From: Okamejei kenojei
Lineage: Eukaryota
Length of the DNA: 64,000 nt
Assembly (NCBI GenBank): GCA_035221665.1
Contig: CM069133.1
Span: forward strand, 126,604,001-126,668,000
Reading direction: 5' to 3'
Numbering within the stretch: the stretch's first letter is position 1; each line of letters opens with the position of its first letter. The translations under genes and the position numbers were made by a program. The notes under the pieces are model-generated. The model saw nothing but the letters and a program-made list of their open reading frames with translations, had not been told where the DNA came from and searched no databases. Below, piece after piece: positions 1 through 64,000 of this stretch.

Positions 1-91
1 CACCCCTCTCCCCCCCACAAACCCCCACCCTCACAAACCCCTCCCCCACACAACCCCCCCCCCCCCCCCCCCCCCACCACCACCCACACAC

Positions 92-228
92 CAGGTTTGT
101 AGGTTAATTGGCTTTTGGAAATTTTAAATGGTCCATAGTGTGTAGGATAGAGCTAGTGTGCAGGGTGATCGCTGGTCCGCACTGACTCAGTGGGCCGATG
201 GACCTGTTTCAAAGCTGTATCTCTAAGT
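92..228 (+). mobile_element. V-SINE (HE1-like), 3' part only
   Basis: caggtttgtaggttaattggc core plus the CR1-like tail gggccgatggacctgtttcaaagctgtatctctaa; matches the 3' half of the copy at 847-1159. Confidence 0.75.
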
Positions 229-846
229 CTTAGCACTCACACATGCAAGACTCTCCACTCCAGCCAAATTCTCTTCAGCACATCTGCCCACACAACGCAC
301 CTTTCACCACCTCCTTCCGATTCATGCTGCAGCTTCTCCTGCATCCCCACGCTTCTATCCCCTTGCACAAATACCTCCTTCTGGCATCTCCCCCACATGC
401 CCTTTGTGCAAGGGAATAATTGTACCACAGTGCGAAGCTTGCTGACATCACCACTTTGGCTGAGTTAGAACAGCATTTTGAGCTTCAGCCAATCTGCTGT
501 TTATTGTGATTTAAGATCAAAGAAGACATTTTTACAGTACCCCAAAGAACATTCTATAAAGTTCTCCATTGATCATTTAATTAAATTAGTTACAGCTGGC
601 TTTAATAATTCTCACTACCCTGTGCTTCAATCATTTAATTACAATCTATAATGAGCGAATGCTCTGCAGGAATTCATTCTTGCTGAAAGCACTCCACAGT
701 CGATCGATTCTCCCCTCTGATCACCTGGCAAGCAACGACACCCAGCGAACATACCATAAAACTTGCAAACTCCCATATATCAAGACACGCTTAGTTGAGA
801 CCATCACTTTCACATTATACAGGATGTATATGGTGCAGCATGTATA

Positions 847-1159
847 ACGGTACGCAGCGGTAGAGTTGCTGCCTTGCAGCAAATGCAGCGCTGGAGACCC
901 GGGTTCGATCCCGACTACGGGTGCTGTCTGTACGGAGTTTGTACATTCTCCCCGTAACCTGCGTGGATTTTCTCCGAGATCTTTGGTTTCCTCCCACACT
1001 CCAAAGACGTACAGGTATGTAGGTTAATTGGCTTGGTGAATGTAAAAAAAATTGTCCCAAGTGCATGTAGGATCGTGTTAATGTGCGGGGATTGCTGGTC
1101 GGCACGGACCCGGTGGGCCAAAGGGCCTGTTTGCACGCTGCATCTCTAAACTAAACTAA
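847..1159 (+). mobile_element. tRNA-derived V-SINE (HE1-like), near full length
   Basis: tRNA-like head with B box ggttcgatccc (902-912), V-domain gagtttgtacattctcccc...ggtttcctcccacactccaaagacgt, CR1-like 3' tail ending in (ctaaa)n. Confidence 0.85.
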
Positions 1160-1729
1160 GCTGAGGCCAGTTAAACAGATTTGATGGAACATTGAGGGGA
1201 ATCCTGATTTTATTTTTATTTTGAAGTTCAGTTAGTAACATTTTGGAACAAATGCAACTCAACTGTATTCGGGCGACTGGCCAGCTATGCATGTATGAAA
1301 ATGCCTAATTTTCTTACATCGAAGCAGTTTATGCTGCTTATTCAACAAGGCACAGATGTTTTTTTTTAACTTTTCAGCTGTAACCAGTGGCTACGTGGCT
1401 TATGACACGCCTTAACATTAAGCATAGCTTTTGTCAGAAGTAATAGCCAGAAATGTACGTGTACGTGTACAATGATAGCTGTTTAAAATTATTTATCTTC
1501 AACATCCACGGCTTTCTTAACTAAGCGCTAAATATTTTTGCAGAATATTGCAAAATTGGTCCAATCCACCTGGCTTTAAAATGGTTATTTTTCCACAGTA
1601 CATACCCAAAATATTCTGAGAAATTTATTACAAAGCATAATGCAAATTTTGTTTAAATAGATGAAAATGGTATTATTAATTTCAGGCAGTCTGCTCATGT
1701 TTCACCCAAATTCCAGGGTAACTGAGGCA

Positions 1730-2500
1730 AATGTGATGGCCAAAGAGGAACAGCAGACTCTTCCACAGATTGGGCAGGACCCACTTGATGGATCAGCCAG
1801 CTGGATCATTTGAGGTAATGTGCTCTTTCTCCCACTCGTCTCCTGAAGACTGGAGAACCGAAGAGGAGGGAGCCGGTGACGGTCTACGAGAACCAAGGCC
1901 GGTAGGAAAGTGAACTTCATGTCGATTTTTTTATCTGGGGCATACGACTCTTACCAGGTCGGCAGCAGGAGGTGCCCCAGGGCACAAAGGTGATCGGATG
2001 GGAAGAGGACCATCAGTGCGCTAAACGATTCAGGGGCTCCCCTGGATCGGGCGCTACTCCATAAGACGTAGCGCGCGGACTGGACTTTGGAAATGGTGTC
2101 AAATCTGGCGGCTTGAAAAAATGTCACTATATTTTGCCCATGAAACAATAAAGCAATATTGAACATGCAGGCACTTTGCATGTTGAGGATTAAGATTCTC
2201 TATATCGTCCTGAATGTACTTTCTATTCTTGGAGAGGTTACGAGAGGGAGATCTCAAGGAATCAATGGAGATATAATATTTCTGCAAGGAGCTTTGTCTG
2301 ATAATATCTTCCCATGAAACATTTCAGATTAGTGTGTATCTTGTGGAATTTGGGAATACGAATGAAGGACCATCAAAACTAAGCCAGAGTCTCCAATAAT
2401 ACTGGTGACATTGGCCTGGGAGAGGACACTAGTATTGGTTTGCTTATCCTTCCAGTGAATTTGCAGTGGTAATATTTTCCAGCGCCTTGAACTGTCTGCT
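1730..2500 (-). mobile_element. Degraded RTE-like LINE 3' end, interrupted by an unrelated segment
   Basis: Minus-strand remnants QIHWKDKQTNTSVLSQANVTSI (~2400-2465) and CPICGRVC (~1750-1780) resemble RTE ORF C-termini; heavily frameshifted. Confidence 0.45.
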
Positions 2501-3799
2501 CTAGGTAATCAGGAGCGTATACAGTAGGTGGGCAGGAATTACTATTGTTCAAAAGACCATATGTGTTGTCCCAGGTATGAGGTTTTCAACATAAAACTGA
2601 AGATTTTCTGAAGAAGGGTCCCGACCCAAAACGTCATCTATCCATTTTCTCCAGAGTTATTCCATTGTTTTGTGTCTATCTTTGAAGATTAGATTAAACA
2701 GATTAGAAATAACTATTTGACTTCATAAGATATACATGCGTTGTGCCACACAAATAAAATGTTGTTCGGGAATTCACCATGCGCACATACAGGCTGCTAG
2801 TTCAAGAGCTGAATTTGTCAGTGATACATGTCTATCGGCAACATTAACATGGCACAAGAGAAACAGGAACAAAGAGACACTTGGAATTTGGATGAATTAG
2901 TTAACCAATCCTCGTCCACCATTAATTACTATTTGCAAATTGTTTTAAACAGCTGACTTCAGCCAAAACCTCTCCAATAGATCTCTTTGAAATAGATTTT
3001 AACAACACCAATAATAATTTAATTTCAAATACATCACTTCCCTAAAATCGAAAACAGCACTGAATGAGAAGGGAGTCAATCTGCACTACACCACATCTGC
3101 CCTATATAGCACTGGTGTTTAATTCAGCCAATCGATCACAGTAGCTTTCTGCAGCTGAAGAATACATTCCCAATTTTGTGATAGTATTGATTTCTACAAC
3201 TATGTTTTAGAACGAATGAAGTTCCAATTGCACTTTGTTCTCCTTTTCAAACCATCAAATCTTCAAATTACTAATGTGACTGCTTGGAACCAATTCCACT
3301 GGATAAGGAAACACGGAGACTTCAAAGCCCACTGCGTGCGAGTTTCTAAATGGAATGAACACGATGTCTGACAACACACCAGTGGAAAACTGAAAATAAC
3401 TTTTCCATGGTATAAACAGAAATGATTTAGTTTCTCCAAATTAGAGAAGGCCTCATCACCAGTACCAGATGCAAACATGATACTGGAGAAGTGTGAGTGA
3501 ATTACTGGTTTGCATGATATCTTCCTTAACTATTACAATACAAGATACCCTGTTGACTCCTTGCTGGATCGCAGCAAAGTAATCATATCAGTTCCACTCC
3601 CCCTCTGTCTGCAGTTTAACACACTTTCTTTCTCATTTTTCCACTTCTGTCGAGCCAAGACTTAAGATGCATTTCTCTTCCCATGAATACTGAATTACCT
3701 ACTGAGCACTCCAGCATATATGTTTTTTTAATATAATGGATTGGCAGCATTTGTAGATTTAACCCTATTTCGTTTCATGGCACTCAACATGTGAAACAT

Positions 3800-4730
3800 A
3801 CAAGATCCTGAGGGATTGTGACAAGATGTTACCTCTGGTATGAGAATGTATATGCAGGGTCAATGTTTAAAAAATAAGGAATTACCAATTTACTTCCGAT
3901 TTTTTTCTAATAGCCGTCATAAGTCTCTGGAGCGCTTTCTCGTAAGCTAGTGGAATCTTCTTTGATGGAGATTCTTGATAAGCAAGAATGGTTACTGAGA
4001 GGAACGTCAGAGGTTGAGGGGAGCCTTGATAGAAGTATATAAAATTATGAGAGGCATAGATAGGGTAAACAAGGGTAGGACCAAGGTAGGGTAGGACCAA
4101 GCGTAGGCTTGGCGATCGCTTTGCCCAACACCTCCGCTCAGTTCGCATTAACCAACCTGATCTCCTGGTGGCTCAGCACTTCAACTCCACCTCCCATTCC
4201 GAATCTGACTTTTTTGTCCTGGGCCTACTCCATGGCCAGAGTGAGTCTCACCGTAAATTGGAGGAGCAGCACCTCATATTTTGCTTGGGTAGTTTACACC
4301 CCAGCGGTATGAACACTGACTTCTCCAATTTCAAGTAATCCTTGCTTTCTCCCTCCTTCCCCTCCCCTTCCCAGCTCTCCCACAGCCTACTGTCTCCGCC
4401 TCTTCCTTTCTCCTTCCCGCCTCCCCCCCCACCCTTACATCAGTCTGAAGAAGGGTCTCAACCCGAAACGTCACATATTCCATCGCCCCATAGATGCTGC
4501 CTCACCTGCTGTGCTTCTCCAGCATTTATGTCTACCTTTAAACCTTTAGCCCAGGTTGGAAATGTCCACCATTAGAGGGGATATCGACAAGGTGAGAGGG
4601 GGGAGAGTTTAATGGACATATGCAATTCAAGATTTTTTTTTACTAAACACAGTAGTCAAGGCTAGGAATGTATTGCCAGGGGTGATGGTGCAGACAGATA
4701 TGAATAAGTGCAGGGAAAAGAGGAATATGG
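3800..4730 (+). mobile_element. CR1 LINE 3' fragments split by a Penelope insertion
   Basis: LIEVYKIMRGIDRV-type coding at ~4025-4070, resuming after 4540. Confidence 0.6.
4090..4540 (+). mobile_element. Penelope-like element 3' fragment (GIY-YIG C-terminus plus terminal repeat)
   Basis: TKRRLGDRFAQHL...VAQHFNS...RKLEEQHLIFCLGSLHPSGMN, followed by the terminal motif ctgaagaagggtctcaacccgaaacgtc at 4445-4472. Confidence 0.8.
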
Positions 4731-4744
4731 TATCAAGTGTGTTC

Positions 4745-5940
4745 CTGTGATGGTGCCTACCTGCGGCGACATTTTGCAAACGGCACAAAGAAAAACATTA
4801 AGATACAGCATTTATGAACCTGCATCAGAAAATCCACTGAAATCAACGCCGTAAATAGCGAGCTGCTAGCGCATTTAAATGCATGAGCGCTACTGAGAAC
4901 TCCCGATGTTAGTGCCGGTAAGGGAATCCCCTATCACAGGGGAATCCCCAACCTCGCGGAGGCGCGCAGGTACAGTAAGAACCTTACCTGCAAACACTGG
5001 GGAGGCCCTCAGGGAGTCCAGAATCGAGACTGCAACGGAGCTGGAGGTGTCGACTGTATGGGAATTCCCCGACCTCACGGAGAACCGTAAGTATCTTCAA
5101 ACATCGAGGAGGGCTCCATGGAGTACGGAAACATGGCTGTCGGGCAGGACTTCAGGTCAGACTGAAGTGGAGGGGACTTCGGCCCCCTCTCCTTACTATC
5201 CTACTGGGCAACGTACAGTAACTAGAAAACAGTGGAGGACTTATGGGCAAGGCTGCGTTATCAAAGGGAGCTGAGGGAATGCTCTGTGTTCTGTTTCACA
5301 GAGACATGGCTCACCCCCAGCTCCCCAGACTCAGCGGTCCTGCCTGAAGGGTTCTCCACCCACCGTATGGACTATACACATGCATCTGGAAAAGGGAGAG
5401 GAGGGGGCGTCTGCCTCATGGTCAACTCTGCGTGGTGCTCAGGCATGGCAGTCCTTTCCAACTCCTGCTCTCCACACCTCGAACATCTGGCGGTGAAGTG
5501 CCGTCCCTTCTACCTTCTGAGGGAATTCACCTCCGTCATTCTGACCGTGGTCCACATCCCACCCCAGGCAGACGTCCGTCTGGCACTGGAGGAACTGCAC
5601 GCCGTGGTCATCAAACACCAGTCGTCTTACCCCAAGGCATTTGCCACCATAGCTGGGGTCTTCAATAAAGCAAACCTTCCTTCATAACTGCTTCCCCACA
5701 ACCATCAGGCTATTAAACTCAACTCAAACAAAACTCTGAACATTAATAGACCATTATCAGTTTATTTGCACTTTATCTGTTTTTTTTATCCATGTGTGTA
5801 TATATTTATATAATGGTATATGGACACACTGATCTGTTCTGTATTCATGCCTACTATATTCTGTTGTGCTGAAGCATAGCAAGAATTTCATTGTCCCATT
5901 TTATGGGACACATGACAATAAACTTTCTTGAATCTTGAAT
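4745..5940 (+). mobile_element. Rex1/Babar-type LINE with internal deletion (APE endonuclease joined to the 3' end, RT missing)
   Basis: ORF 5232-5687 has CSVFCFTETWL...GRGGGVCLMVN...CRPFYLLREFTSVILTVVHIPP...IAGVFN (APE domain). It is followed at once by the ORF-terminal motif CFPTTIRLLN, a 3' UTR, AATAAA and a (tcttgaa)n tail. Confidence 0.75.
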
Positions 5941-6064
5941 ATGTTCTGTTCTACGAACCAAGTGGTCTACTCCTGTGCCATATCGGTATCTTTGTATACA
6001 AGATGGCTTTATGTGTTGAGATGGTGACAAAATCCTTGCTGGTGTTTGGACAGTGACAATGATG

Positions 6065-6310
6065 AATCTGAGCATAGAGTTTGTGATATTGACCTCTCCA
6101 ATTTCAGCTAGTCCTGGCTTTCTCCCTCCTTCCCCTCCCCTTCCCAGCTCTCCCACAGCCTACTGTCTCCACCTCATTCTTTCTTGTTCCCATCCCCCCC
6201 CTCCCCGACATCAATCTCGAGGAGGGTCTCAACCTGAAACATCGCCTATTCCATCTCCCCATAGATGCGGCCTCACCCGCTCAGTTTCTCCAGCTTTCTT
6301 GTCTACCTTT
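6065..6310 (+). mobile_element. Penelope-like terminal fragment
   Basis: Near-collinear with 4310-4540. Confidence 0.7.
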
Positions 6311-6319
6311 TTGAAGAGC

Positions 6320-6486
6320 TTGTTGTCTTTGCCAGGTGATGGAAGGTTCTCTAATGGTTCTCGTAAGCTGTAGCTGGTGCTGACTGGTGAATTTAATTGG
6401 GGAAAAAAACATAAGCAGCAGCTTTCAGAAGCAAGGATAAGCGAATGGTAATGTTAAATGTCCGCCGAACTTCACAGCCGTGTATC

Positions 6487-6488
<2 letters not shown>
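6320..6488 (+). mobile_element. Internal fragment of the TIR MITE family seen at 24872-25645
   Basis: gctgactggtgaattt...ccgaacttcacagccgtgtatc aligns by eye to ~25120-25270. Confidence 0.6.
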
Positions 6489-6558
<70 letters not shown>

Positions 6559-6560
6559 GT
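6488..6560. repeat. (TG)n microsatellite
   Basis: Directly visible. Confidence 0.95.
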
Positions 6561-6639
6561 GATCTGCATACTCAGCAGATACCATTCTGCGTAGGCCTCC
6601 CATAGTACATGCATGTAGAGGATCGACAAATCTGTCTTC

Positions 6640-7290
6640 ATCATATGCTCAGTGATGAATAGAGTCAACAACTTCAAGTTCCTAGATGTGCATGCCTCAG
6701 AAGATCTGTCCTGGACCCATCACAATGATGCAATCATGAAGAATGCCCATCAATACCTCTACTTCCTCAGGAAATTGAGGTGATTCAAATACTCTCTTGA
6801 ACTTCGACATGCTCCCTTCTTCAGTGAAGAGCATGTTGACTGGTTGCATCACGACTTCATTTGGCAATTTGAACGCACAGAAATGAAAGTGATTACAAAA
6901 AGTGGTGAACACTGTCCGATCGTTCACGGGTACTGACCTCCTCACCACCCAAGGGATCTACAGGAGGCACTGTCTCGAAAAGCAGTCAGTACTATTAAGG
7001 ACCTACACCACCCTAGCCACACATACATTTCATTCCTGTCATCAAGAAGGTGGCAGAGGTGTCTGAAAACTGTAACGTCCATGTTCAGAAACAGCTTCTT
7101 TCCAACAACCATCGCGTTATTGAACACTACGAACTCCAACTTAACGCAAACTGCCTTGGGTGCACAAGGGACTTTGGGCTTTGTTTTATTTTTTGCACTA
7201 GATTGGTCATTTAATTTGTTGAACGTTAAAATAGTATTATAATAGCTATTAGGTACTGTGCTTACAAACCTGTTGTGCTGCTACTGAAAA
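6640..7290 (+). mobile_element. Rex1/Babar-type LINE, RT 3' fragment
   Basis: RVNNFKFLDVH...YLYFLRKLR...SMLTGCITTSFGN...KDLHHPSH...RNSFFPTTIALLN. Confidence 0.7.
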
Positions 7291-9061
7291 TATCCTAATT
7301 AACAATAAATTATAATGTAAGATATTTTATTAAGTAAAGAGTAATTTGACTTTTTTGGGTTCTGAATAAATTGAAGTTTTATAATTCTATACTATACTGG
7401 AGGAGCTGGGTAATCAGGAACTTGGAGGCCTGCATATGAGCTGCTTCCTGTTAAGCCCCAGCAGGAGACGATTGACAATGGTGGGAGAGGATGTATTTCC
7501 TGGGAGGTTGGTGGTTTCTGTAAACAGAAATCATCTGGCTGTGGCTGATATTGATGATTACATTGTTAAGACAAAATTGCAAATGTTGGGCTTTTGACTA
7601 AGTTCCTGTTGTTTAGGTTTTGTGATCAACAGTTTGTGATTGATATAACCATGGATGGCAAGTAATGCATTAGTGACAAGTATACTTTGAATGGGTAAAG
7701 CCTGCGATTGATTTGTGTGAAACTCTGTATAAACGTGTGACTACATTTCCAAAACACTATAAAATATGTTGTATGTCTTCATTCATTACAGTGGTATCTT
7801 GGGAGAACCGGAAGTATCACTGGATGCTTCTGGACTGTAACATCTCCAGCCACTTCCATCTGACGTAAAAGTAAAGATTGTATGGTTTACCTAACCTATT
7901 GTGAGTTGTCTGTTTTAAGAAATGAACCTTAACACTACAAGTAAGATAATTCTGTTTTGGCACACATGACAATAAAACACTCTTAATTCTCTCTTGATCA
8001 AGTCTCCACTCAGTCTCTTTTGCAACAAAAAAGCTATCACGCATTTATCCAATGACTACATTGACTAGCTTTTGGTTAATCATCTCAAAACAGCTTGCGG
8101 GTGTACTATCAAACAAGATTTACCATCATGCAACATATGGAATATGAATAAAAACATGGCAAAAAGAAAGGGACTAAAATAAGCATCTTAAGGTCTGAAC
8201 AGGAACAGATCAAGGTGATAGGACCAATTAGCAGCAAATATCACTGAATGGGAAAGAATGCAGGAAAGAGAGTTAAAGTCCAGCATTAGTAGTACACCAA
8301 GTAAAGCAGTTCACATCAGGACTCTAGAAAAATATATTTTTGGCAGCAAAATGTTTTCTTTTTCAGTTGTTGGCAAATAGAAATCAAATCAGAACCGGCG
8401 CATGATGTCAATATTCAACCCAACTTACATAAACTGAACTGACAGCCACATCATTGCGGTTATCATGGGCAAACAAGGTATGAAAGCAAAAAGGATGTTG
8501 TCCACCAAAGCTAAACATTCCACCAATTTTTTCAAGCTAGGTGGCACCAAACAGGAACTCTTGCTGTTCTTTCACAAGGTGCGTCAGTGAATAAATAGAA
8601 CATTTTTAGAATACTTCGGAAACTAATTCCGTTCAGAACTTTGTTGATTGAGAAATTATGGTACACCAGCAAATTTAGTGCTCTTCCCGTGTGGCCAGGA
8701 TGAGCTAGTTCTGCCAAATGTCTTGGCTTAATGGCTTTGCGAGAACCAACCTATCATTTCATAAGTAGGATAGGAAAAATGCTAACCTTTGGCAACCAAA
8801 GATTAAGACAGTCTCATAGAAGTCCAATGTTAATGTTTCCAAATTCATATTTTGGAAAGTGGATTTGTATCGCTCATTTTATGGACCCAAGCTAACATTT
8901 TTTGCATTACAGGACAAATTAGCATAATAAAAATCTGGAACAATCCTCCCAAAAGTGTACAAACCAAATGGAGTTGGAAATATGTCATAATAGTAAAATT
9001 ATAATAACATTTTAGCAACTAACAACATTGAAAAACTAAGAATTACTAAGGGAAGAAGAAG

Positions 9062-9645
9062 AAACAAGGAAATGCAGATGCCAGTTTACAAAAAAAAGAC
9101 ACAAAGTGCTGGGGTAACTCAGCATGTCAGGCAGCATCTCTGGCGAACATAAATAGGTGATGTTTCGGGCTTGGCTCCTTCTTCAGACTGATTGTGGCGG
9201 GAAAGGAAGGGATGGATGAAAGCTGGAAGAAAACAGGTGCAGTACAAAGCCTGGCAAAGAATAGGTGGATAAAGGTGAGGTGGAGAGGTGGGGTTTGCTA
9301 AACAGATGGTTGGAAGGCCAGAGATGAAAAGACAGAAGGTGTGCGACAAAAGGATTGAAGAATTGCGAATTGTGAAGCTAGAGGAATTAATGTACATGGA
9401 AGGGAAAGCGGAGGGTGGTTTGAAGTTACCCAAAATTGGAGAATTCAACGTTCATACTGTTGGGTTGTAAGCTACCCAAACAGATGAGGTGCTGTTCCTC
9501 CAGTTTGTGTGCTGTTCCTCCACTCCCGCAACGAAGGAGACCCTGGACAGAAAGGTCAGTACAAGAATGGGAAGGAGAGTTAAAGTGGATAGCTCTGGGA
9601 GATCCAGTAGGCCTTGTGTAAGTGTTCACAAAACGGTCGCTGAGT
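9062..9645 (-). mobile_element. Penelope-like 3' fragment
   Basis: HFNSPSHS...HKLEEQHLICLGSLQPNSMNVEFSNF (ORF 9426-9629) plus the terminal motif at ~9160-9190. Confidence 0.75.
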
Positions 9646-9954
9646 ATTAAGTAATAATATTCAGTGAACGTTTGACAAATGTTGCAACTTTGCGTGGAAA
9701 ATATTATGGTTCAATTATAACTGATACATGCATCATTTCTTTGCTGACACAAAAGTAGGCAGAATGCAACATGGCAAGTAAAAGTACACCATATAAGTTG
9801 CTAATAAATTCTTACAGTGAAAGAGGACCACTGATATAAAACTCTTATTTTGTTTAAAATCATAAGCAAACTGCTATTTTAGCCAAAGATTATGCAGACA
9901 GCACAAGGAACAAACGGGTTCTGATTTTACAGACACCTATGCCGATTTTGTTTT

Positions 9955-10690
9955 GTTCAGTTTATAGATACAAGGTGGAAACAAGCCCTTCGGCTCACTG
10001 AGTCTGCTTCGACCAGTGATCCCCGCACATTAACACTATCTTACACACACTAGGGACAACGATACTTATACCAAGCTAATTAACCTACAAACCTGTAGGT
10101 CTTTGAAGTGTGAGTGGAATCCAAAAATATCGGAGAAAAGCCACGCGGAGGACGTACAAATGCCCTAAGACAGGCACTCGCTGCCGGGTCGCTGGCACTC
10201 TAAAGGGCCTGTCCCACTTGGCCGTCATTTACGCGCCAGACCGGTAGTGACTGACACGCGACGGTCACCCGACGGTCGCGGGCGTCATTATGCGTCCGCA
10301 CAGCCGTCTGGCGCACGTCATCATGCGTACGCACAACCGTCTGGAGCGCGTGGTGTCATTTGAAGATAGGCACAAAATGCAGGAGTAACTCAGCGGGACC
10401 AGCAGCATCTCTGGAGAGAAGGAATGGATGGTGTTTCGGGTCGAGACTTTTCTTCAGTCTGAAGAAGGGTCTTGGGCCTGTCCCACTTTGGCCGTCAGTT
10501 ACACGACAGGCCGGTGGCACGCGAAGATTTCGTGCAGGACGAAGTCCACACTCCTTCATGCCACTCCAGACTCCTCCACACCACTCCATGCGCCCATCGC
10601 GCGCTACCCACACGCTAGCAGGTCGTGCAAATGGCGTGGGAATGACGGCCCTTAAGGCAGCAACTCTACCCTTGCACCACCATGCCACCC
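9955..10690 (-). mobile_element. V-SINE (HE1-like) split by a MITE insertion
   Basis: SINE body and tail at 9955-10200; SINE head (taaggcagcaactctacc...) at 10653-10690. Confidence 0.7.
10204..10652. mobile_element. gggcctgtcccact-type MITE containing a Penelope terminal piece (10360-10472)
   Basis: Terminus gggcctgtcccactt at 10205 and again at 10474; same terminus as 24872-25645. Confidence 0.6.
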
Positions 10691-13307
10691 TTGGGATGTC
10701 CACGTCAGAAAATATACAAAAATCACTTAATATGGTAACTACACTTCCACAGTATGGTCATAAATGGAATAAAAAATACATGTCTGTTAAGAAATAAAAA
10801 CGGAGAGAGAGAGAAAACTAGTTTTACCATTCATAGGAATGAATGCATGCGTGTACATCAAACTTTTAATTAGTGCCCTAAATCAAATACTAGTGATTGT
10901 AATGTTAAGTGCCATGTAATGACAGATATCATTTCCTTTGACATGTCTTTGCAGCATGTGTCTGTCATTATTCCTTGAAGAATCTAGCCAGCATTACATT
11001 CTACCATGGAAACCTGTTAAAGGTTGGGCAATGCAAAAGAAAAGTTGGCTAGTACCACACTGTGTCCCTTACACCAACCAAAAGTTGTATTAACATGTAA
11101 ATACAATTTTGAATCAGAACTATGAACTTCGAACAAATATTGTTATAACAGGCAGCTAGTCACTATTAAAAATGAAACTCCTAAAAATTGAAATATGATT
11201 TAATCACCACTATTGAATATTAAAACTGCCTGACAACTGTTTTATTTTTATTACAAACTTCACTTAAAAAAAAAATCAAAGCCATGAAACAAGTACATTG
11301 TTTCATAAATGGAAACAACAAAGTAAACATGATGAGAATTCTTGAAGCTGAAAAAGGAAAAATCTTCATAAGCAAAAATTGAGTTGTTTCAATCTAATTG
11401 TGTACAGCCATACTGACAGAAGTGAGCAAATACCACCTCCAAATATTGTTTCTGGATGAACCATCTGTTGCCAAGACCAAAATAATGGTTTATACCAAGA
11501 AATAGGTTCTTAATAATATGGGACATGAGGAAAAGAAATAAAAATTAGTGATCCAATTGCTTCAAAAAAGTTGCATACTATATGATCAAACAGAGCATTT
11601 GTATAAAAAGGCATGGATGTGTACTATTGATCGAATTTTGGAATAACATAACAATCAATTAAAACTTCAACATATTTAAATTGCAATGATGCCTTATACA
11701 CTGCGTGGTATTAATTACACAATTTAAATGACTAAATATATAGGGCAATTAGGAAGTGTGCTTTTTCACATTTAATTGCGTTCAGAAAATTAGAAGATCC
11801 ACCCTCGTCCATCAATTCCAGCCGCATAATAGAAACTAAGAACTGCAGAGAATTTGTACTGGGGTACAAATGGGGAGGTGTAGAACCTACACATGGTTTG
11901 GGAGCACAGGGATTTCAGTTAATGCTTCAAAGTTACACCTGCAGCAAAAGCCAGCAAATCTGTGTTCGTTTTTGAGAGGCAGGGAATGGGGAGGAAGATC
12001 AGCTTAAAGAAAAGCAAATTAAGATCAAGATGTTTTACGAGAAGAACATTTGTGAATGCAAACTTTGATTAAAGAAATTAATAAATCGAAAAGACTATTA
12101 TTTGGAAGCAGAGTTTTTCAGTCTTAAATGCACAAAAGAACCATGCATGTTCATTTGTCAGAGTTGAGTATTTACAGTGGACTCAATCCATTTTACACAA
12201 TATTGATGCCAAGAACTGCATACAATGCAAGTCTCCAACATTCCTGAATTTATATCCAAGGAGATTCTTATGATCTCACACTCAAATTTGGCCTTGAAAA
12301 ATGTTTCAGTGGTAAGGCTGCCAGAACTTTAATAAAGGCATAGCCCCTTCTTAGCAAACTATTGAGTGTCTAATGACGAATTGATTCTCTTCTTCTGCAG
12401 GATTACACTGGCCAGACAGGACAAACTTGGAAATAAAAAATTTGAAAGGGTCAAACACTGCAGCAAACAAGAAAAATTGGACTTGTAAGAGCACATCTTT
12501 GGTCCTGAGGAGCAGATTGTGACTCAGATGGTAAAACACTTGTCCGAGTCAAACGTGTGATGATTGCTCTTGGGAAACCTAGCACAAACTTCCAGGCAAA
12601 GACTATTGCACAACCGATAATGGTGCAACACTTTGCATTGTGCCCCCCCACAAACACTAATGCTCAGGGTTCCAGAAAATGGTCAGTTGAGTGCAGCATT
12701 CATCCGACTGTACAGGGCTCGAAATTAACGGTTGCCTGGGTGCCTATGGCCACCTAAAGTCCCGCCGGGCAACCTAACTGCCGAGTCATTTTACCCAGCT
12801 TGGCTTTGCAGATACTGGTTTATACCAAAGATAGATACAAAAAACTGGAGTAACTCAGTGGGTCAGGCAACGTCTCTGGAGAAAAGGAACGTTTCGTGTC
12901 GGCGACGGCTGTAGTGCGGGGCAAAGATACTAAGTGCGGGGTGAAGGAGGGTCGGAGCGAATGACGGGCCCCACACAGCAGCAGCGGCAGCGGCTCCACC
13001 TCCCGCACCCCGACCGCCCTGATAGCGGCCACTGCTTGCCACTCCGCCAACGGCGATAACCGCATTCAAAACAAACCCTCCCGCACACCGAGGCTGGGAG
13101 GAGGGAGGAGGAGGGTCGCTTCCGCCGGCACCTGCACCGCTCGGCCCCGCACCTTCCTGCTGGCTGGCGGAGGAGGGGAGGCGGTGGTGAGATCCCAACT
13201 GCCTCCCCCTTTGGAGGCTGCACTTGGCGGTGGACAGGGACGGCCAAGGCAGCGGGGGCGATGATGCCGGTGTTGTCCGAGGAGCGCTGACCTTCCTTCC
13301 TCCCCAC

Positions 13308-13375
<68 letters not shown>
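13308..13375. repeat. (CT)n microsatellite
   Basis: Directly visible. Confidence 0.95.
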
Positions 13376-13378
<3 letters not shown>

Positions 13379-13529
13379 ATGCCCTCTCTTCCACTCCCTC
13401 TTTACCGCTCTCTCCATCCCACACTCATTCTCTATTCTCCTCACTGACATCCCCTCTCCCCTCCCAATCTACTCCCCCCCCCCAATCTTCTCATCTCTGA
13501 TCTTCCACCTCACTCTCTACCACCCCCCC

Positions 13530-14200
13530 CCCCTCCATCCTACATGGCCCCTTTTCATCCTGTACTTACCCCCCTTCCCATCCATCCTGCACTGATCCGC
13601 CCATTCATCCTGTACTGATCCTCTCATTCATCCTGCACTGATCTCCCGATCCATCCTGTACTGAACCCCCCTCCATTTATTCTGCACCGACCCCCCCATT
13701 CATCCTGTACTTATCCACCCATTTATCCTGCACTGCTCCCCCGTCCATCCTGTTGTGATCCCTTCATTCATCCTGCACTGATCCACCTTCCATCCTGTAG
13801 TGCCCCCCATTCATCCTGCACTGATCCCCCATCCATCCTGTAGTGATGCCCCCCATTCATCCTGTACTGACCCCCCTCCCATTCATCCTGCGCTGACACC
13901 CCCCCCCCCCCATCCATCCTGAACTGATCCCCCCCCCATCCTGTACTGATCCCTACCCTCACCCACTGAGTTTCTCCAGCATTTCTGTCTACCCCATTCA
14001 TCCTGTACTGATCCTCCAACTGATCCCCGCATACATCCTGCACAGATCCCCCCCCGTCCATCCCGTACTTATCCTCCCATCCCCCCGCGCTCTCCCTCTC
14101 ACAATTTTACCGACTCCAACCAACACACACTCAATCCATCCATTCTGCACCGATTACCTTCTCAATCCCCCCCCCCTCCCCCCATCTATCCATCCCGCAC
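13530..14200. repeat. Minisatellite, ~22-bp unit ccccccattcatcctg(t/c)actgat
   Basis: More than 20 degenerate tandem copies inside the hAT-like element. Confidence 0.85.
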
Positions 14201-14711
14201 TGATTCACACACCCCCCACCCCGACCCTACTGTGCTGGAAATGTCTTCAGGACGAACATTGACTTTGTTTGATAACGGAATGCAATCAAATGTGTTTTAA
14301 TTCCCAATGTTATTATTAGTTTTAATCCATAAAGCTGGATTAATTAAATTGTGAACACGTGAAACATTAAAACTGCAGTGCTCGATTGTCACTGCTACCA
14401 TTGACACGTTATTACAGAATTCATTTTAACGGCAAATCAATGCTCTTAATATGGAATATCAGTACTGTAGTTATTTAATGAGCAACATTCACAACTAAAC
14501 GTTGGATTTATCCAGGTTTTACTTCTAGAGTCGGTCATATACATCACAAATTTGGTCAGGAGATATTTCAGTTGAAATTTTAATGTTAATTGTGAAATGG
14601 GAATGATGGAAACAGCGTTTATCAATAACTTTTTTTAAATCTGGTGCGTACAAACTGGGGGTTACACAAAGGGGAACTTCTTTAAACAGAAGTGTGGAGG
14701 CAGGATCGGCG

Positions 14712-15068
14712 GTGTGCAGCAGTATCTAAGGAGCGAAGGAGATAGGCGACGTTTCGGGTCGAGACCCTTCTTCAGACTGGTCAGGGATCAGGGAAACGAG
14801 AGATATAGACGGTGATGTGGAGGGATAAAGAACAATGAATGAAAGATATGCAAAAAAGTATCGATGATAAAGGGAACAAGCCATTGTAAGCTGTTTGTGG
14901 TGTGAAAATGAGAAGCTAGTGCAACTAGGGTGGGGGAGGGAGATAGAGATAGAGGGAATGCCAGGGCCCGAGGGCTGAGGGAGAGGTGGGAAGGGGAGGA
15001 GACAGCAAGGGTTAACAGAATTGAGAAAATTCAATGTTCATAACAGAACTGAGAAAATTCAATGTTCA
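14712..15068 (-). mobile_element. Penelope-like terminal repeat
   Basis: Reverse complement is nearly identical to 34125-34450. Confidence 0.8.
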
Positions 15069-16423
15069 CCTCCCAGTGCATACAAACTGGGTATCTTCAT
15101 TGCACAACACATACATCTAATCGGAATGTCCGGTAATATGGCGCCTTGACACTTTTAAACATATTACCAAACATTTGCTGCAGTTATGTCCTTTGGCCGT
15201 CTCTTGTCAGTTAGTGTAATGTTTAACCTGTCAGATGGGTAGAATCGGTTTTAACAGCTATTATCATAAAATGCCTTTAGAAATGTCCTTGCAACCTGTA
15301 TATTTTGTCGTGGATAAATTATGTGGGAAGCAAGAGTGTTTCTGTGCCAATAGCAATAACGACCCATGCTATGGCCATGTCATGATAATTTGCGGTCCTT
15401 CACAGAAAACATGCTTGCATCAATCTGTAGTGTACATGGTTAAGCATATATGTTACCATGGTCCAGGATTAATTGACACAGGTTGATCATACTTTGAATA
15501 ATCCAACCACATTTTTGTTTGGAAGTGGAAAGAAATAATAGAAATTGCATTAATTGCAATGTGTAAAAAGAGTTGAGATACTGTATTATAAATTTGTTGC
15601 ATGTCATTGTGGGATATATCATGTCTTGATTAGTGAATATGTTTAGTTTGTGACTTCATTTGAAGCAGAAATAATACGTGAATGCTTCATTGAGCATAAT
15701 TCCGACTGGTAACTACGCACTTCCTCCGAGCACATTATCGCACGCGTCATGGAAGCCATCTTAAATGACCACCTAAACTGTGATTTGGCCACCTGAAAAG
15801 CTGCCTGGGTTGCCCGGGTGGCAACAGGGAAAAAAAATTAAGTGAGAGCCCTGCTGTACCACACCTACTCCGGATTTCCTGGTATTTCTGTTGTCTAACT
15901 TGCCATTTAAAGGCCTGATATACAAATAGATTCATTCCTATTAACCTGCCTTCATAAAGGAGCAGAAATATGATCAGCTCGCCATGCACTCCCTCGTCCC
16001 CGGTCTCCCAGAACCTTAGAGGTATGCTTGTCATCATTTTTGTAGCCTGTCATTAAACTTTGTATCCTGAACGAATTGGACTGATGAGTCCCAATTCAGC
16101 ACTAGCCTGTAAAGGTTTCAAGGTCAGTTTATTGTCATGTGTACCAATTAAGGTACAGTGAAATTTGAAAACTTCAGTCTTTACTTCTCTCCAGAGATGC
16201 TACCTGTCCTGCTGAGCTATTCCAGTATTTTGTGTCTAGCCTTGAAATACTGGCTACTGGCACTGACAACATATGGCCATAAATTCTGGACAACAACTTA
16301 TCTGAACCGACTTCTAATGCAATAATACAAAAAACAGACCAGTCAGATTTGAGTGTGTTATTATTATGCTCAAGTAGCCTGGCTTTTTAAATGGCCTTAC
16401 AGACCATTCCCTCCTTCTGCATT

Positions 16424-16733
16424 GAAACATAGAAACATAGAAAATAGGTGCAGGAGTAGGTCATTCGGCCTTTCGAGCCTGCACCGCCATTCAATATGAT
16501 CATGGCTGATCATCCAACTCAGTATCCTGTACCTGCCTTCTCTCCATACCCCTGATCCCTTCAGCCACAAGGGCCACATCTAACTCTCTCTTAAATATAG
16601 CCAATGAACTGGCCTCAACTACCTTCTGTGGCAGAGAATTCCAGAGACTCACCACTCTCTGTGAAAATTTTTTTCCTCATCTCGGTCATAAAGGAATTTC
16701 CCCCATATCCTTGGACTGTGACCCCTTGTTCTG
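16424..16733 (-). mobile_element. CR1 (HER1-like) LINE 3' end
   Basis: (tttctatg)n tail on the minus strand; nearly identical to 54898-55200. Confidence 0.8.
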
Positions 16734-17894
16734 GTGGAAGTACTGGTCATTCACTCCTTTCATTACAGGAGGAGTAGATGACCATTGTTCCATATCAGTT
16801 CTGGGTAACTCTGCAAGCAAATGTACACGTGGATAGATCTGCTGTTCTTGGAGAGGCAGCAACACGCTAACTAACCCATCTTCTATTAAACAGTAAACAG
16901 TATTGTACGTGTGAATTTTCCAGTAACTTATTCAGTGAAAAATATTTCAGCAAAACATCAAAAAATATTCTTGACTAAACTTTTAGATTTTGTTGCAATT
17001 GATAATTTTACTGAACTTGTTTAAGCTACATAATAGATGTTATGAATCATAAAATAAAATCTGAAGTAGACATTTGTTAATATCTACAAAAATGCTATCG
17101 ATCTGGATTGTAAAACCATTGAAGAACTGCTCAATGGTGTTTTAATTGCAATTATGGAGTGAAAACAACCATTTTAAACATCAGGCTAAACCAAATGTTA
17201 ACATCCATAAACTAATCCATTCAAAATATTGGTCCCACAAGATAATTTATTACTGAAAAAGTCAAAAACCTTAAACCCGTTAATTTAGTGTTCCTGGAAA
17301 ACAGAATGTATCTTCAAAAACCTAAGAATTAATGTAATATAAATAGAATGATTTAAACGACAAGCAAAAATCCATATTTTATTTTAGCTTTAATTCAAAT
17401 AACCAACTAAGTTTTGCGCAGCACAATTTATTTTTACTTTCACCACAGAGCAATTTCCTTCCACCAACACCCCTGCAAAATTCTGCTGTATTGACTCACT
17501 AAAAATCTATTCAAACAATGATTAGCTTCTTGCCACTGTATAATGTGGCATAGATCCCTGTGGAAAATGACATACGCATACTTATAAAACAAATAAAATT
17601 CAGGTTAAATGGCCGATTAAAAGTTTAGTTCCGGAATTCTTTGCTTTAGTTTGGCCAGAAGGAAATGGAAATAGAAGACTTATAAAAAGTACTTTAAACA
17701 GAGGGTGGTTCCACCATCCTTGTTCATTAACAGGTTTCAGCATAGGATGATTTGTTATCATTTCTTACAATGAACCATTTGAAATAATGGTTGAATGCCA
17801 TACTTCATGCCAATAACAGGTGACCAGCTGGATATTTTCAGTAGTGTTTTACCTATAAGATATATTGCAGAACCACTTCAGCACTGCCAAGGCC

Positions 17895-18220
17895 TGATGG
17901 AATCCCCCCCGTTGCTAACCAGTTTAATTCCCCTTCCCATATTGACAACCCAATGAACATTGAATTCATTGAATTCTCCTGTTTTATGTAACTAACTTCC
18001 AAACACACCACTCTCCTCCGCACCCCCACTCCCCCAACTATCAGCCAATAATTGTATCCACCTATCATTTGCCAGACTTTATCCTGCCCGCACCTCTTCT
18101 CCAGTTTTATTCCCACCCACCCATCACACACTCTACAATCAGTCTGAGGAATGGCCCCAACCTAAAACATCAGATGCTCCCTGTCCCGCTGAGTTACTCC
18201 AACATTTTAGGTCTTTTTTT
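17895..18220 (+). mobile_element. Degraded Penelope-like 3' fragment
   Basis: tttaattccccttcccat, atgaacattgaattc and a degenerate terminal motif at 18144. Confidence 0.55.
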
Positions 18221-19074
18221 GATTATATCATAAGCATGCTTGCTAATCAGTCCAATCCAAGAAGAAACTTAGGACATTATTGTAATATGCCCCCATTATG
18301 ATATTATGATTATGTTTGTTCTCCTCTGTTGGGGCCCTTTGCTTGTCTTTCCTCCTTCCTGTGTTAACATCACAGAACCATAGAATGAGCCAGGTGGCCA
18401 TTTGAACTGGCCTGCCAGAACTTTTAAATGTACAATTCCTCTGGTATTTGCTTCGCATGAGATTGCATAGGATTCAAGGAGAGCTAGTCAATTGGATAGA
18501 GAATTGTCTTCATGGGAGGAGGCAGGGGGTGATGGTGGAAGGTTGTTTTTCAGACTGGAGGCCTGTGATTAGTGATATGTCTCATACGATAAGATAGAAC
18601 TTTATTTATCCCAGGTGGGAAATTAATTTGCCAAGTCATAAAAAACACAAAATACATGAAAATAAAGTGATGAGTGGTAAGGCTTTGGGGATGTGCAAAT
18701 ATTGAGGTGGTGTGGAGGGGTCAGTCTCAGTCTACCCCATGACAGAAGGTGTTGTAAAGTTTGAAAGCCACAAGAAGGATCTCCTGTGACGTGCTGCTCA
18801 TGGACTGGTGCTGGACCCATTGCTGTTTGTGAGTTACAGCAACGATTTGGATGGGAATGTAGGCATGACAGCCAAAGTGATAGACTTGATGGGACGAATG
18901 GTCTAATTCTGCTCCTCTCACTTATGGCCGTATGCATTTGGCGGGGAAAATTTAGCAGCATTGATTCAACCAGTGTGGAAACAGGTTCTTCAGCCCAACT
19001 GGCCCACAAAGATGCCCCATCCACAATCTGCACACCCATGTCTTCCTTTCTCCATCCCTTCCACCCATGTTCCT

Positions 19075-19340
19075 TCTGTAAACTGCGGAGGCCTCAAGTA
19101 GGCCCCGACCACGGGTGAACTAAGAGGAGGAGGACTGGACTTTTTAGTGCCTTCCCTCACAGTGGAAAGTGTTGATTCTGCTGTGGGGAGACGTTCATGT
19201 TAAATTCTATAGATTGTTGTGTCTTTTTAATTTTTTTTAATTTTATATGGATGTATGGTAATCTGATTTCTTATCTGTAAAACACTGGCTTCAACGTGAC
19301 TTGATTTAAAAGTGCTTTATAAATAAAAATTACTTACTTA
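19075..19340 (+). mobile_element. 3' part of a non-coding retroposon family (second copy at 35795-36405)
   Basis: Shared gccttcc.tcacagtg...gctgtg..g.....tt.atgttaa segment, AATAAA and a short tandem tail (ttac)n. Confidence 0.5.
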
Positions 19341-19974
19341 CTAAAGAATTTAATCAGCTAGCTTCCTTCCAATCCCCTTTGCCATGACAGCCTTGCATCA
19401 ACCTACTGCCTTAATTTTCCATTTATTGAACCTTCACTACTCCTTATTCTACTTTCATGAACCTCAAATGTAACTTTTTTTCCCCACATCTAGGTTTTAT
19501 TTGCTTTAAATAACATTCATTAATAAAATATTCAACAGTGAAGAAAAACTCTCCTGAAGATGTTTGAGGGAAGATTTTCAGTTTCACAACATGTGGTCGA
19601 TTACCACTAACTTGAAGGTGATCTCAATTGCCTTCAAAAATGGATGTTTATTTTTAAAAAGGCTAATTTAATCAAATGTTTTTCCCTCCCCTCTCTCCAT
19701 TATTTAATAAAACCTATGAAAGATTCCACATGAAAGTTGCAATCAAAATGAAACAAGAATCTTTTCCAATCTCTCATACACAAAAAATAAACTCTCTCTA
19801 ATTAACGTCAGAAATCATGCAAAGGTTTTCAAGGTTTGTTTCTGAAGTAAAACTATTAACAGAATATCCTGGGAAGTAGACATACATAACCACAGCTGAC
19901 TGATGTATGTTAGAAAATTAAACACACTATATTCTGAAACTGCCCAAACAAATTCACCTTAGAGCCATTATCCT

Positions 19975-22290
19975 ATACATAGAACAGTACAGGATGTCTG
20001 CCCACAGAATCTGCACCGAACATGATGCCAAATTAAACTAATCTCTGAAGAAGGGTTTCGGCCCGAAACGCTGCCTATTTCTTTCGCTTCATAGATGCTG
20101 CCACGCCCGCTGAGTTTCACCAGCACTTTTGTCGACCTTCGATTTTCCAGCATCTGCAGTTCCTTCTTAAACTAATCATATTAATCTCTTCTGCCTGCAT
20201 GTGATTCACATCCCTCCATTCCCTGTATATTCATGTGCGTATCTAAAAGTCTCAAACTTCACCATTATATCTGCTTTCCTTACCAACCTTGGCATTCCAG
20301 GCACCTAACATTTTCTACATTAAAAAAATTGCCACAACTGCTCAAATGTACGAAAGTTCAAAAAGCTGCAACATGACTTACTGACTCTTATACTCAATGC
20401 CCTGACCAATAAAGGCAAGCATACCATACACTTTACCACTATCTACTTGTATTGCTACTTTCAGGAAGCTATAGACTTGGAACTCATGATTCCTCTGTAC
20501 GTCACTTCTGTGAACGACGCTGCCGCCAAACCTACCGTAATGTATTCCGCCGCCAGGTCAATGGGCACGTTTGACGGCCGCCAATCCCTCCCACATGACC
20601 AGCCCGGAGCCGACCACCGGGGCTGAGAAGCTGCGGCTGCCACCGCTCCCCCGCCAGCTGCTCCAGGAGCTGCGAGTTTATCAGCATCCTGCCCACAGCA
20701 TCTCCGGCACCGTCGCCCGCCGGCAACAGGGAGCGAGCAGGCCCACCCATCACCCCGCCGGCCGCTGCGCAAGTCCAAGCCACCCAATCGCCTATCTGGG
20801 GCGGCTGCCCAAAGACGTTCTTTAATTCCAGCTATCGTTAATTGTTGTTATCGACGATCCCCAGCCTCTGGCTGCCTGTCCGGTTGAGCAGTGGTCGGCC
20901 CAACAGCGGGGTGGAGCCTCGGCCAGTCGTGCATCAGCGGTCCCGCGATGGCTTCCCCGAGAGCTTCCAGTCTCCGCCGTGGGCGCAGCAGTGCAGCCGG
21001 TCTCCGACGACACTGGCGAAGGTGGGTGGAGTTCCTACTTGCAGCAATTCCCGTCGACGCCTGCCGCCCCGCATGCATCCAGGAATTGCCTCGGTTGGCA
21101 GCCAGTAAAGGCCGCCGCGGTTGACTGCTAAAATGGCCACCACGGCCGGCCAGAAGCGACGCTCGACCTGATCTGGCTACCGTCAACAACGCCACCTTTC
21201 GGCCAGATGCTGTCTCTGCAGTCGACCGCCGTCAACAGCGCCACCTCAGGTCAGATGGTGACTCTACTCCTGACCGCCGTTAACAGCACCACTTCACGTC
21301 GGATGGTGTCACTGCAACCTCCAGTTTTCCAACAGTTTCTCATTAGACATTAGACAATTTGAGTTTTTAGTTTTCTACCACTTTGGACGTTTGCTCACTC
21401 TAATTTTTTTTTTCTCTTTTCACACTGTAATGACCTCGCTGGGTTTAGCTATTAGTTTATTGATATTTCTTTGTATTTTCTTTGGTTTGCATTGTTGCCG
21501 ATGTCTCCCAGCCATTGATGGGTGCCGTATTTCTCGGGACACGATCCTCTGCTGGTCGATGAGATGCGACTGTGTCTCATCCGTCCTGTGATTTTTTTTT
21601 GCATCGTTCGCCTGGCCCCACGGTCCATGTCCGACCAGGCCCACGTAGTGCACCGACTGCGCCCGCGGGCGTGTGGTCCCGACTCGTGGCCAGGGGCGCA
21701 CGACCCGTTGCAGAAGCCGCCCTCGACCATGCTTGCACACCTCTGGTAGTAGGTTAGTGTGCTCTATCCCTTTTGGCCTGTGGGTTTACGATTTTTTGGC
21801 TGCCACGTTTTGTTGGCCTGCTCGTTTTCCTTTCTCCGGTTATGTGGAGGGGTCACCTGATGGTCAGACCACTTACTGTCGAACCCTCGTCAGTGGTTAC
21901 GAGGACTGTCACGTGACGTCATGGGTTAAGGGGAGTGTCCTGCTACATCAGCAGATCTTACCCTGAGATCATGAGTCAACAGGTAGCTGAGCTTGAGTCA
22001 ACACCCTCGCTCAGCAGCAGCAGCAGCAATGCCCCAATATGTCCCAAACGCACGTCAAACTTATCTCACCGAATAAAGTAACTGTTTGATCACAAAGTTT
22101 GGACTCACTACATTATATATTTTTTCCCTTGACCTCCCAAAGTGCAACCCCTCCCAATTGCCCGGATTAAATTCTAGTTGCCATTTCTCCGCCTATATTT
22201 GTAAATGTTCAACATTGTACTTTGCTGTCCCAAACTTCACAAATTTTAGTGTCATCTTGCAAACCAACCCATCTACATTTTTGCCCAATT
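19975..22290 (-). mobile_element. Old CR1 fragment interrupted by a Penelope terminus (20043-20170) and an LTR element (~20500-22112)
   Basis: CR1-like RT 3' sequence on both sides of the GC-rich insert. Confidence 0.5.
20500..22112 (+). mobile_element. 5'-truncated non-autonomous Gypsy-derived LTR element (family of 36491-38284)
   Basis: Internal region collinear with the reverse complement of 36790-37940; 3' LTR ~21843-22112 with AATAAA, ending in CTACA. Confidence 0.75.
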
Positions 22291-22349
22291 CCACTAATCA
22301 GTTGAAACACTGCATGCTGTACAGGCATGCCTTTACTTCAACTGAAGTG

Positions 22350-22700
22350 AATAGTGAAAGACCTGGATAGAGTAAATGTAGAGAGCATGTTTCCAACTAG
22401 TGAGAGAATCTAAGACGAGAAGCCATGGTCGCATAATAAAAGGATGTACCTGTAGAAATGAGAGGAGGAAGAATTTGTTTAGTCGGTGTGGTGAATCTGT
22501 TTAATTCATTGCCAGACAGCTGTGGAGACCAAGGCAATGGATATTTTTAAGGCGGAGATTGACAAATTCGCGATTAGTAAGGGTGTTGGGGTCATGGTGA
22601 GAATGGGTTTGACAGGGAAAGATGGATCAGCCATGATTACATTGGGGATTAGACTTGATGAGCTGAAAGGCCTAATTCTGCTCCTAGAACTTATGTTGAC
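22350..22700 (+). mobile_element. CR1 LINE 3' end
   Basis: VVNLFNSLPDS...MDIFKAEIDKF plus tail ggcctaattctgctcct. Confidence 0.65.
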
Positions 22701-23769
22701 CATTCCAACAAACTCATGGTCAGCTGCCTAGTTCTACTCTCCATAGAAATTAGGTCAAAGTTCTGCTGCCCTAATTAACACCATTGTCTATCCTAACAAT
22801 TACTGTATTTCTCTTAGCAAGTTGCTTAAAATTGAAGGTGACATGCTTCCATTCCTGTTCAATTACGAGACCAACATGGGAACCAGAAATGGTGCAAGAG
22901 GCACTCGACTGATTAGATGGGTAGTTTGAGAGGTGGTGCACTACTTCCATCATTTATGCAATCTCCTCTCTGGACCTTGCACACAGAATTGAGGTTTCTT
23001 GATGCCATCTCTATTTTAAAAGCCACAGAAGTATTCCAAAGAATTTGTGTGAATATTACACACCTTTAAGTAAAAGTTGCATAACTCTGAACCTTATCCT
23101 CTTCTGCTTGGTAATCTCTTCCCGTGACAAATCTCAGAACAGATTCTGTGACAGATACTTGGTTACAGTAAGCACAATTACTTATGTGCAGACCCCTGGT
23201 TGAGATCGGATAGATTTTAAACTTCTCTAGGTTGTTTAGAAATCCCACCATGGACTTGCCCTCCCTGTCCCCATCTCATCTATAAGCTTCTGCATTCCTC
23301 CAATTCTGACCTCTTTGTTCATCCCAGAAATTAATCAATTCATCATAAGTGGCCATTTCTTCAATTATCGTGCCCAAAGACGTTGAAATGTTCCTGCACA
23401 AATCTTTTGTTGAAAATAAAGATAATCCTTAAAATCTACGCTTCTGACTTGTCCAATCACATTTTGTTCAATTTTATTCCTGTACACAACTTGGAACATT
23501 TTGTAACATTAAAAAAATATCAATGCAAACTTATATTTACATGTTTAGTGTAACGCTGACAAATTGATTGTACAATTAAGCCATAAACAGGATGGAATTT
23601 TAACCATAAACAGGATAGAATTGTAAAAGTGCATATCACTGCATCATTCTGCCCCACCGATTATACATCGATAGATTTAAGTGCAACAAAACCTGTAGTC
23701 TTGTTCTCTCCTGCCACCTTGTGGATGTAATGTTCACAAAATGTGGGAAATTACTGAAGAAACCTATTT

Positions 23770-24240
23770 TTGTGTTGGAAGGAACTGCAGATGCTGGTTT
23801 GCATCAAAGATCGACACAATGCTGGAGTAACTCAGCGGGAGAGTGACGAGATATACAAAAATAAAATTAATCAGGACAGTGAAACTAGTCAGAGAACTAG
23901 GGTGGGGGGAGGGTCAGAGAGGGAAAGCAAGGGTTACAAAGTTGAAAGACTTCTCTAACTTGAAGTAAACCTTGCTTTTCCCTCTCTCTCTCCCTCCCCA
24001 CATAAGTTCTCCAACTAGTTTCACTTTCCTGATTAATTTTGCTGTTTGAATGCCTCATTGTCACATTTCCCCTGAACCATTCTACATTTCCTTGATCATC
24101 GTCTGCTTTGATCTTATATTCTCTTTGTACCCATCCATATCTCCAGTTTCTCTCTCCCCTGACTCAGTCTGAAGAATGGTCTTGACCCAACACATCACCC
24201 ACACTTTCTCTCTAGAGATGCTACCTGTCCTGATGAGTTT
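23770..24240. mobile_element. Penelope terminal repeats in inverted arrangement
   Basis: Minus-oriented piece 23770-23935 faces plus-oriented piece 23955-24240; terminal motif at 24169. Confidence 0.6.
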
Positions 24241-24871
24241 CCTTTTCATCTCTGGCCTTTGGTGATGGGTACGTAAAGTGGGATCAGTATGGGGTTTGAG
24301 CATGATGTGCACTTGACTGGCAGCATGGACTCAATTGGCTAAAGGTTTCCCTTCTGCCTGACTCAATTATCTCCTGATCTAGGACCGCGTTGCAACTGAC
24401 ATTAAACCTCATCTTTGATGGACATAATAGTCTCAACCCACAAAGAATCCGTGATTACGCTGCAGCAAGTTGTAACTTGCACTAAATGTTGTACCCTTTA
24501 TCCGTGCAGTGTGGATATCTTGATTGTATTCATGTATAGTCTTTTCTTTGAATAGACAGCACACAAATTCTTTTCACTGTACTCGCGACAATAATCTAAA
24601 TTCAAATCTTAATTTTTCATCCTAAAGCTCTGGTATCTTCATTCATCAAACATCATTCTTTTTAATAATTATTGCCCAAAGGATAGCCGCAAGTGACAAT
24701 ATTGCAGAAAATGTAGATCAGGAAGCAACTGTGGAAAAAATATTGACTGCATGGTTGTTTGATTTGTTGGGTAATGCCAACTGTTTTATTTCAGATGTAC
24801 AGCACCTGAAGTATTTTGCATTTGATCACTAACTTACAATTGCTATTAAGTTGCATTAGTTATCCATCCTA

Positions 24872-25645
24872 ATGGGCCTGTCCCACTTAGCCGATTTTTT
24901 AGGCGACTGCAGGAGTATGCGGTCGCCACATATTCGCAGGTGGTTGCCAGGGAGTGGCCTTCATGGTTGTGAGGAGATCCCACATTTTGGGAACTAGTCG
25001 CGGCCTCATTATAGATGCCGCAAATTTTTCAACGTGTTGAAAAAATTCGCGGCGACCAGATTGAAGCTGCCATGGAGAGTAGCGAGAATTCTCGTGCCAT
25101 AGGTGCAGTGATAGTGGGTTACCAGGAGGTGGAAGGTTGTCGTAAGCTCTAGCTGCTGCTGACTGGTGAATTTCATTGGCTCATTGGGAAAAAAAAACAT
25201 AAGCCATAGTTTTCAGAACCAATGATAACCGACATGATAATGTCTGCCGAGCTTCATAGCCGTGTATCTCAGGCTTTTTAAAAGTTGTCTCCACTCCTTT
25301 CCCCCCCCCCCCTCCCCCCCCCCCCCCCTCTCAAGGACTTACGTCACCCTTCCCGTACACTGTGCTTTCACCGTCTTAATTACAGCGCCAACCTTTCTGT
25401 TCATCACAGTGTGTCTGTATCACATTGGCTTTACACCGTGNNNNNNNNNNNNNNNNNNNNNNNNNNNNNNNNNNNNNNNNNNNNNNNNNNNNNNNNNNNN
25501 NNNNNNNNNNNNNNNNNNNNNNNNNNNNNNNNNNNNNNNNNNNNNNNNNNNNNNNNNNNNNNNNNNNNNNNNNNNNNAGTCGTCGTTCCAGTTGCCGGTT
25601 TTTCAGGCAGTCGCCTGAAAAATCACCTAAGTGGGACAGGCCCAT
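24872..25645. mobile_element. TIR MITE (possibly PIF/Harbinger-related)
   Basis: Perfect inverted termini atgggcctgtcccacttag / ctaagtgggacaggcccat, imperfectly extended by ttttt(a/c)aggcgactgc; flanked by TA. Spans an assembly gap. Confidence 0.8.
25441..25577. other. Assembly gap (137 N)
   Basis: Run of n. Confidence 1.
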
Positions 25646-26039
25646 TAGGCTCAAAGAAAACAAAGTTGAACTTCAGATTCTTTACCCAAATGAAGTCTAT
25701 CTTAAGTTATACACATGAAAAAAGTAGCCAATGACAAGGAAAAGAAACAAAACAAAAATGCACATTTGGCCAGCAGGAATGATTACTTTTGTCATATTAG
25801 TTTCCAACAATTTATGTACTTTATACAAAAACTAAACAATTTCCGTGACATTCAATTAGCATTCCGAAAATGTTTTGAATGTAGACTTAACAGTGCATGT
25901 AGATTTCAATCGTTTTATTACATCAAGCGGGAAATAAGCAGATGCATTATATCAAAGGTCAACAATGCTATCTAAATGTACAATTCATGGATAAATCCAT
26001 TTACAAACATTCAATGTTCAGCAGCACTGGGTGGTCCTT

Positions 26040-29000
26040 CAGTCATAAGTGATAGGAGCATAATTAGGCCATTTGGCCCATCAAGTGTACTTCGCCATTC
26101 AATCATGGCTGATCCATCTCTCCCTCCTAACCCCATAATCTCTGACACCTGTACTAATCAAGAACCCATCTATCTCTGCCTTATAAATATCCACTGATTT
26201 GGCCTCCCACAGCCACCTGTGGCAAATAATTCCACAGATTCACCACTCTCTGGCTAAATACATTCTTCCTCATCTCCTTCCTAAAGGAACGTCCTTTCAT
26301 TCTGAGGCTATGACCTCATGTCCTAGACTCTCCCACCAGTGGAAACATCTGCTCCACATCCACTCTATCCAAGCCTTTCAATATGCTGTGGTTTCAATGA
26401 TGTCCCCCCTCATTCTTCTAAACTCCAACGAGTGCAGGCCCAGTGTCTTGAAAAGCTCATTATATGTTAACCGACTCATTCCTGGGATAATTCATGTAAA
26501 CTTCCTCTGGACCCTCTCCAGAGCCAGCACATCCTTCCTCAGACATGGTACCCAAAATTGCTCACAATATTCCAAATCCGGTCTGACCAGTGCCTTAGAG
26601 CCTCAGCATTACATCCCTGTTTTTGTGTTCCAGCCCTCTTGAAATATAACAATATAACAATATAACAATTACAGCACGGAAACAGGCCCTCTCGGCCCTT
26701 CCAGTCCGTGCCGACCATTTGTTTTCCCCTAGTCCCATCTACGTGCACTCAGACCATACCCCTCCATTCCCTTCCCGTCCATATACCTATCCACTTTACT
26801 TTTAAATGTTAAAATCGATCCTGCCTCCACCACTTCTGCTGGAAGCTCATTCCACACAGCCACCACCCTCTGATTAAAGAAGTTCCCCTCACGTTACCCC
26901 TAAACTTCTGTCCTCTAATTCTCATGTCATGCCTCTTGTTTGATCTTCCCTACCTTCAATGGGAAAAAAACTTATCCACGTCAATCTGTCTATTCCCTTT
27001 CATCATTTTAAAAGGACCTCAATCAAGTCCCCCCTTAACCTTCTGCGCTCCAAAGAATAAAGACCTAACTTGTTCAACCTTTCTCTGTAACATAGTTGCT
27101 GGAACCCTGGCAACATTCTAGTAAATCTCCTCTGTACTCTCTCTATTTTGTTGACATCCTTCCTATAACTAGGCGACCAAAATTGTACACCATACTCCAG
27201 AATTGGTCTTACCAATGCCTTGTACAATTTACATTACTTCCCTACTTCTATATTCAATGCTCTGATTTATAAATGGCCATGCACAAAGGCTTTCTTTACC
27301 ACCCTATCTACATGCGATTCCACCTTCAGGGAACTATGCACAGTTATTCCTAGATCCCTCTGTTCCACAGCATTCCTCAATTCCCTACCATTTACCATGT
27401 ACGTCCTATTTTGATTTGTCCTGCCAAGATGTAGCACTTCTTAACAGCATTAAACTCCATCTGCCATCTTTCAGCCCACTTTTCCAAATAGCCCAAATCT
27501 CTCTGTAGACTTTGAAAAATCTACTTCATTATCCACAACACCACCTATCTTAGTATCATCTGCATACACTTATCCAATTTTCCACCCCATCATCCAGATC
27601 ATTGATGTACATGACAAACAACAGTGGACCCAACACAGATCCCTGAGGCACCCCACTGGTCACCGGCTTCCAACCTGACAAACAGCCATCCACCATTACT
27701 CTCTGACATCTCCCCAGCCACTGTTGAATCCATCTTGCTACTCCGCCATTAACTCCCAAAGATTGAACCTTCTTAACCAACCTTCCATGGGGAACCTTGT
27801 CAAAGGCCTTACTGAAATCCATAGACAACATCCACTGATTTACCCTCATCAATTTTCTCTAGTTAACCCGCTTCAAAAAATAATTCAAGAAGGTTTGTCA
27901 AACATGACCTTCCAGGCACAAATCCATGTAGACTGTTCCTGATCAGACCCTTTTTATCCAGATGCTTATATATATTATCTCTAAGTATCCTTTCCATTAA
28001 TTTGCCCACCACTGACGTCAAACTAATAGGTCTATAATTGCTAGGTTTATTCTTTGAACCCTTTTTAAACAATGGAACAACATGTGCAGTACGCCAATCC
28101 TCCGGCACTATTCCCGTTTCTAATGACATTTGAAATATTTCTGTCATAGCTCATACACTAACTTCCCTCAATGTCCTAGGGAATATCCTGTCAGGACCTG
28201 GAGACTTATCCACTTTTATATTTTTCAAAAGTGTCAGTACTTCCTCCTCTTGGAGGACGATGAAAGCTAGCATTACATTTGCTTTTACTACTGATTCGAC
28301 TTGCAGGTTCACTTTTTGGAAATCCTGCACCAGCACTTCCAAGTCCCTTTGCACCTCTGATTTCTTGATTCTTGCCCCAATTAGAATATAATCTATGCCT
28401 TTATTCCTACCAAAATGCATGACTGCACACTTTGCTACACTATGTTCAATTAACCACGTCTCTGCCCACTCTCCCAACCTGTCCAAATCCTTCTGCAGAG
28501 TCCCTGCTCTCTCTATACTACCTGCCCCTCCACCTATTTTTGTATCATTCGCAAACTTGGCCGCAAAGCCTTCAATTCCCTTACCCAAATCATTAATATA
28601 CAAAGTGAAGAATAGCGGCCCCAGCACCGACCCCTGTGGAACTCTGCTCGTCAATGGCAGCCAACCAGAAAAAGCACCCTTTACTGCCACTCATTGCCTT
28701 CTACCATCCAGCCAACTAGCGATCCATGCTACTATCTGCCCTTTGATACTGTGGGCTCTCATCTTCCTTAGCAGCCTCATGTGTGGCACCTTACCAAAGG
28801 CTTTCTGAAAAGCTAGGTAAACAGCATCTACTGATTCGCCTTTGTCTGTCCTGCTATTTACTTCTTCAAAGAATTCCAGCAGATATGTCAGGCAAGACCT
28901 GCCCTTCACAAAGCCATGCTGACTTTGGCCTATTTTATCATAAACTAATCTAAGGAATCCTCCCAGCTCCCACACAGCTTAACAATCTTCCCCATGATGG

Positions 29001-30230
29001 ACTTCAACTTTAACCGTTTATATTCCTACAGATGCAATTTAATCTACTAAGTACTTGTAACATTTTCTGATTTTGGCCCAGAGGTCCATCATTTGTAGTA
29101 TCTTTTGATTTTCAATTATATAATCATATAACAATTACAGCACGGAAACAGGCCCTCTCGGCCCTTCCAGTCCGTGCCGACCATTTGATTTCCCCTAGTC
29201 CCATCTACCTGCACTCAGACCATACCCCTCCATTCCCTTCCCGTCCATACACCTATCCACTTTACTTTTAAATGTTAAAATCGATCCTGCCTCCACCACT
29301 TCTGAGTAATGAGAATTACTCTTTCCCATCTCTGCAACTTCCCTCTAACCCTATTTTGGCAAGCCTCCATTTCAGACGCCTGCTTGATTTTAATCACACC
29401 ACCAACAGTAACTATGCCTTCAGCTACACAAGCCCCCAAATTACATCCCCAAACTACTATTATTATTGGATAAGCTTTGGCTAGGCTTTTGGTTGGTTCC
29501 TTGTGGTGGCATTGAGTCATAGTCTCACAGCGTGGAAAACAGGCCCTTCGGCCCAACTTGCCCACACCGGCCAACATCCCCCACCTACACACGTTTGGCC
29601 CATATCCCTGAAAACTTGTCTTATCCACGTACCTGTCTAAATGTTTCTTCACCGTTGTAATAGTACCTGCCTCAACTACATCCTCCGGCAGCTTGTTCCA
29701 TACACCTACCACCATTAGGTTACCGATCAGATCCTTAAAACGATGTCCTCTGGTTCTTGATTCACCTACTCAGGGCAAGAGATTCTGGGCGTCCACCCGA
29801 TCTATTCCTCTCATGGTTTTATACAACTCTATAAGATCATCCCTCATTCTCCTGTCCTCCAAGGAATAGCTTGCTCAACCTCTCTCCATAGCTCAGGCAC
29901 TCGAGTCCTGGCAACATCCCTTTCCAACTTGACATATTTTCTAACATGGTGCCCAAAACTGAACACAATACTCTAAATGCGGCCTCATCAACGTCTTATG
30001 CATCTTTTGTGTCATCTGCAAACTTGCCATGTACGTTCTAATCCAAACATTGATATATGACAAACAGTAACAGGCCCAGCACCTAAACCTGAGGCACACC
30101 ACTATTCAGTCCGTAAAGCAACCTTCCACCATACCCTCCGCTTCTTACCTTGAAGCCAATTTTCTATGCATTCAGCTATCTCTCCTTGGATCCCATGTGA
30201 TCCAACTTTCCAGAGCAGCTTCCCATGCGT
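26040..30230 (-). mobile_element. Nested stack of CR1 LINE fragments from at least three subfamilies
   Basis: RT motifs NYRPISLTSVVGKLMERI, DFSKAFDKVPHGRL, SGVPQGSVLGPLLF and YKALVRPILEYGVQFWSP in ORFs 27003-28975. One CR1 (26644-28255) sits inside another (26040-26643 plus 28256-28945); further copies at 29120-29305 and 29510-30230. Confidence 0.85.
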
Positions 30231-30323
30231 AGGTTTTATAGATTCTGCAAGTGAGGCTGTACTGGCTGTCAGACCACTTGGGTTTAAATTCCCTGAGCTC
30301 ATTTGGCCAATTTCAGTCCATAC

Positions 30324-30368
30324 CAGAAAAACAATTTCCGTGCCTCTAAAATCATTTTCTACCTTGCC
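30324..30368 (-). CDS. Candidate exon 2 of an unidentified host gene (GKVENDFRGTEIVFL)
   Basis: Acceptor actgatcttttgctgtttctAG, 45 nt open in phase 0 (compatible with exon 1), donor GTATGG; the other two frames stop immediately. Confidence 0.45.
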
Positions 30369-30744
30369 CTAGAAACAGCAAAAGATCAGTATTTATGAGC
30401 AAATTATGCTAATCAATATTATTTTGTAAAGGTGCCTGCAGATTCTTCCATTTGTTTCCTATCCAAAATGTAAAATTCCTTTGTAATTCTTTCTGAAAAT
30501 TCCTTGAAATATACAACAGGTCCCTCAGCATCTGTAAAGAGAAGAGACACATTAAAGATTCAAAATTTTAAGTCCTCTCTCCTTATAGATGCTGCCAAAC
30601 CTGCTGCGCGAAGTATTCAAAATCCAAAGTATAAACAAAAGTAAATTTTCAACTTTGTGCTTAGATTTTTTTTTAATTAAAAAAAACTGGGTTTCAAACC
30701 TCAAAGTCCACCAAACAAAAGTTGGTGCAGGGTTGCAAAACGTT

Positions 30745-30975
30745 TCGCTTGGCGATCGTTTCGCTGAACACCTCCACTCAGTCCGCCTTAACCTACCTGA
30801 TTTCCCGCTTGCTCAACACTTTAACTCCCCCTCCCATTCCCAATTTGACATTTCTGACCTGGGCCTCTTCCATTGTCAGAGTGAGGCCCAGCACAAATTG
30901 GAGGAATAGCACCTGATATTTTGGTTGGGCAGCTTACACCCCAGCGGTATGAACATTCACTTTTATAACTTCAAA
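30745..30975 (+). mobile_element. Penelope-like GIY-YIG C-terminal fragment
   Basis: LGDRFAEHLHSVRLNLPDFPLAQHFNSPSHS...HKLEE. Confidence 0.75.
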
Positions 30976-31329
30976 AAGCTCTCTTTCTACTCAGAGCAGC
31001 ATTGACTCAGTAATAGATTCACTGTCTGAACAACTTGCAATTGTATAGCATCTTTGATGTGTAAAATGCCCCCCGACAAATGGCAACAGAGCTCATTACT
31101 GTAGGAAACTAATAGTTCCAGGGGATAAAGGTAAAAAAAAAGGAAATGAGGAATGCAGGGGGTGTTGGAAGGAAGGGGTAGAAGTAATCCAGAGGAGGAA
31201 AAGAAGGGGGGGTACACAAAAAGCTGGAGAAACTTAGCGGGTGCAGCAGCATCTAAGGAGCGAAGGAGGGGGAAAAGAAGCTGTCTTCTAAAAGTTTCTG
31301 TCTACACTCCTCCGCCTAGCTGAGCTGGT

Positions 31330-32535
31330 CCTTAAATTTAACTTCTCCTTCGACTCCTCCCACTTCCTCCAAATCCAAGGCGTAGCTATGGGCACTTGCA
31401 TAGGCCCCCAGCTATGCCCGCCTCTTTGGAGGGTACTTCGAACAATCACTGTTCCAGGCGTACACTGGCCCTATCCCCGAACTCTACCTTCGCTACATTG
31501 ACAACTGCATCGGTGCTACCTCCTGCACCCATGCAGAACTCACTGACTTCATCAACTTCACGATTAATCTCCATCTTGCACTCATATTCACTTGGACCAT
31601 CTCCGACATTTCCCTACCATTTCTAGATCTCACTGTCTCGATCACAGGAGACAGACTACTGACTGACATCTATTATAAACCCACCGACTTCCATAGCTCT
31701 TTAAACTACACTTCTTCCCACCCTGCTTCCTGTAAAACTCTATCCCCTCCTCTCAATTCCTCCGTCTACACCGCATCTGCGCCCAGGATGAAGTGTTCCA
31801 TACCAGGTCATCTGAGATGTCCTCATTCTTTAGGGAACAGGGGTTCCTCTCTTCCATTATAGATGAGTCTCTCACTAGGGTCTCTTCGATATCCCAAAGC
31901 TCCGTTCTTACACCTCTCCTCCATTCGTAACAAAGACAGTGTCCCTTGTCCTCACCTTCCACCCCATCAGCCGTCGCATGCAGCACATAATCCTGTGATA
32001 TTTTTGCCACCTCCAATGGGATCCCACTACTAGCCACATCTTTCCATCTCCACCCCTTTCTGCTTTCCGCCGAGACCATTTCCTCCGGAACTACCTGGTC
32101 AACCCGTCCCTTCCCACGCAAACCACCTGCTCCCCAGATTCTTACCCCTGCAACCACAGGAAATGCAACACCTGTCCCTTTACCTCCCCCCTCGACTCCG
32201 TCTAAGGACCACAACAGTCTTTTCAGGTGAGGCAGAGGTTCACTTGCACCTTCTCCAACCTCATCTACTGTATCCACTGTTCCAGGTGTCAACTCCTGTA
32301 TATCGGCGAGACCAAGCGCATGCTCGACGATCGTTTCGAATGCCTCCACCAGATCCGCCTAAAGCTACCTGATCTCCCGGTTGCTCAGCACTTTAACTCC
32401 CCCTCCCATTCCCAACACGACCTTTCTGTCGTGTCAGCGTGAGGCCCAGCACAAATTAGAGGAACAGCACCTCGTATTTCGCTTGGGTAGCTTACACCCT
32501 AGTGGTATGAACATTGACTTTTCTAAGTTCAAATA
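31330..32535 (+). mobile_element. Penelope-like retroelement, RT plus GIY-YIG endonuclease, degenerate
   Basis: NFSFDSSHFLQIQGVAMGT, LYLRYIDNCIG, LPFLDLTV, TDIYYKPTD, SQFLRLHRIC (PLE RT), then NLIYCIHCSRCQLLYIGETKR (GIY-YIG). Confidence 0.85.
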
Positions 32536-32749
32536 GCTCTGATCAGCTGAGTTATTCCAGCACTTTGTGGTTTTGTTGATGATGCACGTTTAGACAGTCA
32601 ATACTGCATGGATCACATGGCCCTCCCACATGGGCAGGAGGAGGGTGAATCTCACCGAGTGCATGCTCAACAAACGCCGATGAAGCGTTGTCAGTGTTGC
32701 TGAGTTTAATGTGGTTCTGACTGCCGCTTGGAGCCAGAATCTCCCCCCC

Positions 32750-33100
32750 ACCCCCCCGGGTAGCTCCCACCCTATCCACCCCTCGGCTCATTCAGAGGAT
32801 AAATAAAGTTAACAGCTCATCGCCCGCAGACGGGGGGGTACACGGCAGCGCCGCCGCCCGCAGACGGGGACCAGGGAGCCGCCGCCGCCGCCCGTAGACG
32901 GGGACCACGCAGCCGCCGCCGCCGCCGCTCACCTCGTTGTTGACGTTCATCGGCCCCGTTGTTGCCGCCGTTGCCGCCGCCATGTCGCACTGACCAGCCT
33001 CTCGACGGTCGCCCGACGCAGTCAACGCCACCCGCCCCGCCTTTCGCGCTTCCCAAAAGTCGAAATCTAGTCTGCAACGAGGAGAGCAAAGACAATCTCG
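32750..33100. promoter_or_regulatory. CpG island / promoter of a minus-strand gene
   Basis: Non-repeat CpG-rich stretch with (GCC)n runs and a GC box (ggcggggcggg on minus, ~33030-33042) about 50 bp upstream of the ATG. Confidence 0.75.
32933..32983 (-). CDS. First coding exon of an unidentified host gene (MAAATAATTGPMNVNNE)
   Basis: gacATGGCGGCG start with strong Kozak context, 17 codons, then a consensus donor GAG|GTGAGC, inside the CpG island. Confidence 0.7.
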
Positions 33101-33629
33101 TTTAACATTGTTCCGTTTTAATCGTGCGAATTAAAGACATTATAAAAGGAAAACACATGCAGTATTATTTCCATTTTATTCGTGATTACTCTCTCGAACA
33201 CTTCAGTCATCGATATAATCTGAGGAAAGTGTGGACCAGGCAGATACCTTCCCATGCAAAATATCACTGGGATCATTACTGGGATATTAATTCAGTTTGA
33301 CAGCAAAGCTGCACTTTCATCGTTTTTATTTCCCTTTAGTATTCCACCATGATGTCGAAATGAAATAGCCCAAAGGAACTTAAAGCTAGAGCAAACAAAA
33401 CACAACTAATGGATGAACTAAGCAGCAAAAAACAAAACTATGGAGGCAAAGGGATGGTCAATATTTCAAGTCAAGATGCTGCATCAGGACCATTGCTTTT
33501 CTTCTTCAAATGCTGCTTGATCCATTGAGTTCTTCCAACATTTCCAGCTGATCCTGGCAATGAGGAGGGTCTATAGAAACAACAGTCGAGGTGAAATTGA
33601 TCAGTCAAAACTGAGAAGTAATGAACAAG

Positions 33630-34480
33630 ATACACCCACATCTTCCCATCTCCCCCCCTGTCTGCCTTCCGCAAAGACCGCTCCCTCCGCAACTCCCTTG
33701 TCCATTCTTCCCTCCCCTCCCACTCTACCCCTTCCCCGGGCACTTTCCCTTGCAACCGCAAGAAATGCGACACTTGTCCCTTCACCTCCCCCCTTCCACT
33801 CCTTTCAGGGACCCAAGCAGTCCTTCCAGGTCCGACAGAGGTTCACCTGCACCTCCTCCAACCTCATCTACTGCATCCGCTGCTCCAGATGCCAGATGGA
33901 TCTATATCGGTTTAGACCATGCGGAGCTTTGGCGATCGCTTCGCCGAACACCTCTCGGTCCGCAATAACACCCACCTCCGGTGGATCAGCCCTTCAACTC
34001 CCCCTCCCATTCCACATGACCTCTCGGGTTCTGGGCCTCCTCCACGGCCAGAGTGAGCAACACCGCAAGCTGGAGGAACAGCACCTCATATTCCGCTTGG
34101 GGAGTCTGCATCTTTGGGCTTGAATATTGAACTTCTCAATTCTGTTAACCCTTGCTGTCTCCTCCCCTTCCCACCTCTCCCTCAGCCCTCGGGGCCCTGA
34201 CATTCCCTCTATCTCTATCTCCCTCCCCACCCCAGTCGCACCGCTTCTCATTTTCACACCACAAACAGCTTACAATTGGCTTGTTCCCTTTATCACCGAT
34301 ACTTTTTTGCATATCTTTCACTCATTGTTCCTTATCTCTCCACACCACCGTCTATATCTCTTGTTTCCCTGATCCCTGACCAGTCTGAAGAAGGGTCTCG
34401 ACCCGAAACGTCGCCTATCTCCTTCGCTCCTTAGATGCTGCTGCACCCGCTGAGTTTCTCCAGCTTTTTGTGTACCCACA
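33630..34480 (+). mobile_element. Penelope-like 3' fragment with complete terminal repeat
   Basis: QRFTCTSSNLIYCIRCSRC...RKLEEQHLIFRLGSL in ORF 33560-34123, followed by the terminal repeat. Confidence 0.85.
34381..34416 (+). ncRNA. Minimal hammerhead-ribozyme-like motif in a Penelope terminus (representative copy)
   Basis: CTGAAGA-A-GGGT(CTCG)ACCC-GAAAC-GTC: both conserved core boxes, 4-bp stem II, no real stem III, stem I only about 2 bp. Confidence 0.5.
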
Positions 34481-35794
34481 CATTAGCTTTAGGTGTATTA
34501 CTATTGTCACATAAAGAGGCACAGTGAAAAGTTTTGCTTTGCATGCTAGTGAATCAAATCAGATAATTTTATACATAAATAAAATCAAGCCAAACTCAAA
34601 TATAATAAGAGGAGCAAAGGGAAAATTAAAGAGTGCAGAATATAGTTCTCAGCATTGGAGCGCAACAGTTCCAGAGATAAAGTCCAATGTCTGCACTGAG
34701 GTAGAAAAGAAACAGAAACATCATCGGAAGGGGAAAAATTAGGGTTTAGCATTCATGATAACAGGTAAATCACCAAAGCCAAATGAAACATAACCCAGGT
34801 AGTTAAGAGAAACTATGGAGGAAAAAAACTAAAGTTTTGTTTATCAGTTGTCAATCCTCTCTGGGTACAAGCATTGTATTGTGAATCTGAGAGTAAGGTA
34901 CCTATGTTTAAAAGGAGTGAACTATTTCAATTGAGTTATTACATGCCTCTCAACCTAACCTCAGTGGGGGTAATTGGGAGTAAATGGGACATGTTACTCG
35001 GTGTGGGCAAGTTGGGCCGAAAGGCTTGTTTCCACACTGTATCACTCTATGACTATGACACCAAAGATAGGGTACTTTTCAAGGACACCTGTAGAGATAG
35101 CCACTATTCTCAGGATGTGAAAATCATATATTTAACACTGAAGTTGGGCAAAAGGTATTTGGTATGAAAAATGAAGAGAGTAGAAATAAATTAAATTGTA
35201 TCTTTTTAAACTGGGAGTTGAAACAAATAGTCCCATATTATATGTACATTCAGTGTATACAATACTTTAAAGTTGCCCTGACTGTAGACTATCCCTATGG
35301 AAGATGACAAGGGGGCAGAATCAGTGGAGAGCTAATTGGCATAAATGAGGAAATGAGTTGCAGGGAAATAGTGAAGGGAATTGATAGAATTGTTGTAGAA
35401 ACAAGCATAGAATTGTTGGACAGAATGGCCTCCTTCTATGTCATTATGAAATATAAATGGGGTATATTGCCAGCAGGGCAATAGAAAATTATCTTCTGCA
35501 ATAACTGCCAATTAAGATTTCTTCTAACGAAGGGCACAAAGTGCTGGTGTAAATTAAAATCTCTGGAGAACATGGTAGGGACGTTTTCGGTCAGAACCAT
35601 TTTTCAGATAATTTCTTCTGCTTTTTAATCTAAGTTGACATTAGTGTGGTTTCAATCCAATGTGGCTGTTTCTGCTGATCTGAGGTAATTAGAGCAAAGA
35701 GAGCAACATCAAGGCTTTTCAAGCATCAGATTAAAAAAATCTGGTTAAATCATACCTTGGAAATGTAAAACATGAAGTATGTTAGATATTAATC

Positions 35795-36405
35795 ATATGG
35801 CACTGTACAATGGCTCCCTCGCCAACAGTCTGTCTCATCCCTTTCCCTCTTTTTTGTTTTTTAGTCGGTTGTTAAACGTTGTTTTAGTGTATCTTTATTT
35901 TTGTTTTATGTGGGGGGTGGAGGGGGGGGGGGGGGGTGGGGAAACGTTTTTTATCTCTTTTCTCGACAGAGATGCGACTTTTTCCTTAACGTATCTCCAT
36001 CTGCACTGCGGCCTTAACATCGTGGAGCTGGCGGCCTCTTGCTCGGGTTCAACCTCGGAAGCTCCAACTGCGGGTGCTTCGACTACCCTGATCACGGGAG
36101 CCTCGATCGCGCCGATGTGGGAACTTCCATCACCGGCTGCTGGGAACTTCAATCGCCCCGACTGCGGATGGTTCGACAGTCCCGTCCACGGGAGAAAAAG
36201 GAGGAAAGAAGATAAGACTTTATTGCCTTCCGTCACAGTGAGGAATGAGGAATGTGGAGGAGCCGCTGTGATGGATGTTTATGTTAACTTTTATGTAGTT
36301 GTGTGCCGTTGCTTTTTTGGTATGGCTGTATGGCAAATCAAATTTCCACTATGATTTACATACTTGTTTTTTCATACTTGGCTAATAAAATCAATTACAA
36401 TTGCA
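35795..36405 (+). mobile_element. Non-coding ~600-bp retroposon, family unassigned
   Basis: GC-rich body with short internal repeats, 3' homology to 19075-19340, AATAAA and (caatt)n-like tail. Confidence 0.5.
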
Positions 36406-36490
36406 ATATCAAAACCAAAATGTTAACTGATAGAGATATGGAATTATGAAAGTGAAATAAAGTAGATTGACAGAAAAATTTATGTAACAT

Positions 36491-38284
36491 TGTAGCGGCA
36501 CCAAACGTGGTGAATAAACAGTTGTTTTATTTAAGTTTGGTCCACTAACATAACTGTTATTGCTGCTGCAGCTGAGCGAGGGTGTTGTCTCAAGCTCAGC
36601 TACCTGTCGACTGGGGTGATCTCTAGGTGAGATATGTTAATGCAGCAGGACACTCCCCTTAACCCATGACACCACTTGACAGCCCTCGTAACCACTGAAG
36701 AGGGTTCGACCGCAAGTGGTCTGACTATCAGCTGATGCCACAGAAACCCCCCCCCCCCCCCCTCTAGAACCCCAGGAAAGAATAGAACGTGTTAACCTTC
36801 CACAAGAAGGTGTGCAAGTATGGTCGAGGGTAGCTCCTGCTGTGGTTCAGGGGCACCCCGGCCGCGGGTCGGGACAGTGGGTCTCGCAGGCGCTGTCGAC
36901 GCTCCAGCTGTGGGCCATCCCGGCCATATGCCAAGGGATGCGAGGAGACCAATGCAAAAGCCGGCAGATTGAGGAGACACAGTCGCATCTCCTCGACCAG
37001 CAGGGGATCATGTCCTGAGAAATACGGCACCCAGCAATAGCTGGGAGATGTCGGCAACAATGCAAACCAAAGAACAAAGAATAACATTTTTAATTGCTAA
37101 ACCTGGCGTGGTCATTACAGTGTAAAAAACAAGTAAAAAGAAACGAAACAAACTACAGTCAGCAAACAAGTCCAAAGTGGTAGGAAAGTTCAAATTGTCC
37201 AGTGACAGCATCCGACCTGAAGGTGGTGCTGTTGCCAGTGGTCAGGCTACAGGGACGGCATCTGGCCGGAACGTGGCGCTGTGGACGGCGGTCAGGCTGG
37301 CATGACGGCATCCGGCCAGAAGGTGGCGCTGTTGACGGTGGACAAGGTAGGTCGAGTGTCTCTTCTGGACGGCTATTTTTGCAGTCGTTGCCATGTGGCA
37401 GTAGGTCACATGGTCATTTTGGCAGCCAGCTGAGGCGGCCTTTAAAGGTGGCCAACCGAGTCTTTTCCCAGATGCATGCGGGGCGGCCGGCATCGACAGG
37501 CCTTGCACCACCGCTGCAGGTAGGGACTCCACCCACCGTCGCCGTATCATCGGTGACTGGCTGAGCTGCCGCTCCCTCGGCGGAGTCTTGAAGCTGCCGA
37601 GGGATTGGTCGCAGGACCGCCGACTCACGACTGGCCAAGGCTCCACCCCAATGCTGGGCCTACCACAGCCTGACCTGATGGGCCGCCAGCACCCGGGGAT
37701 CGTTGGGGTCCGCGCCAGTGAGTAGCAGAAGGACGACTTCAGGCAGCCGCCCCAGGTAGGCCCGCCCTATCGGGTGGCTAGGCCTTGAACAATGGCCAGC
37801 GGGGTAATGGGCGGGTCCAGCTTCTCCTCGCACCCGGGGCAGGCGGCGGTGATGCTTGGGGTGGGGGGCTGCTAAACTCGCAGCTCCTGCAGCAGCTGGC
37901 GGCAGCCGCGGCCTCTCAGCCCCGGTGGTCGGCTCCGGGCTGGGTTGTTGGCTGCTGACATCAGGTCCCCCGAGGCTGTGTGTGTCGGGAGAAATCCAAA
38001 CTCCCAATTTTGATCGTCAGGGGTCACCAATGTAGTGGCACCAAACATGGTGAATAAACAGTTGCTTTATTCAGATGTTACATGCAAGCTTGGTCCACAA
38101 ACATAATTGTCATTGCTGCTGCACTTGAGGGAGGGTGTTGCTGCGAGCTCAGCTACCAGTCGACTGGGGTGATCTCCAGGTGAGATATGCTTATGCAGCA
38201 GGACACTCCCCTTAACCCATGGCATCACATGACAGTCTTCGTAACCACTGACCTCAAGTGATCTGACTATCAGCTGATGCCACA
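36491..38284 (-). mobile_element. Complete non-autonomous LTR retrotransposon (TRIM-like, Gypsy-derived), 1794 bp
   Basis: Direct repeats 36491-36742 and 38031-38284 with TG...CA ends, TSD ACAT on both sides, PBS TGGTGACCCC (38020-38029, minus), G-rich PPT (~36747-36765, minus). Confidence 0.9.
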
Positions 38285-38809
38285 ACATTTCCTTTGCATT
38301 TTGTTTTTGCATTTCCAGCACTAATTGATTTCTGAACATATGAAACACCATATTTGTATTAAAAAAAACCCATTTAGGCCAGATTGGCGGTAATTATTTC
38401 TTATTTTGCCATTAAAAATACATACATGAATTTACCAATGCAACTTTTTAATTACCTTTAAAGAGGATTTGGTTGGAAAGTTATTTTCCTCAATGTTAAC
38501 CTTATATCATCTTCGGCCGGTACAATATGTGAGCAAGGAAATTACTCAAGATGTCAACAAGTTAGCCCCCAGCTGAATGTTTGTCCACCATTCTGTAGGA
38601 AGGGTATCAGAGCATTAGAAAGCTTCAGAGGATATGAGGATATTATGTACAAGGGATGAATATTGTGAGAAAAATAGGGTGGAGAAGATTGGGTTGTCCT
38701 CCATATGTTTTTTTGAAATTATGAATCCATTTGATAGAGTAAGGAGAAACTATTTCCAGGGGCATATTGTATGGTTCATGAGGAACTAGTTTGGAGGTGC
38801 AAAAATACT

Positions 38810-41800
38810 TGGGAATACTGGTACAGGATTACCAAAAGGTTAATTTGAAAGTTGAATTGGTGGCAAGGAAGGCAAATGCAATGTTAGCATTTATTTTGAG
38901 AGGACTAGTATATAAAAGACAAGGATGTAATGGTGAGGTTTTATAAAGCACTGGTCAGACCTCATTTGGAGTACTGTGAGCAATTTTGGGCACGATATCT
39001 GACGAAGGATGTGCTGGCTCTGGAGAGAGTCCAGAGGAGTTTTCTGAGAATGATCCCATGGGATGTGTGGGTTAACATCTGTTGAGCATTTGACCTATAC
39101 TTTCTGAAGTTTAGAAGGATGACCTAATTGAAGACCTCATTGAAACTTACCGAGTAGTGAAAGGCCTGGATATAGTGGATGTGGAATGTTTCCATTAGTG
39201 GAGAGTCTAGAATCAGAGGGCACAGCCTCAGAATAAAAGGGCTCACTTTTAGAAAAGAGACGACGAGGAATTCCTTTTGTGTTCTTGTTCTATGCCTGTA
39301 TAAAACTTGAGAGTCTTCAAGGTACAACTGAAGTCTTTATTACATTAAATCAATGCTGGCAGCAAGACAATTAAAAATGGCTGCAACCAAACTACCACGA
39401 TCTGACTGCAGATCCACACTGTGTACAGACAGATGTTATCTATGTACAAAAAATTCTCCCTATGTTCCTGTGCAGCGCGAGGGACCAGCGCCAGGCAGGT
39501 CCCCTCCACTAAAAACAAATCCTTATCATCGATACTTTTTTTGCATATCTTTCATTCATTGTTACTTTAACTCTCCACATCAACGTCTATATCTCTCTTG
39601 TTTCCCTGATCCTGATCAGTCTGAAGAGAAGGTCTCGACCGAAAACATCGCCTATGCTTCCTTCGCTCTTAGATGCTGCTGCACCCGCTGAGTTTCTCCA
39701 GCCTTTTGTGTACCCTCGATTCTCCAGCATCTGCAGTTCTTCTTTAAAATTACACATAACACTCCCCTTTTCCAGTTTGAACGTCACTTTTTCCTAAATG
39801 AGTCCGCCTTGGAAATACCGCACGATTGCAACGTTAGATCGATGAGGGGCCACAGCATGATCAGACGAAGAGTTCAACTGGCCAGAACTTCGCAGGCCGG
39901 GAGGGGCAAAGTCAGGCACTCCAGTATCCACAACGATCGGCACCGGGTGTCCGACTGCTTGGTTCTGGTCAGGTTCTGCGCAAGTCCTTTCGCTGGAGAT
40001 CGCGGCTTCTTTATTGGTCATCATGCAATCGCATTGTCCGTCTTGTCCTTGGACGGTGTACAATTTTGGTTTCCAATGTGAGCCTATGATCCTGCCAGCT
40101 CGACCATTTGTTTTGCCTGCCGTATAATTGATGGTAATGTACTAGTCGTCAATGTCGAATTTTGTATTGTTCGACTTTGTTTGGCTGAGTGCCTGCCATG
40201 TAAGAGTTACGTCAGGTTCAAAACTAAATAGGGGAGAAGCGCACTTGAACGTCCGAGCATCACCATCCGCAGAGTCAACCGTACTGCAGTTTGGAACAGT
40301 TCGATATGCTGTAAGAAAACGCGCAATGCCCAATGTGTTTTTAGATTTATTTTCAACTCCGACAGCACGTTTCAATGGCCTAGCTTGAAAATGCCGATGA
40401 GCCGCTGACGCCTCACCATTTGAGGGTGGATGAAAAGGTGCTGATGTCAATGCCACGATTGAGGATGTTTTGCACCAGTTACCGGAACATTTTGTGAGTG
40501 CAAATTGGCGCCATTGTCGCATTCCGATTGTAAGGGCAATCCCAAATGGCAAAACAAATCATCGCGCACAGAGACCTGGTTGTTTCGGTGGTTGGATTAA
40601 TTTTATTCATTTGGAAAATAGACATTGGCCAGATTTCGAATGTGGCGTCCTATGACGACCAACCACATTCCCTCACCAGCAAAATCTATGTGGTGATTAG
40701 CTGCCATCGTTGGTTGGGGTACGAACCATGATTGGAGTCTTTTCCCGGCGGATTCGGCGCTAGTTTCGTGTACATGTTGTGTAGTCCTTGCAGTGGTCGG
40801 GTTATATCGGACTCGATATTTGGTCCACCAATAACCATGCAATGCGCGCGAGCGCCTGTCATGCGCACAATTCCCAATGTGTACTTTGTGCAACATTTTC
40901 AGAATTTGGGCTAGATTGCAGTTCCGTCGGAATGATCACTCGGCCAATCGCTGAGCATAAAGTCCATCCTTTGAGGAGATTTCCGTTTGCGTATTCTGGA
41001 ATGAGCATAATTCCCTTGTCCAGCCTTCGGACGACTGTTTCGGGCCCAACCCCGATCCACAAAATGTCGTACCTTCTCGAACAAAAGAGGGTCTGTGCTC
41101 GTGTAGTTTGGCGACCTTGCGGAGGCGGGGAAAAATCGTCGATGACCCAAACGTGTTTAAGTTTCACTTCCGCCTCAACTTTCCATAATTGCCTCCTCTT
41201 TAAATCGAATGTCATGTTGGGTCCAATCGGTAAACGAGATGGTGCATTGACATTGGCTGCTTGCAGACTGTCGGTAAATGATTTGGTGATCATATCCCAT
41301 CATGAATCAGGGCCCAACGTTGTAGATGCTGCAACGTCATGGACAGGCAAACGTTCTATCCACTGAAAATAGTCCACTAGCGGCTTGTGGTCAGTGATGA
41401 GCAGGAAATGTCGCCCCATTGCAATATTGGCGGACACTTCCCAAAACCATCCGCCCAGCAGCTTCTTTCTCCACTTGCTTGTAGCTTCTATTTCTCAGCG
41501 GTCGTCAGCGTTTTGGGAAGTAGAAACGCGATCCGTTCTTCTTCCTTGCCGTTCGGATGCTGTTTGTGAGTATTACAGCTCCAAGACCATACGGCGATGC
41601 ATATCGACAGTCCAGCGAGAATTCGCATTGATGGGGTCACAGTGGACCAAGCACGTCTTCTGTGCGAGCATCTCATCAACCTGTGATTGCATGGTCACAC
41701 TCTTTGCGACCAGTGGCCATTCGACGTCCTGTTCAATAGTCGCGCACTAACAGTCGAAAAGAAGTGCCGGTATGCCATGGGTAGTTGAACCTTGCCAATG

Positions 41801-43050
41801 AAGCTTTCAATCTGCCTTCACATTCCATTGGGCGTCGGCATTTTAACAAATGGTGTCCAATCTTTCCTTCCGATGGCTTCAGACCACTTGCCGAGGATCA
41901 CATGTCACGAGATATGTGACCCCTGGTGACAGAAGAATGCATCTTGTCCATGGCAAGCGCAGACTTAAGCGTAGTTGTTCGTGCCGTAAGAGGACCTGTT
42001 ATTAGGTTCGCAGTGTTCTTATCCCTCTGTCCGGCCGCTGGTGACAATTATGTCTTTTCGAGTGAATGGGCTGGGGTGGGTCACCCCCCCCCGTCCATAA
42101 CCGAAAAGGTGAGTTTGCCGGCTTTCAGTTTTCGCGAATCCGATCCTCTCACCAGATATGCCCTGACCCCACGATGACACAGCCACTGACCCGAACCTCC
42201 ACCAAAAACCCTCTCACAAAATAAAAAAAAACCCTCCAAAACAAAAAAGAAACCAGTGTCCCAACTGGAACTGCAAAATTGACGTTTCGAGACCATCAGC
42301 AAATCCTTGGCTAGTCGGTGAACAGGACACACCGCGCATTTCAATAGAAATGCTCCGGATTGAATCGAACTAAGTGTTTTTGCGCTTTCTCTTACTCTCT
42401 CAGCTTCTCCTACGGATTGACACACTGCCTGGAGATGACCTTTTTCGGTAACCGGCCAAAACAAACAACATCGATATACGTCACTCAATGATGATGATAG
42501 AGACAGTCCCGGGCCACCGACCGGTAGCTGGTTTTCGATCCTCCCCCCACATGGGTACGGCACTTCCTGAAACTGTCCCACCCTTCTCCGCATTTTCACT
42601 TGGGCCGATCAAGTGGTATCTGGCATTGCGGACGAGTCTGACGAACTGTATGCACCTCCTGAGGGATGCTTCGGAACACTGTTTTGGGCCATCCAAATTT
42701 ATGCCAGTTTTTTACCTGTTTTTTATTCTGTCTGTAAATTGTGTACAGACAGATACACTATGTACAAAAGCATCTCCCTTTGTCCCTGTGGCAGCACCAC
42801 CTGCTGCGAAACATGGGAGTAGCAACAGGTCGAGACCCATCTTCAGTCTGAAGAAGGGTCTCGACCCGAAACGTCGCCTATCTCCTTCGCTCCTTAGATG
42901 CTGCTGCACCCGCTGAGTTTCTCCAGCTTTTTGTGTACCATCACAATTTCTTTAATCAGAAGATGGCAAATCTATACAAATCATTGCCAACAAATGGCTG
43001 TGGAGGACGTCATTGGGTATTTGTAACGCAGAGATTCACAGATACTTGAC
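38810..43050 (+). mobile_element. CR1 3' fragment split by the Gypsy block
   Basis: [18 protein letters not shown]...RIRGHSLRIK to ~39275, resuming at ~42945. Confidence 0.6.
39297..42827 (-). mobile_element. Degenerate Ty3/Gypsy LTR retrotransposon (gag-RT-RNase H-integrase)
   Basis: Frameshifted motifs in Gypsy order: KGHLQAVCQS knuckle (~42430), ASPYGLGAV...KTLTTAEK...QVEKEA and RHFLLITDHKPLV (RNase H, ~41375-41600), PNIESDI, HIDFAG and APFHPPSNGEA (integrase). PPT ggaaaaggggag precedes TGTTATG at 39761; LTR-like repeat tgtgtacagacagat...tatgtacaaaa at 39420 and 42740. Confidence 0.8.
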
Positions 43051-43189
43051 TGACATATAACCATATAACAATTACATTATAACCATATAACAATTACTGA
43101 CACATCCAATTTCACCTTCTCTCTCTCAAAAATGCAGGATACATATTATCATATTGAATGGACGCTAAGACCTCGCTAGGGTGTGGGTT

Positions 43190-43450
43190 ATCACGTTTGG
43201 CCTTGGAGGTTCCGGCGTGTAGTGGTCAAGGGAACGGTGCCGGTGACAGAGTGGAGCAGTCTAATGGTTAGCGGTCCGTGGCAGGGAGGGAGTGGGACAA
43301 AAACAGTTTGGTGAAGTAGTTCACGGAATAGGAAGGGAACGGTTCTTTGGCATTTGCAGTGACGGCGCGGGTTGGGAGTGTATGGGACTGAATCCACTAT
43401 AACTGCTTCTGTCAGCCATCCAAGCTTTAGAAACCATTTCGGGGGCACTC
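43190..43450 (-). mobile_element. Short relic resembling ORF1 (zinc-knuckle region) of an I/Nimb-type LINE
   Basis: LKLGWL...VPYTPNPRRHCKCQR resembles the VRPYIPNPxRCxKCQRxGH signature. Confidence 0.35.
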
Positions 43451-43454
43451 CACA

Positions 43455-44040
43455 AATTCCTTTTCTTGGGGTCCAGTACCAACCTGATTTTCCCAGTCTA
43501 CCTGCATATGGAAATCTCTCATGACCACCATATCATTGCCTTTCTTTCATGCTGATTGTATCTCCTAATGTAACTTGTACCCTGTATCCTGGCTACTGTT
43601 TGAGGGCCTGTAAATAACTCCCATTAGGGTATTTTTATCCTTACAATTTCTCAGCTGCACCCACAATGACACTGATCCAATGCCACCATTCACTAAGCTG
43701 CCCCACCCCCTCTGTCCACTTGCCTGTCTTTCCGATAGGACGTAAAACCTTGAATATACAGCTCCCAGCTCCGATCCTCTTTCAGCCACATCTCCGTAAT
43801 TCCCACAACATCATACCTACCAATTTCTAACTGCTACAAGATCATCCACTTTGTTTCTTGTACTATGCACATTCAAATACAACTCCTTTAATTCAGTATT
43901 CAGTATTCTCTCACACCGGTCCTGATTTTATCCAACCGTACTCTCTTATCCCTTCTTAAACTTTCCGTTCTAGTACTTCTGGAGACTTCTGTAACTTTTC
44001 CTGCACTCTCTTTCCCTTTAACTCCACCTTGTGAATCTGC
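43455..44040 (-). mobile_element. CR1 endonuclease-region fragment
   Basis: SLWVQLRNCKDKNTLMGVIYRPSNSSQD plus VVMRDFHMQVDWENQ. Confidence 0.7.
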
Positions 44041-44719
44041 TCATTTCTCTCCTCAGATGCTGCCCAACCTGCTGAGTTTACTCAGCAGGTTGCAGTGTAG
44101 GTTGTTGGCAGTGTTATTTCTTATGAAATAGTAATTTGACTGCTGCCAAAAGGGATTGCGTATAAACTATTCATGGGAAATCTGAGTTTACCAGCAGGAA
44201 GTCATCCCCCAATCTGAGGTGTTTATAAGGTTCATCAATGCTTGTAACTTCATTGGTGATGATTTGGTTGCAGGAAAGCAATGCTGTGTTGCGAAGGAAT
44301 AAAGTGAAGGAATAAAATGCTGATATATGCAGTCCATATCTTCAAACATTTAGCAATAGTGGAAGGAAAGCTCTACTCAGGATCAAGTATACTCTCAAGG
44401 TCTTTAAGGCATACTTTTCCCACACTACTTCTTCAACATTTCAATGGTCTAACGAGTCCAGCACGAGTCCATCACATGAAGCTTGATGACAGAAGGGAAA
44501 AAGCTGTTCCTGAGTCTGGAGGTACATTCATTTACGCTTCTGTATCTTCTGCCTGCTGGGAGTGGAGAGAAGAAAGACCTACCAGAGTAGGACAAGTATT
44601 GGGCTGACTACTGGACAGGTATATGGATAAGAAAGTGAGGAATATGGGATAACGATAGACGTGGGATGAGCTTGGCTATGCAACTTTCTTGGTATGGCCT
44701 GGTTCAAAAATTAAATTAC

Positions 44720-45230
44720 ATGGAAATGAAAGAGGCTGCAGAAATTGGTGGACATTGCCAATCTATCATGGGTGCTGACCTCCCCACCACCAAAGGAACC
44801 TCCGAGAACTGCTGTCTTAAGAAGGCAGCCAATATCATTAAAGACACGCATCACCCTGAACATGCTTTCTTCTCGCTGCTACCATCAGGATGAAGGTATG
44901 GGATTGTGTTATCCGTTACCTAAACAGACTACCTTGGAGTTAACACCATGTACTATGTAACTCAAATTTCACTGTACCTTAATTGGGTAAGTGACAATAA
45001 ATGCGAACTAGAACTTGAACTTGAACTTGTAGTTCAATGTACTTCGGTTTTTGCACTATCATGGTCTAATTTACTTATATCAGAATCAGAATTATCAGAA
45101 TTACATAACATATTGTATACTTGTTGTTGCTTCTCAAATATGCCTGTAAAGCTGCAGAGGCATATTTAATGCAAAAAAAAAAATCCACTATTCTGTTCGT
45201 ATCCAGTGTACTTGATAAATAAACGCGCTT
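44720..45230 (+). mobile_element. Rex1/Babar-type LINE 3' fragment
   Basis: CCLKKAANIIKDTHHPEHAFFSLLPSG. Confidence 0.65.
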
Positions 45231-45589
45231 GACATATTTAACCTGCATGGAAGTAACTCACCAAGTCTCCTTTAATTATGCTTGTTAAACCATGATCTGA
45301 TCTACCATCCATAAAGCCAGCTGATCAACTGTAAAGGTGCACCATCATCTGCAAGTTTGCCACCACATCACACACTATTGGACTAGTAAAATATACTCAA
45401 ACCTTCTAACTGGATCAGACTCACGCAACTTTCTTAACAGCACTATGCAAGTACTGGTTACAGAGATTCATTGTAGAATATCCTTTATGAAAAATAAACC
45501 GCTGAGAACTAAACAGTTTGAAGTTCCATTGGAAAAAGTACTAAACTGCAACTCTAACCTCTAGGATTATGCACACGAGGGGTACTGAG

Positions 45590-45890
45590 GGGTAATCGAG
45601 GACCAAAGGACACAGGTGAAGGGAACAGATTTAATAGAATCTGAGGCATAACCATTTTCACACAAAGTGGTGGTGGCTGTATGGAACAGATGCCAAGAAG
45701 GAGGTAATTTGAGGCTGGGACTATCCCAATGTAGAACAGTGTTAGACAGTACACAGATAGGGCAAGTTTGGAGGGATATGGATGACCAGAGCTGCAGGCA
45801 TGTGGGAACTAGTGGTAGTCTGGGACATAATTGGCCGGGTGTGGGCAAGTTGGCCAAAGAGCCTGTTCACACTGTATCACTCTATATTTC
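45590..45890 (+). mobile_element. CR1 LINE 3' end
   Basis: RFNRI...FTQSGGGCME-type segment and tail gtgtgggcaagttggccaaagagcctgtt. Confidence 0.6.
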
Positions 45891-46071
45891 TCTACACTCT
45901 TTGAGCTACCAATCACTACCAGACTTGGGCTGAGGTTCATTTGCAACCCAATGGCCTCACTATACTGTATATTAACGACCTCTTTTAGTATCTATTGTTC
46001 CTTTGATGGTCCACCATAGACTGTAGGTCCTCACAAGACGGCTATTTCTGTGCCGTACAATCACTGTAACT

Positions 46072-49000
46072 AGTAAAGATTAAACGAGAACTTACCAGTT
46101 CGAAGTTTTGATCGTTAATTTTTATGTAGAAGTTACGATGAGGGAATACTTGAAGAACCCGCCCTCACGCTGGCAACGGCCATCTTCAAAGCATCAGGCG
46201 GCATGAAAAACACAGACCAAAAGCCGGAGTAACATAGTAAGGCACATAAAAGACTTAGAACTACCATTTTATCATTTATTTTATATGAGGGTGGGTAGTT
46301 GGACGGGGCAAGGTAATCTCTCACGTAACTCCTCATAAAATAACGATCAAACTTCGAACTGGTAAGTTCTCTTTTAATCTTACTATTTTACTTCGGAGTC
46401 ACGTGATGACTACGTGAAGATTTTAAGCTTTCTGTGTTTTTTATGTCGTAAATTAATCCCGTACACATTCCCCGGCTAAGTAAACACATACATTAGAAAC
46501 CAGACTAATGTTAGTTCTTTTCAATTCACTCTTATTCTGGTTTAAAAGACCATTTTTTTATAGACCACCATATATTTCTGAGGAATGATTACAAATGATA
46601 AAAGAATATAAGTGACTACATAACTGATTATAGCAATTAATAGGAAACAAAGCCGGTGATTATAGTGAAATCCCAACACCGCGTGACGTGTCCAAAGCTT
46701 ATCAATAGTGAACAAGTATTATTGTAGAACTTTGAAAAGTATTTTGATTTACTCCACCCTGCGATTTTTAAAATATGCTCGAGAGGTACGTCCCGCCCTT
46801 CGCCGCGGACGTAGCTGCCGCCCCTGGTGGAGTGAGAATTTGAACACATCAGTGTCTACTCCCGCTATAAGCAACACCTGTTTCAACCACTTTGAGATAG
46901 TTTAAAACTGAAGAGTCTTGTGTGTGGTTTTTGTGCGTAACCCATTAACGTTTGTTTTCATTTATCCCCCTCGGAAGAGTCCTATATCGTTAATATATTG
47001 GTTCAGAATGTCCTAACCTACACAAAGTAGGATCAATATGATAAGCTTGAAAGGTTACCTTTGCTCCCGATCTCCGTGGTCGCTTTGTTTGATCAGCTCG
47101 TAAACATAGAACACAATATTATCTGTAGTCCACATGCATACAGTCTAAATGCAACATTTATAAATTTGCACTCTTTGAGCTGAGACCAGTGACATTAACA
47201 TTATTAATTTCAATGTTAATCTTTCCAATGTCAATCCTTCAATTGGATCCATTGTCTAAGTAGAGTAGTACAATGCTCACATCCCAAATCTCTGTGTATC
47301 TTGGTTTGGGTGGATTAATGTTAAAGATTCCTTTCATGCATCTAGATATTAAAATGGATGTGACCCAATTGATTTCTGATCAGTCATAAGTCCTAAATAG
47401 GATGACAAGGCACTGCGTGCAGTGTTAATGGCACTGTAACTTAAATGTTGCTCAAAATGCAAATTGGCAAGGAATTCCAAAACATTTGCAATGTTTCACA
47501 ATATCATAAGAAATATTTGACTGTGTGCAAAATTCTTCCCATCTACTTAATATGTGTCATTTTATTGTTTTTTGTGTGCTATCTCGCCATGATCGACTAT
47601 AATTTCATCGTTTTGTCCGATAATCCCAGCTCCTGCAGTGGTCTGGTCAAAACCTGTATTAATAAATTCATATATGCATATAATGGATAAATTTCTTTAG
47701 TTACTGGACGAATCAAAATATCACTACAGTTTAGGAATCGACTCTTTAATCATATTCAGCATTACTGGAACCAAAGTTGAGTTGGCCAATTTGGAACTAC
47801 CAACAATCCAGAGGCAGAATCTTGTTCTATCTTCTTCAGACATCTCTGAATCAAAGCAAATGGTGGAAAAGCATAAAAGAACATATTTCCCCCAGTTTAA
47901 CGAAACAGCATCTACTGCTACTGCATCTGGATCGTGTTCCCAGACACATATTTAGTAATTGATGATTAAGCCTTGATGCATACAAGTCAATTTCTGGTAA
48001 CCCAAATTGGTGTATAATATTTTTAAATATTGCTGGATTAAGCATCCATTCCGTATAATCTTTAAATATCCTTGATCTTTTATCTGCCTCCACATTGTCT
48101 TTACCTGGAATGTAGCTTGCTGAAATCCATATTTGGCGATCAATACACCATTACCAATTTATTGACCAGTCAACAATCACATGATACTGATCTAACTCCC
48201 CCATTGATAAAATTATATGCAACAGCCGTATTATTGTCTAACTGTATTAACACATGTACAACTTGTTTTGCACAACAATATGCTTTTAGTCCATAAAAGC
48301 ACCCAATAACTCCAAATAGTTAATACCATCAGCTTGAAGAAACGCTTCTTCTTGAGCTTTTCCATCTACCTCCACAATTGGAGGATGAATCTGTTGCCCC
48401 CCATCCGAGAGCACTAGCATCTGTTTGTAAAACCATTCAGGCTGTTTAATCAATGATATTTATTAGCAGCTTGTGGGACATTTTTTAACCCACCATTGTA
48501 ACTTCCAAACACAGCTTCTTTTGTTACTTACATAGGCCTGTCAAGTGGCCTGCCTTCTCTTTGAGAGCTCGTATCTTGTCCCTTCGAAGATTTTGATAAT
48601 GTAATGGACCAAATTCTACTGCAGGAAACGCTGCTACCAGTTTACCAATGGTTTTTCCGCTATTTCTCGGATGGAAGGATAAGGTTTGAATGAGATAATT
48701 ACAAGTTACCAAAATATCATCAAACTTTATCTGTTGGTAAAGTTATTAAACATAGTCACTGAGTTAATTACAAAACCCCAAAAGTTAATTGTTTGTGCTG
48801 GCTGCAGCTGGGACTTAATTGGATGAATCAAGAACCCTAGCTTACCACAAAGTCTTTAGTAACTGAAACTGAGTTCTCAGCTGACTCTTGATAATCACTA
48901 ATGATCAGAATGTCATTGAGATAAGCCATAATAATGTGCATTTGTGCTCTTAATTGGGCTAAACTGGTTTCAACAGTTTCGTAAAGAGTCCTAAGAGCTG

Positions 49001-51032
49001 AACTCAGTCCATTTGGCAAAGCTTAACTGCCATAATTGTCCCAACCAATTAAATTTTAAGATACCATACCGAAAAAAAAACTGATGCATAGGTACAGAAT
49101 AATAGGCGTCTTTTCATCAATCTTAGCCATATAACAACCTGCTGAAGTTTAAATATTTTGCAGTATTCAATGTCTCCCATTTTAAAAATGTTTGTATTCT
49201 ACAAACTTATTTAGATCTGTAAGGTCCAGAATACTTCTGCAACCGCCATCTTTATTCCTTTCTAAAAATATTAAAACAAATTATGGCCTCGTGTTCATAA
49301 GTTTTTCCCATTACCCCCTTTTCCAGATAATTGGGCAATTGGACATTAATCTCTGCTTTTTCAATTGCAGAAACACGAAAAACATAAGCAGGTTTTATTC
49401 TGTACAGGAGGATTAACCCCTTCTTTAAAAGTAATAGTGGTTAATGAAACTGCTTGTAATATATACCGATCAAAAAGTAATAGTAAGCCAGTCTTTATAA
49501 ACTTTTTGTAATCTCCCTCTAACGGGGAGATTAATCCGCAGTTTCTTTAAGCATAGAACAAGCTTTTAATTCCTCTCCATATGAGCGTGGTGGTCTCCTT
49601 TTCCCCCCAATTCGGGTAAGTATTTGGCTGTGCAGTACAATAGACTTCCTTGACATATTTCTGCCTCTATTTCCAAAATCAAATCCCCTTCTGGCGCGAA
49701 AATACCTTTTTTGTTCCAAAGACAAAGGTTTCATGCAGCTAAATATATTTAGCTTTTCATCCAATTTTAATAATTTAGGCAGATTACTCCAAACAGACAA
49801 CCAGGAGCTTAAACACCACTTGCTCGACACAGGTATGCAAACCTTGGTGTGAAAATGGGCCAAATAGCCATTTACCTCATACAAAATTTCATAGAAAGAA
49901 TTGCAACAATAGCGTCTTTTTTTTTTTTTTTTTTTTCTCTTATCCGATCTCCGCAGAAAGCCATAATGCAGCAGAAATAATTTGTGAGGATTTTTGAACC
50001 TCACTACTTGACGCTATGATATTTGGGGTCATGGATGCCCATATCAACGGATAAACCGTAGCACTTCAATGAGGCACAATTTCTTGTGCTGTGCAATTTT
50101 AATATTTCAATCATCACAGAAACATGAATTTAGTGAGATACCATATATATTATGTTGGCAGCTAGGTTTTCTTCCATAGCCTCACCACTTCCTTCATATA
50201 TAGCAAATTCTTTTTCCTATCCGCCCCAGGCACATTTGGCCTTTTTTTTTTTTTTTTTTCTTTTTCTTTTTTATTTATTTTGTGGTGTGCTTTCAAATGC
50301 AAATCACCATCAACAGGGTCTGCCTTCTGCAGCCCTAAATCAATTGGGATTTTCATCCCATGAGACTTCTTCCGGCCCAAATCCTGGTTCCGGAGTTCCA
50401 ACTCCCAATTAGGCCCACAGCCATATTCAGAAAAATTTAAAACCCCTCAGGGCTTTTTTAGGAACCTTCTGGTACTATGACCCTAGTCTCATAATAATTT
50501 GGAGAACTTTCTCCATATGCTCCATAATTAGTTCCACATAGTTTAATTATCTGGAGGACTTGCAATATCAGAGTCATCAAAACCACGGGCCTCTCAGATT
50601 TTTTTTTTTTTTTTTTTCATTTTCATTTTCGGGAGCATTTCTCTCCGTGGTTATCATTTTTTTGGAAACTAATTCGCTAACGGGTATATCTGCGGCCACC
50701 GGTATCGGAACCGCTCCGCACTAGCTTTCCCGTATATTTATTTTTCACCCCAGGAAGCACTTTACCCGCGAATTTTCTTTTACTTCATAATCTGTGCTAT
50801 CCAGCACTTAACTTGACTCTGACTTGATTTAACATAACTATTACTGCTGGACCTACCCAGCGTCCACTAAAACATCCCTACTTTGCTGCACTTACCTGCG
50901 GGGCCGTTCCGACCGCTGCGAGGAGCTGCTCCTTACTGCAGCTCCTCCTTCCGCCGTCAGCGTTGACGTCATGCCGTTGCCAGCGTGAGGCGGGTTCTTC
51001 ACGTAGTCACTCACGTGACTCCGAAGTAAAAT
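46072..51032 (-). mobile_element. DIRS1-type tyrosine-recombinase retrotransposon, full-length architecture
   Basis: ITRs 50971-51001 versus 46151-46182. ICR ~46320-46421 is complementary to both termini (50996-51032 and 46072-46140). Coding remnants: RT AQLRAQMHIIMAYLNDILII, IGKLVAAFPAVEFGPLHY, PEIDLYASRLNHQL; recombinase HSTR...VPLEHILKIAGWS...FSKFYN. Confidence 0.9.
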
Positions 51033-51364
51033 TCTATTTTTATGTGTAAGCTTCTTTATTCTCTGGTGGACCTCGGCAAAGGGCAGTTCTAGATTATTTT
51101 GAAGGAGGAAAGAGACATAAGGATTCTGAAGGTCATGCTTACAGAATCGACAGCTTGAAAATTAGAAGCCAAGTTGAATAAGGGGATATTTTTCTGAGGA
51201 GGACGATAGATATGAAGAGAATGTAATTTGCAATGATCTCAAAAAATGGCCAATCCACCTTTTTGGGTAATAAATTGGTGAAGGTAGTATTGACTAACAA
51301 GCAATGTTTTTGCCAATAATGACTATGCACTATGTTTTACTATATTTGTGGGTGTAAATACTGA

Positions 51365-51478
51365 TACTGAGTGGGATACTGAGTTGGATGATCAGCCATG
51401 ATCATATTGAATGGCGGTGCAGGCTCGAAGGGCTGAATGGCCTACTCCTGCACCTAATTTCTATGTTTCTATGTTTCT
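51365..51478 (+). mobile_element. CR1 (HER1-like) 3' tail
   Basis: gatactgagttggatgatcagcc...(tttctatg)n. Confidence 0.8.
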
Positions 51479-51669
51479 AAAATGTGCGAGTGAATGTGTT
51501 GCAATGTGACTGGGGTAAATACAAATGGGTGCATCATTTGTGTGTTCACTCTGTCTATTGAGCTGTGAGTCCATACAGAATGTGAAATGTGGCTGTGTAT
51601 GTGGAAAAGATGGTAAGCATGCATTTATCAGTTAGGGGTCATGACATTCTTGGACATGAATTCCTGGAG

Positions 51670-52975
51670 TGACTCAGCTGGCCCGCAGCATCATGGATAG
51701 ACCAGAACATGGATAGGTGATGGGTTTTGTGTCGGAATTCTTCATTAGACTAATTGTAGTGGGAGGGAAGAAAGCAGGAAGATAAGAGAGACAGGACAAA
51801 TTGTGGCCGGTAATAGGTGGACATTGGCGAGGAGGGGTTTGATAAGCAGATGGTTGGAACAAAAGCCAGAGGTAAAAGTAGAAGATGTGAAACAGGATTG
51901 AAGAGTTGCTCATTGCGAAGCCATAGGAAGGAATGTGGAAGGAGGAGGGGGGGAGAAATAGATGGGTGTTCAGGTGGGGCACAATGGAAGTCGGGGTGAA
52001 ATGAGGGGGGAAGGGGTACGGGGGAGAAAAGAAACACGGGGCACAAAAGGACACAAAGTACTGGAGGATCTCAGCGGGTCAATAGACAATAGACAATAGG
52101 TGCAGCAGTAGGCTATTGGGCCTTTCAAGCCAGCACCGCCATTCAATGTGATCATGGCTGATCATCCCCAATCAGTACCCCGTTCCTGCTTCTTCCCATA
52201 TCCCCTGATATCTTTAAGAGCCCTATCTAGCTCTCTCTTGAAAGTATCCAGAGAATCGGCCTCCACCGCCCTCTGAGGCAGAGAATTCCACAGACTCTCA
52301 ACTCTCTGTGTGAAAAGGTGTTTGCTCGTCTCCATTCCAAATGGCTAACCCCTTATTCACAGGCAGCATTTTTGGTGAACACAGATGGGCAATGTTTTGG
52401 GTCAGGAGTCTTCTTCAGACTGATTGTAGGGTGAGGGAAGAAAGCTGGAAGAGAGGACAGGCAGGGCAAAGTGTGAAGGAGATAACTGCAGATGCTGGTT
52501 TAAATCATAGGAAGACATAAAATGCTGGAGTAACTCAGCGGGACAGGCAGCATCACTGGAGAGGAGGAATGGGTGAAGTTTACCTTCTTCGAGACCCTTC
52601 TTCAGACTGAATGTGGCAGGTAAGAGGTGGACACAGGCAAGGAGGGGGGTTGACAGGCAGATGGAACAAAGGGCAGAGATAAAAGAAGAAAGTGTGAGGC
52701 AGGGTTGAAGAGCTGCAGTCCCTTGTTTCTACCTCATTACATTCTTGTTAGGAGGCTGATGAGAGTACATTGAGACAGAAGAAACTGTAGATGCTGGAAT
52801 CATGTGCAAAATACAGTGCTGGAGAAACTCAGCATGTCAGGCAGCATCTGTGGGGGGGAAATGGACAAAAGACATTTCAGTTTTGGAGCTTAGACTGAAG
52901 GATCCCGATCCATAACTCGTCTGTCCATTCCCTCCACAGTTTCTGCTTGGCCCGATGAGTCCCTCCAGAACTTTT
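51670..52975 (-). mobile_element. Cluster of Penelope terminal repeats with a CR1 3' end inserted at 52081-52360
   Basis: Repeated gctggagtaactcagcggg / cttcttcagactg motifs; CR1 tail begins with (caataga)n on the + strand. Confidence 0.65.
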
Positions 52976-53779
52976 GATGGGAGTTTGAAACAATATGACA
53001 CTGATAGCACTGTGTCACATTGTTGTTGGCAGCTGGAAGTAGTTGATGTGTTACTGTCCTTCACCATGCATGTGATATTCTTGATCAATTTGTGGCACCA
53101 GTTTTCATGGGTTCTTCATTGTTGTCGCTGACCTCTTTAGCCAGCTTCAGGGATAGCATTTCAGTTCAGTTCTGGTTGCATTTCTGGGCGCCTGGCAAGG
53201 AAACCTCTCTCTTTCACTCCAATATATCCACAAAGAAAATCCTAGTGCCTGATTTCCATCCTGCTCTGAGATGGAGCAATCTTCACAAAGTTTATTAATG
53301 ATTTCCTGCAGTTAATGGAGGCAATCAACCAATGAAAATGCTCCCGTGAATAATCTCCAATGCAAAAAGCAGCATGTTCAATGTTACCTTGGCACTGAAA
53401 TCATATAATGAGGTTAAAATTGTTCGTAAGTGAGCTGCTCTGGGTCAAACTGCTGTGAGTGCAATGCCAGCAGTATTCATATTACAGTATACTTTTTTTT
53501 TGCATGGCAATGTTGATCACAAAGTACCCCTTTTGTGACACCAAGCTTTGTAAAGGGCAGTTGCGACTGGGGAATTAGCCTGAATATGGGCAATATTTTG
53601 CTTTGTACAAATGATTTGAGAGCATTAGCAACATTACACAATAATAAAAAAATTAAGATTTAAAATAGGTATAAATTGAACTTGGCACCACCAGTCGACC
53701 TGACTTCCTTTTCTAGCTAAGCCCAACAGTCAATTATTACTAATTCTGACAGCAGATGAGGAACATAGATTAGATGACA

Positions 53780-53882
53780 GAAACATAGAAAATAGGTGCA
53801 GGAGTAGGCCATTCGGCCCTTCGAGCCTGCACCGCCATTCAATATGATCATGGCTGATCATCCAACTCAGTATCCTGTACCT
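53780..53882 (-). mobile_element. CR1 (HER1-like) 3' tail
   Basis: Same sequence as 16424-16533. Confidence 0.8.
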
Positions 53883-54897
53883 AGCGCTTTCTGCCCCTTA
53901 GAGTTTCGCAGCTCTACCCATATCGATTCCACATCCTCCAAGCTAATGTCCTTCCTTTCTATTGCATTAATCTCCTCTCTCACCCCACCTCCTTTTCCTT
54001 TCTGTCTATCCCTCCTGAATATTGAATATCGCTGGATGTTCAGCTCCCAGCCTTGAAATGATCAGGCAGACAAAATTGCTGAAGATTAGCTGCTATTGAA
54101 GAAAATGCATCATTATTCATATAATTGATCATTGATATTATATGCCATGACTTTTGCTGATGACATTTCCATTAACAACTTGATTTACAGTTCTCTCTTC
54201 AAAAGGGTCATCATTATCATTGAAAACATTAGCGACGCAGTGGTGCTGGTTTCCAACGGGAACGGTGACAGACGCTCAACACATCTCTGTCTTCCAGTTT
54301 CTGGAAGTATAGGATTTTGGTGTGTGTGCTTTATCATCATTCCTTACAATGCTATGTACGACAGTGATCGCGACTTCTACTGAAGTGTGGATGGCCGTTG
54401 GCTCGCTAGAAGCTTATCCGCCCTTTGACAGGTCTTGTTTTTGGTCCTGCTTGGGTCCTCAGCCCCCTCCTCACCTGGCAAACTAATTGGGGGAGACGGT
54501 TTAGTCGCCGACTATCCGACCATGGAGCTGGTAGCACGGGATTACATGGTACCTGTGGCGGGGGGGAACTCCCCCCAATCTGACAGCTAAAGGAAGATGG
54601 GTAGAATATTTCCACAAGGGATTGTAAGCTGGCACAATCTTTGTACTATTAAGAAGATGACACAATCAATACAAATGCATTCAATGTTAGTGAAAGGACC
54701 AAACCAGTAAGAAATTGAAGTGGCTTTCAATTCTGAAGTATTGACTTATTCTTTTAAATATATTCCAGTCTTTGTGAGCACTGGTAACACTTACTTGCTG
54801 TGTAGCATAATAGTAACTGCAGCCTCTATCCTAAGACATAATAGAAACATTTATTTTATCCAGAGAAACTGGTATATTCTAATGACTTGTAGAATAT

Positions 54898-55285
54898 CAT
54901 AGAAACATAGAAAATAGGTGCAGGAGTAGGCCATTTGGCCCTTCAAGCCTGCACCGCCATTCAATATGATCATGGCTGATCATCCAACTCAGTATCCTGT
55001 ACCTGCCCTCTCTCCATACCCCCTGATCCCCTTAGCCACAAGGGCCACATCCAACGCCCTCTTAAATATAGCCAATGAACTGGCCTCAACTACCTTCTGT
55101 GGCAGAGAATTCCAGAGATTCACCACTCTGTGTGAAAAATGTTTTTCTCGTCTCGGTCCTAAAAGACTTCCCCCTTATCTTTTAACTGTGACCCCTTGTT
55201 CTGGACTTCCCCAACATCGGGAATAATCTTCCTGCATCCAGCCTGTCCAACCCCTTAAGAAGTTTGTAAGTTTCTATAAGATCCT
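54898..55285 (-). mobile_element. CR1 (HER1-like) 3' end
   Basis: DLIETYKLLKGLDRLDAGRLFPMLGKSRTRGHS plus tail. Confidence 0.85.
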
Positions 55286-57169
55286 TGTGTAGATCTATAC
55301 GATCATGTTGTACAATACTATGCTTGCATCTTTTTCTTGATACTGTATACCATTTTATTTGTGAAAACAAATAACACATGAAGTTGAAAATGGGAAGTGC
55401 TGTAAACCCTCAGCACTCAGACATAACCTGTGGAAAGAGAAAGAGTTAATGTTTCAGTTCTGGGACCGTTTGTCACTTAAACGTCCTTGCCAGACTCCCC
55501 GTGGTATACCTGGTTTCTTCTTTTCCCCAAACGTGGTTAGACAGGTTCAGCCACCTGGCCTCTGGGTTCCAGAATTGCTCTTTTAATACCCACCTTAAAG
55601 TTCATCTTAATGAACAAGCTTTAAGACAGTCTAATTAATGTCTTGGTGTTACCTTGTTTATGATTACACTTCTGAAGCAAGCAGGCTTGTCTCGCTTTAT
55701 TAAAGTGATCTCACAATGTTTCCTTTTGCCTATATTAATAAACATGTATTTGAGGTTGTAAACTTTTGTTGCAATGTTATTTTACATATTGATTTATTAA
55801 CTGTTCAATTTAATGTGTTCATTTGCATAGAGTATCAATTTGGCATTATGAAGCATCTGTTTGCTAGAGAAACCCACTCAATTATTTCTGCAACATCAAT
55901 GGAAATGTGTTTTCCACAATGGATGACAAATGTATCACACACATCAGGTTGCAGGTTGAATTAATGGCATCTATACTGTTTATGATGAAAGAAAACCAAT
56001 AATTATTCTAAACAAACTTATTCAATTTCAGAATATTTAAAGGCAAAGATGAAACTGTATTGAACACTTGGTGTCACTGTTGGACCAATGCATGATTATG
56101 AGAGCAGTAAAATTGAGACACAAGAAACTGCAGATGCTGGAATCTTGGGCAAAAAGACTAAATACTAAGGGAAAATTACAGGTTAGATAACATGTGTGGA
56201 GGGAATAGGCAGATGACATTTCAGGTCAGGATCCTGACCTGAAACGTTGTCTGTCCATTCCCTCTACAGTTGCTACTTAACCGGCTGAGTTTTTACAGCA
56301 CTAAGATTATGTGGGCTGCATTTCACAATGGGGTGGGAAGATTATACATTGTAAAAATAATTATAAATGGATCATACTATGTGTATATGATGCACGTAAC
56401 AGAGGAAAAGAAAACAAGAAATGTACCCAGAAATAACTTTAAGGGACATGGAACTATAGACAGAATAGAGAGTAAATGCAATTGCAACAGACTGTTAACA
56501 GGGAGAGCAAGCAAAACAAGAGAGATAAAACAAAGAGGGATGGGACAATATGTGGAAGTGAAGGTAATGGTGTGTCAAAGAGACCAAAGAGCCAAGGGAT
56601 ATGTGTAACCTGTGTACATTTTCTGAAAGTTTCTCTGCAGTTTCAGAGTCCTCTTACATGAGCTTTGAACAGGCCTTAAAATATTATATGTAATCAATAC
56701 AAATCTATAAAGGGGAGGAGCAAATCAATGCCTTGTTTTAATGGCTACCGCATTTCAATATATCAGATGTCTGCTCAAAAAGAGAGATGGCATGAAAGAT
56801 GAAATAAATCTTATCCTGTGGCATCTGCTAGAACATTATATTATTTTTTTTTACCATTTCTTAATGTGCTATCAAGATATCGCTGCGTTGAATTATGATT
56901 TTGCTCCTTATAACGTTCAGTACTACTTTGGCTTTAATCATGAGCACAGTATGAATTAATAAACTAACTTAATTTACCATCTGCTGTTTAATTAATTTGA
57001 CAGAGATTTCCTTACTTGATAATCTGAATTATTCAATTTTAAACTATCTTTACATAACTGCGTTATGAATCTATTGTATGTTGGATCTCATGGCATTTAA
57101 CACCTGGATAGTGTCAAGTCATGTTTACAAAGATAGCCTCAAAATGGTTCACCATTTAACCATTTTATA

Positions 57170-57470
57170 ACATTGTGAGAGGCATAGATAGGGTAGACAG
57201 TCTGATACTTTTTCACAGGGTGCAATGTCAAATACTATAGGGCATAGTTTTAAGATGAAAAGGGGAAATTTAAAGAGATATGCAGGGCAAATTTTCGCAC
57301 AGAGGGTAGTGGGTGCCTGGAATGTGCTGCCAAAGTTGGTGGTGGCAGCAGATGCAAGAGTGGCATTTAAAATTGGGACTGGAGAGATTTGTTTAAACTG
57401 ACATCATGTTCAGCACAGACTTTGTAGGCCAAAGGGCCTGTACCTGTGCTTTACTGTTCTGTGTTCCTTG
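57170..57470 (+). mobile_element. CR1 LINE 3' end
   Basis: RGIDRVD...QRVVGAWNVLP plus tail ggccaaagggcctgtacctgtgct. Confidence 0.65.
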
Positions 57471-58139
57471 TTTAATCAATGATCTTAATGTCCAGACTCA
57501 AATCAAGTGAGACTTTATGCCTGAGGTTATTATTAATTTCGAACTAGAGAAACTAAAATATTCTAAACATTTCAAGAGAGCTTTTAATCAGAAAAGTACA
57601 ATCATTTTTGTGAAATGGATTTAAATTATTTTTCTCAAAATTAGTCCACTTCACAGCTACAAACATTCATTATTGGTTGCAACAGTTTTTCTGCTTGGCA
57701 AGTATCTGAAGATCATGTTAATAATGTTGCTAAACATTAATAACATTAATTAAGAGTCTGAAAAAGGGTCTAGACCCGAAACATCACCCATTCCTTCCCT
57801 CCAAAGATGCTGCCTCACCCGCTGAGTTACTCCAGCATTTTGTGTCTACCTTCAATGTTTCCTGGTGAGCCAGATTCTTTTCAACATTACTCTCTGTGCA
57901 TCTGTGAAGCACAAAGATTTTGGAAGCAATTAAATAGATTTGGCATTTTGAATTCTGTTCTTGGTTCTTGGTTTCTTGGTCCTCCAAAATATTCCAAATG
58001 GAATTTAAACTTGAGGTGGTGGAGGGAGGACTTAAGCCAGAAAGGGTTTTTGGGAAGAAAGAGCAACCTTAAATGTAGTTCCATCTGGTTGGGTAACTCT
58101 GGTAGGGTGAAGAACTAATTGCTGTACACAACTGTCTTG

Positions 58140-59280
58140 TTAGCTGGAATCTCAAATTGGATCGAATGCCCTCCTCTGCTCATGTGAGTCTCAGCTTATC
58201 CTGACGACAAATGCTTGGTTTGGGTTTGGTGTAGGTTTGTAATCTATGTCGTGCTGACCATTTAACATTTTGTATAAACAGGTCAAACGGTGTGCCTCAC
58301 GTCTGTCCTGGGGAGGATTCCACCCCAGTGAATTCAGAAGTTTGGTAACACTCGTTTCTCTCTCATCGGTGTTAGTAACAAATCGAGCGGCCTGTATTTG
58401 GACACGTTCGATGGAAGAAATATTTTTATTTGTGTATGGGTCCCATGCTGCAACTGCGTAGTCCAAATGAGGTCTAACGAGTGTGAAGTATAGCTTCTCC
58501 TTGACAGAAGTTGAACAATGATGAAAGTTGCGCCTCAGAAAATTTAGGACACCTGTTGCTTTCACCGTTGCATGATGAGTCTGACCATTCCAAGGCAGAT
58601 CATTCTGCAATTTGATGCCAAGATACTTGGTTTTGTTTGGATTCTTCAAGGGTGGCACCAAGATATTGTAAGATGTTTCGCCTGGATTCCTCTTTCTGAT
58701 GGCACGCATGGTTTCACATTTGGAAGGGTTGAACTACATGCCCCATTGTTGTGACCACTCAACCATTGTATCGAGATCCTTTTGGAGAGCATCTTCATCA
58801 TCAGCTGACTTAATTGGACGGTATAGCAAACAATCATCAGCGAATAGTCTGGTCTTACTTGCGACTTTTTCATCTATGTCATTTATGTAAACCAAAAACA
58901 GATGTGGGCCAAGTACTGTGCCCTGAGGTGTGCCACTCAACACTGGACGCCATTTGGAGCTCTTTCCGTTCACAAACACGCGCTGAAGACGTTTTGTCAG
59001 GAAACTGGAAATCCATCGTTTCATGTTGGAACGAATACCATAGAAGTCAAGCTTCCGAAGCAGTCTCTGGTGTGGGATGACATCAAATGCTTTAGAAAAG
59101 TCCAGGACTACTAATTCCGTGATGATGTTACCATCAAGGTGCTTGGCCAGGTCATTTGTGGTCAGGATAAGCTGAGGCTCACATGATCTATGCCTCCTAA
59201 ATGCATGTTGGTTGTCAGCAAGAATGTTATGTTTGCTCACGTGTCGCATCAGATAACTATCAATTAAATGCTCCAGCATT
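58140..59280 (-). mobile_element. CR1-group LINE RT fragment of a lineage distinct from the resident CR1s
   Basis: ORFs 58734-59279 and 58191-58709 share one frame, separated by a single stop: LDFSKAFDVIPHQRLL, SGTPQGTVLGPHLFLVYIND, RLFADDCLLYRPI, LYFTLVRPHLDYAVAAWDPY. Confidence 0.85.
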
Positions 59281-60217
59281 CGTTATTTTTCACTGTTCAT
59301 ATGCATTCATGGAAAGACAAAAATACACAAAAATCTATGTCTGTTGAAATAAAAAAAACTTGGAAAAAACATGATCAGTGAAAAGGTCTGACATTACTAT
59401 CACCTATTATGTTAAATGTTAGCTGCTCAAACACACATTGTTTTATACTGGCTGAAGGATTTTTCTTGGAAACATGCCATAATGCTGTCAAGACTTCTGG
59501 GATTAGCTTCTACATTGAGTTGCAAACTAATAAACAGTAATTTAGTATCAAGCTGATTGCTTGTAAATTTAGCTTAATAGACTATGAGGGAAACAATCAC
59601 TCCAGCTTTATATAGTAGCGGGAAATTGTGCTCTGCTCAAGGAAGGCTTATATTGTCTAACAATGAAAAAACTGTAAGCTTCCCTGCCACAATGGCAATT
59701 CAATTTCTTCCTCACATTCCCTAATTCCCATTCAGTTTCTAACCTGTCATTTAATACATTCAAACATTTATTTCCAAGCATCCTTGACTCAAAATTTGAT
59801 ACAAATTCAGAATAGAGCAAACTCTGCAGGAAAATAAGTGAAAATGTATGGAAATACTCAGACAGAATCTGTGAAGTGAGAAACCGAGTTAACATTTCAT
59901 GTTAATAATCTTCCTTTGGCACAGGGAAATGTTAGAAGTTGACAAGATATGGAAAAATTGGGAAAGGGAGAATTGATTAAGAAGAAAGGCCTCTGATGCA
60001 ATGAATGCAGGAAGGGATGATAGTGAAAAGCAAAAGCTGTTGGCAATACCACTGCCTTCAATATGTTTTCCCTTCTCCACAACAAGGGATACCGGTTTAA
60101 TGTTGCCAACAGGTCCTTTGATCCTGTATGCTAATTTACATAGAAACATAGAAAATAGGTGCAGGAGGAGGCCATTTGGCCCTTCGAGCCATCGCCGCCA
60201 TTCTTGTGATCATGGCT

Positions 60218-60356
60218 TCTTCTTCTTCTTTCGTGTGGCGTGCACAGCCTAAAGTTGTTGGACAACTTGTTCTATTTGATCTTCCGTTTGTGCACGTCGA
60301 GTTGATCGCATTAGTCGAAACAGGGCGGCCACGCGAAGGTTGCAATCTTCCACCCC
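60218..60356 (-). mobile_element. 139-bp non-autonomous retroposon (Vingi/Ingi- or RTE-like end) with (GAA)n tail
   Basis: 12-bp TSD GTGATCATGGCT at 60206-60217 and 60357-60368; minus strand ends cgccacacgaaagaagaagaaga. Confidence 0.85.
60304..60356 (-). ncRNA. Candidate minimal HDV/CPEB3-like self-cleaving ribozyme
   Basis: GGGGTGG-AA-GATTGCA-ACC-TTCGCGT-GG-CCGCCCT-G-TTTCGA-CTAA-TGCGATC: 7-bp P1 with G1-U wobble, 7-bp P2, L3 one base from CPEB3 UUCACGU, J4/2 CTAA; P3 lacks one base. Confidence 0.7.
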
Positions 60357-61234
60357 GTGATCATGGCTGATCGTCCGCTATCAATAACCCGTGCCTGCCT
60401 TCTCCCCATATCCCTTGACTCCACTAGCCCCTAGAGCTCTATCCAACTCAATTTCAACTCGATCCAACTAATTTCTTGCATATCTGTGCTTAACCTTTCA
60501 CCCACACCCCTTCCCTTCCCTCCATCACTCATCTAAGAATTGTGATAGGGTTCTCCATTGTGCTGCTGCCTCCTTCCTATTCCTCTATATTTCAGCCTTC
60601 TCAATAGATTATTTTCTTCCGGAAGCTCGGGTCTACTCTTCCACTTCCATCAATAACTGCCCGATTTTCCACGGGAATTTTTTTGGTAAACTCTGAAGAA
60701 GCATCTCTTGTGTTTAACTTGCACCCTTCAAGGGCCCACATGCCCTTTCAGGATGGAACAGTATTTTTTAAAAGACATTTTCAAGTACTGTATTAATTTC
60801 CCTCCACTCAGTCTGCAACAATGATCCTGTTGGCACTCTCCCAGTATATCCAACTCTTCTTCCTTTGACCTTCTAATCAAGCTTAAGGAATGTTTTCCTA
60901 CTCTTCTAATATCTCACTTTATAGTTTTGTGGATGGTATTAATTTTGTCAATTTAATATACCGAGGATTGCCACGACTTTTTGTTTTTGTTACAGATTTC
61001 TATCTTCCACAATAATTCTTTTTTAATTTCAGATAATAATCTTATTGTCTAATTTCAGCTAATTATTCTTATATTCTCTTTTACATCTCCTTTAGATTGA
61101 CATCTTGTTATTTTTTGATTGTCCCATTGTCACCCACCCGCTCCTCCCCATTCATTTTAACTTAGCACTGTCAATCCTTTCTTCACATATTATCTCCTGA
61201 AATCCAGTAGATCCTAGGTATATGCAATTAGAGT

Positions 61235-62135
61235 CAAGGAGTCATAGAGTGATACAGTGTGTAAATAGGCCCTTCGGCCCAATTTGCCCACACCGGCCAA
61301 CAATGTCCCAGCTACACTAGTTCCACTTGCCTGTGATTGGTCCTAACCTGTCCTATCCATGTATCTGTCTAACTGTTTCTTAAATGATGGGATAGTCCCA
61401 GCCTCAACTACCTCCTCTGGCAGCTTGTTCCATACACCCACCACCCTTTGTGTGAAAAAATTACCCGTCGGATTCCTATTAAATCTTTTCCCCTTCACCT
61501 TGAACCGATGTCCTCTGGTCCTTGATTCCCCCACTCTGGGCAAAAGACTCCGTGCATCTACACAATCTATTCCTCTCATGATTTTGTATACCTCTATAAT
61601 ATCTCCCTTCATCCTCCTGCGCTACATGGAATAGAGACCCAGCCTACTCAACCTCTCCCAATAGCTCAAACCCCCTAGTCCTGGCAACATCCTCGTAAAT
61701 CTTCTCTGAACCCTTTCAAGCTTGACAATATCTTTCCTATAACATGGTGCCCAGAACTAAACACAATATTCTAAATGCGGTCTCACCAACGCCTTATACA
61801 ACTGCAACATGACCTCCCAACTTCTATACTCAATGCTCTGACTGATGAAGGCCAAAATGCCAAAAGCTTTTTTGACCACCTTATTTACCTGCGACTCAAC
61901 CTTTAAGGAACCATGCACCTGCACTCCTAGGTCCCTCTGCTCTACAACACTACCCAGAGGCCTACCATTTACTGTGTAGGTCCCGCTCTTGTTCAACGTC
62001 CAAATATGCAACACCTCACACTTCTCTGAATTAAATTCCATCAACCATTCCTCTGCCCACCTGGCCAAAGGATCCAGATCCTGCTGCAATAGTTCACAAC
62101 CATCTTCACTATCTGCAAAACCACAAACTTTTGCA
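61235..62135 (-). mobile_element. CR1 LINE 3' ~900 bp, well preserved
   Basis: ORFs 61757-62089 and 61343-61612: WLMEFNSEKCEVLH...LYKALVRPHLEYCV...GDIIEVYKIMRGID...FFTQRVVGVWNKLP. Confidence 0.85.
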
Positions 62136-63144
62136 CACTAAATTGCTCCCCCCCCTCCCCTCCCCTCCCCTGACCTTTGGCCTTTTATCTGCATTTTATT
62201 TTTAGCTCCAACTTTTTCCAGGTGGAGGATTATCGGCATGTAATATTAAACTTGCCTCTGGTTCCAGAGATGTTATTTTATTTATTCATTTGTGGGAAGT
62301 ACATTTTAATTTTTCAAAGTCATCATTTATTGTCCATTCCAATTGTTTCCTGAAGCAATGGATGGATGGACATAATGTAAGCATTGTGAGTTTAGAACTA
62401 AATAGGGTTTATTCCAACATCACGTATGTTCACAGTCACCATTACCGAGTCGAGCGTTTATTAGACATTTACTTAATCGTTTGAACTTGGATTTGCTATA
62501 TACTATGATGAGATTCAAATACAAAATGTCCAGATTGGCCTTGCAGACACATGGATATCAGTCCAGTAACTTAACCACTTGGCTGATGTAATCCAAAGTT
62601 ATGACTTGCTGAATGTTTTCAGCACTTTCAATTTTTATTTAAAGCCATGAGCTTGTTTAGTGAGCCAGTTTCTGGTCCCAAGTAGGTAATCTATGCTGTG
62701 AGCAATGACAATGAGTGATTGAAAACTGCAAATGCTGGAAATCTGAAAGAAGAAATTTAAATGTTGAAAATATTCTGCAGTCCAGGCAGTATCTCTGTAG
62801 AAATACTATTAATATTTCAGATGCAGAATAAAATCAAATACTAGGATTTTAGTTGATAGGTTTTGGGAAGTGAAGGGGGTTAGGGAGTTCTGTTGATAAG
62901 AGAGATTGTGGGATTAGATTACAACAATGATACAAATGAGAGAAAAAATGAAGGTTTTACAGTTGGTTTGATTTGTAGAGGGTTGTAAATGGAAAGTTGG
63001 AGAACTAATTGTAATGCAAGATATAACATAACATATCCTGATGGTCCACACGGTCACAGGGAGGTTTTATGTTTTGTGGGGATTGAAGGTTTGGTGGGTT
63101 GGGGATTTGAACCTGGTATTTGGTGAGATGTGATTTCTACCCCC

Positions 63145-64000
63145 TGTGAGCGTGCCAATGGAGGGAGTGTGGGGATAAAGTGGAACAGTATGGTGGGTGA
63201 ATAAGCAAGCCACGCATAATCAAAAGTAGATCTCTATAGTCAAATGCAAATGAAAACAAACAAACACGCGAATGGGGGAAATTACCCGGGGTTCATTATA
63301 ATCAGGGCAACCCCTATACCTTGTGACTATCCCTTTCCCATTTACTCCAGTCATGTGACTCTACCCCGACTGCCCAAAGTTTCGCCTAGTAATGTAACTA
63401 ATCACAGGGTGGTGCCACAGTATCCTCCCCCCCCCCCCAGAACCGCACAATAACCGAAAGCAGATACAGGCATTGCCCCGCCAAATCCACCAACAGAATA
63501 GGGCCCAAGGAATTCTGCGCCCAGCAACGGCTGGGAAAAGCTGCCAGCACGGTAAAGTCCAGTAAACAGGCAGGGCCAAAATGACAGGATCATCATGCGA
63601 ACCCCCATATGTCCGTATGGAGCTGCTCATTGACTGCAGTCTGAGAAGGCCCCGTTTGACTAGAGAACCATGTCCGACCCCCGACGGGGGCAAAACTAAC
63701 CCCCGCGCGCCCATATCAACAGGAAACCTCGTCCCGAGAGTCGATGTTTTCTGCCGACCGCTGCAGTGACTACTGGCGGCCGGCTGGCCCTGACAGGCTG
63801 TGGGACCCCAGCACTGGCGGTAGTAGCACCACTTCCCCTTACCAGGGTCGTTCGGGACAGGCGGCGCAGCTGCACTCCCCATGGACGCAGGGCCTGGTTT
63901 CTGGGCCCTCCAAGGCACCGCCGAGACCCGATCGATCGACCGAGCCACCACCCTGCATTGCTCCGCTCGCTGTCGGGGCTCTGCGAAATCCTCACCAGCG
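63145..64000 (-). mobile_element. Gypsy-derived LTR element, 3' part (gag/protease relic, PPT, 3' LTR), running off the window
   Basis: WCYYRQCWG (gag knuckle relic), RFPVDMGA...VLPPS...SSIRTYG and PLLGAEFL (protease relic), G-rich PPT ~63424-63440, then TGTGGC at 63419; the distal LTR end is uncertain. Confidence 0.7.

Follow-up and report, generated by a model that had tools for sequence, protein, structure and literature searches.

Vingi, a LINE clade with a compact single ORF that carries APE and RT and lacks RNase H (PMC13708176), is one of four clades known to make bipartite derivatives (PMC5786205), and in the accessible text of that work (Kojima 2018, PMC5786205) it stands among the bipartite-derivative clades and not among the ribozyme-bearing ones, with CPEB3 unmentioned. 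Activity of HDV-type ribozymes has precedent in the heads of NARTc/SIDER and R2 (PMC4035085, PMC6765202) and in P4-less ribozymes (PMC10879173), and the published HDV-like descriptor gives J4/2 as CRRA and P1.1 as two C-G pairs (PMC6326823). The origin of the CPEB3 ribozyme, which is said not to occur outside mammals, was not traced below mammals for lack of outgroups (Bendixsen 2021, PMC8233481). Related literature includes PMC13635239, PMC3391268, PMC10919898, PMC3277949 and PMC8256844.

Here, we analysed a 64,000-nucleotide stretch of DNA from Okamejei kenojei (the window), in which a first-pass annotation had described a discrete minus-strand insert with a perfect 12-bp TSD and a GAA tail inside a CR1 tail. 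The identical repeats are present at 60206-60217 and 60357-60368, the insert lies in a repeat fragment of likely CR1 identity at 60138-60449, and every helix named in that annotation is in its place, P3 being short by one base. The features are as follows.

60218..60356, minus strand: retroposon insert, 139 bp, read from sequence
60357..60368, no strand: TSD copy 5' of the element; predicted cleavage site between 60357 and 60356
60206..60217, no strand: TSD copy behind the tail; its first two bases prolong the GAA repeat
60304..60356, minus strand: HDV/CPEB3-type ribozyme fold without a P4 helix, predicted from sequence
60356-60350 pairing with 60328-60322, minus strand: P1
60347-60341 pairing with 60310-60304, minus strand: P2
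60340-60338 pairing with 60330-60329, minus strand: P3, one base lost
60337-60331, minus strand: L3
60321, minus strand: P1.1 partner G
60319-60315, minus strand: five-base loop in the P4 position
60314-60311, minus strand: J4/2, with the predicted catalytic C at 60314
60279..60303, minus strand: remainder of the LINE 5' untranslated region part; LINE and mini element diverge after about base 78
60266..60278, minus strand: junction of about 13 bases, mostly repeating the preceding bases and absent from the LINE copies read (by eye)
60232..60265, minus strand: LINE 3' end part, with the last codons, the stop codon (60251-60249) and a short 3' untranslated region
60218..60231, minus strand: GAA-repeat tail
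60138..60449, minus strand: repeat that received the insertion, a fragment from the 3' tail of an abundant LINE, likely CR1

The 3' part in this list is drawn from LINE copies that match element bases 92/99-139, and in energy folding its bases 60246-60239 can pair with 60296-60289. Longer copies of the host repeat have ends resembling CR1 ORF2 plus tail; we take the repeat to be CR1, a clade label that comes from a C-terminal motif. Across the compared region (59900-60700), a contig from a related organism covers both flanks without the whole host repeat fragment, suggesting that the insertions of host repeat and element both postdate the split from that organism.

The insert belongs to a large family. 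Exact genome-wide matches number 7,073 for a 24-mer from the ribozyme core and 8,543 for one from the 3' end, with 0 for the reversed control of each, and of 608 candidates in a DNA search of the genome, 40 copies were scored, at 96-100%. Overlap of the two 24-mer samples (12/30 and 13/30) gives a crude family size of about 18-20 thousand copies, among them copies 97-99% alike. Position 1 is reached by all 30 copies sampled with the core 24-mer (the first 30 places on contig 1, two of which are one duplicated insertion), and position 1-2 by 29 of the 30 sampled with the 3' 24-mer (the first 30 places found), the last being cut by about 17 bases; the flanks of the sampled copies are unrelated to each other. 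For a table of variation we used 99 non-redundant near-full-length copies, prefiltered for length, of which 88 have G at position 1 and 69 have a TSD, against 1.15 in shuffled pairings. Copies therefore start at G1, as had been anticipated, and these fixed 5' ends and TSDs rule out a 3' fragment of a longer element, just as family-wide conservation and covariation rule out chance resemblance. The base before G1 is T in 47 of the 99 copies, usually within the TSD, a possible target preference. Family copies also occur in contigs of four runs (four studies, four organisms), which, together with the flank-spanning contig that lacks the host fragment, suggests that the family is common to related species and that the window insertion came later.

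Alignment of the 99 copies places the window copy among the damaged members of the family. The base missing from its P3 is U in 79 copies, so the family restores P3 as predicted, and the one-base deletion form is found at 7 places genome-wide, a number that points to decay in the window copy and rules out a subfamily with a 2-bp P3. The loss of one P3 base after insertion has probably left the window copy with a weak or dead ribozyme. Core bases are otherwise well kept across the 99 copies (G1 in 88, the L3 bases in 88-98, the catalytic C in 96), and in place of P4 five bases separate the P1.1 dinucleotide from the catalytic C. J4/2 is CUAA in 67 copies and in the LINE and CGAA in 26 copies, the CUAA majority departing from the published CRRA descriptor, and P1.1 has a single C-G pair, an arrangement also known from cellular ribozymes whose second pair is non-standard. 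Subfamilies differ in J1/2, at the variable position of L3, at the second position of J4/2 and at places in P1 and P2 where wobble pairing is kept, with one exception, in which the outer P3 pair is broken: 451 exact genome matches carry a G or C there, one such haplotype is common to 8 of the 99 copies, and these variants still start at G1. No pair is changed on both sides within the 99 copies.

Automated searches with the insert itself were less informative. The comparison with the Rfam HDV and CPEB3 models that the first-pass annotation had proposed returned no match for the insert at E <= 10, and an Rfam scan of 14 loci gave no HDV-type match; HDV-like ribozymes are divergent in sequence, and a match to these models does not define them. 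Shuffled sequences fold as stably as the insert does in its nested minimum-energy form (z 0.21 and -0.28), as is to be expected of a pseudoknot that lies beyond the folding program. In a predicted competing hairpin the catalytic C would be bound to the P1.1 G; the descriptor guards against misfolds of this type, in which the catalytic C is trapped (PMC6326823).

The annotation had also called for a long element sharing both ends, and a partner LINE of this kind is present in the genome, with its frames broken. A pattern demanding the 3' end and excluding the upstream ribozyme returned mostly damaged mini copies, but also five places where a different upstream sequence reads as an ORF C-terminus. 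Walking upstream led to a 3.1-kb copy with its own TSD (L216), in which the head is followed by a short leader, a start codon about 105 bases in, endonuclease, RT and a zinc-knuckle-like end in one ORF, and then the tail. Its RT matches Pfam RVT_1 at E 9e-29 and its endonuclease pieces reach only E 0.19 and 0.011, weak values that we attribute to the frame breaks. LINE and mini element have in common the first ~78 and the last ~40-45 bases plus the GAA tail, and in two longer deletion forms (L153, ~430 bp, and L221) this head is followed by sequence from the LINE interior. The 5' ends of 16 LINE or deletion copies lie no more than 13 bases from G1, four of them at G1 itself, the ends having been taken from local alignments, which can under-call them, and these 16 copies have no common sequence upstream of G1. 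Partner copies are about 10% apart, with none intact among the 150 scored places, and the closest intact relative in the protein collection is 75% identical over 1019 aa and has Pfam APE and RT domains and no Pfam RNase H domain. Many LINE copies (L170, L183, L192, L196, L218, L237, L340, L350 and L353) have an inverted 5' part, including the head, beside a truncated body, as in twin priming.

The partner thus has a compact single ORF with APE and RT, traits that RTE elements also have, and its terminal motifs are, we presume, those of Vingi. The Vingi-type partner suggested in the first-pass annotation fits this architecture, and by its sequence the LINE is likely a member of the Vingi clade, an assignment between Vingi and RTE/Ingi that leans on these motifs and on the likeness of sister-family heads to printed Vingi 5' ends, described below. 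A route to the partner through PF14529 was abandoned because its 30 best loci belong to another LINE family without a ribozyme head. That family (L091-L120) is abundant and fairly young, with the top PF14529 scores, one open frame of 1276 aa (L102) and no ribozyme head within the loci scanned. As for the mini element, it had been called SINE-like, which holds in that it is non-autonomous and copies the ends of a LINE; it is an internally deleted LINE derivative and not a SINE proper. Like other bipartite derivatives, it has both LINE ends with the middle deleted, no RNA-gene head, TSDs and a partner-type tail.

Heads of more distant relatives provide a further view of the fold. Among 77 metagenome loci related to the partner, 17 have DNA upstream of the ORF start, and the strict HDV descriptor finds 0/17 of these. 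A relaxed score, applied after this failure and with shuffle and reverse-strand controls, gives two clear folds (23.7 and 23.2) and one borderline (17.7), where our own head scores 24.4, the best of 204 shuffles 17.1 and the best reverse strand 17.6. One of the clear-fold heads has six decayed or cut relatives (by eye), and two full-looking metagenome relatives (L252, L256) have no fold by the relaxed score. The metagenome heads L266:54-131 and L316:280-359 have a P4 with an internal motif (by eye), which we take to be loop-E-like; P4 variants bearing such a motif have been described. Three further metagenome relatives (L273, L279, L281; 26-29% identity) have a cysteine-rich coding region ahead of the endonuclease and are probably of another clade.

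Searching the genome with the Rfam CPEB3 model placed 30 of 59 scored places above the cut-off (best 66.8 bits), and these places are the heads of at least four more repeat families (B, C, D and E). In families B and D the head is followed by a LINE ORF related to the partner, the RT of family B being 42-46% identical to the same 1019-aa relative, and family C, which is linked to no ORF here, has a P4 stem resembling that of CPEB3. Loci of families B-D are L336-L355, L362 and L366-L373, L351 being a ~95-bp deletion form of B. Family E is a second P4-less mini element of ~165 bp with a GAA tail and TSDs (2,579 first-look candidates). In its majority form P1 is 6 bp long and, here too, begins at the TSD; no partner LINE for it was found among the loci examined. 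Its loci are L356-L365 and L374-L403, for example G000:C13:72840037-72840200. The P4 gap is five bases in the mini-element family and in E, and 15-33 bases in five other families.

Because automatic alignment misplaced the 3' half of P4-less against P4-bearing heads, we parsed the heads by coordinates. Taking one natural head from each of seven families, we find pairing in 108 of 112 helix cells, at 16 pairs per head with the G1 pair left out; the latter is G-U in six heads and G-C in one. Each of the six other families differs from the mini-element family by 6-9 two-sided pair changes, and the invariant core across families is U-Y-C-N-C-G, a G after P1, and C-N-A in J4/2. A gap-free alignment of the two P4-less families is 94.4% paired, compared with 73.0 +/- 2.5 when shuffled (0/500) and at most 51% in slid controls, and has a two-sided change at 10 of 18 pairs; it represents two lineages, and its six E rows belong to a less common form whose P1 contains four C. 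The P1/P2 covariation anticipated by the first-pass annotation is therefore found between families and hardly within the mini-element family. Judged by this covariation, the HDV-type nested double pseudoknot of P1, P2, P3 and P1.1 is real in the family, and the two-sided helix changes among families show that selection has long acted on the RNA structure.

As a blind test we took a very young LINE family that is related to the partner and had been picked up through its protein alone. Its 5' end reads as a textbook HDV fold with a two-pair P1.1 and CGAA, and 6 of 20 loci score 21-24, the best of 204 shuffles reaching 17.1 under a near-identical score; ten loci reach the 5' end, four of them damaged or cut there. 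Copies are about 99% alike and have the same terminal 16 bases as the partner, and one might speculate that this family moved the youngest mini copies. Its loci are L404-L408 and L414-L425, for example G000:C313:148511-151831.

The reading we favour, and consider probable, is that the insert is one damaged member of a numerous non-autonomous retroposon family, in which the first ~78 bases of a 3.1-kb LINE, likely a Vingi, are joined to its last ~45, and which begins with a 54-base P4-less HDV-type fold predicted to free the element RNA from read-through transcripts for the LINE protein to copy. It starts from the observed family size, G1 boundary, TSDs, partner with both ends, intermediate deletion forms and covariation of the fold. 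We infer the remainder: that the RNA is cleaved, that it comes from read-through transcripts, that the LINE protein recognises the 3' end, that priming occurs at the GAA tail and that the LINE is a Vingi. By analogy with R2 and L1Tc (PMC6765202, PMC4035085), a copy lying in a host transcript would fold and cut itself 5' of G1, so that all freed RNAs begin at the same base. Next, the LINE protein would bind the common 3' end and nick DNA, priming would occur at the GAA tail (which the first two bases of the window TSD prolong), and about 140 bases would be copied to the end, leaving a TSD. Amplification of copies with a broken outer P3 pair, the CUAA majority and the hairpin predicted to trap the catalytic C argue against a strict need for cleavage. 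The lack of an Rfam HDV or CPEB3 match for this family, the small share of LINE heads that start exactly at G1 (4 of 16), the want of an intact partner among the 150 scored places beside mini copies 97-99% alike, and the few folds among the 17 metagenome relatives also speak against the favoured reading.

These same P3-mismatch variants, amplified with intact 5' ends, and the want of two-sided change inside the mini-element family, would be accommodated if the head were an internal polymerase II promoter like Pr77 of L1Tc, with transcription starting at G1 and the ribozyme secondary or a relic in the mini element. Pr77 is promoter and ribozyme at once (PMC4035085), and the two readings can both hold; as the whole explanation we regard a promoter as unlikely, since the two-sided helix changes among families point to long-term selection on an RNA fold and the 5' boundary is G1 in families with a 7-bp and with a 6-bp P1 alike. 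The near-absence of 5' truncation and the tolerance of a weak P3 would also fit a fold kept as a stable 5' module, protecting against 5' decay or serving as a handle for completing reverse transcription, with cleavage of little importance, and the R2 ribozyme fold is described as giving template RNAs cap-like protection (PMC13708176). Across families, however, the catalytic C and the core bases stay invariant though the helices have turned over, as catalysis demands, and we consider such a module quite improbable. An ordinary polymerase III SINE with only a resemblance to a ribozyme is barely credible: one loose B-box-like 9-mer lies directly behind the fold, but a head derived from tRNA, 5S, 7SL or snRNA and an A box were looked for in the element and neither was found, as the first-pass annotation had also judged, which rules out a tRNA SINE, while the head being the 5' end of the LINE itself and the covariation of the fold among heads largely refute any polymerase III SINE.

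The heads of the sister families also bear on the CPEB3 ribozyme. The 5' ends printed for Vingi-2_Gav, Vingi-4_Crp, Vingi-1_BF and a Vingi-2_SPur segment (PMC5786205) can be read as HDV-type folds. By eye, and leaving out the P4 loop, the head of family B agrees with Vingi-1_BF at 54 of 57 positions; likewise, with the P4 interior set aside, gharial Vingi-2_Gav agrees with the Rfam CPEB3 consensus at 52 of 54. The 7-bp P4 stem of CPEB3 recurs unchanged in the alligator SINE2-1_AMi (PMC5786205 supplement). The gharial, crocodile, lancelet and sea urchin Vingi 5' ends and SINE2-1_AMi, as printed there, nearly duplicate the CPEB3 ribozyme. Helices change freely from one head to another, so near-identity of this order argues for descent and not convergence, and the presence of Vingi fossils in the human genome (PMC5753468), set against a CPEB3 ribozyme confined to mammals, points to a direction from Vingi to CPEB3.

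The sequences thus suggest that the CPEB3 ribozyme is a domesticated Vingi head. In its full form we find it likely, if a shade less so than our reading of the insert, that the Vingi clade carries 5' HDV-type ribozymes, that two mini elements here have amplified to thousands on a phage-like P4-less ribozyme, and that the single-copy mammalian CPEB3 ribozyme is a domesticated head of a Vingi, or of a Vingi-derived SINE, and has present-day relatives in crocodilians, lancelet, sea urchin and this genome. Webb 2009 reportedly described lancelet, sea urchin and lamprey ribozymes and suggested a retrotransposon route of spread in general terms; these ribozymes may well be Vingi heads.

If this holds, Vingi would be a further LINE clade whose RNA is processed by HDV-type ribozymes, the minimal P4-less ribozyme would gain a eukaryotic home and job, and Vingi heads would be the missing outgroups for the origin of the CPEB3 ribozyme. 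The thousands of natural variants provide a test of which ribozyme bases matter. Anolis Vingi-1 is under development for gene insertion, its native 5' UTR being retained, and in the accessible text of a 2026 review ribozymes are given only for R2 (PMC13708176); a cleaving head would bear on template design for such a tool. In the literature searched, which took in few subscription papers, no ribozyme is placed in Vingi, neither the mini-element family nor a Vingi origin of CPEB3 is described, and no minimal P4-less fold is reported in an animal, although Repbase, Dfam or patents may already contain the families. The element design is already known from NARTc, RIME, SIDER and R2 SIDE; carriage by a putative Vingi and the predicted minimal fold in an animal retroposon would be new.

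NARTc, RIME, NARTco and SIDER of trypanosomatids (L1Tc/ingi clade) have the same design as the mini element, which differs in residing in an animal, in a partner without RNase H, in its GAA tail, in its 54-base P4-less fold and in its some 18-20 thousand copies. R2 SIDE of Drosophila likewise arise by internal deletion and keep the HDV-like ribozyme of their parent (PMC3414825). R2 inserts at a specific site in rDNA and uses a different endonuclease, whereas the family described here is dispersed. Deletion forms of Vingi-1_EE (Kojima 2011 as cited in PMC5786205) have the same bipartite structure of 5' and 3' ends and a single-ORF LINE without RNase H. The minimal ribozymes drz-Mtgn and theta are P4-less like the mini element, with the catalytic C first in J4/2, and are active in vitro, but nearly 99% of minimal ribozymes are confined to tailed phages and tied to tRNA genes (PMC10879173), whereas here they would be the heads of two animal retroposon families. 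The CPEB3 ribozyme (RF00622), in turn, is single-copy and intronic and has a P4, and the mini-element family, which has no match to its model, differs from it in the sequence of P1-P3; the two have in common the L3 heptamer of the family majority, a P1.1 with one C-G pair and a G1-U pair.
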